Shown here: in pieces, positions 1 through 64,000 of the stretch | Position numbering within the stretch: the first letter of the stretch is position 1 | Layout: the number at the start of each line of letters is the position of its first letter | Source: Nitrospirales bacterium | GTDB taxonomy: Bacteria; Nitrospirota; Nitrospiria; Nitrospirales; UBA8639 | Direction: 5' to 3' | DNA length: 64,000 bases | Assembly (NCBI GenBank): GCA_963555755.3 | Contig: OY820905.2 | Location: 1,056,001 to 1,120,000 of the forward strand | Position numbers and translations under genes: made by a program | The notes under the pieces: model-generated | The model's database searches: none | What the model was told of the DNA's origin: nothing | What the model saw: the letters and a program-made list of their open reading frames with translations, nothing else

Positions 1-1244
1 GGAAAGGCAAGAAGGTTATTGCTTTGGTTCGGATAATCCGATCGTCCACTCGCATAAATGCGGCATTTTTTTGATGCGGCTTCTGGCGAAATTTCTGGCT
101 CAGGATTGGAAAGGGCAAAGACAATGGCATCAGGCGCCATAGGATTCAAATCGTCGGACTTCAGAATGTTTCCGGTGGAAAGCCCAATAAACACATCTGC
201 ATCTTTCAAGGCATCTTGCAACGTCCCGGTTGGCTGATCGTAGTGAATGAAGTTGGTAAGATGATCATGTGTCGATCGAAGAACATCCATGCGTTCATCC
301 AAAACCAACCCTTTTATGTCGCATCCCATGACCTGCCCCACACCGGCGGAAATTAACAACTGGCAACACGCCGTACCTGCAGCACCCAAGCCGTTGACCA
401 CCACCTTGGTCTGATCGAGCTGGCGGTTGGTGACTTTTAACGCGTTCCGTAACGCCGCCAAAATCACGACCGCGGTACCATGTTGATCATCATGCATCAC
501 GGGAATATCGAGAGTGGCCTGCAACCGTCGTTCAATTTCAAAACACCGAGGGGCGCTGATGTCTTCGAGATTAATGCCCCCAAATCCTGAAGCAATGTTG
601 GTAATGGTCTGAATAATCTCATCAGGGTCCCGCGTACTGAGGCAAATGGGCCACGCATCGATTCCCGCGAACTGTTGAAACAGCATCACTTTCCCCTCCA
701 TCACCGGAAGCGCGGCTGCAGACCCAAGATCCCCGAGTCCTAAAATAGCTGAACCATCGGTCACGACAGCGACGCAATTACTTTTGATCGTGAAGCGATA
801 CGCCAAGTTTGGATCTTTGGCGATGGCTTGCGACACGCGACCGACACCAGGAGTGTAGGCCATGGAAAGCGTGTTCCGGGTGGTAATTTGAAACTTGCTC
901 CCCATTTTAATTTTTCCACCAAGGTGTAACATGAAAATCCGATCCGACGCAGAGAGCACTTTGACGTCAGGAAGTTTACCAAGCCGGTCAAGCACTCGCT
1001 GTGCATGCTCTTCACTTTTAGTATCCAGCGTGATGTCTCGCACCACCTTGGTCTTGGTGGCTGACACCATATCCACAGCCCCAATGCTTGCGCCTTCTTC
1101 GGCCAGGAGATTGGCCAGTATGGCAAACACGCCAGGTCGCTGCGTGAGTTCGAGACGAACGGCTAACCGGTAATTGAAATAGGGACCAATATCTTTTTCC
1201 GGACGATAGGAATCTTTACTGAGACCAAGCCAACGCCAAATCAT
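1..1244 (-). CDS. NAD(P)-dependent malic enzyme with N-terminal ACT domain (3' end runs off window)
   Basis: Manual translation from ATG at 1244 (GAGGAG upstream): MIWRWLGL...AYTPGV...VVTDGSAILGLGDLG...PVMEGK...FGGINLEDISAPRCFEIE...HDDQHGTAVV, all malic enzyme motifs. Confidence 0.92.
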   Translation of the reverse strand, partial: MIWRWLGLSKDSYRPEKDIGPYFNYRLAVRLELTQRPGVFAILANLLAEEGASIGAVDMVSATKTKVVRDITLDTKSEEHAQRVLDRLGKLPDVKVLSASDRIFMLHLGGKIKMGSKFQITTRNTLSMAYTPGVGRVSQAIAKDPNLAYRFTIKSNCVAVVTDGSAILGLGDLGSAAALPVMEGKVMLFQQFAGIDAWPICLSTRDPDEIIQTITNIASGFGGINLEDISAPRCFEIERRLQATLDIPVMHDDQHGTAVVILAALRNALKVTNRQLDQTKVVVNGLGAAGTACCQLLISAGVGQVMGCDIKGLVLDERMDVLRSTHDHLTNFIHYDQPTGTLQDALKDADVFIGLSTGNILKSDDLNPMAPDAIVFALSNPEPEISPEAASKKCRIYASGRSDYPNQSNNLLAF

Positions 1245-1606
1245 AGCTCTCCTCTATATTGAAGATGAAACTCAGCTTACCGTCTGTACGTATGTTTCTT
1301 GTGACTTACGGAAGGGTAAGTAGTTCTGTGGATAACGAATAAAGCAGGTACTGGTATGGAATAATTAACAACGAACCTGACCAGAACTCCGGGTCTTTGT
1401 CAAGGACACAGAAAAGAAGAAAATGGGATCACCCCTTACCTTCAACATTCTACATGTCCACTATTCGTTGTGGAGTTAACTCGTTGTCCAGAACCAAAGG
1501 ACTGGACATATTCCTCCAGACAATACCTCTGTGGAAAGTATCCCCGGAGCCTTTCTCACCGGCAAAAAATTTCTCTGCTTTCCTTTCACGTCAATAAATC
1601 CTTCAT

Positions 1607-2059
1607 TTAGGTATTATGGCCTTGGGAGAAAAAAAGCCCTCGATTCACATCTCCCATACTAATCATTCCCACTAATTTGCCGTTTTCTTCGACAGGAATT
1701 CGGCGAAAGTGTTTCAGGCCCATATAGGATGCCGCTTGGAGGATGGGATCGTGTGGAGCAACCGTCAAGGGATTCTTGGTCATAATATCACCAACAGGTT
1801 TCTTCATGACATCCGGATATCCCTCTTCCATTTCTTCGAAGTCTCGACTATGAACATTGTCGTGAATGTAATCCCCGTAATTAGGATATAATGGGATCAT
1901 GACGTCCCGAACAGCCACTAAGCCCAGCAGTTTACCTTCATCATCAACGACGGGAATCGCCCCACAATGTCGGCTCAGCATTTTGCCTACCACCGAACGT
2001 ACCGTGTCTGTAGCTTTAGCGGTAACGACACCCGTAGACATAACATCTCCTACAATCAT
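1607..2059 (-). CDS. CBS domain pair protein
   Basis: VGDVMST...GAIPVVDDEGKLLGLV; VGDIMTKNPLTV...RRIPVEENGKLVGMISMGD. Confidence 0.9.
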   Translation of the reverse strand: MIVGDVMSTGVVTAKATDTVRSVVGKMLSRHCGAIPVVDDEGKLLGLVAVRDVMIPLYPNYGDYIHDNVHSRDFEEMEEGYPDVMKKPVGDIMTKNPLTVAPHDPILQAASYMGLKHFRRIPVEENGKLVGMISMGDVNRGLFFSQGHNT

Positions 2060-2231
2060 ACCTTTCTCCTCTTCACTCCGCTCCCCATGGAACTAGTCAT
2101 GTAATATGAAACCCATAAGGCCGCAAGAATAACAAGACCCTCTGACCAGAGCAACAGGCTCTATTGACTTTCATGAAACCAAACTAGGAATGGGGGATGC
2201 GGCCAGCAGGCCACCACTACCGACGGGATGA

Positions 2232-2588
2232 CGGATCAATCCCAATTTTGGTGGAGTAAGGCGAAACCCTCTTACACTCCGCCCGTATCACCCCTCGTCC
2301 ATTGTCATTTTGACCCTTGGGAGAACTCTCCCCCATTCCCGCCCGGGTCACGTTCTTTCGGGCCAAGCGATTTCTCCTTGCACTCGAAATGACAGAAAGA
2401 AGCCTTCTAGTTGTTCATCCAACCAGACTTGCTCCTTACCACTTCCGCCTCTTGTCATTTCGACCCTTGGGAGAAATCTCGCCATTCCTGCCACGCCTGA
2501 GCAGGCTGTTCACCCCTCAACACGGTCCCCATGACCTGCGGCGGGCCATGGAATAGGTCCCAATTCCACCAAAATGGCAACGGGTCCG
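2232..2588. mobile_element. 357-bp MITE (family F), copy 1
   Basis: Imperfect TIR CGGATCAATCCCAATTTTGGTGGA / TCCACCAAAATGGCAACGGGTCCG; 6-bp direct repeat GGATGA at 2226-2231 and 2589-2594; near-identical inverted copy at 40178-40534; internal TGTCATTTCGAC..GAGAAATCT REP-like units. Confidence 0.85.
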
Positions 2589-2715
2589 GGATGACTAAAA
2601 AACGGGTCATACAGAATTAATGGTTCTAGCATTTGAAATCTTGGGGGAAGGGGCCTAAGCCGCAGAATATCTGCCAGGGTGAACCGCACAGATGTCCCTT
2701 CGCCAAGTGAAGAGA

Positions 2716-2837
2716 TCCCCCTCTTTGAAAAAGAGGGGTGAGGGGAGATTTCTCTCGTGCACCTCAGGCTAGGCAGACGGTGTGACGTCACCCGGCCCGC
2801 CTCAAATCCCCCCTACCCCCCTTTGCAAAAGGGGGCA
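2716..2837. repeat. REP-like GC hairpins (CCCCTCTTTGAAAAAGAGGGG, CCCCCTTTGCAAAAGGGGG)
   Basis: Short palindromes of the same type as those at 5530-5920. Confidence 0.6.
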
Positions 2838-3050
2838 GAAAAGGACCAACGGTTCCACCAACATGGGATTGATACCATTGTGGTCAGGATTGTGAATCGG
2901 TATGGGTAGAACCATGTATTCCGTATGATCCTAAAAAACGTATACTTACCTCAGGCTTGTTCCATTAGCGCCACACCGTTCCAATTTGTGCCGGAAAGAT
3001 CACGTCTCAGTTTCTACCAAGCCACAGAGTCAAAAAGTCAGTGGTCCCTT

Positions 3051-4868
3051 TTAAAAAGGCAACTTGAAACCGCCAGGGAGTGTGTCAGGTAGTCCTTTGG
3101 GTAACCCTTTTTGGGGAAGCCCTTGTTTAAGCAGACCGTTGAGGAGGTTATCTTCTTTTCCCAAACGGCTCGTGAGATCGCCGCCGATGGAGTCCAGCCC
3201 ACTAAAAGAACCGGTGAGACTTTTGAGGGGTTCAGCCACCCTTGCAGAAATGGCGGACTGCAGATCCTTGCCAAAACTGGCGGCGAGGTTCTTCACCATT
3301 TTGCCCGCCGCGTCTTTCAATACGCGATCGAGCTCTGAACGAATCTGCACATCATACTGCTGAAGTGTTCCCGTCACGTCGGCTTGCACCGAAAGGGTTG
3401 AAATATCGGAGACCGCTCCACTTAATGCTTTGGTTAACGGGTTGGCATCGTCAGGCTTCCCTGCCGAAACTTGGAGTGATGACAACTCGGTATTCCCGGT
3501 AGCCGTAATCGCTTGGCCGCGCAGTTCCGCATTCACCGTCACATCAGCAAATCCATTCTCTACCGTCACTGGCCAATCGGGTTGTGTGGATAGGGCCACC
3601 GGCCGTACTCGATACCTATTCGCGCGGAATTTCATGGTGTCTGTGGGATGAGCCGAGTCACGATGATCCAGTACTCCCTCAATGGTCACACCCTGAAGAC
3701 CTTTCAACTGCTCTCCGGCAAAAGCATAAGTAAGCGGCCTGCCAAGGGTAGCTGGATCCGGGGTGATATTCTCGATCGTGCCCCTCAGTTCACCGATGTC
3801 CAAGAGCAACGATATCTTGGCTAAGCGAATTAAAAACTCAGGTAAAGGTTCATGTTCTTGAAAGTGAATGTCCTGGCCCTCGCCCCGTGTCGGACCGGCT
3901 TTTTCACTAGTCGAACCATGGCCAGCCTCCATCCCTTCAAGATACGGCTCGAGCATGTCATACCAACCAGCAGCCTCCTTAAGTTTCGCGCCGATGTGTT
4001 TTCCCAATAAGGTTTGGCCAAGGTTGGCCAGCCCTTTTGGAGATAGACTATATTTCTCTTTCAGCCGTTGCACATCACGCTGTGGGGCGGTCTGGATTTG
4101 GACGAAACGCTGATTGAGCAACGCGACCTTTTCGCCGAACTCTTTCCGAGCCATTTTCAGGTTGGCCAGGTCTTGTTCGATGTCTTTCTTGATGGTGTTG
4201 AGCTCATCCACGCCACCAAGAATGCCACCAATCCCTCCTTTGGTGGAATTCTTCAAGCCCTCAATGCGTTTCTGATATTTGGCGAATTCCGCTTTACCTG
4301 GCAGAGTCTCCAGTCGTTGTTTCCACACCTCGCGTTCCCGCTGAATATCGGTCTGAATGGCTCGAATGAGTTTCAACGTTTCCAGGTCTTCCTGCTCCAA
4401 GATCCGTTGAACATTCGGCACTTCAAGAGGAGGCAAGGTAAACGTCGAATCATCTTGCGATGTACCAGGGGTACCACCCCGCGCTCGATCATCAATCGCC
4501 CCTGATGTCGATCGAGCAGTCCCAAACTGCACTCCGTCTACCTGCATCTCATCAATAATGACTTTACGCCCCAGCAACTGTAACCCATCTAGATTCATGG
4601 TCAGGCGCGCGATTTCGACCGAGTTCGTCATAGGCTCATCGGGATTCGTGACTTGAAGACGCGTCAGCGTCAAGCCAGTAGGGAACAACGTCAAATCGGC
4701 AGCCTCGAGTTCCACTTTCGCGCCAACCGCGGCAGTTCCCTCCTCTTCAATCTTGGCTTTCACCAACCCATCCACGACCAACAGCCACAACAAGGCAAGG
4801 CCAGCAACGAGAACGAGGAAAACGCCTAATCCCCACCAGCGAATCAACCCTGTTTTCGGCTGGGTCAT
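3051..4868 (-). CDS. TIGR03545 family membrane-anchored protein
   Basis: 605 aa, N-terminal IRWWGL transmembrane anchor, GAKVEL motif, coiled coil; directly downstream of a TIGR03546-like gene. Confidence 0.8.
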   Translation of the reverse strand: MTQPKTGLIRWWGLGVFLVLVAGLALLWLLVVDGLVKAKIEEEGTAAVGAKVELEAADLTLFPTGLTLTRLQVTNPDEPMTNSVEIARLTMNLDGLQLLGRKVIIDEMQVDGVQFGTARSTSGAIDDRARGGTPGTSQDDSTFTLPPLEVPNVQRILEQEDLETLKLIRAIQTDIQREREVWKQRLETLPGKAEFAKYQKRIEGLKNSTKGGIGGILGGVDELNTIKKDIEQDLANLKMARKEFGEKVALLNQRFVQIQTAPQRDVQRLKEKYSLSPKGLANLGQTLLGKHIGAKLKEAAGWYDMLEPYLEGMEAGHGSTSEKAGPTRGEGQDIHFQEHEPLPEFLIRLAKISLLLDIGELRGTIENITPDPATLGRPLTYAFAGEQLKGLQGVTIEGVLDHRDSAHPTDTMKFRANRYRVRPVALSTQPDWPVTVENGFADVTVNAELRGQAITATGNTELSSLQVSAGKPDDANPLTKALSGAVSDISTLSVQADVTGTLQQYDVQIRSELDRVLKDAAGKMVKNLAASFGKDLQSAISARVAEPLKSLTGSFSGLDSIGGDLTSRLGKEDNLLNGLLKQGLPQKGLPKGLPDTLPGGFKLPF

Positions 4869-5386
4869 CCGCCACCTCCAAAGTGTGGAAGAGATTGGTA
4901 GAGGTGGTACACCTTGCTGGCTTTGAAGAATTGCATCAGCCGGGTCTTTTCGATCCAGGCCAACACATGCTCACGGTAGCGCAGAATCAAACCGTTGGAG
5001 AGGAAATACAGTGGAACGAAGAACGCCAACGAAAAGACCACGCTTCCCATAACGATGGTATTATTGAAACGAGCAAACCGCCAAAGCGTGGAGTTATACA
5101 GCGAGGTCCACAGTCCTTCGAGTGCAGGGGCCGTGAGAATTTGAACCCCATTCCAATGGAACACCGGGTCCAGGAGATACGCCATCCCAGAGAACACCAC
5201 TAGTCCCAGCAGAAAAGCCGAAAGGTTCACGCGAAGGATCAAAATGAGCAGGAGCACGACCAGGTTATGCAGACCGACCAACGGAGTCAGCCCCGCAACC
5301 ATGGCAAAGCAAAAGCCCAGTGAAATCTGGCCAGGATTCGTTTCAGAGTTCAGAACTCTGAGCAATCGTGCAATTAAGCGAAGCAT
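4865..5386 (-). CDS. TIGR03546 family membrane protein
   Basis: LNSETNPGQISLGF...GLTP...RFNNTIVMGS motifs; 4-bp overlap with partner gene. Confidence 0.85.
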   Translation of the reverse strand: MLRLIARLLRVLNSETNPGQISLGFCFAMVAGLTPLVGLHNLVVLLLILILRVNLSAFLLGLVVFSGMAYLLDPVFHWNGVQILTAPALEGLWTSLYNSTLWRFARFNNTIVMGSVVFSLAFFVPLYFLSNGLILRYREHVLAWIEKTRLMQFFKASKVYHLYQSLPHFGGGG

Positions 5387-5494
5387 AACCTGCCTAATGT
5401 AGAGAGGATATGAGGAGGAATCTGACTATAAACAGCCAAGCCAAAATGTCAAGGTGAGTTATCGTTCGAACATAAGGGACTGGTGAATCTCGTT

Positions 5495-5920
5495 ATTCCC
5501 CGGTGCTTTGCGACGGGGTTACCATTGCGGTCCCCCCTTTGGAAAAGGGGGTTAGGGGGATTTTCAAATAATACAGTTTCCTCAAAATTCCCCGTTGCTT
5601 GCTTCGGGGTGACCTAATGAGGTCCCCCCTTTGGAAAAGGGGGATAGGGGGATTTTCCAATTATTTAATCCTCTAAATACCCCGTAGTCTTGCTGCAGGG
5701 ATCTTTATTTAATCGATTCTTCCAAGTTTTCCGTCGGTAAACCCTGTATCACTGATTTGGTTTGCCAGAGAGAGCCAATTAGTAATTCCTCCCCTTTGTA
5801 AGGGGAGGCAAGGTGGGGTAGAATCCCCGACGTATCGGGTAAGATTGAAGTTTTCATTCACCACTCCCCTACAAAGAGGCTACCTCCCCTCCGTCCCTCC
5901 TTACGAAGGTGGGGGACTCA
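5495..5920. repeat. Intergenic cluster of ~91-bp tandem units and palindromes
   Basis: ATTCCCCG..GCTT..CGGGG hairpin followed by GGTCCCCCCTTTGGAAAAGGGGG.TAGGGGGATTTT at 5495 and 5587, partial third unit at 5677; CCTCCCCTTTGTAAGGGGAGG-type hairpins at ~5788 and ~5893. Confidence 0.7.
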
Positions 5921-5975
5921 AGGACGATCAGCCAAGATTTTTACCCATGCTCATGTCGGAAGAGCCAATTTTTCC

Positions 5976-7553
5976 ATGAACACAGCTAAGCAACAAAGCT
6001 GGCGGCAGTCATTACGGGCCTTCGCACACCCTCGGGTGATCACCATGTTGTTTCTCGGCTTCTCCGCCGGAATTCCCCTTCTGTTAATTTTTTCATCTTT
6101 GTCCCTGTGGTTGCGTGAAGCGGGAGTCGAACGAGCAGCCGTCACTTTTTTCAGTTGGGCCGCGCTGGGCTATTCCTTCAAGTTCGTGTGGGCGCCGCTC
6201 GTCGATAGATTGCCCATCCCCTTCTTGACACAAAAGCTAGGGCGGCGACGTGGATGGATGCTTCTGGCCCAATGCTCCATCATTGCGGCCATTGCTAGCA
6301 TGGCCCTCATTGATCCCGCCAGTGGACAAAACAGCCTCACGCTAATGGCCATAGCTGCCGTGCTGCTTGGATTTTCTTCCGCCACCCAGGATATCGTGAT
6401 TGATGCCTACCGGATCGAATCGGCAGAAAGATCGCTCCAGGCCATGATGTCATCCACCTATATCGCGGGCTACCGCATCGCAATGCTGGTCGCGGGGGCA
6501 GGCGCCCTGTTTCTGGCCAGTGCATTCGGGTCCGTCAAAGGCGCCTATAGCTATCAGGCCTGGCAAGGGGCCTATTTCATCATAGCCAGTGCCATGCTGG
6601 TGGGCGTGATCACAACACTCGTCATTCCAGAACCAACCACCAATCGAACAAGTATGGCCTCTTATTCGCCCAAGGAATATGCAAGATTCTTATTCATGTT
6701 TGTCGCCGCGGCCACCGCCTTTATCTTGACCTTTTACTATTCAGCCGAGCTGTCGGATCACATCACCAAAGAATTCACAGACGTGGTTGGCACCAAACAG
6801 TTAGCGGGTTTTGTCGTAGAAACAGCAAGGCTGATCACAGGGGTCTTCGTGGCATGGCTTGTCGCAACTCTCATTATTCGAGCGGGTGTCGTAAGTCGGA
6901 GCATGATGCAGGAAACGTACATCGCCCCAGTGAAAGATTTCTTTGGACGCTATGGGAAAAAGTCAGCCATCCTGCTTTTGGTGCTGATTGGGGTGTACCG
7001 CATTTCCGATATCGTGCTGGGTGTGATTGCCAATGTGTTTTACCAGGATATGGGATTCACCAAAGTCGAGATTGCCAGTGTGGTGCAAACATTTGGATTG
7101 TTCATGACCATCGCCGGCGGCTTTTTGGGAGGCATTCTTTCCGTACAATACGGCGTGATCCGCATACTGTTCGTAGGCGCCCTACTATCGGCAGCGACAA
7201 ACCTGCTATTTATGGTGCTAGCCTCAATAGGACATGATCTCAGCATGCTCTACCTGGTGATATCAGTCGACAACCTTTCGGCAGGATTAGCCAGTGCCGC
7301 CTTTGTCGCGTTCCTCTCCAGCCTCACGAATATCCAGTTTACCGCCATGCAATATGCCATCTTCAGCTCGCTCATGACCTTATTCCCAAAAATCCTGGGG
7401 GGCTACTCGGGAACCATCGTAGACAGCATCGGCTATTCAAGTTTCTTCATCATGACGGCGTTATTAGGCATTCCGGTACTCTTCCTCGTGTGGCGTGCCG
7501 GAGGTTTTGTAGAAATCCAGCAATCCGCCAAAGCCCTCAAAGAATTAAAATAG
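5976..7553 (+). CDS. ampG: AmpG family muropeptide MFS transporter
   Basis: LFLGFSAGIPLLL, KFVWAPLVD, LGRRRGW, SATQDIVIDAYRIE, TAMQYAIFSSL. Confidence 0.92.
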   Translation: MNTAKQQSWRQSLRAFAHPRVITMLFLGFSAGIPLLLIFSSLSLWLREAGVERAAVTFFSWAALGYSFKFVWAPLVDRLPIPFLTQKLGRRRGWMLLAQCSIIAAIASMALIDPASGQNSLTLMAIAAVLLGFSSATQDIVIDAYRIESAERSLQAMMSSTYIAGYRIAMLVAGAGALFLASAFGSVKGAYSYQAWQGAYFIIASAMLVGVITTLVIPEPTTNRTSMASYSPKEYARFLFMFVAAATAFILTFYYSAELSDHITKEFTDVVGTKQLAGFVVETARLITGVFVAWLVATLIIRAGVVSRSMMQETYIAPVKDFFGRYGKKSAILLLVLIGVYRISDIVLGVIANVFYQDMGFTKVEIASVVQTFGLFMTIAGGFLGGILSVQYGVIRILFVGALLSAATNLLFMVLASIGHDLSMLYLVISVDNLSAGLASAAFVAFLSSLTNIQFTAMQYAIFSSLMTLFPKILGGYSGTIVDSIGYSSFFIMTALLGIPVLFLVWRAGGFVEIQQSAKALKELK

Positions 7554-7880
7554 AGCCGAAATTCCCTCTGTTGATTTGCCGTGTTAGAAATCACCTAATT
7601 TTACGGGGCCACTCACAAATATTCTTCGATCTCTTTTTAAAAAACGTTTCGGTCAGGTATGTGTCTCTACGCCGCCACGGAGCAAGGGTACCAAGGGGCG
7701 AAAAATAAAAAAGTCAATACTCATGCCTGACCCCATTTCTGACCCCAAACGCTAAAACACGCGTACCGGCCCCCATATGACCCCCCTATACTATACTTTT
7801 CCAGAGCCTCACTATTCGGTGTGCGAGATTTTGATATGGCGACAACGTTGATATCCAGATCCCCTCAATGCCGAACCTTC

Positions 7881-7908
7881 TTGACAATAGTATCAATAGT
7901 GATATTAT
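7881..7908 (+). promoter_or_regulatory. Sigma70-type promoter of hicAB with overlapping inverted repeat (likely antitoxin operator)
   Basis: TTGACA at 7881, TGaTATTAT extended -10 at 7900-7908, TATCA-atag-TGATA palindrome; 6 nt before GTG start. Confidence 0.6.
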
Positions 7909-7914
7909 TCTAGG

Positions 7915-8172
7915 GTGGCTCGAATTGAAGATATTGTCGCCTCCATGCGGAGAAATCCGAGCCAAGTTCGGTTCTCTGATCTTTCAAGGGTTTGTGATTT
8001 CTACTTTGGGAAAGCCAGGCACAAGGGAACAAGCCATAGGATTTATAAAACAACGTGGTCGGGCGACCCGAGAGTCAACATCCAAAACTCGAAGGGGAAA
8101 GCGAAGAGATATCAAGTCAAACAAGTTCTCTTGGCAATTGAAAGGATACATTATGAAAGTGCGAAGCAATGA
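7915..8172 (+). CDS. hicA: HicA-like toxin
   Basis: 85 aa, NPSQVRFSDL...GTSHRIYKTTW.GDPRVNIQ..GKAKRYQVKQV. Confidence 0.85.
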   Translation: MARIEDIVASMRRNPSQVRFSDLSRVCDFYFGKARHKGTSHRIYKTTWSGDPRVNIQNSKGKAKRYQVKQVLLAIERIHYESAKQ

Positions 8173-8485
8173 TCATTATACCTACCGAGTGACTTGGTCG
8201 GAGGATGACCAAGAATTTGTAGGTCTTTGCACAGAATTTCCAAGCCTGAGTTGGCTGGCATCTTCGCAAGAAGCTGCGCTTCGCGGTATTCGGGCGGTAG
8301 TGGCTCAAGTGATCGTTGATATGAAGAAGAATCGTGAATTAATCCCTGAACCGTTGGCCAGCCGCCCATTCAGTGGCAAATTCATGGTCAGAGTCCCTCC
8401 GGAGATTCATCGCCGTCTTGTTGTGGAAGCCGCAGAGTCTGGGGTGAGTCTTAACCGATTAGCGAGTGCAAAGCTTTCTCACTGA
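8153..8485 (+). CDS. hicB: HicB family antitoxin
   Basis: YTYRVTWSEDDQEFVGLCTEFPSLSW...FSGKFMVRVPPEIHRRL..EAAESGVSLN; ATG at 8153 overlaps hicA. Confidence 0.88.
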   Translation: MKVRSNDHYTYRVTWSEDDQEFVGLCTEFPSLSWLASSQEAALRGIRAVVAQVIVDMKKNRELIPEPLASRPFSGKFMVRVPPEIHRRLVVEAAESGVSLNRLASAKLSH

Positions 8486-8541
8486 AAAGATTCGAATCGA
8501 ATAAGGAGTGCGCACTTGCCTTTTTATGGCTTCGAGAAGCT

Positions 8542-8800
8542 TTATTCATGGGGTTTCTTTCCATGAAGGGCACGGAATATGCGGAGTTGGCCGTAATCAC
8601 AGAGGTCACCGAGAAGTTCTTTGGCGCCGGTTAAATTTCCAAACCCGGTTTGGGCAAAGGCCGCGGCGATTTGAGCCTGTTGGTCAGGGGGTAACAGTCG
8701 ATTGATGCCCACTGGTTCACCGGCTTGGATGGCTTGTTCTAGGTGCCCATAGATGGTGCTGTTCACCAATCTGGTCTTGCCCCGGTTTCGTGGACAGGTT
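8542..8800 (-). pseudogene. Orphan fragment resembling a RecQ C-terminal helix-turn-helix region
   Basis: STIYGHLEQAIQAGE...AQIAAAFAQTG..NLTGAKELLGD.CDYGQLR; no helicase domain upstream. Confidence 0.55.
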
Positions 8801-9343
8801 TGTAAAGAGTAAATAAGCTTTTTGAATGGCATGACACACCTCCTGGCGCATTCTCGCGCTTTTCAGATGTGTCCACCAAATCGGGGATAGACCAGTTTTT
8901 ATAACAACCACCGGCACCATTCAACACTGGGCTCCTCAGCCCCAATGATGAGTTTGAAGCCCAGGCGAGGGAGGCTGTAAAAACGCGTGGGTGAGAAAAG
9001 GGAGGGATCTTGGATATGGGTCGCGAGGCGATCGTGGCGTGTGGGGCAACCTCGAACGAGAGTATTGCCGGTCACCACAGGGAAATCGGGCCGGCGGCCC
9101 CAAACTAGGAGACACGCTTTACGGAGAGCCAAGCGGACTGAACCCGGTGTCCGTTTTCATTGAACCAATATAAGTGCCCCCTGGTACAAATCGTATCATC
9201 CATGGTGATTTGGTTAAAATCAGCGCAAGGATCTATAGATTTCAACTTTGGGTTGAAGATGGGGGATGGAAGGAGGCGGAATTGCTCCAACCTCCTCCAC
9301 AGAGTCACGCAAACCGGAGGGCACTTTCTTATCCCTTCAAAAA

Positions 9344-9808
9344 TCAGCCACCGATATGCGCTTGCAAAATGCCTGAGTCTTTTATGCTTGGATTATCCGG
9401 GGCGAGGTCCAGGGCCATTTTGAAATGATTCGTAGCCTCACCATGGTTTCCGAGTTTGTCTAGCGTCAACGCGAGATTATAGTGAGCCTCCGCGAGTTTG
9501 GCATTCGCCGCGATGGCCTTTTGAAAATGTTCCTGTGCCGCATCCCAATGGCTTTCTTGATAATGACTGACTCCCTCCTTGTTGTCTCCAGCCCCAGCGG
9601 CATCCTCAGGTGCGAGGAGCGCCACAGGTTCTGTTGCTGGAGCCGCGGTATCCATTTTGGTATCCACTGAAGTTTCTGCAGAGGATTCAGCTTCACTCGT
9701 TGCAGTTGGTTCAGACTTCGATGGTTCTGAAACTTGACCTGAATCGCAGCCACTTATTAACCCAACGATCGATACAACTAGCACTAACGCGAATACTTGC
9801 CGCTTCAT
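9344..9808 (-). CDS. TPR repeat lipoprotein
   Basis: MKRQVF...LISGC lipobox; AEAHYNLALTLDKLG TPR; AGGAG upstream of ATG 9808. Confidence 0.8.
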   Translation of the reverse strand: MKRQVFALVLVVSIVGLISGCDSGQVSEPSKSEPTATSEAESSAETSVDTKMDTAAPATEPVALLAPEDAAGAGDNKEGVSHYQESHWDAAQEHFQKAIAANAKLAEAHYNLALTLDKLGNHGEATNHFKMALDLAPDNPSIKDSGILQAHIGG

Positions 9809-10111
9809 AAGATTTCTCCTTCTTTGGATGGTGATCGAAAATTCTGGAATTTGGCAGGCCCAGGAATTGTGAATTGTCCGAGATACTCTTCTCGGTGCAA
9901 TGAGCATCCCAGTGGGGATAGTCCTCCATAACGGAGCCCGTCATTATCCCAACCCTGAATTAGTTGTCTTGTCAACCCTAATGAAAAGAAAAATAAGGAA
10001 TGAATGTGAGCGTGCCTGCGTGAAAAGGACTTTAGAGCAAGAAGCTTGTACCTATTCTCCGCGAAACTGTCAAGCCCAAGAAGATAATGGCATTTCACAA
10101 AATTGGGGCCA

Positions 10112-11123
10112 TATGCCTTCCCATTTAACTAAGGTTGCTTCAGTTTATTGAATCCCAAGGGTTTTGAGCTGCTGGTCAGGATTTTCAACAAACTCTGGAA
10201 GGTACTCATTGGAGTCTCACGGCGGTTATAGCGAAAGACAAACTCATCAAGATAGTGTTGCAGGTATTTTGAATCCACTCCATGGTGAATCCCGTTCAGC
10301 CAGGTCTGCAGATTGCCGAACGCTCTATGGATGTGTGGAGCGTGCTTCCCAGCACTTGCTGGGTCACCCTGGGTCCGTCTCAGGTGTTCGTATCCTGCCA
10401 AGGCTTTTGCCGAGTATCCCTTCCAACCATCGGACTTGATCTTACTGCCCTCAGCGACATGGCTATTGAGGAATGCTTTGACCTCGTTCTCTCCAGCGTC
10501 TTGAAGAATCGCTAATCGTAAACGCCCTGCTTTCTCTCGAAAGTGATCCCCTTGTGTGTACGTGACAATTTCTACGGCTCCGGCTATTAACGTCTTGGTT
10601 TTCGCTTTCGCGACGCCACGGCCCGTTTTGCCTTTTACCGGTCCACCGATATGGGTTTCATCGGCTTCAACTGTTCCTGCGAGCCGTTCACGGTTCTGTC
10701 GTACCATTCCTCGTCGCAATCTGTGGAGCAAATACCAGGCGCTATCCACCTTCTTGATACTGAGTTGACGCTGCAATTGCACAGCACTGATGCCAGGTGT
10801 GTGCGTGGAGACGAAATAGGCAGCCCAAAACCAAAGCCGTAGCGGCAAGTGCGATCTATGCATCACTGTGCCGCTTAGCGGTGATGTCTGTCTATGACAC
10901 GACGAACACTCAAACCGGAAATATTTTTTGAGCCACCAACCACCGCGATGACCGCAAGCTGGACACATAAACCCGTCTGGCCACCGAATCGCCCGCAAGT
11001 ACTCGAAGCACGCTTCTTCGGTGTGGAACCTAACAGAAAAATCCAAGATATCAGCAGCATACCCTGTGTCCATAGTCCAGCAGACTAGTCTAGGGACTAA
11101 CCTTAGTCAAATGGGAAGGCATA
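10112..11123 (-). mobile_element. IS1595 family insertion sequence, complete
   Basis: 25-bp TIR TATGCCTTCCCATTT(A/G)ACTAAGGTT with 1 mismatch; 8-bp TSD TGGGGCCA at 10104-10111 and 11124-11131. Confidence 0.93.
10129..11073 (-). CDS. IS1595 family transposase
   Basis: Zn ribbon RWPDGFMCPACG..CSSC, VEADETHIGG, SDGWKGY, YLDEFVFRYNRR. Confidence 0.93.
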   Translation of the reverse strand: MDTGYAADILDFSVRFHTEEACFEYLRAIRWPDGFMCPACGHRGGWWLKKYFRFECSSCHRQTSPLSGTVMHRSHLPLRLWFWAAYFVSTHTPGISAVQLQRQLSIKKVDSAWYLLHRLRRGMVRQNRERLAGTVEADETHIGGPVKGKTGRGVAKAKTKTLIAGAVEIVTYTQGDHFREKAGRLRLAILQDAGENEVKAFLNSHVAEGSKIKSDGWKGYSAKALAGYEHLRRTQGDPASAGKHAPHIHRAFGNLQTWLNGIHHGVDSKYLQHYLDEFVFRYNRRETPMSTFQSLLKILTSSSKPLGFNKLKQP

Positions 11124-11279
11124 TGGGGCCATTATCACGAGCACGCGTCCCACGAAGAATGAAGGTCGAGCACGATTTCTTGTGGTGCTTTTTGGGCACC
11201 TGTGGTTTGGAAGTGACAAAAAATGTTATCTGAACTTACTGCACGCACTCATCCCCCAAACCAGCGTTGAAAAAATAAA

Positions 11280-11352
11280 GGGGTCAGACTCGATTAAAGA
11301 GGGAATATTGTGTATGGAGATGCGCAATTTCATTTTAATCGAGTCTGACCCC
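11280..11352. repeat. 19-bp perfect inverted repeat (REP-like, possible terminator after secA)
   Basis: GGGGTCAGACTCGATTAAA ... TTTAATCGAGTCTGACCCC. Confidence 0.7.
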
Positions 11353-11427
11353 ATTTTCCACGCTCTTTTTCGGACTGGTTTAAAGAGTGAGGAAACGTTT
11401 CTTGAAAATGGCTGGATTGGCTTTCAC

Positions 11428-14130
<2,703 letters not shown>

Positions 14131-14519
14131 AGAATGTTCACAGGGTTCAGGGGAACATAGGCAACATGTTTCGCGATCGGCTTTCCAAAGTAGTATACCT
14201 GAAAGGATTCTTGAATCAACAGGATAGGGTTGGCGAAAGAATAACTTCTGGAAAAAATTATCAGATGGTGTCGGGGTTGATGAGGTTTGATGAGGGTATG
14301 GGTCCTATGATAGCCTTAAAGATCTCCATTGCGTTCTTGGGTCATTCTGAAACAATTGACGATTTTTCCATCAACAGTTCCTCCTAGATAGACAGGCCTT
14401 GTATCCCGTATGGCCTCCCCAATGACACTGATGCTACATCGCACTCAACCCTTTTGGGCATTCCGTGATCGAAAGCGCCATTCAGTTTTTAGGTTTTTGG
14501 TCTTAAGCCGTCTATAGTT

Positions 14520-15119
14520 ATGATGGTCTATTGTAAAGTGTGGGGTCATTCTCGCCTTGGTATTATCATCTGCTTGCTGCTGACCACTTTCTTTGTAGCC
14601 ATTCAGCATGGTCAGGCAGACGATTTCCTTGATGAACCAGTGGACACACTCGACACTATTGAGGTTCCAGCTACGGCCCTCATTCAAGAGGAACGAACCA
14701 TTTCAATCCCGTTTCCCACCATGACTGACTTAGCTCCCCTTCCCTCGGCGTATATGATTCCCTTTCATCCTAGGCAACAAGTCACGCCACAAGGGGCCTT
14801 AGGAAAAGTGGCCCGCGATCCCATTGCCGACGTGAAAGGAAAACGGACACCAGTCAGGCCTGCCAAGGCTGAACGTCCCCCCTATCCGCACATCGCGCGA
14901 GAACAAGGATGGGAGGGCACCGTGGTGCTGAGAATCAAAGTGAACCGGGGAGGGTCCGTTGATGCCATCACAACACGGAAAAGTTCGGGGTTTCCCATTC
15001 TCGATGACAGCGCCCTCCAATCAGTCAAAAAGTGGACATTTAAACCAGCCAAGGATGGAGAATTTCCCATTTCCGCAACGGTCGATCTTCCCATTCGCTT
15101 TGACCTGGATACACCATAA
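14520..15119 (+). CDS. Energy transducer TonB family protein
   Basis: N-terminal hydrophobic segment; PPYPHIAREQGWEGTVVL...SSGFPILDDSAL..VKKWTFKPA. Confidence 0.85.
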   Translation: MMVYCKVWGHSRLGIIICLLLTTFFVAIQHGQADDFLDEPVDTLDTIEVPATALIQEERTISIPFPTMTDLAPLPSAYMIPFHPRQQVTPQGALGKVARDPIADVKGKRTPVRPAKAERPPYPHIAREQGWEGTVVLRIKVNRGGSVDAITTRKSSGFPILDDSALQSVKKWTFKPAKDGEFPISATVDLPIRFDLDTP

Positions 15120-15154
15120 CGAGATTTAATCATCCCCTTACGATCAGAGGCATT

Positions 15155-16213
15155 ATGAGTCCACGATTATCTGTTTTTTACACCATTCGGATCACACTGT
15201 TCTCGCTCTTGATAGGACTAAGCTTACCTTTCTCGAGTTGGGCTGATGAAGCCCAAGATCTGTATAACCAAGCGCTCTCCCACGTGCAACGCCAAGATTT
15301 TCAGCAAGCGGCCCAGTCACTCCAGCAAGCTGTCCAGATCTTCCCACGGTTTGCAGTCGCGCACCACTTATTAGGCGTCGTGCTGTTTACCGGATTGAAT
15401 CAATCTGACCAAGCCATTCAGCATTTGGAACAAGCTGTCACGCTACATCACAATTTTGCCCGCGCGTACCTCGACCTCGGTCTCGCGCATCAACATGCCG
15501 GGAACATGCCCAAGGCCAAACTCGCCTTACAAAAAGCCGTGGAGATTTATCCACGATATGCCGAAGCCCAACTCAATCTGGCTTTCGTGTATGACCAGAT
15601 GCAGTCCCCACAACACGCCATTGACGCCTACAATGCCGCACTGAAGCTTAACCCGAAACAACCCGCGGCTCTGTATAACCTTGCCACCCTGTACGACAGC
15701 CAAGGGAACACCACCCAGGCCAAACAGTATTTAGAAAAATTGATCAAGATCGATCCCAAGCACGCCAATGCCTGGTTAACGTTGGCCCAACTGGCGGAAA
15801 AACAGAACCAAACGAGTCAAGCCATTCAGGCCTACCAACGAGCCTTGAACGCAAACAACGATTTACTCGAAGCTCATTATGCGTTGGGGTTTTTGTTCCA
15901 GGCCCAAGACCAATCCCAAGAAGCGGCGAAACACTTTACGCAGGTCATCCGGCTCGATTCTCAACATGCTGAAGCCCATTTGAACCTTGGCGTCCTCTAT
16001 GCCAATTTGGACCTACTTGACCAGGCTGAGCACGAATACCAATCCGCCATCTCCCTCAAACCCAAACTGGTCGAAGCCTACTATAACCTTGGAGTCTTTT
16101 ATGAATTCTACCGAAAAGATACTGGCCGGGCATTGACCCAATACCAAAAATATGTCCAACTTGGCGGAAATGACGAGCGAGTGAAAAAGCTACTCAAGAA
16201 AACCAGTCAGTGA
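15155..16213 (+). CDS. Secreted TPR repeat protein
   Basis: Signal peptide followed by many TPR motifs (AEAHLNLGVLY, EAYYNLGVFY). Confidence 0.88.
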   Translation: MSPRLSVFYTIRITLFSLLIGLSLPFSSWADEAQDLYNQALSHVQRQDFQQAAQSLQQAVQIFPRFAVAHHLLGVVLFTGLNQSDQAIQHLEQAVTLHHNFARAYLDLGLAHQHAGNMPKAKLALQKAVEIYPRYAEAQLNLAFVYDQMQSPQHAIDAYNAALKLNPKQPAALYNLATLYDSQGNTTQAKQYLEKLIKIDPKHANAWLTLAQLAEKQNQTSQAIQAYQRALNANNDLLEAHYALGFLFQAQDQSQEAAKHFTQVIRLDSQHAEAHLNLGVLYANLDLLDQAEHEYQSAISLKPKLVEAYYNLGVFYEFYRKDTGRALTQYQKYVQLGGNDERVKKLLKKTSQ

Positions 16214-16222
16214 CCCACTGAT

Positions 16223-17131
16223 ATGAGAATGGTTCTGCCACATCCGCCGTTGATACCCTTCTGGGCATGGTCTACACTCCTTCATGTTGGGACCATCGCA
16301 CTGTTCAGTTTCATCCATTTTTCAAATACGATCGAGAACACAGCATCTGTGGTTCAAGTCACCTTGGTCGAATCAGCCACGCCGGGACCGACACCCGCCC
16401 AGGCTCAACCGGAGCGGGAGAAGGTTTCTCCCAAAGCTCCTCCCCTCCTACATGCACGACGACCTGCTCCGCCTAGGCTTCACCACACGATTCCGACTCT
16501 GCAACCGCTCAAGACTCCAACCGCACGAACAACCATTGCCCAAGTGGCTGCTCCCTTGAAACGTCAAAAAATGGTCACGTCTCTACAACGGCACGTGCTC
16601 CAGGATAGCCGTGCCACCGACCACCTACAACTCAAAAATTATTTCAAAATGGCCCAACGTGCTCCAGCTTCACGAACGACTTCACAACCCATGAAGCCGC
16701 AATTAGATGTTTCGTCATCGTCTCCTTTTCTTCCAACCCAGATGCCTACTCGCACCCTGGCAACCTTGACTTCCCGAGCCACACCGGCCATACATCGTTC
16801 GCTAACACCGCAGGTACTCAAAGCCAGGGCACCAGGAACCAGTGGCATTTCCAAATCCAAAGTGGATTTTGGCCGAACCATTCCCCCTGTCTATCCGAGA
16901 ATTGCCCGAGAATCGGGTTGGGAAGGGACTGTCCTTGTCCGCGTCGCGGTCCAACCGGATGGAAGCCCTGATTCCATTAAAGTTCGAAAAAGTAGTGGAC
17001 ACCCCGTGTTAGATCATGCGGCGATTGACGCGATTAAAAAGTGGAGATTTTTACCCGCAAAAGATGGGAATATCCCAATCCGCAGCATCGTGGAAATCCC
17101 GATCAATTTTGACTTGAGAAAACAAGGATGA
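16223..17131 (+). CDS. Energy transducer TonB family protein
   Basis: SxxLH transmembrane motif (STLLH), Pro-rich linker, PVYPRIARESGWEGTVLV..SSGHPVLD. Confidence 0.88.
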   Translation: MRMVLPHPPLIPFWAWSTLLHVGTIALFSFIHFSNTIENTASVVQVTLVESATPGPTPAQAQPEREKVSPKAPPLLHARRPAPPRLHHTIPTLQPLKTPTARTTIAQVAAPLKRQKMVTSLQRHVLQDSRATDHLQLKNYFKMAQRAPASRTTSQPMKPQLDVSSSSPFLPTQMPTRTLATLTSRATPAIHRSLTPQVLKARAPGTSGISKSKVDFGRTIPPVYPRIARESGWEGTVLVRVAVQPDGSPDSIKVRKSSGHPVLDHAAIDAIKKWRFLPAKDGNIPIRSIVEIPINFDLRKQG

Positions 17132-17150
17132 TCCACAAGGATGTCACCCC

Positions 17151-17792
17151 ATGATTGAAATCCTCATCGCCGGCGGATGGATGATGATTCCCATCGTCCT
17201 TTGCTCCCTCATCGCCGTAGCCATCATCCTTGATCGGGGATGGCATTTTTATCACATGCCAACCAATGACAATGCGGATCACATGGTGAGGCTGGTGGCC
17301 AAGGGCAAATTTACGGACGCACTGGCCTTAAACGAACGCGAGCCCCATTCCCTTCTCCGCGTATTGAGCGCCGGCATTCATTCGCGTTCCTCCGGCCCGG
17401 AAAAAGCCATGGAAGCTACCGGCATCGCGGAGCTCACCCATCTGAAACGCGGCCTTCCCGCATTGGATACGATCATTACCTTAGCCCCACTCCTTGGCCT
17501 CCTGGGCACGATTATCGGCATGATCGATTCCTTCGGGATCATGGCAGATCAAGGAATTGGACAGCCGCATGCCGTGACCGGTGGGGTGGCGGAAGCCTTG
17601 ATTTGTACCGCCGGGGGCATCGTTGTCGCGGTCATCGCCCTCGTCCCCTACAACTACTTTCTCGCTCGCATCGAACAACACTCCGAACTCATTGAATACT
17701 ATGCCACACGCATGGAGTCAGCCCTCAAAGAAACTACGGAGAACACCACAAGTGCGACTGCCAGCCACCGCAAAAAAGAAAGCCCGAATTGA
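17151..17792 (+). CDS. exbB: MotA/TolQ/ExbB proton channel protein
   Basis: TLAPLLGLLGTIIGMI, GGVAEALICTAGG. Confidence 0.88.
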   Translation: MIEILIAGGWMMIPIVLCSLIAVAIILDRGWHFYHMPTNDNADHMVRLVAKGKFTDALALNEREPHSLLRVLSAGIHSRSSGPEKAMEATGIAELTHLKRGLPALDTIITLAPLLGLLGTIIGMIDSFGIMADQGIGQPHAVTGGVAEALICTAGGIVVAVIALVPYNYFLARIEQHSELIEYYATRMESALKETTENTTSATASHRKKESPN

Positions 17793-18156
17793 GATCATTC
17801 CCATGATCGACACCATGTTTTTTCTACTGGTGTTCTTTATGATTGCGACGCTCTCGATGACCATGCAAAAGGGCATACCGGTCAACCTTCCCACATCCGG
17901 CTCGGCAACGGAGATTGTTCCCGAAGAGGTTTCCTTGACTCTTACGAAGAATGGACAATTATTCTTTAACAAAGAACCCATCGGGATCTTGGATCTTGAA
18001 CCCCGACTGCAAAATCTGGTACATAAAGGAGGAGAGCCGTCTGTCGTGATCAATGCCGATGAAGCGGTTTCCCATGGCCGAGTCATTGCGGTGATGGATT
18101 CCGTAAGAAAAACCGGCATACACACTATGGCCATTGCCATCAAACCTGACCACTAA
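17752..18156 (+). CDS. exbD: ExbD/TolR biopolymer transporter
   Basis: ARIEIIPMIDTMFFLLVFFMI, VNLP, INADEAV.HG.VI.VMD; GTG at 17752 chosen because GGAGA lies upstream. Confidence 0.88.
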   Translation: MRLPATAKKKARIEIIPMIDTMFFLLVFFMIATLSMTMQKGIPVNLPTSGSATEIVPEEVSLTLTKNGQLFFNKEPIGILDLEPRLQNLVHKGGEPSVVINADEAVSHGRVIAVMDSVRKTGIHTMAIAIKPDH

Positions 18157-18166
18157 CCAGGTCCTT

Positions 18167-18475
18167 ATGCAACGGATCTTCACTACACGAACAGTCTTCT
18201 CGGTTGCGGCAGGCGTCGTTGTCAGTATTTACTTCTCGCTCGCGTTAGTCGCCTTCTTTTGCGCCACGACCCATGCCAGCCATCATGGTCATCAAGCCCC
18301 CCATTCATCGTTATGTACTTGGGCGTGCCAAGCCAATAATTCCGTTAGCCTGGTATCCCTCGCCATCCCTCTTCTGGCCATTCTGATTTCGGTTGTGATT
18401 TTTGAACGTGAATTTTCTGCCTCTCTCACCCCAACCAGAGTGTTCCACACACCTCGCGGTCCTCCTCGGATTTAA
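18167..18475 (+). CDS. DUF2946-like small protein (TM segment, His-rich, CxxxC, C-terminal RGPP)
   Basis: HASHHGHQAPHSSLCTWAC...FHTPRGPPRI. Confidence 0.7.
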   Translation: MQRIFTTRTVFSVAAGVVVSIYFSLALVAFFCATTHASHHGHQAPHSSLCTWACQANNSVSLVSLAIPLLAILISVVIFEREFSASLTPTRVFHTPRGPPRI

Positions 18476-18586
18476 CTTTCCACCATTATTTCTTCAGTCA
18501 AAAACCGTAGGTTGTAATCCGTCGTTCGTATTTCGTGAAAGAACAATTTTCGAAATACACAGTCGATTCAGAGAGTGGAGGCAATC

Positions 18587-19132
18587 GTGACATCTTTGAT
18601 AGGGAGACTGTTCCTTGGACTTGTCGTCGTGGGAATTGGAACTGCCTTGTGCGTGAGTGTATGGGGCATGGGATCGCGTGTCCCGATCCAAGGCACCACA
18701 GCCACTGAATTCGAATTAACCGACCTTCAGGGTGGCAACCATCGCCTTTCACAATATCGAGGAAAGGTCGTGCTTCTCAATTTTTGGGCAACGTGGTGTG
18801 TCCCCTGCACCAAAGAAATGCCCGCGATGCAGGCAGCCTATGATCGCCTCAAGGACAAAGGACTCGTCGTCCTGGCTGTAAACGAATTGGAAGATGTGGA
18901 CCAAGTGAGGGCTCACATCGAAGAGCATGGCCATACGTTTCCCGTTTTACTCGACCCCAACAACCAGGTGGCGAATCTTTATGGCGTGTACGGACTTCCT
19001 GTCACGGTGTTCATTGATCGACAGGGAATCGTTCAGGAATACCTGAAAGGTGGGCTGTTAACCAAAGAACGAATTCATCGGATCTTTGAACAACTCACAA
19101 CGGATCGACAGAAATTGGCATTGCGAAAATAA
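18587..19132 (+). CDS. TlpA/ResA family thiol-disulfide oxidoreductase
   Basis: GKVVLLNFWATWCVPC..EMP, YGVYGLP; GGAGG before GTG 18587. Confidence 0.9.
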   Translation: MTSLIGRLFLGLVVVGIGTALCVSVWGMGSRVPIQGTTATEFELTDLQGGNHRLSQYRGKVVLLNFWATWCVPCTKEMPAMQAAYDRLKDKGLVVLAVNELEDVDQVRAHIEEHGHTFPVLLDPNNQVANLYGVYGLPVTVFIDRQGIVQEYLKGGLLTKERIHRIFEQLTTDRQKLALRK

Positions 19133-19158
19133 TAATAATAATAAGGATCAGGACATTC

Positions 19159-19479
19159 ATGATTCGACAAGTCGTGACATTGACCGTGCTGGGGTGCCTG
19201 CTGGCACTCAACGGTGCGGCGTTGCCCCAAGTGGTCATGCATAGCATGCACCATGACCACCACTCTTCCTCTACCCACAATTCTCCCATCTGTTTCTGGG
19301 TGTGTACCGCGGGACAGATGGAAGAATCAACGACTATCCTGCCTATTCAAATCACGCAGATCATCGACATCATTGACCCTCAACTTTTTTCGTTTCATCC
19401 TACAGCGGCAATTGCCTACCAATACGCTCGTGGCCCTCCACCATCATTTCTCGCGAGATTGACTGCAACAACACTGTAG
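19159..19479 (+). CDS. DUF2946-like small protein (signal, His-rich, CxxxC, RGPP)
   Basis: HSMHHDHHSSSTHNSPICFWVCTAG...YARGPPPS. Confidence 0.7.
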   Translation: MIRQVVTLTVLGCLLALNGAALPQVVMHSMHHDHHSSSTHNSPICFWVCTAGQMEESTTILPIQITQIIDIIDPQLFSFHPTAAIAYQYARGPPPSFLARLTATTL

Positions 19480-19623
19480 AACTCTTCTCAATTCAGCATT
19501 GAACCCCTTCCGATTATTGAAGGGCCATCGGGGATTGGAGAGCTGTATCTCCGCACGTCAACTAATCAAGGGATGCTGACGCCGAGAATGTATTTCCATT
19601 CAAGGAGCAAGGAGTTTCACGAA

Positions 19624-20691
19624 ATGAATATGCGCTTTTCGACTATAGGTTTTGCCATTGTGGCTGGATGTCTCACGATTTTGGTTTCAGGCCAACCAAT
19701 CATGGCCTCATGCGGGTCGGCAAACTGTTTCATGGTCATCGGGTCGCAAGCGGGCATTCCACAAAGAGGAACCGTGACAACGAACATCATGTACACCAAC
19801 ATTAATCAAGGGGATCTCCTTGATGGGACAACCGGTGTCATCCCTGCGGTCGAAGTCGATGACCGGAAAATCGTGCTTGGCGAACACCGGGAACGCTCAA
19901 CCCGAACGCAAATCACCACCGTTGACATCAACGTGGGTATCACGGACCGAGTCGCCTTTCAGGTCACGGTCCCAATTGTAGACCGCTCTCACCTCCATCA
20001 AATTGAAATTGATACGCCCGAACAAGCAGATGAAACATTTAATGACACGGGACTTGGCGATATTCGCCTCACGGGGAAATACAATGTCTTGACCTCCCTT
20101 CAGAACTTGGTCATCCTGGGCTTTGGCATTGATCTCCCTACAGGAAAGGCCAGGTCAAATGCTGATGGCAAGCAAAAAATACAGGAACCGGGCCTACAGC
20201 TTGGCCGAGGCAACGTGGGACTCATTGGCTCAGTGTACCAGGCGCACCAAATTATTCCACAAGTCCTTGGCCAGTTTTCCTCTGCCTCCTACCGACATAC
20301 TTTCCGGAATGACGCCGGTTATCAATTTGGAGACGAGTACATTCTCAGCGCCGGACTGAATTGGCAGACCTTCACCTGGTTGGTGCTCACGGGACAAGTC
20401 AACTGGCGCTATTTGGTCCATGACAATTTTAGTGGGTCCGTACATTCACATCCTGGTGGTGTCGTGATTGACGCAGCAATCAAAGACCGACGCGTCCCAA
20501 CGACCGGTTCGACCACTTTAATGTTTACCCCAGGCATCACGGTGCAAAACCTTCCCTTTGCTCCGAACACGGCCGCCTATGTTAATGTTCAAATCCCGGT
20601 GGCTCGCGACTTCAACAACAACCTGGCGCAGGATGTGAGTTTTATTATTGGCATTTCCCATTTCTTTAACCTATTTGGCGATAACGCGTAA
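19624..20691 (+). CDS. Putative outer-membrane beta-barrel transporter with N-terminal CxxxxC
   Basis: Signal peptide, mature N-terminus SCGSANC, GLGDIRLTGKY, DLPTG, LQLGRG, amphipathic strands. Confidence 0.65.
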   Translation: MNMRFSTIGFAIVAGCLTILVSGQPIMASCGSANCFMVIGSQAGIPQRGTVTTNIMYTNINQGDLLDGTTGVIPAVEVDDRKIVLGEHRERSTRTQITTVDINVGITDRVAFQVTVPIVDRSHLHQIEIDTPEQADETFNDTGLGDIRLTGKYNVLTSLQNLVILGFGIDLPTGKARSNADGKQKIQEPGLQLGRGNVGLIGSVYQAHQIIPQVLGQFSSASYRHTFRNDAGYQFGDEYILSAGLNWQTFTWLVLTGQVNWRYLVHDNFSGSVHSHPGGVVIDAAIKDRRVPTTGSTTLMFTPGITVQNLPFAPNTAAYVNVQIPVARDFNNNLAQDVSFIIGISHFFNLFGDNA

Positions 20692-20894
20692 AAGGAAGCA
20701 ACGAAGTATCAGGCATGGATACGCACCTCTTTCCAATTTGAAAAGGCTCTATGAAACATGCTGGTCTATTGATGGTGTTAGCCTTTGGACATTCCTCCAT
20801 TCACTTCAGTGTAGCTTTCACTAGCTGAATCAGTGCATAATGTTCTTCACTCATAGATGAGCTCTGTGAAATTTCTTGGTCGCGGTGAAACAAC

Positions 20895-21491
20895 ATGAAA
20901 AAAATTCTTATTATTGGAGTAATTTCAGCACTTGGGTTGCTCATTGTCGTAATGTGGTTGTTACCTGGAGCTTTTAGTGCCAAGGGCAAGCCCCCGGAAT
21001 GGGAGATCTCGATGGCCAGATTCGCTCGACACCTGGCGACACCCAGTCAATGGAGTGATGCCAAAAATCCGGTCGAGCCCTCTCCTGAAATTTTAGCAGA
21101 GGCTCTTCATCATTTTGCGGATCACTGCGCCAACTGCCATGCCAACGATGGGAGTGGGAAAATCCCAAATGGACCAAACTTTTATCCACCGGTTTCTGAC
21201 CTTCGTTCTGACACCATTCAAGCCATGTCAGATGGTGAGTTGTTTTACGTGATCCATTTTGGTGTTCGATTCTCGGGCATGCCTTCCTGGGGTGATGACA
21301 ATCCGGAAAAGGATACCGAGAGTTGGACATTAGTCCATTTCATTCGGCACCTCCCCAAAATCACACCAGAGGAAATTGCCCAAATGAAAGCCATGAACCC
21401 GATGACCACTCAGGAACGTGCCGAGCAGGAAGCCATGGATGCATTCTTAGCCGGAGAAGATTTCGAACCCACAGCCGGGAGTCATCATTAA
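20895..21491 (+). CDS. Membrane-anchored monoheme c-type cytochrome
   Basis: CANCH, MSDGELFYVI..GVRFSGMPSW. Confidence 0.85.
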   Translation: MKKILIIGVISALGLLIVVMWLLPGAFSAKGKPPEWEISMARFARHLATPSQWSDAKNPVEPSPEILAEALHHFADHCANCHANDGSGKIPNGPNFYPPVSDLRSDTIQAMSDGELFYVIHFGVRFSGMPSWGDDNPEKDTESWTLVHFIRHLPKITPEEIAQMKAMNPMTTQERAEQEAMDAFLAGEDFEPTAGSHH

Positions 21492-21508
21492 CTACATAAG
21501 GATATGTC

Positions 21509-21820
21509 ATGAAACGATTTCTTGCACTCACCATTCTCGTTGCCATTCTTGCTTGTCCCCTCTTCGTTGGCGCTCACGGGAATGATGCTCATGTCCTTGG
21601 CACCGTGGCGGAGACCACCCAAGATCAGATCACTATAAAAACGCTAAAGGGGAAATCCATCACACTCGCCATCACCGCAGATACGACCTTTCAACACAAC
21701 GGGATCGCAACCAAGGAAGCACGACCTCAAGTCGGGAATCGGTTGATTGCAGAAGCGGAAAAAGATGGAGACACATTTATAGCGAAACACATCAAATTTT
21801 CCTCACCCAAATCAAAGTAG
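21509..21820 (+). CDS. Small secreted protein (mature N-terminal HGNDAH, possible metal binder)
   Basis: Signal peptide ending VGA, followed by HGNDAHVLGTV and a beta-rich domain. Confidence 0.65.
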   Translation: MKRFLALTILVAILACPLFVGAHGNDAHVLGTVAETTQDQITIKTLKGKSITLAITADTTFQHNGIATKEARPQVGNRLIAEAEKDGDTFIAKHIKFSSPKSK

Positions 21821-21998
21821 GACCTGAGAGAAAATAACTTGGACACTATCGCGCCAAGATTTGGGTCGGATTTGGACGGAACGATTGAGAAACACCCGAG
21901 GCATAGCACAGCTATGGTGAGGGTTTTTCGATTGAGGCCCGTTCAAAGATGACCCGAAGATTGGATGCGAGATGTCCAAGGTGTTTTCTCTCAGGTCC
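21820..21998. mobile_element. MITE family B, uninterrupted copy
   Basis: TIR GGACCTGAGAGAAAA; homologous to 48047-48394 and 53437-53783 but lacking the nested family A element. Confidence 0.75.
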
Positions 21999-22112
21999 TA
22001 AGCCCGTTGCTGTTGGGTTCACCACATCCCTTATTCAGGGAAACCGGCCTTGTTGTCTGAACCAGGTGGTCTATTTTGACAGTTTCGTCAACCCTGAATT
22101 AGAAGCCATTAT

Positions 22113-22294
22113 CCTAGAAACAGCAGTTGGCTCACAAAAGTCCGCGCAAGAATACCTTCCCCTGTTTGGGCGTCGATCCATCCCGTCTGGCGGCGTTGTT
22201 CGTCCTTTCCATACGAGGAGTATGGGCAGTCCTCGCGCCTTGCCAGACAGGTGTCCCAGCACCCAAACATGCGAAGTTATTTTTGCGCGAGCCC
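22113..22294. mobile_element. Chimeric MITE: family A left end fused to family C body
   Basis: CCTAGAAACAGCAGTTGG...CGCGCAAG then AATACCTTCCCC...TTGCGCGAGCCC; junction at the shared CGCGCAAG. Confidence 0.7.
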
Positions 22295-22368
22295 TTACCG
22301 TAAACCCTATTTCCGCCGATACAAATTTGGCACATCATGATCACGATGCAATTCTCTGACAGTCCGAA

Positions 22369-22396
22369 TTGTACAACCTTTGAGTTTTGGTATAAT
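22369..22396 (+). promoter_or_regulatory. Putative sigma70 promoter
   Basis: TTGTAC, 16 bp, then TATAAT with TG extension; 9 nt before ATG 22406. Confidence 0.55.
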
Positions 22397-22405
22397 GAAC
22401 CCGAT

Positions 22406-23188
22406 ATGGCTTTGATATTTTCTCAACGCATTATCCTAGATACGGCAGTTGGATCACAAAAGTCCGCGCAAGCTCTTGGCGCACATGGCACAATAAAACA
22501 ATGTCTCATCACCTCCGAGGTGACCACGACTTTTTGTATCGCACCATGCACACCAATATCTTACACGTCTTTTTTGCGCCCGACTGTCGTTTCTAGGATT
22601 ATTGCTGTTTTCTTTGTCTGTCTGTTCTGGATACCCAGCCAGGAGGCGTTCGCTGGAAAAGCCTCTGAAACCATCATGCACCTTCAGGAGACGATAGTGA
22701 AAATCATGAAGGAAGGGGACACGTTGGGATACCAGGGTCGCTATAGGGTTATCACCCCTGTCATTGAGCTTACCCATGACCTTTCTGTGATTGCACGCAT
22801 TGCGATCGGAAGACATTGGAAAAAACTGACAAAGGAGCAACAGGCAGGATTTACCAGCACCTTTCAAGAACTGAGCCACTCGACGTATGCTGATCGATTC
22901 AATAGTTACTCCGGGGAACAGTTTTCACTGATTTCCGAAAAATCTCTCAAGCGAAATCGCAAGCTCGTTCAAACACGATTTGTGAAAGCCGATGGTGAGG
23001 AAATACGATTTAACTACATCCTCCACCAAGTTCAGGATCAATGGAAGATAATAAATATTATGGTGAATGGCGTGAGTGATTTGGCCCTCAAACGAACCGA
23101 ATATGGGAGCATTTTGAAAAAGGATGGCTACACGACCCTCATTGAAAAATTACGTGCCCAAATCAAAGAAAGTGCGAATGGACTATAG
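22406..23188 (+). CDS. MlaC/Ttg2D (HpnM-like) periplasmic lipid-binding protein carrying an in-frame MITE
   Basis: IARIAIGRHWKKLT..QQ..F...F, WKIINIMVNGVSDLALKRTEYGSIL; adjacent to MlaA-like and HpnN-like genes. Confidence 0.85.
   Translation: MALIFSQRIILDTAVGSQKSAQALGAHGTIKQCLITSEVTTTFCIAPCTPISYTSFLRPTVVSRIIAVFFVCLFWIPSQEAFAGKASETIMHLQETIVKIMKEGDTLGYQGRYRVITPVIELTHDLSVIARIAIGRHWKKLTKEQQAGFTSTFQELSHSTYADRFNSYSGEQFSLISEKSLKRNRKLVQTRFVKADGEEIRFNYILHQVQDQWKIINIMVNGVSDLALKRTEYGSILKKDGYTTLIEKLRAQIKESANGL
22435..22597. mobile_element. 163-bp MITE family A inside the CDS
   Basis: TIR CCTAGA.ACGGCAGTTGG / CGACTGTCGTTTCTAGG; 5-bp TSD ATTAT at 22430-22434 and 22598-22602. Confidence 0.9.
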
Positions 23189-23255
23189 TGTCAGTTGCTG
23201 GTAGGATAACTAAACGAAAAACAATGTGCTGCTTTCCTGGTCTTTCATAAAAGCT

Positions 23256-24128
23256 ATGTCAACCGATTCTCACAAATTACCCAATTGGCTGCTGGTTTTT
23301 GCTGTTATCGGAATAGTAACAGTATTCCCCAACACAACCTTGGCTGTAGACTCTCAGGATGACCCGTTTGAAGTCGTCAATCGCCCTGTCTATCAGGCCA
23401 ACGACCTTCTGGATCAATATGTGGCGGGACCGGTATCCCAAGTGTATATTGACTTTACCCCTGAACCCCTCCGTTCAACCGTCTCCAACTTCTTCGATAA
23501 TCTGCTGTACCTGAACGTGGTGTTGAACGACTTTTTGCAAGGCAAGGGTGAACAGGGACTCGCCGACTCAGGTCGATTCCTCATCAACAGTACATTTGGC
23601 GCCTTGGGGCTCTTCGACGTGGCAACGCCACTTGGTCTCAAACGGCACGACGAAGACTTTGGGCAAACTCTCGCCGTGTGGGGCATCGGGCAGGGATCAT
23701 ATTTAGTCCTCCCGTTTCTTGGGCCAACAACCGCACGAGATGTCCCAGACATCGGCGTCAGTGCCGTCACAAACATTCTTTTCTATGTCAGCAACCCAGT
23801 GATAGCCCCAGTGGCAATCCTGGGCTTTATCGACCAACGATCCCGTTTTGATCAGGCCATTCAAATCAGAAATGAACTGGCCGTCGAACCCTATCTCTTC
23901 ACTCGTGAAGCCTACATACAACACCGTAATTTCCTAATTTATGACGGAGACCCGCCGATCGACGACGATGATTTGTTCCTAGATGAATCATTTGCGGAAC
24001 TTGATCTTGAAGAGGCCGACCCTGTCCAGATCGAAGACGAGCCGGACCTAAAAAACCAAGAAATTGATCCACAGGCCAATAGCACCGACCCCTCCGACAC
24101 TCCATCGCGGACGGTGTCAATCCGCTAA
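23256..24128 (+). CDS. mlaA: MlaA/VacJ family protein
   Basis: DPFEVVNR, RFLINSTFGALGLFDVA, EDFGQTLAVWGIGQGSYLVLPFLGPTTARD; acidic tail; no lipobox Cys seen. Confidence 0.88.
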   Translation: MSTDSHKLPNWLLVFAVIGIVTVFPNTTLAVDSQDDPFEVVNRPVYQANDLLDQYVAGPVSQVYIDFTPEPLRSTVSNFFDNLLYLNVVLNDFLQGKGEQGLADSGRFLINSTFGALGLFDVATPLGLKRHDEDFGQTLAVWGIGQGSYLVLPFLGPTTARDVPDIGVSAVTNILFYVSNPVIAPVAILGFIDQRSRFDQAIQIRNELAVEPYLFTREAYIQHRNFLIYDGDPPIDDDDLFLDESFAELDLEEADPVQIEDEPDLKNQEIDPQANSTDPSDTPSRTVSIR

Positions 24129-24173
24129 CCACCTTTTTCTCATTTCTTATCCCACTGTTTAAAAAGGCTCGGC

Positions 24174-26834
24174 TCAGGTATCCTTCCACCAACCTCTGGC
24201 CTCCAACTCTCCAATCAAAGCCGGCAGAACAACCAACGCACAAAGAAGCGCCAAACTTAATGTCAGCGCCAGCAACATACCCAAACTCGCCAGGCCTTGA
24301 TGGCGAGAAAATCCCAACGCCCCAAAGGAAGCCATGGTTGTCAAGGCGCTAAACAACACGGCTTTGGAGGTACTACCCTGTAGGACCTGAGCCATCGAAG
24401 ACCCTTCACGTTTTCGCAGGACCAGATAGATCCCGAACGCAATACCCAGCCCCAACACTAACGGGAGCGCGACGACGTTGGCAAGATTCAGGGGAACATC
24501 CAAGAGACGAGAAGCCGCCACGGTGAGGACCATGGTCATGACGAGGGGTAATAGCACCAACAGCACTTCCCCGGGCCGTCGGAAAACCATAAACAGCAGT
24601 ACCGTAGAAGCCAGAATGGCCACCGTTGTGGCCTGCAAGCACGCATCTATTATCGCCTGCCCTCCCTCGACAATCCCTACTGGAGAACCAATGGCTCGCG
24701 GGGCAATCTGCTGAACACCTTGGGTAAACTGCCGCAACTTCTCGTTGTCATTCCCATTAAAAACGGGAAAGACCTCAATCCGTGCTCGACCATCCTTGGC
24801 GATATAATGATCCTTGAGTTGCTGAGGTAAACTCTCAAGCGCCACAGGACTCGCGTTCATGAGTTTTCTCAATCGGTCGAGCCATGTGGGAAAGTTTCCA
24901 ATCAGTCGTGTACGAAGCTCTTGCAACGCGTCAGGGGCCCATCCAGAACTGGTTCCAAAACGATCCAACGATGTTGCCAGAGTTTCTACGCTAGCCACAA
25001 AATCCTGCCCCCAAATTGGTGTGGCCTGATCAACCAACCGTTGTTTGAAATCTTGAACGACCTGAACTTCTTCTGCATGCTTGGGAGGTGGAAGAGGATC
25101 AACTGGTGTGAGAACAGGATCAAGCACTAAGGCCATATCATCGATAATAGTCAACTTTTCCTCTTGATCGTCCGGTACAAAATTGGACAGGGTGAGCGCA
25201 CGATCTACTACATCCAATTGTTTCAAGCGAGCCGCCAACTCATTGGCTTCCGCCAGATTTTGAGCCACCACCTGGATGACATACGGTGACGTATCCGGAT
25301 CTTCAAGAAGCTCTTGAAATGTTGAGACACCTTCGGTGTTTGGATCCCGAAGGTGAAGAGGATTGAAATCAAATCGAAGCAATGGGAGCGCAGCGACGGC
25401 TGCTAGGGTGATAGGAGCCATCAGGAACAAAATAGGTCTTCGATAGCGAAGGACAAAAGGGACCTGTGTCCTCACTTCCTTCTCCGATTGATCACGGGAT
25501 TTTTGAGATTGGGATCGTGGAATGGGCAAGACCGTTAACAACGCGGGGAAGAATGTCACGTTGGCGAACAAGGCCAAAAACATTCCTCCACCAGCAATCA
25601 ATCCCAGCTCCGCAAAGCCCCGGTAAGCCGTGGGCAAAAATGAGAAAAAACTCAGGGCGGCAGCAATGGCCGAAAGGGTGAGTGCCCCCCCTACCCCACC
25701 CGCTGCTTGACGAAGCGCGACATCGTGAGCACCTAAGCGATCAAAGGCTTCCCGATACCGCATGCCAAATTGAATACCGAAATCAACACCAAGCCCAATG
25801 AACAAGACCGGAGCCGCAGCAGAGATAAAATTCAATGATCCAATGGCAAACACCGCAAAGGCCCCGGTCCAAATCAATCCCACAATTAGGGTCGCCAACA
25901 TCGCGCCTACAAGCCGGACCGAACGTAACCCAAGAAGCAAAATAATACAGACCATGGAGATCGACATCATTCCAGCGAGGCTCGCCCCCTGCGAAAGTGT
26001 CTCACGTTCCTCGGTCTCAATGGGAATGGTGCCGGTCATCCGAACACGGACCTCAAATATTTCTTCCAATCCCTTGCTCTGCTGCCGGATAAATTCCATT
26101 GGCCCACCCGCCCCCTCCATCGTCGAATAGTCGAGACGGGGTTTGGTCAGCAGAAACCCTCGCTTAGGATCGCCGTGTTTCGTCACATCATCAAGCATGG
26201 CTTCTTTCCAAGACGACGAATTTGGTTTGCCAGCAATTTGCGCTTCAATGGATTCACTCAGCAAATCAAAGACCTTGGCCAACACCATTTGTTCATCGGC
26301 ATTCGGCTGTTCATCTAATGCCAGGGTCAGCATGGAAAAAAGCCCACGAAGGCTGGGATCATGCACGAGAGTACCCAAAAAGGGTTCCCATTTACTGAGG
26401 CGCTCATCTAAATTCCAAAGCTCATCCGTATTGAGATAGAGCAGCCCATAGGTATCAAAAAATTCTCCTTGTGCGGGATCGTAGACTGACGAAAATAACG
26501 CCGGTTGGCCCCTAAGATCTGCCGCTAATTGGCGAACAGCATTTCTCACACCGTCCGTTGTTCCTTGATCAATGACAACCACAATCAGATTGTCCAGTTC
26601 AGGAAAGGCCGAGACAAAGTCTTCATCTAAATGCCGAAAGGGAAGATCGGGGTCCAGCAAATTGAGAGGATTGGTATCAAGCGTCAGATTGTTTACGGTA
26701 TACACGAAGAGAAGCCCGGTGACGATCAATAGGCCAATGACTACCCAGATCGCCAATCGACGACAAAGATCCACAAGTTGCACTAAAAACTGTTGATAAA
26801 CCACCGCAACGCGATCAAGCAGAGAACTCATCAC
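24174..26834 (-). CDS. MMPL/RND family transporter, HpnN-like
   Basis: 886 aa, LFIGLGVDFGIQF..RYRE, GFAELGLIAGGG, FDFNPL.LRDP..EGV, AVLFSALTTMASFG. Confidence 0.85.
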   Translation of the reverse strand: MMSSLLDRVAVVYQQFLVQLVDLCRRLAIWVVIGLLIVTGLLFVYTVNNLTLDTNPLNLLDPDLPFRHLDEDFVSAFPELDNLIVVVIDQGTTDGVRNAVRQLAADLRGQPALFSSVYDPAQGEFFDTYGLLYLNTDELWNLDERLSKWEPFLGTLVHDPSLRGLFSMLTLALDEQPNADEQMVLAKVFDLLSESIEAQIAGKPNSSSWKEAMLDDVTKHGDPKRGFLLTKPRLDYSTMEGAGGPMEFIRQQSKGLEEIFEVRVRMTGTIPIETEERETLSQGASLAGMMSISMVCIILLLGLRSVRLVGAMLATLIVGLIWTGAFAVFAIGSLNFISAAAPVLFIGLGVDFGIQFGMRYREAFDRLGAHDVALRQAAGGVGGALTLSAIAAALSFFSFLPTAYRGFAELGLIAGGGMFLALFANVTFFPALLTVLPIPRSQSQKSRDQSEKEVRTQVPFVLRYRRPILFLMAPITLAAVAALPLLRFDFNPLHLRDPNTEGVSTFQELLEDPDTSPYVIQVVAQNLAEANELAARLKQLDVVDRALTLSNFVPDDQEEKLTIIDDMALVLDPVLTPVDPLPPPKHAEEVQVVQDFKQRLVDQATPIWGQDFVASVETLATSLDRFGTSSGWAPDALQELRTRLIGNFPTWLDRLRKLMNASPVALESLPQQLKDHYIAKDGRARIEVFPVFNGNDNEKLRQFTQGVQQIAPRAIGSPVGIVEGGQAIIDACLQATTVAILASTVLLFMVFRRPGEVLLVLLPLVMTMVLTVAASRLLDVPLNLANVVALPLVLGLGIAFGIYLVLRKREGSSMAQVLQGSTSKAVLFSALTTMASFGALGFSRHQGLASLGMLLALTLSLALLCALVVLPALIGELEARGWWKDT

Positions 26835-27167
26835 GATCTCAACATTCCTCCAAATACCGAAGCCTGTTTCATCCTAAAAACGATCATGACATGTAAGGGT
26901 CCGTCACCCATCGAGTGAGAGTCCATTCGCCCTGAGCGCCGCAGCTCCCGAGGCAGTCGAAGGGTCCGGAAATCGCCAACCGCCGGTTTGAGATTCATCG
27001 ACAACATCCGGCTTCAACAGATTCACATCCTTTGCCCAGAACCAATTGAAGCCTCGCACCCTCATGGTATCCCGTAAGAGAGTGACATTCTTTGCCCAAG
27101 AAGGCCAAACGCATCGCGCAATTTTCAAAGCCGTCAAATGTGAATGGTGAAAGGAGTTAACCGGGGA

Positions 27168-27324
27168 GGGTTCGCGCAAGAATAACTTTCTCTGTTTGGG
27201 TGCTGAGACGCCTGTCTGGCAAGGCGCGAGGACTGCGCATACTCCTCGTATGGAAAGGACGAGCAACGCCGCCAGACAGGATGGATCGACGCCCAAACAG
27301 AGGAAGTTATTCTTGCGCGAGCCC
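27168..27324. mobile_element. 157-bp MITE family C
   Basis: TIR GGGTTCGCGCAAGAATAACTT / AAGTTATTCTTGCGCGAGCCC; other copies at 34368, 48398, 51900, 53787. Confidence 0.8.
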
Positions 27325-27459
27325 TACGTAGAACAGGCATGCGATCTCGGATTATAAACAGCGACCTAAACATTTTTCCATTTATTGAAAATACGCTTCA
27401 CGACTGTTGAGATAGTGTACCACACAATAAAAATTTCTACATCCCAGGCCCAAGACGAT

Positions 27460-29362
27460 CAGGGCTATTTCATATTAGAGTGTAACTTCATAAATAATAA
27501 GGAATAATCGATTTAGGCTGGCTTTTTCTTTTCGTTTGAGGCATACTCTTTTTCATGCCAGACGAATCCCCAAGCGGACAGCCGGACATCGATCTGGGGC
27601 AAGTGGTGGTTCGCCCAATTGTCCGGGACGAGAAGGACACCTTCAAGACCCTGCTCGACAGACATCACTACCTCGGGTCTGCCCCGCTGATTGGCCCATC
27701 GATCCAATACCTCGCCTGTGTGCAGGATCGCTGGCTGGCCTTGCTGGTGTTTGCGGCGGCGGCCCTCAAATCGAAACCGCGCGACCACTGGATCGGCTGG
27801 CCCCCCTGTTTTCACTGGCAACGCCTCCATTTACTAGCCAACAACACCCGGTTTCTCATCCTGCCGGGCTGTTCGCAAAAGAACCTTGCCTCGAAAGTCC
27901 TGTCGCTCTGCACGAAACGGATCACGGCTGATTGGCAAATGTGCCACGGCTACCCCGTGCTCCTCTTAGAAACCTTCGTCGATCCTGCCCGCTTCACCGG
28001 GACCTGCTATCGAGCCGCCGGGTGGCAGGAGCTCGGGCTGACCCGAGGGTTTCGCAAGGCCAATACGCGGTATGTTCCGCATGACCGCCCCAAACGAATT
28101 CTGGTCAGAAGTCTGCATCCCCAAGCCCGAGCGATCCTGGCCCGCCCGATGTTGGAGCCGCTCTATCAGAAAGGAGAGGTACCTCAGATGCGATTGAATG
28201 CCAAGCAGACGAACTCCCTGTTTACCTATGTGGTGCAATTGACCGATCCACGCAATTTGCAAGGGCAACGACACACCCGACGCGCCCTCACCGCGATCAT
28301 GTTCTGTGCCACCTTGTGCGGCGCCGATGGCTATGAAGCGATCTCGGACTGGGCCCAGCAGTTATCTCAGACGATGCGCAAGCGGCTGGGATGCACCAAA
28401 CGAGGGGGCCGCTACCTCGTCCCGAGCCGCAGCACACTCTACCGATTTATCTCGGCCGTCGACCCCTGGGAAGTCGACACCCTGCTCGGCCGGTGGCTGG
28501 ACACCTTTGGGGGGGAGGATCAGGGCATCGCCATTGATGGCAAGACCATGCGGGGGACTTCGAAGGTCCCGAGCGAACAGACCCATGTCCTCAGCGCCGT
28601 CACCCATGACGAGGGGCGCCACCTCACCCCAAAAAAGTCGACACCAAGACCAATGAGATCCCCTGCGTGCGTCCCTTATTAGATGAGCTGGAGATCGAAG
28701 GGAAGGTCATCACGGCGGATGCGCTCCTCACCCAGAAAGAGATCGCAAATTACCTTGTGCAAGAACGCGGGGCCGACTTCGTCTTCACCGTCAAGGGGAA
28801 CCAGCCGACCTTGAAGCACGACATTGAGGCCTTGGATTTGACCGCACAACGATGTGATGATGAGACGACCGATAAGGGCCATGGGCGAATCACGATCCGC
28901 AGGATCTGGTGCGACGACTCCCTGAATGCCTCTGTCACCTTTCCCCATGTGCAGCAAGTCTTCTGCATTGAGAGGGAAGTCGCGCATCTCAAGAAGGGCA
29001 TCACGACGGTAGATACCGTATGCGGAGTCACAAGTCAGTCACCAGCGAAGGCCTCGCCGAAGAAAATCCTCTCGCAAAACCGGAAGCATTGGAGTGTGGA
29101 GAATAAGCAGCATTATGTGTTGGATGTCACCTTTGATGAAGACCGGAGTCAGATCCGACGGCTCAATGGCCCGATGGTCATGACCTGTCTGCGACGCTAT
29201 GCCATCAGTCTCTTACGCGTGAAAGGCCAAACCAATATCGCGCAGGCGTTTCGATGGCTCTGGGCCAAGCCCCATGTAGCCATCCGCATGGCTCTGCCCT
29301 GAAAAAGTGATCAAAAAAAACTCATGGAATCCCTTGCTTATAAAAAGAATGAAATGGCCCTG
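27460..29362 (+). mobile_element. ISAs1-family element with DUF4338 domain, copy 1
   Basis: TIR CAGGGCTATTTCAT / ATGAAATGGCCCTG; homologous to 32390-34293. Confidence 0.9.
27555..29302 (+). CDS. DUF4338-ISAs1 transposase (ORFs 27555-28682 and 28667-29302 joined by a -1 frameshift)
   Basis: HHYLG, NNTRFLILP, LLETFVDP.RFTGTCYRAAGW; AIDGKTMRG; KTNEIP, ITADALLTQ, VKGNQP, HWSVEN..HYVLDVTFDED; A_AAA_AAG at 28631-28637. Confidence 0.88.
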
Positions 29363-29647
29363 CCTTCCTATTGTGTGCCCGGGACAAAGTGAAGGCATGA
29401 GGGGGTTAGCCTCTTCATTGGGTATGAGGGAGACTTCATCTCATGCGAATTCCAGCCACGATTTCGGAACTACCTTATTATCCCAGTTCCCAAGAATACG
29501 TGACCAATACAACTGTCTTGAAATTCAAAATAGGGAACTTCCGACGTTCCTTCCTACTCATGCCTCGCTAAAAGATCTTTTCTTCAAAGTCATGGTCTTA
29601 TATTGGTCTCCAATAGAAGATTGCCTGGCTCTGATGTACTCTTAACG

Positions 29648-30067
29648 TTAAAAAGGCCAAAAACCTACTTTGTCTGTTTCATTGGACGGAGGAAAGTTCA
29701 GGTCTTGGGTGACCCACTTAGGGTCAAAGGCAATCAACAATACATCCGTACCAGCATTACTTTGGCCAATACTCAGAGGAGGAGACACAGGGCTCCAAAG
29801 ACGAAGCAACACCCCAAAGTCAATTCTTAAAAACTTTGTTGTCTTAAAGTGGTACTGAAACCAAAGATGGTCAGAGGTCCCCAAAATTTCATCGGGGGCG
29901 CCCAATTGGGACACGACTTCTTGCATTGTAGTCTTGCCAGACTTGATAAAGGCCACGTCTTCTGGACGGATGGGATCATTGACAACGACTTTTCGAAATT
30001 CACAACCTATAAGAAGTGAAGGCAGGAGAAGACATCCAATAATTACTGAGAGACGATTCATGTGCAT
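29648..30067 (-). CDS. Small lipoprotein, BamE/SmpA-like
   Basis: LLIGC lipobox; IKSGKTTMQEVVSQLGAP. Confidence 0.7.
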   Translation of the reverse strand: MHMNRLSVIIGCLLLPSLLIGCEFRKVVVNDPIRPEDVAFIKSGKTTMQEVVSQLGAPDEILGTSDHLWFQYHFKTTKFLRIDFGVLLRLWSPVSPPLSIGQSNAGTDVLLIAFDPKWVTQDLNFPPSNETDKVGFWPF

Positions 30068-30074
30068 GACTAAC

Positions 30075-30503
30075 CTATTCCCCAAATGGCCATATTTGGA
30101 ATTGGAGATTGGGACTGCGTTTCCCATACACCAGTTCCTCCACAATCCCTTTTTCATTAAAAAATACATACACATGATCACTCGTGATATTCATCCGTGA
30201 TAAAAACAGGAAGTATCCTAATTTACTATCAAAGCGACGATAGTGAAAAATTTCATATCCGCTTACGTCCAGAATTTCTATGGGGGCGCCAAGGAGAATT
30301 GCCACACGTTCCCGGGTTGAACTCCCCTTATGGATAAGTGCGATATCTTCATCTTTGAAAGCTTCCCCTACATTTCCTCGAACAAATACACAGCCCGGGA
30401 GGAACAAGAAGGAAAGAATCAATGCCAAAACCAAGCAGGAATGGCGGGATGGATGGGGAAACTGTCCAGTACATAGGGAACTTCTAGTAAATTTTTTGTC
30501 CAT
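30075..30503 (-). CDS. Small lipoprotein, BamE/SmpA-like
   Basis: LPGC lipobox; IHKGSSTRERVAILLGAP..VFFNEKGIVE. Confidence 0.7.
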   Translation of the reverse strand: MDKKFTRSSLCTGQFPHPSRHSCLVLALILSFLFLPGCVFVRGNVGEAFKDEDIALIHKGSSTRERVAILLGAPIEILDVSGYEIFHYRRFDSKLGYFLFLSRMNITSDHVYVFFNEKGIVEELVYGKRSPNLQFQIWPFGE

Positions 30504-31256
30504 AAGATTTCCTTGAAAGTAAAAAAAGTTGCCACTATACCCTGTGTCTACATATCAGGGAAGTTACTGTTCCCCAAGAAAAACCCAAAAATTATGGCTG
30601 CCATTACCTCATAACTCAAAAATTAAGGCAAGGGCTAATTCTTTCATTTAGGAAGAGGTCCCATGAGATGCCCAAAGTATTCCCTCATGATTACACGGTC
30701 CCCTCCAAAAGAAGTTTTATGCCACTCACTCGCCAATTTCATAAAGAGGCAATGGCATACATCAAATATTTGGGGGTCTATATTGAGCACAAGATGAAAA
30801 TACTTTTGAGATTTTACAATGAATCGACTTCCTCAGAGGAAGAAAGATTATTGCCGAGGAGTGCAAATTTATGAGAAGGAAGGCTAGAGCCCTTCACGTA
30901 TAAAAGGGAAGCCTTGGTTTCAGCTGCCCGTTGGTTATCAAAAAACGGAGGCACAACAAATGAGTCAAATCTTGGCAAACAAGCCTTCACCTTTTCCGAA
31001 AAATTTGATAATAATGGTTACTTTTCCTCAGTATACACATTCGCAGTTTTTAGAATTGAAAAGAGAATCTTTTTTGCCAACCCGACTTTTTGGGTTTTTC
31101 ATTTTTGATTTCAGATGATATTTTTGGAACCACGCCAACATGATTTCCTTTGGACCTCTTTAAGTTGGCCTACGACCTCATGATTCTATCGATAACTTTG
31201 AAACCTACAAACTAAGGAAGCAGGGAATTTAGTAATGTGGTCATAAGGGGTGTATT

Positions 31257-32351
31257 TTGACTAGGCAACCATCTCCAGGCAATGGTCCCGGGAAGGCTAC
31301 TTCCGAGTCAAGGCCAAATCGCTTTGCCTGGGAATTAAGAAAGCCAGCTTTTTATCCCATTCAAGTCCGACATCTTGAGGTGTCCCAGGTTGCCGACATT
31401 TTGCAATCCCCTCAAAACTGCATTGCCGGACTTGTTTGCTTTGGTGAACCTCTTTCCTTTATTGGTCAAGAAACGGATCAGATTCCGGTAACAAACATAC
31501 CCCTGAGACCATTCAAGAAGGAGTCGATTGTTGAAGTGTGGTTGGGGGAGCATCCTTTTATGTATGTCCAAGAAAAGGGACTTCAAGTTGCCTGCAACCC
31601 ACATTATCTTTTTGGATCAGTGCAAGTATGGGAATCGTCAGCGCTCTCGCTAGAAGATCTCACTTGTGAAACCTATCAATTAATCTTGGATCAGATCTCG
31701 GAACTGGGCTATCCTCATCTTTTTCGTGTGTGGAATTACTTCCCAGAAATTAACCTCACAAATCATGGTCTTGAGCGATATCAGCAGTTTTGTAAAGGGA
31801 GGCATCGAGCCTTTTCCTACCGGACAAAGGAATTCCAAGCCATTCTTCCTGCAGCCACAGCCGTGGGAACTCCTAGCGGGTCTTTGCAGATTTATTTCCT
31901 GGCCGGCAAACAACCTGGCAATCATGTCGAAAACCCTCGCCAACTGAGCGCCTATGAATACCCTGACCTTTATGGACCGAAAAGCCCATCTTTTGCTAGA
32001 GCCACCATGGCTATAGCCGGGGACCATCACCACCTGTTCCTCGCCGGAACAGCAAGTATCGTAGGCCATGCCACACAACACTCAGGCAACCCGACCAAAC
32101 AAACACAGGAAACTCTTCGTAACATCGATGCTGTCGTTCGTCATACCCAAGAAATATTCCCAGTTTCATGTAGTTTGGCAGCAAGGCAATCCCTAGCAAA
32201 AGTGTATATCAGAAATCGTGAGCACTTTTGCGAGATTGAGGAAATGGTCACCAACCATCTTGGGAATTCTCTGGAAGTTCTTTATCTGCAAGGGGATATT
32301 TGTCGGAACGATCTTCTCGTAGAAATTGAAGCCGTTTTCCAGTCTTCGTGA
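31257..32351 (+). CDS. FkbO/Hyg5 family chorismatase (XanB2-like)
   Basis: RVWNYFPEIN, ERYQQFCKGR, PAATAVG, ENPRQLSAYEYP..YGPKSPSFARA, GTASIVGH, DICRNDLLVEIEA; start codon uncertain. Confidence 0.85.
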   Translation: MTRQPSPGNGPGKATSESRPNRFAWELRKPAFYPIQVRHLEVSQVADILQSPQNCIAGLVCFGEPLSFIGQETDQIPVTNIPLRPFKKESIVEVWLGEHPFMYVQEKGLQVACNPHYLFGSVQVWESSALSLEDLTCETYQLILDQISELGYPHLFRVWNYFPEINLTNHGLERYQQFCKGRHRAFSYRTKEFQAILPAATAVGTPSGSLQIYFLAGKQPGNHVENPRQLSAYEYPDLYGPKSPSFARATMAIAGDHHHLFLAGTASIVGHATQHSGNPTKQTQETLRNIDAVVRHTQEIFPVSCSLAARQSLAKVYIRNREHFCEIEEMVTNHLGNSLEVLYLQGDICRNDLLVEIEAVFQSS

Positions 32352-32389
32352 AATTTCTCCTTTATTGGACCCCATCACCCAATGGGTGC

Positions 32390-34293
32390 CAGGGCTATTT
32401 CATATTAAAGTGTAACTTTATAGATAATAAGGAATAATCGATTTAGGCTGGCTTTTTCTTTTCGTTTACGGCATACTCTTTTGCATGCCAGACGAATCGC
32501 CAAGCGGACAGCCGGACATTGATCTGAGGCAAGTCGTGGTTCGCCCAATTGTCCGAGACGAAAAGGACGCCTTCAAGACCCTTCTCGACAGACACCACTA
32601 CCTCGGTCATGCCCCGCTGATTGGCCAATCGATACAATATCTCGCCTGTGTGCAGGATCGCTGGCTGGCCTTGCTGGTGTTTGCGGCGGCGGCCCTCAAA
32701 TCGAGACCGCGAGACCACTGGATCGGCTGGCCCCCCTGTTTTCAATGGCAACGACTCCATTTACTGGCCAACAACACCCGGTTTCTCATGCTGCCGGGCT
32801 GTTCGCAAAAGAACCTCGCCTCGAAAGTCCTGTCGCTCTGCGCGAAACGGATCTCGGCCGATTGGCAACTGTACCACGGCTACCCCTTGCTCCTCTTAGA
32901 GACCTTCGTCGATCCTGCCCGCTTCACCGGGACCTGCTATCGGGCCGCCGGGTGGCACGAGCTCGGTCTGACACGAGGGTTTCGCAAGTCGAACACGTGT
33001 TATGTTCAGCATGAGAGACCGAAGCGCATCCTAGTCGTGCGGCTGCATCCCCAAGCCCGAGAGATCCTTGCACGCCCGATGCTTGATCAGCCCTATCAGA
33101 AAGGAGAAGCGCCTCAGATGAGATTGAATACAAAACAGACGGACTCCCTCTTTACGTATGTGGTGCAGCTGACCGATCCCCGCCATTTGCAAGGGCAACG
33201 GCACACCCGACGCGCCCTCACGGCGATCATGTTCTGTGCCACCTTGTGCGGCGCGCGCGGCTATGAAGCGATCTCGGACTGGGCCCAGCAGTTATCGCAG
33301 CCGATGCGCAAGCGGCTAGGCTGTACTCAGCGAGGGGGGCGCTACCTCGTCCCGAGCCGCAGCACTCTTTACCGCTTTATCACGGCCGTCGACCCCTGTG
33401 AAGTCGATACCCTGCTCGGCCGGTGGCTGGACACCTTCGGCGGGGAGGATCAGGGCATTGCCATTGATGGGAAGACCATGCGGGGGACGTCGAAGGTCCC
33501 AAGCGAACAGACCCACGTCCTCAGCGCCGTCACCCATCAAGCCGGGCGCCACCTCACCCAAAAAAAGTTCACTCCAAGACCAATGAGATCCCCTGCGTGC
33601 GGCCCCTGTTAGATGCGCTCGAGATCGCAGGGAAGGTGATCACGGCGGATGCGCTCCTCACCCAGAAAGAGATTGCCGAGTACCTGGTGCACGAACGCGG
33701 CGCCGACTTCGTCTTCACCGTCAAGGGAAACCAGCCCACCTTGAAGCACGACATTGAGGCCTTAGCGTTGCGAGCACGCCGGTGCGATTATGCCACCACC
33801 GAGAAAGGCCATGGGCAGATCACGACCCGCAGGATCTGGTGCGATGACTCCCTGAATGCCTATGTCAACTTTCCTCATGTCCAGCAAGTCTTCTGCATTG
33901 AGAGGGAAGTGACGCATCTCAAGCAGGGCCTCACGACCGTCGAAGCGGTCTGCGGTGTCACGAGTCAGTCCAAAGACAAGGCGGGGCCGAAGACCATCCT
34001 CTCGCAAAACCGAAAGCATTGGAGTGTGGAGAATAAGCAGCATTATGTGTTGGACGTCACCTTTGATGAAGACAGGAGTCAGATACGAAGTCTCAATGGC
34101 CCAATGGTCATGACCTGTCTGAGACGCTATGCCATCAGTCTCTTACGCCTGAAAGGCTACACCAATATCGCGCAGGCGTGTAGACTGCTCTGGGGCAAGC
34201 CCCATTTAGCCATCCGCATGGCCCTGCCCTGAAAAAGAGGGCACAAAAAACCTCATGGAATCCCTTGCTTATAAAAAGAATGAAATGGCCCTG
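32390..34293 (+). mobile_element. ISAs1-family element with DUF4338 domain, copy 2
   Basis: Same TIRs as copy 1; many scattered substitutions relative to copy 1. Confidence 0.9.
32485..34232 (+). CDS. DUF4338-ISAs1 transposase (ORFs 32485-33612 and 33597-34232 joined by a -1 frameshift)
   Basis: Same motifs as copy 1; A_AAA_AAG at 33561-33567. Confidence 0.88.
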
Positions 34294-34367
34294 CAAGACG
34301 ATGGGAACAGTGGAAAAGACCACAAGACACGGGAAGCTGCACCCTGCAAGAAGGCTATGGATGCTTA

Positions 34368-34437
34368 GGGCTCGCGCTAGAATACCTTCCCCTGTTTGAG
34401 CGTCGATCCATCCTGTCTGGCGGCGTTGCGCGAACCC
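34368..34437. mobile_element. Internally deleted MITE family C
   Basis: GGGCTCGCGC...GCGCGAACCC flanked by TTA on both sides. Confidence 0.65.
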
Positions 34438-34639
34438 TTACAATTCGGAAAAAGAGCCAGCCCTAATAAGAAAAGGGGAAACCATCACAACCATCAAAAA
34501 TTCTTGTGAACTATCTTACTGAACTCAGAGGAAAATTGAGATACACTGGACTGTAACGACCTAATGAAATTTGTCACAATGTGTACCAGGCAGGGACACA
34601 GACAAGATTCAAAACCATGAATCGCCGAATGGGTTAAAG

Positions 34640-35740
34640 ATGTTGTATCCTCACCCGCTAAAAACATCCTTCGGGGCAATTGCGCTCGTCCTTTTCCTCT
34701 GCTCGGAGAGCCTCATCAGCATAGCATGGGGTCAAGAAATCTTCACACCCCGACGACCCATTGCTTCATTGGTCAAAGCCCACACGATTTATCTTCAGAC
34801 CGAAGTTGTCAAAGGAGGGATTCAGATTGACCCTCAACCGGTTACCGATGTGATCACGCAACGATTCCAGAAAGTGGGCTATACGATCGTGACCAACTTC
34901 AACTCCCCGCATGACGTGACCGTATCTTTTCAATGTGAGGAACCTATACGCATCCAACCACCAACCAATTCCACAGAGAAATACGCTCTCCAAATCTCAG
35001 GTCCCCCCTGCCTCTTTCACTATGCCGTCCAGGAAAAACCTGTAGACTGGCAACGTATTGATATCATTATCTATAACGAAGGAGTCCAAGCAGCCGAATC
35101 CCTCAATCGCATGACCACCGGCTTCCCATCCATGGCCCACGCAGCTCCACTCTCCAGCCAGTATCTTGAAGTGTTGGATTTTCCAACCCTTTTGTCCGCT
35201 GAATGGGGACAAGTGCCACGCCTCGTGGTTTTATTAGAAAACTCCCAGACATCACTTCAAAGACGGAAAAAAATCATTGCACTTCTCGGGGAGATTCAGG
35301 CCGAACAGGCCCTCCCTTGCTTGTTGGATTTACTCAGCAACTCGACCCTTCAAATTGATGCGGCTTGGGCATTGGGGAACTTTGGGGCTCAGGCTCAGGA
35401 ACCGCTCATCACACTCCTTCAAACCCACCCCGATGAAAAAATGCAAGCCGCAGCTGCACAAAGTTTGGGACGTATTGGCGCTGCCACCGGAGACACGAGT
35501 CTGACTCCTCTGTACATAGAACTCTTGAAAAAGCCAGGCCTGGACATTCAAGTAAAAACAGAGATCGTCTGGGCCATCGGCAAATCCCCAGACTTCCGAG
35601 CGCACGCGGCACTTGAAGCACTGGAAAGCCAAATCTGGCAAATTCGATCAAATGAGCCGGAATTGCAGAAACTACGGGAGGCTGTGGATTGGAGTATTCG
35701 AGAAGTGCGACAGGGAGGACATACGGGAGCGTACTATTAA
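34640..35740 (+). CDS. Secreted HEAT repeat protein
   Basis: Hydrophobic N-terminus; AAWALGNFG, AAAQSLGRIG, IVWAIGK repeats; start uncertain. Confidence 0.8.
   Translation: MLYPHPLKTSFGAIALVLFLCSESLISIAWGQEIFTPRRPIASLVKAHTIYLQTEVVKGGIQIDPQPVTDVITQRFQKVGYTIVTNFNSPHDVTVSFQCEEPIRIQPPTNSTEKYALQISGPPCLFHYAVQEKPVDWQRIDIIIYNEGVQAAESLNRMTTGFPSMAHAAPLSSQYLEVLDFPTLLSAEWGQVPRLVVLLENSQTSLQRRKKIIALLGEIQAEQALPCLLDLLSNSTLQIDAAWALGNFGAQAQEPLITLLQTHPDEKMQAAAAQSLGRIGAATGDTSLTPLYIELLKKPGLDIQVKTEIVWAIGKSPDFRAHAALEALESQIWQIRSNEPELQKLREAVDWSIREVRQGGHTGAYY
35642..35706 (+). repeat. 65-bp direct repeat, left copy (attL-like)
   Basis: Identical to 49828-49892. Confidence 0.9.
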
Positions 35741-35759
35741 CTTACCTATCTCTCCTCAC

Positions 35760-36065
35760 TCAATCATGAAACTGCCCTTTCACCAGATGACGTAATTCAT
35801 GCCCGCAGGTTCGAAGCGCTTGGGGAGACTCATTATTCGGGCACCAGATTTCATTTCGAACGGGATTCACCTTTGAGGGCCCCAGGTAGCCTCGTGCGCG
35901 AGCTGCCAAATTAATTGATTCTTCATCAGCGTAAATGATGGTGGTCCTAATTTGATGACGTTCCATTGGACCAGAAGTGGAGGAACACACCATTAGGAAA
36001 CTGAAATAAACCCCGATAGCTAAAAAGATCACAGACTTTCCAAAAATGGACAACATTGGCTCCAT
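35760..36065 (-). CDS. Small hypothetical exported protein with HExxH motif
   Basis: GAGGA before ATG 36065; hydrophobic N-terminus; CGHELRH. Confidence 0.5.
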   Translation of the reverse strand: MEPMLSIFGKSVIFLAIGVYFSFLMVCSSTSGPMERHQIRTTIIYADEESINLAARARGYLGPSKVNPVRNEIWCPNNESPQALRTCGHELRHLVKGQFHD

Positions 36066-36206
36066 TCCTCTAATTGGACAGCAGTGAAGGCATTCCAATG
36101 GTCAGAAGAACAAACGGTTTCTTAATGAGGAACGCGAAACGAGGCTGGAGGGGGATATACCTGAGGAATGAGGGATTTGCGTTGGCCGTCAGTCAACAGA
36201 AATAAT

Positions 36207-36370
36207 CCTAGAAACGGCAGTTGGGCGCAAAAAAGCCGTGTAAGCTATTGGTGTGCATGGTGAAATAAAAAAAGTCGTAGTCACCTTCGTGGTGATGAGA
36301 CATTTTTTTATTTTGCCAGGTGCGCCAATAATCTTACACGTCTTTTTTGCGCCCAACTGCTGTTTCTAGG
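36207..36370. mobile_element. MITE family A variant truncating an IS1380 remnant
   Basis: CCTAGAAACGGCAGTTGG / CCAACTGCTGTTTCTAGG; flanks ATAAT and TTCAA do not match. Confidence 0.8.
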
Positions 36371-37188
36371 TTCAACTGGTGTGAGGAGCATGCGGTGACG
36401 TTTGCGATTGGGGGCGTGCAGGATACAGCCGTGCAGGCCGCCATTGCGGCGAGCCCTGACACTCAGGGGCAACCCTATCGGGATGGGCACCTCGCTGAAA
36501 CCGTGCATGGTATGGCCAAGACCACGCACGCCTTTCGGCTCATCGTGCTGCGCCGACCCGTGCAACAGGATCTGTTTGCCCCCGAGGCCCCCAGCCTGCG
36601 CTACACGCTGATTGCGACGAACCGAGACGGAACCCTCGAGGAGATTGTGCGGTGGTACACCCAGCGGGGCGAGACCAGCGAGAATCGCATCAACGAACTG
36701 AAGATTGGCTTTGGCAGGGAACGACTGCCGTGTGGGCCCTTTGCGGCCCATGCCGTCTTCTTTCGCATTGGCGTGTTAGCCTACAACCTGTTTGTGGTGG
36801 TCAAGTTGTTGGCGGTGCCCCATGCCTGGAGCCGGTGCCCAGTGCGTACGGGGCGGTGGCGGCTCTATCAGGTGGCGGGCAAAGTGCGCCGGCATGCCGG
36901 CGCAGTCATTCGCAAAGTGCCGCATTGGTTATGGGGCTTGTGTGAAGAGATTCGCACGCGCTGTGCGGAAGCCGCCCAGGCATAAGCCGGGGCAGGAAGC
37001 AGACGCGAGAGGCAGTATGAAAGGAGCAGTGTGCCCAGAAGGAGCCGGTTGAACCCATTGCGGCAAGGAACCCCTTGGATGCGGCCTCGGATCCAGCAAG
37101 AACATTGCTCATGCGACTTCTCTAGTGGATAACAAAGGTGGTTTCCGCCACAGAAGTCTTGTTAACAAAATCCATCGCGGATTTTGGG
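36371..37188 (+). pseudogene. IS1380 family transposase 3' remnant with probable right end
   Basis: YTQRGETSENRINELKIGFG.ERLPCG.F.A.AVFFRIGVLAYNL, RWRLYQVAGKV; stop at 36985; ATCGCGGATTTTGGG end at 37188. Confidence 0.8.
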
Positions 37189-37415
37189 TATCGCGTTCCT
37201 CTCGCTCTCCGGCCTCAGTTTTGGTACTCTCACTCATCGTGGCGTCTCTCCTTTGTGGTTGAAGGTGGATGTTGGCGAACAACCATTTCAACCCGAGACG
37301 CCGCGTTTTTTCAATCCACCTCAGACACGACTTTCAAGTATCGCTCCGCATGGCGACCATGGCGGAGGTGTCCAATGTCGTATTCATTTGCCATAACAAA
37401 AGAAAGGAATCACGC

Positions 37416-38669
37416 ATGACCACGACCATGACAAGGTTACCGATCTCTCCTTCGAACGATGTGTGGAAACGATACACGATCCTCATCGTAGATGATGAGT
37501 CCTTCGTCCTGGATGAGCTTTATAGGGTCTTGACACACGAAGGTTTTTCCGTCGCCAAAGCAAGAAGTGGTGAGGAGGGCTTACAGCTCTTGAGCGAGGT
37601 GTCGCCTCAGTTGGTCATTGCGGATCAAAAAATGCCTGCCGGCATGAGTGGGACAGAGTTTTTGGCACAGGTCAAAGCCCGCCACCCTGATATGATGACA
37701 ATGATTCTCTCGGCCTATTCTGAGCCGGACTATCTCCTGGATGCCGTGAATGAAGCGGGTGTCTATCAGTATGTCTTGAAACCCTGGGATGAAACGGATC
37801 TTGTCGCTCGTGTCTCCCAGGCCCTGCAGTTTTCTCATGCGCAAGTGGAGCGCCGCCGTTTAGCTGAGGCCAATGCACGATTGCTGAAAAATATGACGCA
37901 GCGGGAATATTTCTCTCTGATGGGAGAATTCAGCGCGGCCATGTATGACCGGTTCTTTCCTGTGCTCGAAGCCAGCCTGCACGCGGAAAGGCATAAACTC
38001 AACCAGTTTACCAAGCGTTCATTCCTGTCCGCCAGTGAGGAAGGCTTTTCCCATTTGGGCATCGTGATCAGTCGGTTTGGTCAGGTGGGCAACATGTATC
38101 AGCAGCCCTCTCACTTCCGACGACTTCCCATAGAGCCGCTGGTTCACGGTTGTGTGAAGGAGGCCCAAGATGCCGTGAAACCATTAGGCCTCTCTGTTGA
38201 GTGGAAGGAGGACTATGCCCCCAATCTCCCTCATTTACTCATTCAGCCGACCGTCTTGTCGTACGCAATCAAAGCTCTCCTTGAAAATGCAGTGATTTTT
38301 AATGTGAGGAAGACGATTGATTCTCCTCGGCTTGTGTCGGTCACCGTGTCTTTCATGGCTGAGCCCGAGCCCCTCGTGCGTATTCAGGTGCAGGACAACG
38401 GGCCAGGGGTGGATCCTTTTGAACAGGACAAAATCTTTTTTCCCCTCTATTCCACGTGTCTTCCGAAAACAGCTCCCAGGATACAGCCCTATTCGCTGAG
38501 TGAATACAATTTGGGGATCTACCACCATATGGGCTTAGGGCTCTTCATTGCACGATGGGGCCTGATCCAACACCATGGCAACGTGGAATTGACCAGCTCC
38601 AGTGAATCGGGATCGGTTTTCCAGGCGGAAATTCCGATCGACCCGTCTGATCTGGCCGTCAAAATGTAG
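37416..38669 (+). CDS. Receiver domain + HATPase_c protein lacking the H-box His
   Basis: ILIVDDE, IADQKMP, KPW; LLENAV, VQDNGPG, GLGLFI; H-box region reads GEFSAAMYDRFFPVL; AAGGA before ATG 37416. Confidence 0.8.
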   Translation: MTTTMTRLPISPSNDVWKRYTILIVDDESFVLDELYRVLTHEGFSVAKARSGEEGLQLLSEVSPQLVIADQKMPAGMSGTEFLAQVKARHPDMMTMILSAYSEPDYLLDAVNEAGVYQYVLKPWDETDLVARVSQALQFSHAQVERRRLAEANARLLKNMTQREYFSLMGEFSAAMYDRFFPVLEASLHAERHKLNQFTKRSFLSASEEGFSHLGIVISRFGQVGNMYQQPSHFRRLPIEPLVHGCVKEAQDAVKPLGLSVEWKEDYAPNLPHLLIQPTVLSYAIKALLENAVIFNVRKTIDSPRLVSVTVSFMAEPEPLVRIQVQDNGPGVDPFEQDKIFFPLYSTCLPKTAPRIQPYSLSEYNLGIYHHMGLGLFIARWGLIQHHGNVELTSSSESGSVFQAEIPIDPSDLAVKM

Positions 38670-38694
38670 ATATCGCCTGCTGGGTAAGGCTTTT

Positions 38695-38879
38695 TCAGTC
38701 ATTCGTAAATGAAGGTCAACCCGGAAGAGTACCGTGTTCTCAAAACACCTGCTCAATCGAACTGCGGTATCGACTGAAATCCCCCGCCGTCCCTTAATCT
38801 TGCCCGTGATCCTATTGGGCGGGATTCCTATCGTGTGTGCTGAAGAAGTCGCTGTCGGTCCGAGAGGTTTGGTGGTCAT
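38695..38879 (-). pseudogene. Degenerate HigA-type antitoxin fragment
   Basis: IGIPPNRITGKIKGRRGISVDTAVRLSRCF resembles the HigA HTH; no toxin gene seen. Confidence 0.6.
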
Positions 38880-38972
38880 TTTTGACTACAACAACTCGCT
38901 GTAGACGATGAGTAACGTTTCAAGGACAGTCACGAGAGTCTTCTGCTCTTCCCTGTGTATGAAGGTCTCGGC

Positions 38973-39725
38973 CTATAGCAAGGGGATAAATTTTTCTAAG
39001 GCGATTCTCAGCTTCTCAAGCTTTAATGGTTTCGTGATGAGATCATTCATGCCCGCTTGCAAACAGGTTCCTCGTTCATCTTCCGCAATACTAGCGGTTA
39101 AGGCGATAATGGGAATTTTCCCGGCGCCGGCTTCCATCTGTCGAATAATTGATGCCGCTTGATAACCATCGAGTTCCGGCAGACGGCAATCCATGAAAAT
39201 GAGGTCATAGGACGTCGCTTGCCATCGATCGATGGCCGCTTGCCCATTGTCCGCAATATCCACGTGGCAGCCTAATAGTTCCAGCATGTCCACGGCCACT
39301 TGTTGATGGATCCGCTCGTTCTCAGCAAGGAGCACGCGAATCATCCGGTCTGGTTGCTGTGGTTGATGAAGGTTGGGCCAACCCTCCTTTGAAAGGGAGG
39401 GCGTCGGCTTTTTGAGGGCGACAGACTGTGAGTGATCCGTCAGTTGTGCTAAAAAGGTATTGATAATCGCCTGCATCTTATCGAGGTATTCCTCCATCAT
39501 GTTGGGCATTTCAGTGAACAGCTGTTGGGCGCGCGGTGGGATCTCTTGTACGGCATGGCCTTGTTTTATAGCCTGTTGATAACCTTCCAGTACCATGGGT
39601 AAATACTGCTTGAGGTTCCTCGCGCAGATGTTCATATAGAGTAAGGGAGAACAGATATCATGCACGAAGGTCGCCCGTATTTCCTTAATGGTTTTGTCGG
39701 ACATCTTGTCTTCCATCGCATCCAT
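38973..39725 (-). CDS. HisKA/DHp-like domain + receiver domain protein (no ATPase domain)
   Basis: ATFVHDICSPLL H-box; YDLIFMDCRLPELDGY, IIALTA, CLQAGMNDLITKP. Confidence 0.82.
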   Translation of the reverse strand: MDAMEDKMSDKTIKEIRATFVHDICSPLLYMNICARNLKQYLPMVLEGYQQAIKQGHAVQEIPPRAQQLFTEMPNMMEEYLDKMQAIINTFLAQLTDHSQSVALKKPTPSLSKEGWPNLHQPQQPDRMIRVLLAENERIHQQVAVDMLELLGCHVDIADNGQAAIDRWQATSYDLIFMDCRLPELDGYQAASIIRQMEAGAGKIPIIALTASIAEDERGTCLQAGMNDLITKPLKLEKLRIALEKFIPLL

Positions 39726-40177
39726 CTCCCCTGGTTTTAGCGTCCCGGTGCCTGGTCAAAAAAAGAATCAAGACGGTAATGGCGATGAAAGTTATAACAA
39801 GCTGAAATATCTACCGTCAAAAATAAACTCAGCCGATACTTACAAAATGTCCGTCATGACGTATGGTTGAGGGTGTTGATCGACCTGTGGACGGGATTGT
39901 TCCAGTGGGGTTGGCCTCCCAGAACCCTGGGGACTGGCTGGGAAAGAAATAGGAATGATAAAAGGCTTCTTTGCCCGGGCGGAAAAGTCCTAAAGACGTC
40001 ACCGGAGGATCAATTTCCGGACTCCGGTCCGCCGGGCGAGATTTCACCCTGTGAGGAGGGGCTGACCGGCCCTTGGAGCTAGGATGTTGTTATCAGGATG
40101 GCGATACGATGTGGCGGATGGAATGGGGCACGGAGAGCCTGTGAAAGAATTCTCTTTGCAGAAGGACCTGGTTTTTA

Positions 40178-40534
40178 CGGACCAGTTGCAATTTTGGTGG
40201 AATTGGGACCTATTCCATGGCCCACCGCAGGTCATGGGGACCGTGTTGAGGGGTGAACAGCCTGCTCAGGCGTGGCAGGAATGGCGAGATTTCTCCCAAG
40301 GGTCGAAATGACAAGAGGCGGAAGTGGTAAGGAGCAAGTCTGGTTGGATGAACAACTAGAAGGCTTCTTTCTGTCATTTCGAGTGCAAGGAGAAATCGCT
40401 TGGCCCGAAAGAACGTGACCCGGGCGGGAATGGGGGAGAGTTCTCCCAAGGGTCAAAATGACAATGGACGAGGGGTGATACGGGCGGAGTGTCATAGGGT
40501 TTCGCCTTACTCCACCAAAATTGGGATTGATCCG
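40178..40534. mobile_element. 357-bp MITE family F, copy 2 (inverted)
   Basis: Reverse complement of 2232-2588; 6-bp TSD TTTTTA at 40172-40177 and 40535-40540. Confidence 0.85.
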
Positions 40535-40997
40535 TTTTTACCATGGGTTGTTATCAAGGCCCATGCCCGTGTGGTTTGTCCTTCCAATTGTGAGTGTTTT
40601 TTCCCAGCCACGTCTGAAACCCTGGAAGGCCGTCCATGATCCCGAGCCCTTACCGGCACGCTCTGGTAAACGGCCCGAGGCTAACGGAATACCATCGGCT
40701 TCGTTCCGGTTCACTCTCTGACCCCCCTCTCCCCTTAGGCCTCAGCAACCGAAAACGTCTCATTTCATTTTAAGGTAGATAACCGTAGATACATGAAAAG
40801 TTTAACCTTCTGTCAGGACATTAGGTAAATGGCTTTAAGAACACCCATTTGGATATAGGGAAGCCTCGGTTATTTTAGGTAAGGTCCATACACTTTGTGG
40901 ATCGCGGTTTTTATTCATCCCAGCATCTCATTTTCTCATTTTCCATGAAAGTCGCAAAACGTGTGTTATCGTCAACCTCGAACGAAAGGGACAGACC

Positions 40998-43900
40998 ATG
41001 AGTCACTATCACTTAGGCATTAATCTTAGCCATGATCGCGCCGCAGCGTTAGTATCCGAGGGAAAATTTTTGACAGCGATTCAGCAAGAACGGCTGGATC
41101 GTCACAAGTACAGCCTCGGGCTTCTCCAACAATCGGTCGATGATCCCAAGGCCGTTCAACTCCCGATGGAAGCGATCCTCTACTGCCTTGAACATCACAA
41201 CCTTGACCTAGCCGACGTGGACACCATTACCGCCAACATGCCGGGAATCGATTGGAGCTCTCATATCTTAAAAAGGTGTTTACCTCAAAAGGTTGCGCAT
41301 AAGATTCGATCGATTCCCAGCCACCATCTCGCACATGCCTATAGCGCCTATTGGCCTTCCGGATTTGATGAGGCTGTGATCGTCGTCGTCGATGGCAGCG
41401 GCTCGACCCATGCACACAACACGGAATCCTATTCATTGTATGAAGGGCGAAACGAGAAGATCATCCCATTGCATACGGAATATGTCCCTGCTCATCTGGC
41501 GGAACTCTCCACTCTGGGATTTTTGTATGAATATGTCACGCGCAAGGCAGGCTTTGTGACGAAGACGGGATCCAAGCTCGCCATTCCCGAAGCGGGAAAA
41601 TTAATGGGGTTAGCCCCCTATGGGAAACACCAATCACACTGGCAGGGCTGGATACATACTAAACCTAGAAACAGCAGTTGGATCACAAAAGTCCGCGCAA
41701 GTTCTTGACGCACCTGGCAAAATAAAAAAATGTCTCATCACCACCGAGGTGACCTCGACTTTTTTTATTTCACCATGTACGCCAATACCTTACACGTCTT
41801 TTTTGCGCCCAACTGCCGTTTCTAGGCTAAAGCCAACAGTTATAGCCTGGCCATTTCCGCCTATGACATTTTTCTGGAAATCGCCGCCCTCGAAAAACGC
41901 TATGACACTCAGGAGGGCAAGGCGTATCTTCGACCCTATCTTGTGGATCTTGCCTTTAAGGTACAGAAAGAATTGGAGGAGGCCCTCTTCCATATTGTTG
42001 GTCTGGCGGTCAGACAGACAGGCATTCGTAAGGTATGCCTGGCGGGCGGTGTGGCCTTGAACTCCGTGGCTAATTATAAGCTGCTGACACAATTGGGGTT
42101 GGAAGATATATTTATCTTCCCCGCAGCTGGGGACTCAGGGATAGCCGCCGGATGTGCATTGTGGGCCTATGCCACGGAAGGACAGGGCACACAACGACAC
42201 CCATTCAAAACCGCAAACCTCGGGCGTCCGTACTCATCCGACGAAATACGACAGGCGTTGGAAAAATTTTCACATGGCCTCGACATTCACGAATGTACCT
42301 CGGCACAAATCATCGAACACTCCGCACGAGCGATGGCGAAAGGACATATCATCGCCAGATTTGCGGGAGGTTCCGAATACGGACCGCGGGCGTTAGGGTA
42401 TCGCTCAATCCTGGCGGATCCGCATTTTTCCAAAATGAAAGATATTATCAATGCCCGGGTAAAATTCCGCGAAGCCTTCCGTCCGTTCGCCCCTGTCGTA
42501 CCCGAAGAAAAGGTAGGCGATATCTTCGAGCACACCCACCCGTCACCCTTTATGTTACTGATCTCACCAATCAAACCGGAATATCAGGCACACATCCCTG
42601 GCGTATCGCACCATGATGGCACGGGACGCTTACAGACCACGACCCGTGAGACACACCCCTTTCTCTATCAGCTCTGTTGGGCCATCACGACCATCCGGGG
42701 AGGGCTACCCGTTTTGCTGAATACGAGTTTTAACATGGCCGGCCAACCGATTGTTGAAACACCCGAAGAAGCCATTGAAATGTTTTTACAGACGGATATC
42801 GATTACCTCTGTTTGGAAAACTTGTGGATCACCAAACGTGACTGCCCGGTCAAGGCCTATGAAGATCATCTGGCAACCGTCAAAAAGAATCCTCATCCTC
42901 AAGGACTCGCGCCCGAACAACCGCCGGTGACGGACCTCATGAAAAAACTCGATCGCGCGTTGTTTTTTGGAGACATGGATTAATGCCCGTGGTCCTTGGA
43001 AGAGGTAACCGCACTTTCTTCACAAGGCGGTAAATACAAGGAGACCACCCGATTATTTCCGGAGAATCCATTCCACCGTCCCTTTAGTACCCATCTGTCT
43101 TCAGGTGTTGTCTTACTATTGGATCCCATGAATCAGTCTCATTTAATTGACCTGAGTTACAAAAAGAAACCAGCCAGGTATTCCTTTAGGCAAGTGCGAT
43201 TGCTGATGGCCTTGCTGGGCAATTCTTCTGATTGCCTGGACGCATTACGGATTGAAGCACAATACAGCACATCGGAATGGGAAAAAGAAATCCATTGGGG
43301 AACACAACAACTCCAGGCGTACGATTTGCCGACGATACCTTGTAAGCCGATTCCCCCGGATGATGCTCTTTCGGCACATAACACTCACACCCTGGCCCCC
43401 TTTGAAAACGAGGAATACTCTTTACGACACATCCTGCGACAGATTCGCGATGTGCTCCTGCGCAGCGAGTATACGGAAATCCATATTTGCACACTCCTTG
43501 GTCTCGATGCCCTCCAACAAATTGACCCCACCCATTTACACTATTACAATCGTTTTGTCCTGCCTGATACCGATCTCGCAGACTTGATTCGTGTTTTCTT
43601 GTTGCGTGTTGCCCTGCCTCGTCCAAAGCTGGAGACCCTGTTCGGCCAAGCCTGTTTCCAAACCCTCAGGCATCTTGGGGTACTCATCCCACGCGGGGAA
43701 GCCTTCGCGTCCCGTATCGATCTCTATGACGTGGATGGGTTTTTTATCGGGACGGATCACCGATATATGCTCCTGGATGAAGATCGAATCGCCGAAGATC
43801 CCGTCATGTATGTCGGGTTGGATAGCCTAGGCTTAGTGAATACGGCCCCACGTGATCCAGCCAATCACCTGTTGGATTTATGCACGGGATCCGGAGTACA

Positions 43901-44983
43901 AGCGATCGTCGCTAGTCGGTATGCCAAAGAGGTCATAGGTGTGGACGTCAACCCGAGAGCGATACGCTTTTCAAGATTTAATGCCCAATTAAACGGCATT
44001 GAGAATGTCACATTTCTGAAAGGCAATCTCTATGATGCCGTACATGGCAGGTCTTTCGATGGTATTTTAGCCAATCCTCCCTTTGTTCCTAGTCCTGTTT
44101 ATGATTTGGGATTTAGAGACGGCGGTCGGCAGGGAGAGGAAATTCTTGCCCAAATCATTTCGAATGCCTCACAACACTTACGTCCTCTTGGAAAATTACA
44201 TATTGTTTCCGATTTGGTGGATCTGAATAACTATGAGTCGAAATTGAGTCACTGGTGGAAGGGTGGTCCGGCACAAACACTGATTCTTCATACGGCGGAT
44301 CGGAACGAGGTATTGTTTTCCGTCCCGCACAGTCACGCGCCGTTTGGTCAAGACTTCAAGAGTTACAATCAAGAAATAGAACGCTGGATAAACAACTTTC
44401 GACGAGCGAGACTCACTGCCGTGAATTTCGGATATATCCTCATCCACCGCCTTCTCGACACCACAGCAGGGAGTTATAAGACCCGCGTGATAAGCAGTCC
44501 TCTGAAACCGATTCACGAGCAAGTGAAACAATACTTTGAGCAGCAAGCCTTATTACGTCGTCCCGATTGTAGTCAACTCTTTCTGAGTCTGAACCAGCAA
44601 ATGGTTTTTTGCACAAAATTCCAATACGGAATCACCTGTCACCAGGTCGAATTGTGTGCCCCGGATAATCCCTATTTTACAACGTATGTGTTAACGGACT
44701 CCTTACTTGAGTTGGTCAAAGAGATTGCACGTCATCAGCCTCGGCTTGGCCTTTTCCTGGCCGGCGATCACTGTGAATGTATCCTCGATCTCATCAATAA
44801 GGGTATTCTGTTGCTTGGACCTAGGCCCCACCCCCACATGATCCAGGAGGACTGGAACGGTCATGGCCAACATTCCCTGACCGCATGGGCCCCTCGGGGG
44901 ACCATATGCCTTCCATGCAGTCTATTCAAGAGTTAGCCTCCAAAACGACTCCTACTTGCTTATCCTCCTATCTCAAAGTATAA
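40998..44983 (+). pseudogene. Disrupted CmcH/NodU-type carbamoyltransferase fused to a class I SAM methyltransferase
   Basis: ORFs at 40998, 41943 and 42996 share one frame: HHLAHAYSA, VVDGSG, GKLMGLAPYG, GGVALN, PAAGDSG, EYGPRALG, KFREAFRPFAP, LNTSFN, then LDLCTGSG and ANPPF. Interrupted by a MITE (41664-41826) and TAA (42981-42983); possible 3' frameshift. Confidence 0.82.
41664..41826. mobile_element. 163-bp MITE family A inside the carbamoyltransferase gene
   Basis: 5-bp TSD CTAAA at 41659-41663 and 41827-41831; removing it restores IHTKANSYSLAISAYDIFLE. Confidence 0.92.
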
Positions 44984-45018
44984 GGCGGGTGAATGGCGTG
45001 TAAACGGAGAAAATCGAC

Positions 45019-47229
45019 ATGGACCCTCAAAAAACCGCCCTGATACTCATCGGGTATCAAAATGAATATTTCTCGGCTGAGGGAGTCTTACGTGAGGCCA
45101 TTGAGGCTTCATCCCAGGCCACACAAATTTTGGCGAATACTTGTTATCTGGTGGACGAACTCAGGGACACTCCCGTCTTGCTCATTACCACCCCGATCGT
45201 GTTTGCCCCTGACTACCGGGAATTGGTTGATCCCATCGGAATTTTAAAATCCATCAAAGAGGCGGGCGCCTTTCAAGCCGGCACCATTGGTGCAGAGACC
45301 ATCCCGGAATTGAAAGCCTACGGGGAACGAATTGTGGAAATTTCTGGCAAGTTCGGGCTGAACGCATTTTCTAATACAAACCTTGCGTCCCTACTCCGGG
45401 CCCACGATATCACGGAAGTGGTGATTGCGGGGGTCGTCACCTCCATTTGTGTCGACTCAACGGCACGTTCTGCCGTCGAACTGGGTTTCAAAACCACCAT
45501 CCTCTCGGATTGCACCTCGGGTCGCAGTGTGTATGAACAAGATTTTTTCTGTGAGAATATATTTCCTCTTTATGCCAACGTGGTGGATCATAAGGCCTTA
45601 TTACACACGCTGAGCTTTTCCAGAACGAACTCTTCTCACCTCCCAAGCCGAGGGGACATTCAAGCCCAAATCAGTCACCGCCTGTTTGAAGAATTGGCGG
45701 CAACCGAACAACGGTATCGAACTTTGGTGGAAATACGAAACGTCGTTTTTAAATACGATCAACATGGCTGTTTGACCTTCGTCAATCCCGCTTGGGAGGA
45801 TTTGCTGGGGTACCCGATAGAGGATACGCTCGGCCGTCCTCTCACCGATTTTTTATGCGAAGAAGATCGGGAAAAGGGGCTGGCCCTCGTGACCATAGGT
45901 CCTCAAACACCAAAAAGTCGATCTGATAAGCTACGCTTTTGTCATAGTCGGGGTCATGCCCGCTGGTTTGATGTCTCTCTCAGCTTGAGTGATGATGGGG
46001 AAGGCGTTGGGTTACTTTACGATATTACCGAGCAACAGGCGGAAGAAGAACAATTACAGCATACCCTTCGCAGGACCAAGGCCATTGCCAAATCCACGTC
46101 TGATTTTCTCTCGACCATGAGTCACGAGATCCGAACCCCGATGAATGGGGTCCTCGGCATGACGGAGTTGTTATTAACCACCGAGCTTAATGAAAAACAA
46201 AAACAATATGTCGAGGCCATCAGTGTCAGCGGTGAATTTCTCCTCGCACTCCTGGACGATATTCTAGACCTCTCCAAACTGGAATCGGGCAAAATGTCCC
46301 TGAAGCGTCAACCGCTGAACATTCCTCATATGATGAAATCGTTGTACGAACTCTTCCTTCCTGAAACCACCGCGAAAGGACTTCGTCTAGACTTTGTGAT
46401 CAAGGATGATGTCCCTGTCGAGATACAGGGCGATATCACAAGACTTCGGCAAATCTTGATCAATCTGATCGGGAATGCGGTAAAATTTACCGATCGTGGG
46501 GAGGTTGAGATTTCCATCCACAAGACATCCCAAGCCATGCAAACGTTGACCTTACTTTTTTCCGTGAAAGACACGGGCATCGGGATCTCTCCAGAAAAGC
46601 AATTCACCTTATTCGAAGCGTTCACCCAAGTCGTTCCATCCACGGCACGGGAATACGGTGGAACAGGCTTGGGATTGAACATTTGTTCCAAGCTCGTCAC
46701 TCTCATGAATGGGAGGATATGGGTCGAGAGTCAGGCCGGCCAAGGAACCACGGTCTCCTTTACCATCAAGACCAAGGCACTTACTGAGAAGTCATCGGAT
46801 AAGATGGGTCAAGAGACATCCCCGCGTCTTGATCCACAGCTTGCGACACATTTTCCCGCGCGCATCCTCGTGGCGGAAGATGACCCTATTAATCAGCAGG
46901 TTATCATTGACATGCTGGCTGCAATGGGCTACCGGGCGGATATTGTCGAAACCGGCATCGACGTCGTGAAAAGATTGAACACTCACCAGTACGATGTCAT
47001 TTTCATGGATATCAAACTGCCGGAGATGGATGGGATCCAAACTACGCAACACATCTTTAAAATCATGCCGCCGGAAAGGCGTCCGTGGATTATTGCCCTC
47101 ACCGCCAATGTTCTTCAAGAAAATCGGGAACGATGCCTCGCGATCGGGATGTCCGACTTTATTACCAAACCCATTAACCCAAGGGCCTTACAATCCGCCT
47201 TAACCCGCCGGGGTACGCAAGTGACCTAG
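45019..47229 (+). CDS. Hybrid sensor kinase: isochorismatase/cysteine hydrolase fold - PAS - HisKA - HATPase - REC
   Basis: KTALILIGYQNEYF, GVVTSICVDSTARSA; FVNPAWEDLLGY; MSHEIRTPMNG; NLIGNAVKFT, DTGIG, GGTGLGL; FMDIKLPEMDG. Confidence 0.92.
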   Translation: MDPQKTALILIGYQNEYFSAEGVLREAIEASSQATQILANTCYLVDELRDTPVLLITTPIVFAPDYRELVDPIGILKSIKEAGAFQAGTIGAETIPELKAYGERIVEISGKFGLNAFSNTNLASLLRAHDITEVVIAGVVTSICVDSTARSAVELGFKTTILSDCTSGRSVYEQDFFCENIFPLYANVVDHKALLHTLSFSRTNSSHLPSRGDIQAQISHRLFEELAATEQRYRTLVEIRNVVFKYDQHGCLTFVNPAWEDLLGYPIEDTLGRPLTDFLCEEDREKGLALVTIGPQTPKSRSDKLRFCHSRGHARWFDVSLSLSDDGEGVGLLYDITEQQAEEEQLQHTLRRTKAIAKSTSDFLSTMSHEIRTPMNGVLGMTELLLTTELNEKQKQYVEAISVSGEFLLALLDDILDLSKLESGKMSLKRQPLNIPHMMKSLYELFLPETTAKGLRLDFVIKDDVPVEIQGDITRLRQILINLIGNAVKFTDRGEVEISIHKTSQAMQTLTLLFSVKDTGIGISPEKQFTLFEAFTQVVPSTAREYGGTGLGLNICSKLVTLMNGRIWVESQAGQGTTVSFTIKTKALTEKSSDKMGQETSPRLDPQLATHFPARILVAEDDPINQQVIIDMLAAMGYRADIVETGIDVVKRLNTHQYDVIFMDIKLPEMDGIQTTQHIFKIMPPERRPWIIALTANVLQENRERCLAIGMSDFITKPINPRALQSALTRRGTQVT

Positions 47230-47446
47230 GGATTGTCTTTTCTCTGTTAAGGTCAGGATTGGGGGGGATTTGGGGTCAATTACGGTGTTTTCTCTCAGAC
47301 ACTATTCTACACGAATCATCGGCTGTTTCCAGGGATTGTTCACCAGGCAGGCGGAGGATTCACCACCGCAAAATTGAGAAAACTCTCGTGCTCATAACAA
47401 TTTGAAGATCCAAACACCGGCTTCACTCGATCATTAAACCCAATTC

Positions 47447-47860
47447 TCATGCTTCGGGAAATGGTCCTGAGACAGCAGGAAGCTTTCGAATCTTGGTTAC
47501 ACAATCGGCATAGAGAAACACAACGCCACCAACTTTTAATACGCTCTTTTTAGGTATTTCCCGGACCACCGGGCCTAGGGCAATGTCCGTTCGGAAATTG
47601 ACTACAGCCTTACAGGCATTACGTCCTTCTTTGACAAACGAATATTCCGAATCCCTAATGAGTACCCCAGAGATACCTTCAACCTGTAATTTCCTAGGCC
47701 CCGGAACTACCTCCCAAATTTCATACCCAGGAATCTCCGACCGCACAAAAGCTCCTAGATATTCTCCCTGGCTGGAACTCTTTTCTTGGACAACCGACCC
47801 ACCTCCAGATGAAACCAAGCAATAACTAAAAATTAAGAGGCCTCCTAAAATTTTTCGCAT
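47447..47860 (-). CDS. Hypothetical exported protein
   Basis: 137-aa ORF with signal-like N-terminus and GAGGG upstream; no recognised domain. Confidence 0.45.
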   Translation of the reverse strand: MRKILGGLLIFSYCLVSSGGGSVVQEKSSSQGEYLGAFVRSEIPGYEIWEVVPGPRKLQVEGISGVLIRDSEYSFVKEGRNACKAVVNFRTDIALGPVVREIPKKSVLKVGGVVFLYADCVTKIRKLPAVSGPFPEA

Positions 47861-48002
47861 AGCACCCTCTTTTGGGGATAAAACCTAAACTTGGCCGGAA
47901 GGGGGGGAGGGGAGATTTTCCCAAAGGAGGAATGAAGGGCCATTCCCAACCCTGACGCCATAAGGAGGCGAAGCGCTGCGTTGCCGTGAACGAACCCTTC
48001 AA

Positions 48003-48942
48003 CCTAGAAACAGCAGTTGGATCACAAAAGTCGGCGCAAGCTCTTAGGACCTACGAGAAAATAACTTGATCAATATCGCATCCAATCTTCGGGCCATCTT
48101 GGAACCTAGAAACAGCAGTTGGATCACAAAAGTCCGCGCAAGCTCTTGGCGCACCTGATAAAATACAAAAATGTCTCATCACCACCGAGGTGACCACGAC
48201 TTTTTGTATTTCACCATGCACCCCAATGTCTTACACGGCTTTTTTGCGCCCAACTGCTGTTTCTAGGTTGAACGGGCCTCAATCGAAAAACCCTCACCAT
48301 AGCTGTGCTATGCCTCGAGTGTTTCTCAATCGTTTCGTCCAAATCCGACCCAAATCTTGGCGCGATATTGATCAAGTTATTTTCTCGCAGGTCCTCAGGG
48401 CTCGCGCAAGAATAACTTCCCATTTTGGGGTGACGAGACACCTGTCTGGCAAGGCGCGAGGACTGCGCATACTCTTGGTATGTAAGGGACGAGCAACGCC
48501 GCCAGACAGGATGGATCGACGCTCAAAGATGGGAAGTTATTCTTGCGCGAGCCCTTAGGGTCCGTCACGAAATAACCGGGACAATTGGCCGAGACGATTT
48601 TGGAGCGAGCCAAGGAGCGAAGAGCGCGCATACCGGGAGTATGGAAGCGATGAGCGACGCCGGCGGAGCCCAAAAGCGTCCGGCCCTCCGGGGAGGCCCA
48701 TCTTTGGCCCGGGGCGGCGTTGCTCCTCGGTCACAGAGCCCCGCTCTGCTCCCTCGTCGCGCCTTGCCCCGATCACAAATCTGGGCCTCCCAATTGTCCC
48801 GGTTATTTCGTGACGGACCCTTAGCGCACCTGGCAAAATACAAAAATGTCTCATCACCAGAGAGGTGACCACGACTTTTTGTATTTCACGATGCGCACCA
48901 ATATCTTACGCGTCTTTTTTGCGCCCAACTGCCGTTTCTAGG
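48003..48942. mobile_element. Nested MITE cluster: outer A containing B (with inner A), C and D
   Basis: Outer A with TSD TTCAA; B 48047-48394 with inner A 48105-48267; C 48398-48554; D 48558-48820 (TIR GGGTCCGTCACGAAATAACCGGGACAATTGG); joined by TTA/TCA trinucleotides. Confidence 0.85.
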
Positions 48943-49387
48943 TTCAACAAGGTGGTGATCGTACTACACAGCCGGCACCATCGGCAGGCCATGCGTGTGC
49001 GCCCGCTGCCGCAGTTTCCGCGCCCCCCCACGCCGGATGCCATTGCCGTTCCGCCACAAGATACTGTCGCGTGGGCTCCGGCACCTGATAGTGTACCCGC
49101 TCTGCGGGCGGCGCGACCGATCCGCCAGCCCCGCCGTACCTTCGGCGCGAAACCGCTGCACCCATTTGTAGCCCGTCTTCCGACTAAGCTGAAACCGTCG
49201 ACACAATTCCGTCATCGAAATCTTCTGACTTTCGATCAAGTGAATCAATTCTTCCCGCAACGACATGCGATCCCTTTCAGACCAGGGCATACTGACCTCC
49301 TTGGATGGAGGTGGCAGCATGCCACAGAAGCCAAAAGTGTTACCCATGTCGCCGGTACAACTGTTACCCATGTCTATAGTCTATACA
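48943..49387 (-). pseudogene. IS481 family remnant (left end plus 5' transposase fragment)
   Basis: MPWSERDRMSLREE...ELCRRFQLSRKTGYKWVQRF..EG..GLADRSRRP from ATG 49290; TGT terminus with repeated TGTTACCCATGT boxes. Confidence 0.8.
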
Positions 49388-49437
49388 ATGGCACAGCAAG
49401 ACCGGCCTCTCCAGTGATCCTTCCAGGTGTCGTTGAA

Positions 49438-49603
49438 CCTAAAAACGGCAGTTGGACATCTCAGGTCCCTTCGACTGCCGCGGGGGCCGCGGCGCTCAGG
49501 GCGAACGGACTCTCACCCAACGGGTGACGACCACGGCACCCCGTTCGTGCTGAGGCTCTCGAAGCATGAACGGGAGAGCTGCCATGTAACTGCCGTTTTT
49601 AGG
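49438..49603. mobile_element. 166-bp MITE family E (family A-type ends, different interior)
   Basis: CCTAAAAACGGCAGTT / AACTGCCGTTTTTAGG; TSD TTGAA; related partial sequence near 26873-26967. Confidence 0.75.
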
Positions 49604-49811
49604 TTGAAACATTGATTGCCGACATTCTTTTGGGCGCGCAATGGGAATCTCTCAACAAAAGATTTGACCCTGTGTCGTGTGTCGAAGGGAAACAGCGAGG
49701 AGACCAGGCAATTTCAACAGTAGGGAATCATTGGTCAAAAGAAAACAGAAATCATTTAGGCATTAGGAAAGAAACCAGACTTTCAATCACATCCGGTACT
49801 TGAGGGCTAGC

Positions 49812-49926
49812 AAGCGAGATCTGGCTCATTCGATCAAATGAGCCGGAATTGCAGAAACTACGGGAGGCTGTGGATTGGAGTATTCGAGAAGTTCGTCAGG
49901 GAGGGCATACTGGAGACTATTCCTAA
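49812..49926 (+). repeat. Displaced 3' end of the HEAT repeat gene (attR-like)
   Basis: Encodes SEIWLIRSNEPELQKLREAVDWSIREVRQGGHTGDYS*; 65-bp core identical to 35642-35706. Confidence 0.88.
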
Positions 49927-50283
49927 TGTACCCAGACCCCTCCCCAGCCCCTCCCCTTCGCACCATTCGAACATAATTTCTCACCATTTTTGACTAAACT
50001 GGAAAACCCCATTTCCTCGTTTTCTGGACATAATTCCTTGGCTTTGCAGAAACATGACTATCTTTTAAGAAACAATTATGGTACAAATAAGGATCTTTTG
50101 GCGCCGGGGGTCTGGCGGTTAAAAGGTTCGTGAATAAGACCCGTAACCGATGTTGTTTTGCCGAGGAGTTCATTCGGAAGTCAGCCCAGAGTCGCCTCAA
50201 GTTCGCGCCCTCGGACCCTACCTTCCAAACGTTCGATTTTCCCCAGTTCAAGACAATGTCATGATTTTCAAAGGAGGAACCAC

Positions 50284-50619
<336 letters not shown>

Positions 50620-50644
50620 GCATCACCATGTAGTCTATACATGA

Positions 50645-50687
50645 GCGGGGTGGCTTGTTAGGAAAGCAGGCCACCCCGTTTTTTTTT
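50645..50687 (+). terminator. Rho-independent terminator
   Basis: CGGGGTGGC(T)TG...CAGGCCACCCCG followed by T9. Confidence 0.8.
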
Positions 50688-50709
50688 CAAAAAAGGACTG
50701 TGGAACTTT

Positions 50710-51534
50710 CTAGTGTGGCAAAACGGAGTCCATAAACGCTTGAATCCATTTCCAGTACTCCCCACCCGCCCGTTGGATGAGATCATTGTGTCCAGCGCCA
50801 GGAATGGTCTTCCAGGTTTTTGGAGAACGACATTGATCAAACAATTTTCGCCCCAAGCCTATGGGAACAATGTCGTCCTGCTCTCCATGAATAAATAGCA
50901 TCGGCGCGGTGATACGCGGAATTTTTTCTATGGAAAAGAACGGTTCTCCTGTTAACCAAGCCAGCCACGACAGTCCCTGTTCACGAGCCATATCCCGCCC
51001 AGAAGAAAAGGAAGAAACGAGTACCAATCCCGCCAAAGACCTATCCTGGGCAATCTCAATGGCCACAGCAGCACCCAGTGACCGCCCCAAAATCATCGTG
51101 CGATTAGGAGGGAATCCAAATTTGGATTCTAGATACTCTAATGCCGATTGCCCATCAACATAGAGTCCCTGTTCACTTGGTGTTCCCTCACTCATTCCAT
51201 ACCCCCGATAGCTCAGCAAAAAAACATTCGTGCCAAGATTAGCGAGGCGAACGGCATCTGGAAGCCGATGAGAGGCATTCCCTGCATTTCCATGGAGAAA
51301 CAGCACGACCCGATCTGACGCTGACCGAGGGACAAAAAACCCTTGGAGTGTTACGCCATCGGAAGAATCAAAAAAGACTTCTTGAATAGTCGGGTCCACA
51401 TCGCGAGGATTCACTTGATTGCCAGGTACAGGATGAAAAGAAAAGAAATTCACGAGCCAATCGAATGGCCCAATGAAAGTGAGGACTAGCATATTGGCGA
51501 AAATGATTGATCCTACGGTGAGCAAAATTTTCAT
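50710..51534 (-). CDS. Alpha/beta hydrolase
   Basis: HGNAGN, YRGYG.SEG.PSE, GRSLG, HGEQDDIVP, GAGHND. Confidence 0.9.
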   Translation of the reverse strand: MKILLTVGSIIFANMLVLTFIGPFDWLVNFFSFHPVPGNQVNPRDVDPTIQEVFFDSSDGVTLQGFFVPRSASDRVVLFLHGNAGNASHRLPDAVRLANLGTNVFLLSYRGYGMSEGTPSEQGLYVDGQSALEYLESKFGFPPNRTMILGRSLGAAVAIEIAQDRSLAGLVLVSSFSSGRDMAREQGLSWLAWLTGEPFFSIEKIPRITAPMLFIHGEQDDIVPIGLGRKLFDQCRSPKTWKTIPGAGHNDLIQRAGGEYWKWIQAFMDSVLPH

Positions 51535-51817
51535 GCCACTCTTTTCCGATGCATTCTCGGGAAATCACAAAGATCAAGGGATTCGTCACAACACAATAGT
51601 CAACCTAGAACGGGCAGCTGGTCACAAAACAGCTGTTTCTAGGTTTAAACTCCTCGCCTCCCCCCATTTACCTCTTGTTTCTATATCGTGCGGAAGTAAG
51701 AGAATAATGCCAATTCCAATACCGGAGGACATTGTCTAAACAGAGAACTTTTAGGATTCACACGATTCGTATTGAGGATTTAGGGATCGGGTAGGAAAAC
51801 CGCCAGATTTTTTTCAA

Positions 51818-52139
51818 CCTAGAAACGACAGTTGGGCACAAAACAGCCGTGTAAGATATTGGTGTGCATGGTGAAATAAAAAAAGTCGTGGTCACCTTAG
51901 GGTTCGCGCAAGAATACCTTCCCCGGTTTGGGCGTCGATCCATCCCGCCTGGCGGCGTTGCTCGTCCTTTCCATACAGGAGTATGCGCAGTCCTCGCGCC
52001 TTGCCAGACAGGTGTCTCAGCACCCAAACCGGGGAAGGTATTCTTGCGCGAACCCTCCGTGGTGATGAGACATTTTTTTATTTGGCCAGGTGCGCCAAGA
52101 GCTTGCGCGGACTTTTGTGATCCAACTGCCGTTTCTAGG
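51818..52139. mobile_element. MITE family A with nested family C (51900-52055)
   Basis: TSD TTCAA; length 322 = 163 + 156 + 3. Confidence 0.85.
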
Positions 52140-52159
52140 TTCAAGGTGAGTGAGTTGGA

Positions 52160-52573
52160 TTAGCTTTTCAAACAGTCAGAGATGGTCTGAGCCAGTTCAG
52201 CACCTGAGGTGAGAGCCGTGGGCTTCCACCCAATGCCCAACCCTACCCCATCGTCTTCTTTGGGAATGATGTGAAAATGCACATAAAACACGGCTTGATG
52301 CGCGGAAGCCCCATTGTTTTGGAGAACATTATAATTCTTTGCCCCGGTGGCTTTAAGGACTGCTCGACACAGACGCGGTAACACTCGGCCAATGGCGGCG
52401 GCAGACTCATCGGATAGTTGATCTAGCGTTTCAGCTGGCTCTTTCGGGATGACCAAGGTATGGCCTTTGGATACGGGATTGATATCCAAAAAAGCGAACA
52501 CATGTTCATCCTCATACACCTTGTGACACGGAATGTCACCGTGAAGAATTTTCTGAAAAATCGTGTCACCCAT
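52160..52573 (-). CDS. HIT family protein
   Basis: TIFQKIL.GDIP, AFLDINP..KGHTLVIPK, HQAVFYVHFHIIP (first triad His is Tyr). Confidence 0.9.
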   Translation of the reverse strand: MGDTIFQKILHGDIPCHKVYEDEHVFAFLDINPVSKGHTLVIPKEPAETLDQLSDESAAAIGRVLPRLCRAVLKATGAKNYNVLQNNGASAHQAVFYVHFHIIPKEDDGVGLGIGWKPTALTSGAELAQTISDCLKS

Positions 52574-52768
52574 GAATGGCAGAATAAGCCAAACCGGATA
52601 TTCCTGGCAAGGGGAAATGCTTCATGTTTCCTTTTAACCCGTTCCATTGCCGTAAGTTATTGCAACTTACCCATAGTCTGAAAACCACTCAGCCAACACA
52701 CCAAACACTCCGATAAGAAAGAATAGAGTCCATGCTCAAATGAATCTCTTCCCAGAACAGCACAGAAT

Positions 52769-53371
52769 ATGCGCACATCTTCCTTTAGGGGAATCATCAT
52801 CGGAATGGCTGTAGCAATCGCAGGACTCGGAGCCATGGTTGGGTACGGTCTTGTTTCCTTTGGAACTGAAATGCAAAACCCTGAGGGAGCCCAAGAAATT
52901 CGAGAAGAACTCGAATCAAGAGGTTTGCTTGACATCTTTCTTGGAACTGACTCCAAACACACGAATGCTGAACACTACAACGATGATGAGATCATCATTC
53001 CAGCAACTCGAATGGGGGATCACCTCTTCGTCCATGCCGAACTCAACGACTACCGAGAAGTCACCCTTCTGGTTGACACGGGAGCAACGGATATTGCCAT
53101 TACCTCTGACATTGCCTTTGACTTAGGTCTTCTGGAATCCGAGTCACAAGAACACATGTACGAGACATCGAATGGTCAAAGCCAACGGTTTGTCACGCAA
53201 TTGGATTCTATAAGAATTGGTGATGCGGTCCAGCATCAGGTCCGAACCTCCTTCGGGAAGGCAAGGACCGGGCCTGGAGATGGACTCCTTGGAATGAGTT
53301 TTTTAAAATACTATTATGTGGATGTAGATCTTGAACGTGAGGAATTACGACTTCGCCCACGCGAGCGTTAA
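52769..53371 (+). CDS. Retropepsin-like (clan AA) aspartic protease, membrane anchored
   Basis: LLVDTGAT, LLGMSFL. Confidence 0.88.
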   Translation: MRTSSFRGIIIGMAVAIAGLGAMVGYGLVSFGTEMQNPEGAQEIREELESRGLLDIFLGTDSKHTNAEHYNDDEIIIPATRMGDHLFVHAELNDYREVTLLVDTGATDIAITSDIAFDLGLLESESQEHMYETSNGQSQRFVTQLDSIRIGDAVQHQVRTSFGKARTGPGDGLLGMSFLKYYYVDVDLEREELRLRPRER

Positions 53372-53436
53372 CATTTCGGTTGCCTCTCCCTCACCTGCCC
53401 AACCATCCGGGTGCCACCATACTCATACAGGGCTAA

Positions 53437-53941
53437 GGGCTTGTTAAAAAATGACTGGGACAACATCGCGCCTAGATTTGGGTCGGATTTGGACGTAACG
53501 ATTGAGAATAAGCCGAGGCATAGCACCGCTATGTTGAGGCGTTTTCGATTAAGGCGCGTTCAACCTAGAAACAGCAGTTGGGCGCAAAAAAGACGTGTAA
53601 GATATTGGTGTGCATCGTGAAAGAGAAAAAGTCGTGGTCACCTTTGTGGTGATGAGACATTTTTCTCTTTTGCGAGGTGCGCCAAGAGCTTGCGCGGACT
53701 TTTGTGATCCAACTGCTGTTTCTAGGTTCAAAGGTGGCCCGAAGATGGGATGGGATTTTGTCCCAGTTATTTTTAACAGGCCCTTAGGGTTCGCGCAAGA
53801 ATAACTTCCCCTGTTTGGGTGCTGAGACACCTGTCTGGCAAGGCGCGAGGACTGCGCATACTCCTTATGGAAAGGACGAGCAACGCCGCCAGACGGGATG
53901 GATCGACGTCCAAACAGGGGAAGTTATTCTTACGCGAACCC
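53437..53941. mobile_element. MITE cluster: B (53437-53783) with nested A (53564-53726), then C (53787-53941)
   Basis: A has TSD TTCAA; B and C are joined by TTA. Confidence 0.85.
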
Positions 53942-54227
53942 TAAGCACAGACTGTGGGCCGGTCACTGACCTTAGAGAAATATGAGCGAGCCACACCCGT
54001 ACATCAATGCACAGTGCATGCCCTCCCGGCAGTTCAATCAAGGCATATCAACCTTTCCCGGATGCAGATTCCACGCCCCCTGAATCCCCCAGTCTCTCCA
54101 TGATCCTGCATCCAACTTCGCTCACTATCGCCCTTACCCCTCTCGCAGCCTTGACAAGCTCACGAGACGTTGTGATAGAAATGAACGTTTATTAACGCTC
54201 CCCCAACGAAAACGAGGCTCATACCCT

Positions 54228-54671
54228 ATGCGATTCTTTTTGTATGCCGATAACCTAAATCCGACACAATTAAAAAGACGGGCTCCAGAGCACAAGTTTT
54301 TATTTAAGGCCTATCTTCCCGATCACACGATAGGGTTCCCTCGCTTTTCCTCGCAATGGCGATGTGGAATGGCCAGCGTTCTTCCTTCACAAGGTGAACG
54401 CGTTTGGGGAATAGTCGTTGAATTGACCGACGAAGATTTAAAGATTCTGGATTCTTTTGAGGAAGAAGTCCCGGAAGGCGCCTACCGTCACCTTGAAGCG
54501 AATGTGGTGAAAGAAGACGATCAAAAAGAATTGGTGATCACGCACGCAGCCCATCCTATTGGGAAATTTAAAGTAAAAGATCATTATTTGGATTTCGTGG
54601 CAAAAGGGGTCAAACATTGGGAATTGCCTGATGAATGCCTCGAGATGTGGGATTTGTTCCGCCCTCGTTAG
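54228..54671 (+). CDS. Gamma-glutamylcyclotransferase family protein
   Basis: FFLYADNLN, VWGIVVEL..EDLKILDSFEE, YL..VAKG.KHW.LP. Confidence 0.8.
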   Translation: MRFFLYADNLNPTQLKRRAPEHKFLFKAYLPDHTIGFPRFSSQWRCGMASVLPSQGERVWGIVVELTDEDLKILDSFEEEVPEGAYRHLEANVVKEDDQKELVITHAAHPIGKFKVKDHYLDFVAKGVKHWELPDECLEMWDLFRPR

Positions 54672-54959
54672 GAGCCTGTCCAAGATTAGACTGATCGACT
54701 ACAGGGATGCTGGATTTGGCCAGATCTTTCGATCCTTTTCGTTGAATAGTCCTACTATTCGCCTCAAACGATCGAAACATCTGACTCAAACCAACACCCC
54801 CTCGCGACGATCGCTAATCTCAGACAAGCTCCTAGCCTAAACATATAGAGTGATGCGTAGCGCAAGCACTATTTTTGTTTTTTGACGCTCACCTATTTCT
54901 TGATATCAAAATCACGTTACGACACAACAATCAACTCGCCACCCTCGAAAGGAGTGACC

Positions 54960-55286
54960 ATGCCAAAGCCCAAATATCATATTATGGTATGCACCAATAC
55001 ACGCCCCCCTGGCCATCCCAAACCCTCGTGCGGATCAGCGGGATCACAAAATTTGTTGATGGCCTTCAACATGGGGATGATGGAACGGGGGTTCCAACCA
55101 GGCGAGGTTCTTGTCACGGGAAGCTCATGCTTAGGTCCCTGCGAGCAAGGCCCAACCGTCGTGGTCTACCCTGACGGCATCTGGTATTCTGAAGTAAAAG
55201 ATGAGCATGTGGCGTTGATTCTCGACGAGCATATCAAAAAAGGAACGCCCGTTGCTCAATTAAACCCTGATTCGGTATGGAGCTAA
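54960..55286 (+). CDS. Thioredoxin-like [2Fe-2S] ferredoxin
   Basis: HIMVCTNTRPPGHPKPSC, SSCLGPCEQGPTVVVYPDGIWY; AGGAG RBS. Confidence 0.92.
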   Translation: MPKPKYHIMVCTNTRPPGHPKPSCGSAGSQNLLMAFNMGMMERGFQPGEVLVTGSSCLGPCEQGPTVVVYPDGIWYSEVKDEHVALILDEHIKKGTPVAQLNPDSVWS

Positions 55287-55315
55287 TCTTCCATACTTGA
55301 CCATCGGACCTCATC

Positions 55316-55873
55316 ATGGCCAATCAACACGGCTCTCACTCCCACGAACATGGACAGCACCATGGCTCAACAGCTCCCGCAGAGCATAAAGCCCGTGGGC
55401 CTGCGGCCATAGGCTGCGGGATCATCACCTGTAGCGATACCCGCACTCCTGAAACAGACAAAAGTGGACAACTGATTCGAGAGTTGCTCACCAAAGAGGG
55501 GCATCGTATTGATGCGTATCATGTCGTCAAAGACGAACCTGCCGACGTAAAAAAACTGGTTCAGCAACTGGGAAAGCACGCGGCACTGGGAGCGATTATC
55601 ATCAATGGCGGAACCGGTATTTCTCAGCGAGACTCGACGTTTGAAGCAATCGACGGGTTGCTGGAAAAACGTCTCGTGGGGTTTGGGGAAATCTTCCGGT
55701 ATCTTTCGTACAAGGATATTGGATCATCTGCGATTCTCAGCCGTGCCACCGCTGGTCTCTATCAAGGAAAAGTGATTTTTTCTATTCCCGGCTCAAGCGG
55801 AGCGGTTCGACTGGCCATGGAAGCCTTGATCATTCCTGAACTGCCCCATATTGTCGGGGAAATGCAGAAATAA
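55316..55873 (+). CDS. moaB: Molybdenum cofactor biosynthesis protein B (MoaB/MogA family)
   Basis: ITCSDTR..ETDKSG, NGGTGISQRD.T.EA, GFGEIFR.LS, SRA.AG, PGSSGAV; His-rich N-terminus. Confidence 0.88.
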   Translation: MANQHGSHSHEHGQHHGSTAPAEHKARGPAAIGCGIITCSDTRTPETDKSGQLIRELLTKEGHRIDAYHVVKDEPADVKKLVQQLGKHAALGAIIINGGTGISQRDSTFEAIDGLLEKRLVGFGEIFRYLSYKDIGSSAILSRATAGLYQGKVIFSIPGSSGAVRLAMEALIIPELPHIVGEMQK

Positions 55874-55968
55874 ATTCTACGCCCATTTCGGATGTGAATA
55901 AAAAAACTCGTGACCCGTAAACCGTGATGCGTGATCCGTTGAAAAAACTTGTTTTCTCTTTTTACGCT

Positions 55969-57027
55969 TCACGCTTCACGAGTTTCCGGAACGAGAACAA
56001 TTTTCCCAAAGTTTTTTCTGGCGAGCATTCGTTCTTGCGCTGCACAGGCCTCCTCCAACGGAAATGTTGAATCCACTACCGGCCGCAACGTATCAGCCTC
56101 AATGAATCGTGTCGCTTCCACAAGCTCGTCACGAGTTCCCATGTAGGCCCCCATGATCGTCAACTGTCGAGAGTACAGATAGCGCACATCAATTTGGGTG
56201 GTTCCACCGGAGGTCGCCCCACACGTGACCAGCCGACCACCTCGCGCAAGTGATTTCAAGCATGGGTCCCACACGTCATGGCCGACATGCTCAATCACCA
56301 CATCGACACCATGACCGTGCGTGAGGGCTGTGACTCGCTCCCACACATTTTCGACAGAATGATTGATGACAGCATCGGCCCCTAACATTGTCGCCTTTTC
56401 CTTTTTGTCTTCCGCTCCCACAGTGCTGAGCACTCGTGCGCCCAACAAATTCGCCATTTGAATGGCCATACTCCCGACCCCGCTCCCCGCGCCTATGACC
56501 AGGACGGTTTCACCAGGCTGAACGTCGGCTAAGGTCTTCACCATATGCCAGGCAGTAACAGAAACTAAAGGGAAGGCCGCAGCCTGTTCAAACGTAAGAT
56601 TCGCCGGCAGCGGCAGGACATTCCTAGCCGGCACAGCTACGTACTCAGCATACCCGCCATGTCGTTGCGCCCCAAGAATGTGAAAGTGCGCACAGCGGTT
56701 TTCTTTTCCAATCAAACATTCGTCACAATTCTCGCAACTGATCCCCGGTATCACAAAGACGGATTGCCCAGGCACCAGATGACCCGAGTAGGCAGACCCA
56801 ACGGTATCGATCACCCCACTGACGTCGCAGCCAGAAATATGGGGGAGAGAAATTGTATAGTTGGGAATGCCTTGTCGAATCCAAATATCTAAATGATTTA
56901 GGGCACAGGCTTTGACCCGAACCAACATCTCTTCTGGCCCAATTTGAGGAACGGCGACATCTTCGTAGGTTAATTCTTCAGGGCCGCCATGTTTATGAAA
57001 GGTCACAGCCTTCATGATCGTTGGCAT
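55969..57027 (-). CDS. Zinc-binding MDR family oxidoreductase
   Basis: ALNHLD, CENCDEC...C structural Zn site, GAGSGVG, NFGKIVL. Confidence 0.9.
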   Translation of the reverse strand: MPTIMKAVTFHKHGGPEELTYEDVAVPQIGPEEMLVRVKACALNHLDIWIRQGIPNYTISLPHISGCDVSGVIDTVGSAYSGHLVPGQSVFVIPGISCENCDECLIGKENRCAHFHILGAQRHGGYAEYVAVPARNVLPLPANLTFEQAAAFPLVSVTAWHMVKTLADVQPGETVLVIGAGSGVGSMAIQMANLLGARVLSTVGAEDKKEKATMLGADAVINHSVENVWERVTALTHGHGVDVVIEHVGHDVWDPCLKSLARGGRLVTCGATSGGTTQIDVRYLYSRQLTIMGAYMGTRDELVEATRFIEADTLRPVVDSTFPLEEACAAQERMLARKNFGKIVLVPETREA

Positions 57028-57070
57028 GGCTTTCTCCCATATCAGATGGGGTTTTTGAGTTACATCACTG

Positions 57071-57252
57071 GGGGATGTTCAAAACCTGTCCTGAGCTTGA
57101 TCAAAGGAAGGTGCGCTCAGCAAGGCCGCAGGCGCTCACGGCCTTCGTAGTCAAAGACCACTTCGGCGAAGGAGGCTCGGCGAAGGCTGGGAACGCCGCT
57201 GGCTTGTCTGCCGAAGCTCCGGCGTAGGCTGACGCCCTTTTTCAATACTCCC
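57071..57252. repeat. Intergenic inverted-repeat element
   Basis: GGGATGTTCAAAA ... TTTTCAATACTCCC ends, internal GCAAGGCCGCAG and GGCGAAGG repeats. Confidence 0.5.
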
Positions 57253-58184
57253 TAAAAAAGAAGCTTTCCTTCGGCCACCATGACGGTCTGCCCCCCCACT
57301 TTAATTTCTTGAATCATGTCATCGTCTGAGAAGACGTGAACAAGAATCCGGGAAGGCCGATCGATTTCATACCCTTGCTCCATAACAATTTCAGTGGTCG
57401 GGCCCACATCCACCACACCATTCTTGACAAGATAGGCCCCAAGGGCACCGCTCGCGCTTCCCGTCGCCGGATCTTCAACAATTCCAATTGGTACGGCAAA
57501 CATCCGCGTATGTACGCTGGCCCAATCTTCCACCGTCAGGGAGGTAAACACCATAATCCCATTCACCCCAAGCCGTTCGCAGACCGTCTTGGTTCCAGTC
57601 AGGTCGACCTGAATCGACTTCACAGCCGTGAGCGTTCGAACAGGTACTATGACCACGGGCAAACCTGTTGAGATGATTTCAATGGGAAGGCGCGTATCCA
57701 AAATATTCGCCTTATTCAACCCTAGCGCTTGGCTAATTTCATATAGATCTTGAAGCGCATCAACCGTTCCTAAAAATTGCGGAACTGGCTGGGACATGCT
57801 CACATGTTCCACCTTCCCGTTCAAGACAGACAATTCGACGGGAAACACGCCAATATTGCACTCAAACATGAAGCGCGTGACTGGCTCCTGCAACGGGATT
57901 TTTTTCAATACACTCAGAATATAAAAGGTGCCAATGACGGGATGCCCTGCAAAGGGAATTTCCTGTGTGGGTGTGAATATTCGTAATTTGGCGAGGGCAG
58001 CCGGGTCGGTCGGCGGGACTACAAAAACAGTCTCCGATAGATTCATTTCCCGGGCAATTTGCTGAAACTCATGATCAGACAGGTCTTCAGCATCGGGAAT
58101 GACGGCAACGGGATTACCCCCAAAGGGGCGATCGGTAAACACGTCGGCCTTATAAAATTGTAGGCGCCGTGTCGGGGTAGACAT
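57252..58184 (-). CDS. PhzF family isomerase/epimerase
   Basis: [39 protein letters not shown]. Confidence 0.92.
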
Positions 58185-58266
58185 AAGATTCGAAAATATA
58201 GGTAGGAGGTGGGTGTACCGTCAAGGAACGTTCAGGACTTGTTCAGACTAGCGCTAGTTAAACACG

Positions 58267-59505
58267 TTAGGCACTTAAAGGCAAGGCTTCATAATTAGAT
58301 GCTAAGGGGTTCCGGACATAATTTTCGACAAAATTCTTCAGTGTGCCATTTCGATACAGTCTTGTGTTCGCAAATTTCGTATCGATCTTATGGAGCACCT
58401 TTACCTTGACGCCTGTTTTTTGGATGAACTCCTCCAAGGTCACACCCATAATATCCATATTGGATCCGCGACCAGATTGCATGACACTTTTGGGAATGTG
58501 GATGCGCTTTTCATTCGTCAAACATTTCCGAATATCATCAAAGGTCAGGAGAACCGTACAATCGGAATCACCACCGAGCATCGCATTGGGCACATGAAGA
58601 AACCGCGCTCGTTTCTTTCGATACATATTCAAGATCTTATACACACTTCCAGCCATCACGACCGTATCTTTTTTCTCTAATTCCAAGGCATCGAACGCAC
58701 TCATGATTCGCTTTCGATTAAGAAAGGCCGTCACATATCCTTCCGTGTGAATCGTGGTCAAGTTTGGGTATCCTGCATCATAAATTCGCTCAGCCTCAAT
58801 GGGAAGAAACTTCCGACCTTGCCGCATGAGGGTCGTCGTATCATCTTTGAGACCACGAACGGGGGTAAGGCAGCCCATCCACAACACACAGGTTTGATTG
58901 ATTTTCGCAATCGTTTCCGCATCCTTGGACATGGTGCCCTGATCAAATGAGTAAAAATTCGCCGATGACACCGCTGGCCCATCTACGACTTTCAGGAGAT
59001 GCTTCACGGATGGCGCATGCGGCATGAGTTTTTCACGGTACTTGCTAAGCGTAATGACCGACAACTCAAAGTTAATCCGTCCAGGATATTGAGCCACGAG
59101 TTGATGAATTTTGGGAACGTGGACAAACCCGACTGTAAAAAATTGAATGCTTTTATCGGTATATTTGAGAAAGTCCTCGACCCACTCCATACATTTGGGA
59201 TGGAGAAACAAATCCGTCCACTCCATATATTCATTGCCACCCAAGCACCAAAACTGCATGGGATCGGTTGGCTTTGCATTAATGTAGTTGAGGATGAACT
59301 CCCAATCGTCCTGCGTGGTTTTTGGTGGGTCTTGGGTTTCACGGTAGGAATGATCCAGCTCATAACAAAATTCGCATTCCACAGGACACTTCTTCCCCAA
59401 GCTCAGCGGGATTTTTCCCCCATCCATCTCACGCGTCAGGACTTCTCGATACCCTTTGCCTTGAAGAACAAGGGTTGGCTCTAAGACTGGAAGTTCACGC
59501 CCCAT
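58267..59505 (-). CDS. Atypical radical SAM-like protein
   Basis: N-terminal CPVECEFC (CxxxCxxC); remainder not assignable. Confidence 0.7.
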   Translation of the reverse strand: MGRELPVLEPTLVLQGKGYREVLTREMDGGKIPLSLGKKCPVECEFCYELDHSYRETQDPPKTTQDDWEFILNYINAKPTDPMQFWCLGGNEYMEWTDLFLHPKCMEWVEDFLKYTDKSIQFFTVGFVHVPKIHQLVAQYPGRINFELSVITLSKYREKLMPHAPSVKHLLKVVDGPAVSSANFYSFDQGTMSKDAETIAKINQTCVLWMGCLTPVRGLKDDTTTLMRQGRKFLPIEAERIYDAGYPNLTTIHTEGYVTAFLNRKRIMSAFDALELEKKDTVVMAGSVYKILNMYRKKRARFLHVPNAMLGGDSDCTVLLTFDDIRKCLTNEKRIHIPKSVMQSGRGSNMDIMGVTLEEFIQKTGVKVKVLHKIDTKFANTRLYRNGTLKNFVENYVRNPLASNYEALPLSA

Positions 59506-59741
59506 ATAACATTATTCCTACTTTAAAAAAACGCTTTGCTTTGTATAAGAAATTGTAACTATTCAGGTATTTAGGCTGAAGGCTATGACTCATAATGCAC
59601 GACGTTTTGTATGATCAGGCATGATTACCCCTAAAAGCCTTCAGTCTATCCACCCTGAGAAGTTTCAAGAATTTCCGCTCATTGACACAAAGAATACGGG
59701 TTTGCCAGACTAACGGTCAGTATCCTTTGAGAGTCCAATCC

Positions 59742-60041
59742 ATGAGTTCTACAGCCTCATCTCCTGAAAGTAAAAATCAGGATTCTTCAATTCAGGAATC
59801 CATAACCCAAGCCCTGACTTTATTTGACTTGACGCCACCCTTCTCTTCAACAACTCTCTACCAACGCTACCAAGACTTGCTGTTGACGTGGCACCCGCAT
59901 CGGTATGCCAACATGACCAACAACCCAACCAAGTACATGAAAATGTACAAAAAAGGTGAGGCCATGACCAAGGAAATACGGTCGGCCTATACTGCCTTGA
60001 AAGAATGGTTAGAAAGCCAAACCGCTCCTTCCCCAGATTAA
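59742..60041 (+). CDS. J-domain-like small protein (HPH in place of HPD)
   Basis: ALTLFDL...YQDLLLTWHPHRY...KEIRSAYTAL; TTGACA at 59682. Confidence 0.6.
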   Translation: MSSTASSPESKNQDSSIQESITQALTLFDLTPPFSSTTLYQRYQDLLLTWHPHRYANMTNNPTKYMKMYKKGEAMTKEIRSAYTALKEWLESQTAPSPD

Positions 60042-60083
60042 CAACCCTACAGCGACACACTAGTTTACCAAAAGACAATATGG

Positions 60084-62051
60084 CTATTTGGACGCATGGC
60101 TGACCACCCGCGCCATCCCCGGCTCTCCGTCTTTTCCACCTTCAGGAGCAATTTTGGCGACAGGCCACGTGATCAAGCCAGCAACCGTGTCAGACTTGGC
60201 ATCGGCAGGCCTATGATGAGTGGCATAAATTTGTGGCAACCCGTTGGTGCCATACTTTGAAATGTATAGAAAGATCTGCTCTCGGGCATTGATACGCACA
60301 GCCCACGGTTCAAAATCATTCTGATAAAACTCTTCACACAATTGCATCGCATCCAAACAGGTGACGCCACCTGGTTCATTGAGCGTGTAATAATAATCAA
60401 GCGGCATATCGTATTCGTCCTGCTTATGAATCGTAATGCCGAACTTTTCGGGATTCCGAACCATCGGCGTATGACGATAGGCCACAAAGTAAAACAACTC
60501 GACGGAGTGGATGTTGGATTTATTGTTGAGTAAGAACTGTCGTGTGTCTTCCGCTTCTTCTCGTGTTTCTCCCGGGAATCCATAAAACGCCATCACATGA
60601 TTCCAGATCCCCACATTCGCCGCTTCTCTCAAATTATTTTCAATCACACTCTTCCGTGCATGTTTATCCATGAGTTCCAACACGCGTTCATTGGCCGATT
60701 CCATACCATAGTAAAGAGTCTTGCAGCCTGATTTTGCCGCTAACTTCCAAATTTCAGGATCTTGGAGAGTCTCCTCAAACCGAATGAGGGTGGTCCACTT
60801 GATGTCGACATTCTCATCAATCAACAATTGCGAAACTTTTTTAAAGAGGGCAGGGGGATAGGACTCATCGGCGAACAGGAAATGATCCGCATGATATTTT
60901 TCCTGTAACGCAGCAACTTCACGCACGACATCATGGGCTGGTTTGCCTCGATACTGATCAAAGTACCCTTGTCCATGATCGCAAAACGTACATTTCCCCC
61001 AATAGCATCCCCGGGTCGCAAGATAGGGAAGAATTCTCGTCGGGACGAAATAGGAATCGAGCGGGAACCCTTCAAAGTCCGGCAGAGGAAGGCTGGTGGT
61101 CTTTTCCGTATAAATTTCAGAGTTCGTCCGGACATGTCCCTGCTCGCGATACATCAAGTTGGGCACTGCGGCCCACTCACGGTCACCGGCCAAGGCTTCC
61201 AGCAGCCACAAAAGCGCATGCTCGCCTTCATACATAATGGCCGAGTCAAAAATTTCCGTAAAAAATGGCTCTTGCTTGGCAAGGTCTTCTTGCAATCGGG
61301 TAATCACATTTCCACCCACGGTAATATGAATGTCGGGGTAGGCTTCCTTGATCATTTTTCCAAAGGTAAATCCCGCGATGAGCTGCATTTGGGTGCCAAT
61401 AGAGATACCCACCACTTCCGGACGTTCTTTGGCCACTGAAGGCAACACCAACTGTTGACAGACATCGCGATACACATTCACTTGGGAATCATTGAGACAG
61501 GCATACACATCACTGGAAACACCCGGTCGATATCCTAAATTACTTTCCATGGGATAGTAGACAAGCGAGGCGGGAAAATAGGCAGCAGAGATGTACCGCA
61601 TTACGTCTCGAAAGACGTTCAACGCCCATTCAAGTTTGCTCGCGTCATAAAAATCTTCGCTTCGGTTGATGCGTTTCGCTTCATCCGCATTCTCAGCCAA
61701 TTCCATCACGTCAATCGACAAGGCTTCTTCCAGACATGCTTTTTGATCGATTTCCTTCTCCGTCAATCCACTGGTGGATTCTTTCGCCTTCAGTACCCGA
61801 AGTTGCTGAGCCATGCGAGCATTGACCCAAATCAAGAACATATCGCTGAAGAACAGTTCGTACATTTCGATATTGATGTCTCGCTGAATGACTTCATGGC
61901 CATTTTCACGAAGCACCGCCGTCAGGCTGGGAAGCGCGAGATAGGGAGCCGTCGGAACCCATTCCGGGGGGAAGAGCAGCATGGTCTTCACCTTCCGACC
62001 ACTCTTTGGCATCGAACTTGTTGTGTCAATCTGTATGATGGAAGAGGACAT
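60084..62051 (-). CDS. B12-binding domain radical SAM protein
   Basis: LLFPPEW..TAPYLALPSL, YEGE, TRGCYWGKCTFC, GMESANERVL.LMDK. Confidence 0.9.
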   Translation of the reverse strand: MSSSIIQIDTTSSMPKSGRKVKTMLLFPPEWVPTAPYLALPSLTAVLRENGHEVIQRDINIEMYELFFSDMFLIWVNARMAQQLRVLKAKESTSGLTEKEIDQKACLEEALSIDVMELAENADEAKRINRSEDFYDASKLEWALNVFRDVMRYISAAYFPASLVYYPMESNLGYRPGVSSDVYACLNDSQVNVYRDVCQQLVLPSVAKERPEVVGISIGTQMQLIAGFTFGKMIKEAYPDIHITVGGNVITRLQEDLAKQEPFFTEIFDSAIMYEGEHALLWLLEALAGDREWAAVPNLMYREQGHVRTNSEIYTEKTTSLPLPDFEGFPLDSYFVPTRILPYLATRGCYWGKCTFCDHGQGYFDQYRGKPAHDVVREVAALQEKYHADHFLFADESYPPALFKKVSQLLIDENVDIKWTTLIRFEETLQDPEIWKLAAKSGCKTLYYGMESANERVLELMDKHARKSVIENNLREAANVGIWNHVMAFYGFPGETREEAEDTRQFLLNNKSNIHSVELFYFVAYRHTPMVRNPEKFGITIHKQDEYDMPLDYYYTLNEPGGVTCLDAMQLCEEFYQNDFEPWAVRINAREQIFLYISKYGTNGLPQIYATHHRPADAKSDTVAGLITWPVAKIAPEGGKDGEPGMARVVSHASK

Positions 62052-62056
62052 GGTTT

Positions 62057-63952
62057 TTATACTTTCGCCAATTCTTGGCCCTTTTCATCTGGGGTAATTC
62101 GAAATTGGAGGGCCGGAAGTTTGTTCGTGCTGAAATAGGCCACATATAAAAACACATATTCACGGATAAAAATCTTCAAGTCCCACCCGGCATAGTGATT
62201 TTGTTCAAATTCCTCGAACACACGTTCGGCATCTTCAATACTTAACCCATCTTTCACCGTAAAATAGTAATCCAGCGCCAGATCCCATTCAGGGTTGGCA
62301 TAGAACGTCACTCCCCATTTTTCAGCATTCTTCGCCACCGGGGTATGCTTGCTCAGGTCGAAAGTCCCAAATCCAATAGAATGGACATGCTCTTTATTGT
62401 CTTCCAAGAATTGCATGGAAAATTTGGCATCTTCGTACCGTTCCCCTGGAAACCCAAAGAATCCCATGACGTGATTCCACACACCATGTGTAGAAGACAA
62501 CTCCATGCTTCGTTGAATCACATCCGTCGTCGTCGCCTTATCCATTAATTTGAGCACTCGCTCGCTGCCTGATTCATATCCAAAATGGAGGAATTTGCAG
62601 CCTGAATCCTGAGCATCCTGCCACACTTCATCATCCAATAAACTCTCTTCGAACCGCATGTGCGTGGTCCAGGCAATGCCCATTTGTTCTTCTTTCAACG
62701 CGCGCGTGAGCTTGCGGAACAGGGCTGGGGGATAGGACTCATCCGTAAAGTGGAACATATAGGTCTGATATTTATCGCGGAGAAATCGTACTTCTTCGAT
62801 GACCTCCTGAATCTTCTTCGTCCGATACCCGGCTGTGTATCCTTCCCCATGATCACAAAACTCGCACCGTCCCCAATAGCATCCGCGCGTGGCAAGATAG
62901 GGAAGGATGGGTTCTGGCACGAAATATTTTTCGAGCGGCAACCCGTCAAAATCCGGTGGCGGCAAATCGGACATATTTTCAGAAGAGGTGACCGGAGACG
63001 TATGGAGGCCGGAATCATCACGCCACAGCAGATTGGGAATTTCATTAAAATCACGATCCGTTCCAACGGCTTCGATTAGCTGCAAGAAGGCGGTTTCGCC
63101 CTCATATACGACAGCGCTGTCAAAAAGTGCGAATAATTGAGGCGAATTGGGAAACACATCTCGCAACCGCGTGACGGTATTTCCGCCAATGGTTATATGG
63201 ATGTTCGGAAATTGCTCTTTTATCATGGCGCAAAATGTCATCGTGGAAAACAATTGCTGTCGTAACACGATAGAGATACCAATGATGTCTGGCTGTTCCT
63301 CAATGATGGCAGGTTTCAAAATATGTTCAAACACATCTCGATACACATTGACTTGGGCATCTTCCACAGCGGCAAGGACTTCCGAAGATATAAAAATTTT
63401 ATATGAAAGATCCGTCTCCATCGGCGGCATACAAATACGGGCAGGAGAATAGACAAGAGAAATTGTCGCGGTCACTTCGCGGAAAATATTGATGGCCCAC
63501 TCAAGTTTATCAACATCATAAAACTCTGGTGACCGAACGATCGCCTTGGCTTGCTCTGCCTTCTCGCTCAGCTCGGCAATGCTTGAACGTGTGCATTCGC
63601 ACAAGGCCATTTGCAATTCTGTTTCGGCATCAGTCAACCCACGGTCCCGGCCGATTCGTTTAAGCCGGTCGAGTTGTTGAGGAACACGCTTGAGCACGCG
63701 CTTTAAGAAATCAGCGCTAAAAAACCAATCGTACATTTCCAAATTGACGTCTTTTTGAACCACCTCGTGGCCAGCCCGTCGAAGAAAAGCTGTCAACGTC
63801 GGCAGACTGAGATAGGGTTCGGAAGGATACCAATCTGGAGGGAAGACCAGCATGACCTTTTTCTTGGGTCCGCTTTCCGCTTGAGATTCTTTTCGACGAA
63901 GCTGTAGGAGCTGCGGGCTCAGCAGTCCGCCTTTATCATAGTCAATTATCAT
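62057..63952 (-). CDS. B12-binding domain radical SAM protein (paralog of the downstream gene)
   Basis: VFPPDW..SEPYLSLPTL, YEGE, TRGCYWGRCEFC, GYESGSERVL.LMDK; start uncertain near window edge. Confidence 0.9.
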   Translation of the reverse strand: MIIDYDKGGLLSPQLLQLRRKESQAESGPKKKVMLVFPPDWYPSEPYLSLPTLTAFLRRAGHEVVQKDVNLEMYDWFFSADFLKRVLKRVPQQLDRLKRIGRDRGLTDAETELQMALCECTRSSIAELSEKAEQAKAIVRSPEFYDVDKLEWAINIFREVTATISLVYSPARICMPPMETDLSYKIFISSEVLAAVEDAQVNVYRDVFEHILKPAIIEEQPDIIGISIVLRQQLFSTMTFCAMIKEQFPNIHITIGGNTVTRLRDVFPNSPQLFALFDSAVVYEGETAFLQLIEAVGTDRDFNEIPNLLWRDDSGLHTSPVTSSENMSDLPPPDFDGLPLEKYFVPEPILPYLATRGCYWGRCEFCDHGEGYTAGYRTKKIQEVIEEVRFLRDKYQTYMFHFTDESYPPALFRKLTRALKEEQMGIAWTTHMRFEESLLDDEVWQDAQDSGCKFLHFGYESGSERVLKLMDKATTTDVIQRSMELSSTHGVWNHVMGFFGFPGERYEDAKFSMQFLEDNKEHVHSIGFGTFDLSKHTPVAKNAEKWGVTFYANPEWDLALDYYFTVKDGLSIEDAERVFEEFEQNHYAGWDLKIFIREYVFLYVAYFSTNKLPALQFRITPDEKGQELAKV

Positions 63953-64000
63953 GTTAATCCTTTGCAAAAATGTTTCACGGAAAGGAGGCAAAGCCCTTCC

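Follow-up and report, generated by a model that had tools for sequence, protein, structure and literature searches.

We describe here a conserved gene cassette of three parts in which a carbamoyltransferase fused to a methyltransferase adjoins a degenerate isochorismatase-fold domain that heads signalling proteins. In the reading that we prefer, at a probability of about 0.4, the fusion makes an N-methylcarbamoyl group, with its own C-terminal tail as the probable acceptor, and the pseudo-hydrolase senses this group and signals to a kinase or a cyclase by way of a conserved helix. The anatomy of the genes, their lesions, their conservation and their linkage are established; chemistry and binding are predicted. 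No earlier description of the cassette was found in the literature covered, largely the main texts of papers outside subscription. The window, the 64,000-nucleotide stretch of a Nitrospirales genome analysed here, carries a copy of the cassette with the following features:

37416-38669, plus strand: REC-HATPase protein, upstream receiver gene
38973-39725, minus strand: REC protein, upstream receiver gene
40998..44983, plus strand: pseudogene of the carbamoyltransferase–amide N-methyltransferase fusion, delimited by tblastn with an intact homolog; three lesions
40998..41663, plus strand: carbamoyltransferase, N-terminal portion of the Kae1-like domain (PF02543; alignments; GdmN residues, from the accessible part of PMC9633730)
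41664..41826, strand not assigned: 163-bp MITE with terminal inverted repeats, containing stop codons, flanked by a 5-bp target duplication (41659-41663 and 41827-41831)
41832..42980, plus strand: carbamoyltransferase, remaining Kae1-like domain and YrdC-like adenylation domain (PF02543; PF16861, E 9e-61; relatives TobZ, GdmN and NovN)
42981..42983, plus strand: in-frame stop (TAA) at a site that varies among homologs, which continue in register
43089..43358, plus strand: linker domain; in the AlphaFold2 model for the Nostoc homolog (residues 59-129), three predicted strands are followed by three helices
43440..44620, plus strand: AerE/GenN-like N-methyltransferase (Tyr 43809, Asp 43821, NPPF 44073-44084)
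about 44858..44911, plus strand: interval of the frameshift that detaches the tail, the third lesion
44924..44974, plus strand: C-terminal tail IxELxxKTTPTCLSSYL, Cys codon 44957-44959; conserved in homologs, out of frame in the window
45019..45618, plus strand: isochorismatase-fold pseudo-hydrolase, predicted sensor (PF00857; Gly12 for the catalytic Asp; Lys111 and Cys144, codon 45448-45450, kept)
45649..45732, plus strand: conserved signalling helix DIQAQISHRLFEEL (family form ELxxQIQYRLxEEL)
45733..47229, plus strand: PAS-HisKA-HATPase-REC hybrid kinase output, an open frame without membrane segment

The fusion copy of the window is a pseudogene, and the cassette has decayed here. An earlier note on this DNA had described one long frame joining a carbamoyltransferase to an NPPF methyltransferase, damaged by an insertion at 41664-41831 and a TAA at 42981. 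Both lesions and the domain content (Carbam_trans_N/C and an MTS domain carrying the NPPF) were confirmed, but the frame, 40998-44936, is interrupted by the MITE, the TAA and a late frameshift that had been overlooked, and is not one ORF: in tblastn, residues 1-1234 of the intact homolog P0001 align in one frame at 56% identity, and the tail lies in another. Among the BLAST matches of the MITE in the genome, 81 of 242 are near full length. The stop and the frameshift are not assembly errors, because contigs from runs X1 and X2, both of which may be source samples, match 41799-47300 with 0 differences. In the RNA run X9 the kinase is covered by short pieces of low depth and the methyltransferase by a single one; this does not amount to a demonstration of transcription. 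The kinase gene (736 amino acids, 45019-47229) has the Isochorismatase-PAS-HisKA-HATPase-REC architecture assigned to it earlier, and is one residue short just past the helix compared with 15 fused homologs. As neither query found an orthologue among 40 relatives of the host, the module appears to have been gained laterally. The two upstream receiver genes, listed with the circuit in the earlier note, are present, but were rejected as cassette members since none of the fetched loci contains a full-length relative of them.

Outside the window, a search for full-length homologs recovered 271 long sequences of about 1,250-1,330 amino acids, so that intact fusions are widespread. Named strains with intact copies include Nostoc sp. 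NIES-4103, Calothrix sp. 336/3 and Desulfogranum mediterraneum, and Thiocystis violacea DSM 208 with a split form. The receptor gene is present in 8/21 fusion loci and in none of 59 ordinary carbamoyltransferase loci. Exactly one close receptor copy was found in 15 of the 21 fusion genomes, adjacent to the fusion in 10 (counting two contig splits), while no receptor match was detected in the other 6, which are draft MAGs. In 799 random genomes the fusion occurs in three and the receptor in seven, and all three fusions adjoin a receptor (hypergeometric probability 4e-7, kinship ignored). Linkage is thus above chance, and the proposal that fusions co-occur with IG[YF]QN-type hydrolase-fold and signalling genes holds far above background; as in quorum-sensing pairs, the genes of the putative synthase and receptor are linked. 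Gene order within the cassette is shuffled in three ways, and linked receptors are scattered over the receptor tree. Methyltransferase and receptor distances correlate (Spearman 0.47, 26 pairs, five of them matched indirectly), a result that we did not accept as proof of co-evolution, since the same would follow from kinship and from joint transfer.

Receptor-output pairs are commonly found without the enzyme (4 of the 7 random genomes, and 19 of the 22 metagenome loci with sufficient flank), so the receptor may respond to another cue. The pseudo-hydrolase could then sense an outside ureide, cyanate or electrophile; the enzyme gene would be regulated as part of the response, and its product would be unrelated. 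This is quite improbable in our estimate: it fits the excess of receptor-output pairs over enzymes, and sensors often adjoin genes under their control, but the linked loci have no recurring DNA-binding regulator and their outputs vary, acting by phosphorelay or c-di-GMP, and it would be left as a coincidence that an enzyme making carbamoyl groups neighbours a relative of hydrolases that cleave them.

The carbamoyltransferase half has the domain order of class III enzymes (TobZ/NodU/CmcH), Kae1-like then YrdC-like, with PF02543 and PF16861 both over cut-off and PDB matches at E 1e-73 to 1e-92. The C-terminal piece, scored alone against the NodU equivalog model, reaches 130 bits, the cut-off being 1000. 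In 30 homologs the iron-site residues H109, H113, D132 and D324 are invariant and the general base H12 is present in at least 90%; all are kept in the window, where the iron ligands lie in an HHLAH motif and at Asp132 and the base is His12, and they constitute the general-base His and the two-His/two-Asp iron site of the class. The corresponding catalytic and iron residues of GdmN are H27/H133/H137/D156/D333 (PMC9633730, accessible part). From family and intact residues, an ATP- and carbamoyl-phosphate-dependent transfer is likely: this TobZ-type domain would form carbamoyl-AMP from carbamoyl phosphate and ATP, and then transfer the carbamoyl group. The family shares the two domains, the His base and the iron ligands with TobZ, GdmN, NovN and NodU, but differs from them in carrying a fused methyltransferase and Cys-bearing tail, and in lacking a natural-product cluster around it.

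In the methyltransferase half, Tyr 43809, Asp 43821 and the NPPF motif align with Tyr137, Asp141 and Asn231/Phe234 of AerE, and are invariant in 120 alignment rows. In fold the model is closest to GenN (Z 28.0); it matches AerE at Z 25.9 and Asc-Orf2 (9L4Q) only moderately, at Z 13.1. GenN has NSPT where the fusion and AerE have NPPF. The catalytic set of AerE/PoyE is complete, together with its HemK-like core and helical N-domain. The likeness to AerE/PoyE (PDB 7RC2) and GenN (5TYQ) is one of fold and, for AerE, of the Tyr-Asp-Asn-Phe set; identity is about 18-20%, and this family differs from these enzymes by extra winged-helix-like domains and, across 21 loci, by having no recurring neighbour like the precursor and epimerase genes of the proteusin clusters in which the D-Asn-methylating AerE/PoyE enzymes are encoded. 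The enzyme is thus predicted to work like AerE without being an AerE/PoyE member, and the catalytic residues support the earlier proposal of N-methylation at an amide or carbamoyl nitrogen; in the preferred reading the carbamoyl nitrogen would be the site methylated. Carbamoyl transfer and N-methylation are also combined by physostigmine PsmE/PsmA, by Nod-factor NodS/NodU and, for ansacarbamitocin, with Asc-Orf2. In all three the genes are separate and belong to large biosynthetic clusters, the enzymes act on a scaffold, and no cognate receptor like the present one is known. The two winged-helix-like domains matched nothing significant in Pfam (E 5, 20 segments), PDB profile searches or hhalign; the second resembles DUF7782 in the Atlas at 0.80-0.82, which we take as a lead only. 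The order of secondary structures in the linker domain (three strands, three helices in the AlphaFold2 model) fits an RRE, while similarity to the PqqD family was not found (no PF05402 match; hhalign probability <1% against a four-sequence PqqD profile).

What accepts the carbamoyl group is the weakest point of the scheme. The nine-residue core TTPTCLSSY of the C-terminal tail is near-invariant (mean conservation 0.96, against 0.77 for the methyltransferase core), with Glu, Thr, Pro and Cys of the tail invariant in 120 alignment rows, and it follows a variable linker (0.32). The tail is absent from all three stand-alone methyltransferase relatives with readable ends. In the AlphaFold2 model of the Nostoc homolog its first half is docked (pLDDT 80) and its Cys-bearing half is free (pLDDT 41). 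The tail might instead serve as a structural lid, since the superposition on GenN extends as far as residue 662 of the model and so places part of the tail over the GenN C-terminus. In the preferred reading the acceptor would be the tail itself, most likely its Cys, acting as a carrier arm as does the terminal Cys of HypE for HypF. In HypF/HypE a conserved terminal Cys is loaded by the carbamoyltransferase as a carrier (accessible parts of PMC12130793 and PMC4506123); the fusion differs in that its Cys lies on the same polypeptide and is not the last residue, and in that the second enzyme would methylate rather than dehydrate, the carrier role being a prediction.

The earlier note favoured a free, quorum-sensing-like small molecule. 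In that case the fusion would carbamoylate and N-methylate a free primary metabolite, and the resulting urea or carbamate would diffuse and be sensed much as a quorum signal is, with the tail as a lid only. Several observations are in keeping with this: the characterized carbamoyltransferase relatives TobZ, GdmN and NovN act on small molecules, the top fold match GenN is a small-molecule amine methyltransferase and the carbamoyl N-methyltransferase Asc-Orf2 also matches, relatives of the receptor bind small ureides, and receptor-only genomes outnumber paired ones, as expected of eavesdroppers. LuxR solos likewise make receptors outnumber synthases in LuxI/LuxR systems. Nevertheless, we found no evidence of an acceptor, an exporter or diffusion: across the 21 fusion loci no further biosynthetic, acceptor-supply, export, protease or transporter gene recurs. 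The refuting case named in the earlier note, homologs away from hydrolase-fold and kinase genes or inside conventional biosynthetic clusters, therefore did not arise. A diffusible product also leaves unexplained why a fusion-confined tail, sitting behind a variable linker, should surpass the catalytic core in conservation, and the methyltransferase has the NPPF and Tyr/Asp pair of AerE and not the NSPT of GenN. A peptide or protein acceptor is suggested no less strongly by the invariant Cys tail and by a fold like that of AerE, which acts on peptides, and we consider the free signal rather unlikely.

A borosin-like arrangement, in which the tail would be a leader and core that is modified and then cleaved off as a peptide, appears very improbable. 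Enzyme-fused precursors do exist (PMC11285071, in the part available), RREs fused to carbamoyltransferases were noted previously (PMC12710340, likewise in part), a flexible linker precedes the tail and the methyltransferase is AerE-like. However, this methyltransferase is of the HemK/AerE type and not that of borosins, neither a protease nor a transporter recurs, the tail motif never forms a separate precursor ORF in the fetched loci except through the frameshift of the window, its near-invariance is unlike that of diversifying cores, and the isochorismatase pocket is small for a decapeptide.

The receptor has a clear isochorismatase fold (PF00857, E 1e-35, with a confident model of the domain). 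Databases name it ‘cysteine hydrolase’ or ‘nicotinamidase-related amidase’, its nearest solved structure is the uncharacterized PDB 3KL2 (E 2.7e-47), and its best solved matches of known function are ureide enzymes (biuret, ureidoacrylate). It resembles BiuH, TrtA, RutB and 3KL2 in fold, Lys and Cys, but their Asp (Glu in 3KL2) is replaced by Gly and a signalling helix follows or is fused. The Asp-Lys-Cys triad is broken in this way in the window and in all of the best 120 matches. The Lys is kept in 21 of 39 divergent Gly-type rows, compared with 47 of 53 Asp/Glu-type rows, and the Cys is missing in 7 of 39 divergent Gly-type representatives. In BiuH, Asp36 is not replaceable (PMC5806882, accessible part). 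The domain, taken for a hydrolase in the earlier note, is thus probably no enzyme. In the preferred scheme the methylcarbamoyl group, passed directly or freed as a small urea or carbamate, would fill the pocket of the pseudo-hydrolase, which, having lost the catalytic Asp, could not turn it over. A bolder version, which we hold to be doubtful, makes the message itself a transferable acyl group: the self-modified Cys tail would deliver N-methylcarbamoyl, a methyl-isocyanate equivalent, to be captured on the Cys of the dead hydrolase, which would represent a new receptor family with kinases, c-di-GMP and cAMP/cGMP enzymes and TIR domains as its outputs. Since the Cys is lost in some Gly-type receptors, covalent capture cannot be universal.

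The helix ELxxQIQYRLxE after the hydrolase domain heads kinase, GGDEF/EAL, cyclase and TIR outputs, the last in apparently eukaryotic proteins. It was recovered downstream of the receptor in 69 pairs, from 96 loci, and receptor and helix are fused to kinases in 16 proteins, the window kinase and 15 other, natural fusions. The replacement of Asp by Gly and the variety of outputs headed by the helix make it likely that the two form a new sensor module, and gene order together with the natural fusions suggests that the helix would link the receptor to interchangeable outputs. Prediction of a complex of the Nostoc receptor (two copies) with the partner helix (two copies) scored 0.01 against a mark of 0.32 and counts neither way; no docking could be read from the single-chain AlphaFold2 model of the window receptor-helix-PAS (helix pLDDT 44-51, pTM 0.58). 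The layout recalls H-NOX and NosP/FIST, stand-alone cytoplasmic sensors encoded by a small gene ahead of varied kinases and cyclases. The likeness to these and to LuxI/LuxR is in layout only, as the predicted sensor has no homology to their receptors and no haem domain.

The helix also bears on whether the fusion is a protein modifier. The enzyme would then carbamoylate or methylate either the receptor or the Gln-rich partner helix directly, tuning output as CheR does for chemoreceptors, and the true stimulus would be a different one. AerE and HemK methylate peptide Asn and Gln side chains, one Gln of the partner helix is invariant, cyanobacterial partners carry a tail-like E-L-x-T stretch, no part of the system has membrane segments and many receptors function without the enzyme. 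Yet loci with no enzyme gene nearby conserve the helix just as well, and the E-L-x-T likeness is short and extends outside linked loci, so that we regard this role as improbable.

Whatever the mechanism, a Gly-type isochorismatase with a fixed helix behaves like a sensor module portable across phyla, and its tie to one enzyme of predictable chemistry pairs the receptor with a candidate source of its ligand. Should the tail prove to be the acceptor, N-methylcarbamoylation would be a new protein modification used for signalling. The cassette is common to distant bacteria and, if sensing holds true, would represent an unstudied kind of chemical signalling.

The joining of a carbamoyltransferase to an amide N-methyltransferase in one polypeptide is a real protein family: the full-length homologs that the earlier note proposed to seek number 271 among 6,511 candidate proteins (at least 1,139 residues, E 1e-10). 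The best 120 of the 271, of 1,159-1,326 aa and 44-54% identical to the methyltransferase half in the window, contain MTS as well as the two carbamoyltransferase domains without exception; named homologs belong to cyanobacteria, gammaproteobacteria and Desulfogranum. Two Chromatiales genomes have the fusion split past the linker domain, and at the second of these fetched loci the separate methyltransferase has 551 aa, including the tail (the Cys-bearing C-terminal segment):

L013:9926-12721, 775-aa carbamoyltransferase with linker domain, separate methyltransferase gene
L028:9935-14101, the same organization

The earlier note suggested that the product of the fusion could be sensed, in a quorum-sensing-like manner, by a hydrolase-fold kinase encoded next to it; the gene neighbourhoods support linkage of the two genes. 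Among 80 fetched genome loci (21 of the fusion family, 59 of ordinary carbamoyltransferases), an IG[YF]QN hydrolase-fold gene, the putative receptor, lies at 8 of 21 fusion loci versus 0 of 59 ordinary ones, one 29% match apart. Whole-genome searches gave one close receptor copy in 15 of the 21 fusion genomes, adjacent to the fusion in 10 (two across contig breaks included) and away from it in five (two near contig ends), and no receptor match in the other six, all draft. In 400 cyanobacterial and 400 gammaproteobacterial genomes taken without selection (one unscored for the fusion, two centre genomes uncounted, scoring limited to the 3-8 top candidates of each genome), the receptor gene occurs in 7 and the fusion in 3, each time next to a receptor (chance 4e-7, kinship ignored). 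When 88 receptors were placed on a quick tree, those linked to the fusion were interspersed with those that are not, well-supported branches forcing at least 4 changes. Metagenome receptor loci, with the fusion in 12 of 80 and in 3 of the 22 with adequate flank, speak against strict pairing. Linked loci have three gene orders (receptor-output-enzyme, enzyme-receptor-output and divergent). A sensor that acts upstream of the enzyme in the signalling path seems improbable.

The domain search of the window gave:

40998-44936, one frame, carbamoyltransferase then NPPF methyltransferase
45019-47229, Isochorismatase-PAS-HisKA-HATPase-REC protein

The domain order proposed for one long frame thus stands, but the frame is not intact, as the enzyme gene carries three lesions: a 163-bp MITE at 41664-41826 with a 5-bp target duplication (81 of its 242 matches in the 4.62-Mb host genome are near-full), an in-register TAA at 42981, and a frameshift within ~44858-44911 that separates the conserved C-terminal end. 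Assembly error is disfavoured as their origin by contigs from two sequencing runs, which may correspond to source samples, that agree with 41799-47300 with 0 differences. The kinase frame is open; compared with 15 fused homologs it lacks one residue past the signalling helix, so that this gene may be decaying as well. A search of 40 host relatives detected neither the enzyme gene nor the kinase gene.

The MITE family is abundant (~90 left ends in the host genome, target duplications mostly TTAAA-like), with further copies in the window at 22435-22597, 36207-36370, 48105-48267 and 53564-53726. At 36347-36985 is a fragment of a DDE_Tnp_1_4 transposase, and at 32485-34232 (+) an ISAs1-like transposase with a DruA-like N-terminal domain, split over two frames. 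Direct and inverted repeats of ~32 bp at 40283-40464, within the 1.3-kb gap 5' of the fusion, are probably a second dispersed repeat, because similar letters also flank MITE reads elsewhere. An FkbO/Hyg5-like chorismatase gene (31257-32351, +), 9 kb upstream of the fusion, was not seen at other fusion loci. The HigA-type-antitoxin-like ORF 38535-38879 (-), similar to one in fetched locus L014, is probably a remnant, since it has no Pfam match at E 1e-5. Two convergent receiver proteins, 37416-38669 (+) and 38973-39725 (-), look like complementary half-kinases, one with REC, a His-less dimerization helix and HATPase, the other with an HD-containing H-box-like helix and REC, without ATPase; no full-length relative of either was present at any fetched locus. 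The host genome also carries three ordinary NodU-type carbamoyltransferase genes (near 816464, 2115081 and 4300766; 29-32% identity).

In the window receptor and in its best 120 hits, which were chosen with a Gly-type profile, the catalytic Asp is replaced by Gly while Lys and Cys are retained; in BiuH the equivalent Asp tolerates no substitution (PMC5806882). Divergent Gly-type rows above 150 bits keep Lys in 21/39 and Cys in 32/39; among Asp/Glu-type rows, taken at any score, Lys is present in 47/53. Such loss of Lys is as expected if catalysis had been abandoned. The gene after the receptor opens with a helix, ELxxQIQ[YH]RLxEEL, in 69 distinct pairs from 96 loci; the remaining loci were truncated, were duplicates or escaped the pattern. 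The outputs that follow the helix are PAS-kinases, hybrid kinases, GGDEF-EAL, GGDEF or a nucleotide cyclase. Of 23 longer hits, 16, the window's included, are receptor-helix-kinase fusions, and two join receptor and helix to TIR domains; of the 15 kinase fusions outside the window, 5 are on contigs equal in length to one that carries a fusion enzyme. P0241, P0242, P0252 and P0263, database proteins with single or tandem Gly-type domains, the same helix and TIR-like domains (Pfam TIR matches for P0241 and P0252), are probably eukaryotic by appearance. Direct modification of receptor or helix by the enzyme is a rather unlikely explanation.

Matches of the carbamoyltransferase half include TobZ, GdmN and NovN, and the His base and iron-binding residues known from GdmN (PMC9633730) are retained in it. 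The second half of a Nostoc homolog has a confident predicted fold (pLDDT 89.5) that resembles GenN (Z 28.0; 297 residues aligned at rmsd 3.0) and AerE (Z 25.9; 344 residues at rmsd 3.1) far more closely than HemK2 (Z 15.4). Residues of the window methyltransferase align with AerE Tyr137, Asp141, Asn231 and Phe234, essential in amide methylation (PMC9060474), whereas GenN has NSPT in place of NPPF. We infer that the product is an N-methylcarbamoyl group. Carbamoylation with N-methylation is known from natural-product clusters, as for physostigmine and Nod factors. It also occurs in that of crocagin (PMC10070186) and, reportedly, with Asc-Orf2, a carbamoyl N-methyltransferase. Membrane segments are absent from all the fusion enzymes and fused receptors. 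The free diffusible signal of the earlier note is possible, if unlikely.

The tail, IxELxTKTTPTCLSSY[LI], closes the fusion behind a variable linker in 117 of the best 120 homologs (the other three being one-residue variants), and its core is more conserved (0.96) than the methyltransferase core (0.77) or the linker (0.32). It is absent from three stand-alone methyltransferase relatives, the end of a fourth being unreadable. These three are at fetched loci L207:7990-9777, L223:1051-2550 and L225:1309-3054, the second adjoining an asparagine-synthetase-like ORF by sequence reading. In the Nostoc model the first half of the tail is predicted to be docked and the Cys-bearing half free; the GenN overlay reaches residue 662, putting the docked part of the tail on the methyltransferase domain, and a role as a lid would fit this as well. 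Likeness to HypE, with its terminal Cys, suggests that the tail could be a carrier arm. Enzyme-fused precursors are known in borosins (PMC11285071) and RRE-carbamoyltransferase fusions are mentioned (PMC12710340); release of the tail as a peptide is nevertheless very doubtful.

The consulted parts of the open-access literature describe neither the cassette nor a sensor built on the isochorismatase fold. Known relatives exist for each part, the kind being an enzyme with its cognate receptor, and categorically new chemistry is unlikely. That the enzyme feeds the receptor, by a tail-borne group, a diffusible signal or direct modification, is probable. The reading that we tentatively prefer (probability about 0.4) is that N-methylcarbamoyl is formed on the tail: the enzyme would build a group borne by its own tail, and the pseudo-hydrolase receptor would sense that group.

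Follow-up and report, generated by a model that had tools for sequence, protein, structure and literature searches.

The window analysed in this work, i.e. the whole stretch of 64,000 nucleotides from contig OY820905.2 of a Nitrospirales bacterium, carries on its forward strand the gene for a hybrid histidine kinase, which begins with a domain of the isochorismatase-like fold and is preceded by the remains of a carbamoyltransferase-methyltransferase gene. The features of this region are listed below, with positions counted from the first letter of the window and the basis of each assignment in brackets.

40998..44936, + strand: pseudogene, split into three ORFs, of a fusion between carbamoyltransferase (NodU/TobZ type) and N-methyltransferase (Pfam, homology)
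41660..41831, no strand assigned: repeat element of ~170 bp (MITE-like) in the carbamoyltransferase part (blastn, depth)
42981..42983, + strand: premature stop codon TAA of the carbamoyltransferase-methyltransferase pseudogene (sequence identical in two runs)
45019..47229, + strand: hybrid histidine kinase gene, 736 aa, cytoplasmic (ORF call and Pfam)
45019..45618, + strand: Gly-type isochorismatase-like domain (aa 1-200), presumed receptor (PF00857, AlphaFold2, Foldseek)
45052..45054, + strand: Gly12, codon GGG, at the position of the catalytic Asp/Glu (structure-relative alignment and relatives)
45226..45246, + strand: aa 70-76, including Ile73, where the presumed lid segment ends (suggestive covariation of position 73 with Tyr/His of the helix)
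45349..45351, + strand: Lys111, triad lysine (spacing, alignment, relatives)
45448..45450, + strand: Cys144, nucleophile position (alignment, relatives)
45655..45732, + strand: putative docking/transducer helix, aa 213-238, DIQAQISHRLFEEL... (helix profile, AlphaFold2 model)
45733..46038, + strand: PAS domain (Pfam)
46099..46773, + strand: histidine kinase core with His369 (46123) and N, G1 and G2 boxes (Pfam, motifs)
46864..47202, + strand: receiver domain with Asp664 (47008) (Pfam, motifs)

The ORF of the kinase (45019-47229) is preceded by a GGAG at 45006-45009. The full parts of the 736-aa protein are, in order, the Gly-type isochorismatase-fold domain (PF00857, aa 6-192, which scored 123.8 bits against the Pfam cut-off of 27), the putative docking helix, and the PAS (aa 239-340), HisKA (aa 361-424), HATPase_c (aa 471-585) and REC (aa 616-728) domains. 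All of the hybrid histidine kinase motifs (SHEIRTP, NLIGNAVKF, DTGIG, GGTGLGL, FMDI and ITKP) are present and the phospho-His, the ATP-binding boxes and the receiver Asp are intact, which places the protein among the hybrid histidine kinases. The same full-length architecture, at 46-48% identity, was observed in six other proteins (P0005, P0006, P0007, P0011, P0013 and P0139). The threshold hydropathy for a transmembrane segment is usually ~1.6 or more, and the highest 19-residue mean found anywhere in the 736-aa protein is 1.55, on the strand before the Cys; a preliminary description of this DNA, made from its letters, had likewise seen no transmembrane segment, and in this it is borne out.

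Contigs from two deep runs, either of which could be the source sample, have identical letters over 41799-47300, and because both carry the same letters Gly12 is not an assembly error. Contigs from an RNA run span 45036-46029, for which DNA carry-over is a possible source. No clear signal came from scans for promoters and terminators (14 against 7.6 +/- 3.1 expected, and 9 against 8.6 expected, respectively). A close copy of the kinase gene was absent from 40 related genomes, where the best match (E 2.7e-18) was a Glu-type fragment, and the distribution of the gene is therefore patchy. The host genome also has one cyanase and five Hpt matches, neither of which tells anything specific.

The upstream pseudogene consists of the ORFs 40998-41708, 41943-42983 and 42996-44936, and in one frame it shares 53% identity with an unbroken Nostoc protein of 1259 aa. 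It is broken by the ~170-bp repeat, which has 282 blastn matches in the genome and shows a depth spike in all runs, and by the premature stop, whereas the adjoining kinase gene downstream is whole. The nearest solved relatives of its two halves are GdmN, NovN and TobZ for the carbamoyltransferase and a gentamicin N-methyltransferase for the methyltransferase.

Glycine at the position of the catalytic acid

The preliminary description had proposed that the N-terminal domain has Gly at the catalytic Asp position and keeps the Cys and a candidate Lys of the family. The first strand reads LILIGYQNEYF and its Gly12 was found to align with the Asp of the biuret hydrolase 6XJM and with the Glu of 3KL2, which confirms the placement; as to the residue that was expected at this site, Asp holds for the wider family (6XJM), but the nearest subfamily carries Glu. 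The nucleophile motif G-x-x-T-x-x-C is present as GVVTSIC144, and both Cys144 and Lys111 were indeed retained. Lys111 is located six residues ahead of the conserved Phe117, as Lys142 of BiuH is ahead of Phe148, and its assignment is based upon this spacing because one pairwise alignment with 6XJM sets Lys111 opposite a second Lys. Also by spacing, the second acid of TrtA, Glu72, matches Ile60 of the window domain. The structure prediction suggested in the preliminary description gave a confident fold (AlphaFold2 model of aa 1-200, pLDDT 93, pTM 0.91; Foldseek TM 0.95 to 3KL2), and in a structure comparison (VIA; Z 30.5, rmsd 1.4, 196 aligned) the Rossmann-like alpha/beta/alpha fold was recognized. 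With Gly12, which is fixed in the subfamily, standing at the end of strand 1 in place of the triad Asp, the domain belongs to the PF00857 fold family and, from its sequence, lies outside the Asp-Lys-Cys enzymes.

The combination of Gly, Lys and Cys was present in all 120 stand-alone homologs examined (the best 120 of 1499 matches). It was also found in 80/80 genome loci, a set that is biased in that one of the three search patterns included the Gly, and in 80/80 metagenome loci, for which the patterns left out the Gly site and one included the Lys, and 13 of which duplicate genome loci. The 16 close fused sequences, that of the window included, have Gly and Cys without exception (16/16 each) and Lys in 14 and Arg in 2 cases. 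Within the best 150 cluster representatives, the rows covering the site have Gly in 69, Glu in 34 and Asp in 11 cases, and at scores of at least 170 bits Gly is present in 46/47. The Gly codons in 159 loci are GGT (72), GGC (52), GGA (21) and GGG (14); because the relatives use all four of them, the Gly is not a matter of chance. Close homologs that kept Asp would have meant decay according to the preliminary description; they do not keep it, Gly being conserved throughout, and the decay reading is refuted.

In a tree of 114 domains constructed after removal of the Gly column (by a quick method, with SH-aLRT support and without bootstrap), 88 of the 90 Gly rows branched together, surrounded by a Glu/Asp background, with an SH-aLRT value of 99. 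The remaining two sit just outside this branch. Residues that set the Gly clade apart from the Glu type are Tyr17, Glu29, Ser142, Asp146, Arg169 and Tyr185. Distant Gly-type clusters (Lys in 38 and Arg in 15 of 62; Cys in 34/43) are more relaxed at the other triad sites than Glu-type clusters (Lys in 31/34, Cys in 32/33). The window copy itself deviates from the subfamily in two positions (Asp16 to Glu and Arg112 to Phe), and given these changes it may be relaxed. Fusions of the domain to an output were observed on at least four separate branches of the tree, viz. the group that unites the window protein and proteins of marine gammaproteobacteria, a group that contains Desulfobulbia and has a split relative nested inside, P0141, and the domain-helix-TIR proteins; the domain-helix pair has been fused several times. 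Judging from these sequences, the Gly reflects selection on a reshaped pocket and is older than the kinase fusion. A search with the homolog P0090 in the Atlas returned only isochorismatase clusters. Stretches that match the family number 273 among GTDB genomes and 359 in metagenomes, and the carriers include named, culturable cyanobacteria.

The helix and its partner signalling proteins

The helix that forms the fusion linker of the window protein is found in other bacteria at the N-terminus of a separate partner protein, where signalling proteins start with the consensus ELxxQIQYRLxExL. Pfam assigned no family to it. In the AlphaFold2 model the helix extends over aa 211-238, and a single chain of aa 1-250 gave a helix pLDDT of 87-94 and a pTM of 0.80 as compared to 0.91 for aa 1-200, a value intermediate between what would roughly be expected of a helix that is free and of one that is docked. 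In the host genome the helix profile matches this protein alone (aa 214-234, 27.2 bits; next match 9.4).

In nearly all genome loci, the gene after the stand-alone domain encodes a signalling enzyme, and the stop of the domain gene overlaps the start of the partner in 16/77 loci, based upon a crude start call. Of the genome loci, 79 could be scored (1 was too short), and in 72 of these the helix profile, which was trained on 64 of them, matched no more than 700 bp downstream of the domain (71 separate and 1 fused). Of the metagenome loci, 73 could be scored (7 were too short), and 68 had such a match; 3 of the 5 misses show a diverged copy by eye. It also follows the domain in 7/7 further cyanobacterial loci. 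Three of the 7/79 genome loci without a helix match lead into Ser/Thr kinases, and no helix match was found in the 3/3 Glu-type loci checked. In the reverse test on 351 cyanobacterial genomes, the domain was present in 10 and the helix in 12, all 10 included; a stop codon interrupts one of these 10 domain genes. Of the two genomes with only the helix, one has a broken ORF and the other an intact helix protein (G582), and the Gly-type gene was absent both from the genome of G582 and from the 12 kb fetched.

The outputs behind the helix, as read from 39 + 28 proteins chosen for diversity, include simple and hybrid histidine kinases, SpoIIE (PP2C) phosphatases, GGDEF/EAL proteins, a class III cyclase and TIR. 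Several partners are without PAS, e.g. L012 and L122, in which HisKA starts from residue 45, and L197, in which the cyclase starts from residue 53, leaving no room for it; hence the helix and not the PAS is the constant element of the partner. The domain-partner pair was found across at least nine phyla. The view of the preliminary description that an enzyme fold has been repurposed as a cytoplasmic sensor is thus well supported by gene context as far as input to a signalling enzyme is concerned, but not as a feature of the kinase fusion, since the Gly is fixed in a subfamily that is mostly stand-alone. Neither the helix nor the adjoining carbamoyltransferase-methyltransferase gene had been noticed in that description.

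Two Gln residues of the helix are kept in 80/84 and 69/84 non-redundant pairs, and conserved residues are also present outside its presumed coiled-coil core. In the same 84 pairs, inter-protein covariation between position 73 of the domain and the helix Tyr reached 0.296 compared to a maximum of 0.185 in 200 shuffles, and 15 of 17 rows without Val/Ile73 are also without the helix Tyr. Restricted to independent pairs (4 pairs on well supported branches), the covariation was not significant (median p 0.25). The pair in the window protein itself, Ile73-His220, is one of 11/94 rows that go against the rule.

Besides the carbamoyltransferase-methyltransferase, no other recurring non-signalling gene was seen in the neighbour survey. 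This enzyme of 1260 aa was found in the fetched flanks of 27/80 genome loci from four phyla, many of these flanks being cut short, and it is placed upstream, downstream or divergent of the domain gene. Some copies of the enzyme have no domain gene with them, and these too lie next to kinases. That the enzyme is obligatory was rejected, as it was found elsewhere in just 2/49 genomes lacking a neighbour copy (these were picked for having no enzyme near the domain and correspond to 50 of the 80 loci, one being a positive control). In 350 sampled genomes the domain was present in 9, the enzyme in 7 and both in 2, with a Fisher p of 0.012 that is overstated since kin are not independent. In the accessible part of PMC12790363, no pairing of a carbamoyltransferase with a methyltransferase is documented.

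A proposed receptor mechanism and its alternatives

Based upon these observations, the domain is very probably an input of some kind to these signalling enzymes, and the window domain is likely the fused copy of a two-part module that consists of a Gly-type isochorismatase-fold protein and a helix heading a signalling enzyme. As to how this module works, we consider it reasonably probable that the domain is a detachable, ligand-binding receptor with a reactive cysteine, which docks by its lid on the helix and switches the output enzyme.

In the mechanism that we infer as regards binding, ligand and loss of catalysis, a small molecule would bind to or likely react with Cys144, which Lys111 would still activate without the Asp, and the acyl-Cys would be freed slowly. 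In TrtA, according to the part of the report available (PMC7948467), the Lys lowers the pKa of the Cys, the thioester is hydrolysed by water that the Asp activates, and binding of the ligand moves a helix by 4.5 A into a closed position; because of this role of the Asp in TrtA, slow release would be expected here, and a bound or covalent state would persist. The ligand would shut the mobile lid, as in this related enzyme, and the lid would touch the outer face of the helix, which would run on into the coiled coil of the output dimer. This contact would set output activity, which in the window protein would mean autophosphorylation of His369 and transfer to Asp664. Covalent capture by the Cys is plausible, and our best guess as to the ligand is that it most likely belongs to the small carbamoyl compounds, e.g. 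carbamate or a cyanate-like electrophile, because of the carbamoyltransferase neighbour and the ureide/carbamoyl chemistry of the family. Against the receptor reading as a whole stand the helix-bearing protein G582, whose genome has no Gly-type gene, the 7/79 loci without a helix, and a carbamoyltransferase link that is optional and is broken in this genome. A more far-reaching proposal, which we regard as rather doubtful, is that of a synthase-receptor set in which the carbamoyltransferase-N-methyltransferase makes an (N-methyl)carbamoyl signal and a long-lived carbamoyl adduct of Cys144 flips kinases, phosphatases and cyclases via the helix. If true, genomes with only the receptor, including this host with its broken enzyme copy, would be listeners, the set would amount to a covalent form of chemical signalling that has not been described, present in cyanobacteria, symbionts and further phyla, and its TIR-linked copy would apparently have been taken into eukaryotes.

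The strongest alternative, although unlikely, is that the domain is a working hydrolase within the signalling module, in which the acid comes from Glu29 in the lid, from Glu173 or from the substrate, and turnover or product is the signal (model 1, RsbQ). The invariance of Lys and Cys in 280 core-clade sequences fits an active enzyme equally well, the Glu29 position is acidic in 52/68 Gly-type clusters and has Lys in 22/34 Glu-type clusters, Glu173 is present in 33/37 Gly-type as compared to 10/28 Glu-type clusters, and RsbQ is itself a hydrolase that needs its triad to signal (PMC3183031; bioRxiv 2023.12.05.570042; both as far as the accessible text goes). However, Asp36 of BiuH is described in the part of PMC5806882 at hand as general base and acid that is irreplaceable, even by Glu, the enzyme being inactive after any change at this Asp. 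Furthermore, Glu29 and Cys144 are missing in some distant Gly-type clusters, and the partners without PAS offer no pocket for a product.

Redox sensing, which the preliminary description had also raised, emerges weaker. It is quite improbable that an exposed, Lys-activated Cys144 senses redox state or sulfur through oxidation, a persulfide or a nitrosothiol and that no organic ligand is involved. The three conserved cysteines 144, 165 and 178, the occurrence among the carriers of what are by name sulfur-oxidising symbionts and mat cyanobacteria, and one locus behind an H-NOX gene would be in accordance with it, but Cys165 is common to the Glu-type relatives (25/32), the family-specific extra Cys178 is replaced in 19/80 genome loci, no redox enzyme recurs among the neighbours, and the polar residues gained in the pocket (Tyr17, Ser142, Arg169 and Tyr185) look like ligand recognition.

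Slightly harder still to credit is the possibility that the helix is a substrate, the domain modifying a conserved Gln by deamidation or a stable thioester and the carbamoyltransferase-methyltransferase tuning the same site. CheD acts somewhat likewise on chemoreceptors. The conservation of the two helix Gln and the wider pocket that loss of the Asp side chain would leave fit this possibility, as does the NPPF motif of the methyltransferase, which scores against HemK-type models; however, GenN, which acts on small molecules, is a closer match to the methyltransferase (E 4e-16) than HemK is (E 2.5e-6), most carriers do not have the methyltransferase, and the Gln residues also fit coiled-coil or docking contacts, of which Gln at such helix positions is typical. 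It is highly improbable that the domain is just a metabolic enzyme of the usual kind, transcribed together with the kinase next to it and under the control of that kinase: the majority of copies are free-standing proteins of 200 aa with the annotation cysteine hydrolase, but a dedicated helix, nearly absent elsewhere, accompanies the domain across unrelated outputs, fusions have occurred repeatedly, and no metabolic or transport neighbours recur other than one optional gene. Lastly, the idea that the Gly arose by recent decay in the host or is a sequencing mistake, for which one could cite that GGG is one base from GAG (Glu) and that the upstream gene is a pseudogene, is refuted by the fixation of Gly in all close relatives, with all four codons, and by the agreement of independent contigs.

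The module is real and conserved and, in its receptor reading, likely an undescribed plug-in chemical sensor for signalling enzymes. It is apparently undescribed, as open-access full texts (subscription journals being outside the scope of the search) contained no description of an isochorismatase-fold sensor or of this gene set. The inputs of cytoplasmic kinases are mostly unknown, and a putative sensor family with a 20-residue candidate docking tag is now defined, which annotation pipelines overlook by labelling the domain 'cysteine hydrolase'. The split pairs open binding, ligand capture and output to direct tests, and the helix is a possible portable part for engineered sensors.

Comparison with known systems

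The nearest solved structure is 3KL2 from Streptomyces avermitilis, a 'putative isochorismatase' of structural genomics, with 38% identity, TM 0.95 and rmsd 1.2 A (Foldseek). It belongs to the Glu-type subfamily, which is the sister background of the Gly clade and carries Glu at the site. In contrast to the Gly type, the Glu type has Phe/His/Asn/Thr where the former has Tyr17/Ser57/Ser142/Arg169, and the helix partner was absent from the 3/3 loci checked. In the accessible portions of the printed record no function was found for 3KL2, and PMC7694671, in the part available, employed it merely as a template. The enzymes BiuH, TrtA and RutB (PF00857) share the fold with the window domain (Z 24-26; some 195 residues aligned at an rmsd of about 2 A) and the Cys and Lys, whereas the window domain is without the catalytic Asp and occurs in signalling rather than catabolic gene clusters. 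By analogy with BiuH, where Gln215 is at the spacing of Tyr185, the domain is likely dimeric, with a residue of the neighbouring subunit in the pocket.

The plant hydrolase-fold receptors GID1, D14 and KAI2 are alike in that an enzyme pocket serves as receptor, and differ in their fold, their eukaryotic degradation pathway and their known hormones. GID1, a hydrolase-fold receptor, has also lost a triad residue.

The closest parallel is provided by RsbQ together with RsbP's PAS domain in Bacillus subtilis, where, according to the accessible parts of the reports, the gene for a stand-alone hydrolase-fold protein lies next to that of a cytoplasmic signalling enzyme, the same pairing recurs with outputs that are phosphatases, histidine kinases or diguanylate cyclases (PMC3183031), the contact is relayed through a coiled coil, and RsbQ is covalently modified by butenolides (bioRxiv 10.1101/2023.12.05.570042). 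An adjacent signalling gene with diverse outputs is found here as well, but RsbQ, as described in these parts, is an alpha/beta hydrolase with an intact triad that binds PAS, whereas in the present case PF00857 is the sole Pfam match on aa 1-200, the fold is isochorismatase-like and the acid of the triad is gone. Additionally, the constant partner element here is a 20-residue helix and PAS is dispensable, natural fusions occur, and the outputs extend to class III cyclase and TIR. By this analogy, the present module would work like RsbQ-PAS without being a member of it, which would mean that a second hydrolase fold has independently reached sensing of the RsbQ/KAI2 kind, in this case by dropping its catalytic acid.

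Signalling genes and putative mobile elements in the window

The start of the operon in the window is adjoined by two signalling genes, assigned by domain search, whose products could serve as phosphorelay partners:

37269-38669 (+), receiver and HATPase
38973-39725 (-), receiver with kinase-like N-terminus

A MITE-like palindromic repeat of 165-171 bp, for which blastn against the genome gave 282 matches, interrupts the carbamoyltransferase gene with one of its copies (41660-41831). The copies detected by blastn in the window are:

22435-22597, repeat copy
36203-36372, repeat copy
41660-41831, repeat copy
48103-48269, repeat copy
51818-51897, repeat copy
52054-52141, repeat copy
53564-53728, repeat copy

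The window also contains two ORF pairs of equal length (375 and 211 aa):

32485-34232, first ORF pair
27555-29302, second ORF pair

In the second, a Druantia DruA-like domain is fused to a transposase-associated domain, followed by a DDE transposase.

Kinases lacking the helix and other neighbours

At four loci (L033, L077, L085, and L150), the Gly-type gene is followed by a Ser/Thr kinase without the helix, the conserved segment heading other partner proteins. The Gly-type domains of these loci cluster in the tree, and this pairing possibly represents a second mode of docking. At L208 and L209 (genomes G717 and G628, respectively), a Gly-type protein (VFQGLQVEFC) likewise stands ahead of a hybrid histidine kinase, again with no helix; this protein is basal and falls outside the core clade.

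In a Psychroserpens genome (L044, 5667-6200), genes for an H-NOX protein and a PAS kinase are located immediately 5' of the Gly-type gene, and some cyanobacterial operon copies (L014, L015, L068) end with a second isochorismatase gene of the ordinary Asp-type. The carbamoyltransferase-methyltransferase fusion is present and the Gly-type gene absent at L106, L107, L109, and L110 (genomes G375, G442, G468, and G502), where, with gene families assigned by eye, the fusion is followed downstream by a conserved 250-275-aa gene and then two kinase/receiver-like genes.

Gly-type domains with TIR-like outputs

Four proteins (P0003, P0014, P0136, and P0183), putatively eukaryotic from their appearance, carry the Gly-type domain singly or in tandem, and their neighbour in the tree is a Verrucomicrobia locus. 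In P0003 and P0014, the Gly-type domain is succeeded by the helix and then by TIR-like domains (Pfam TIR_2 in P0014).
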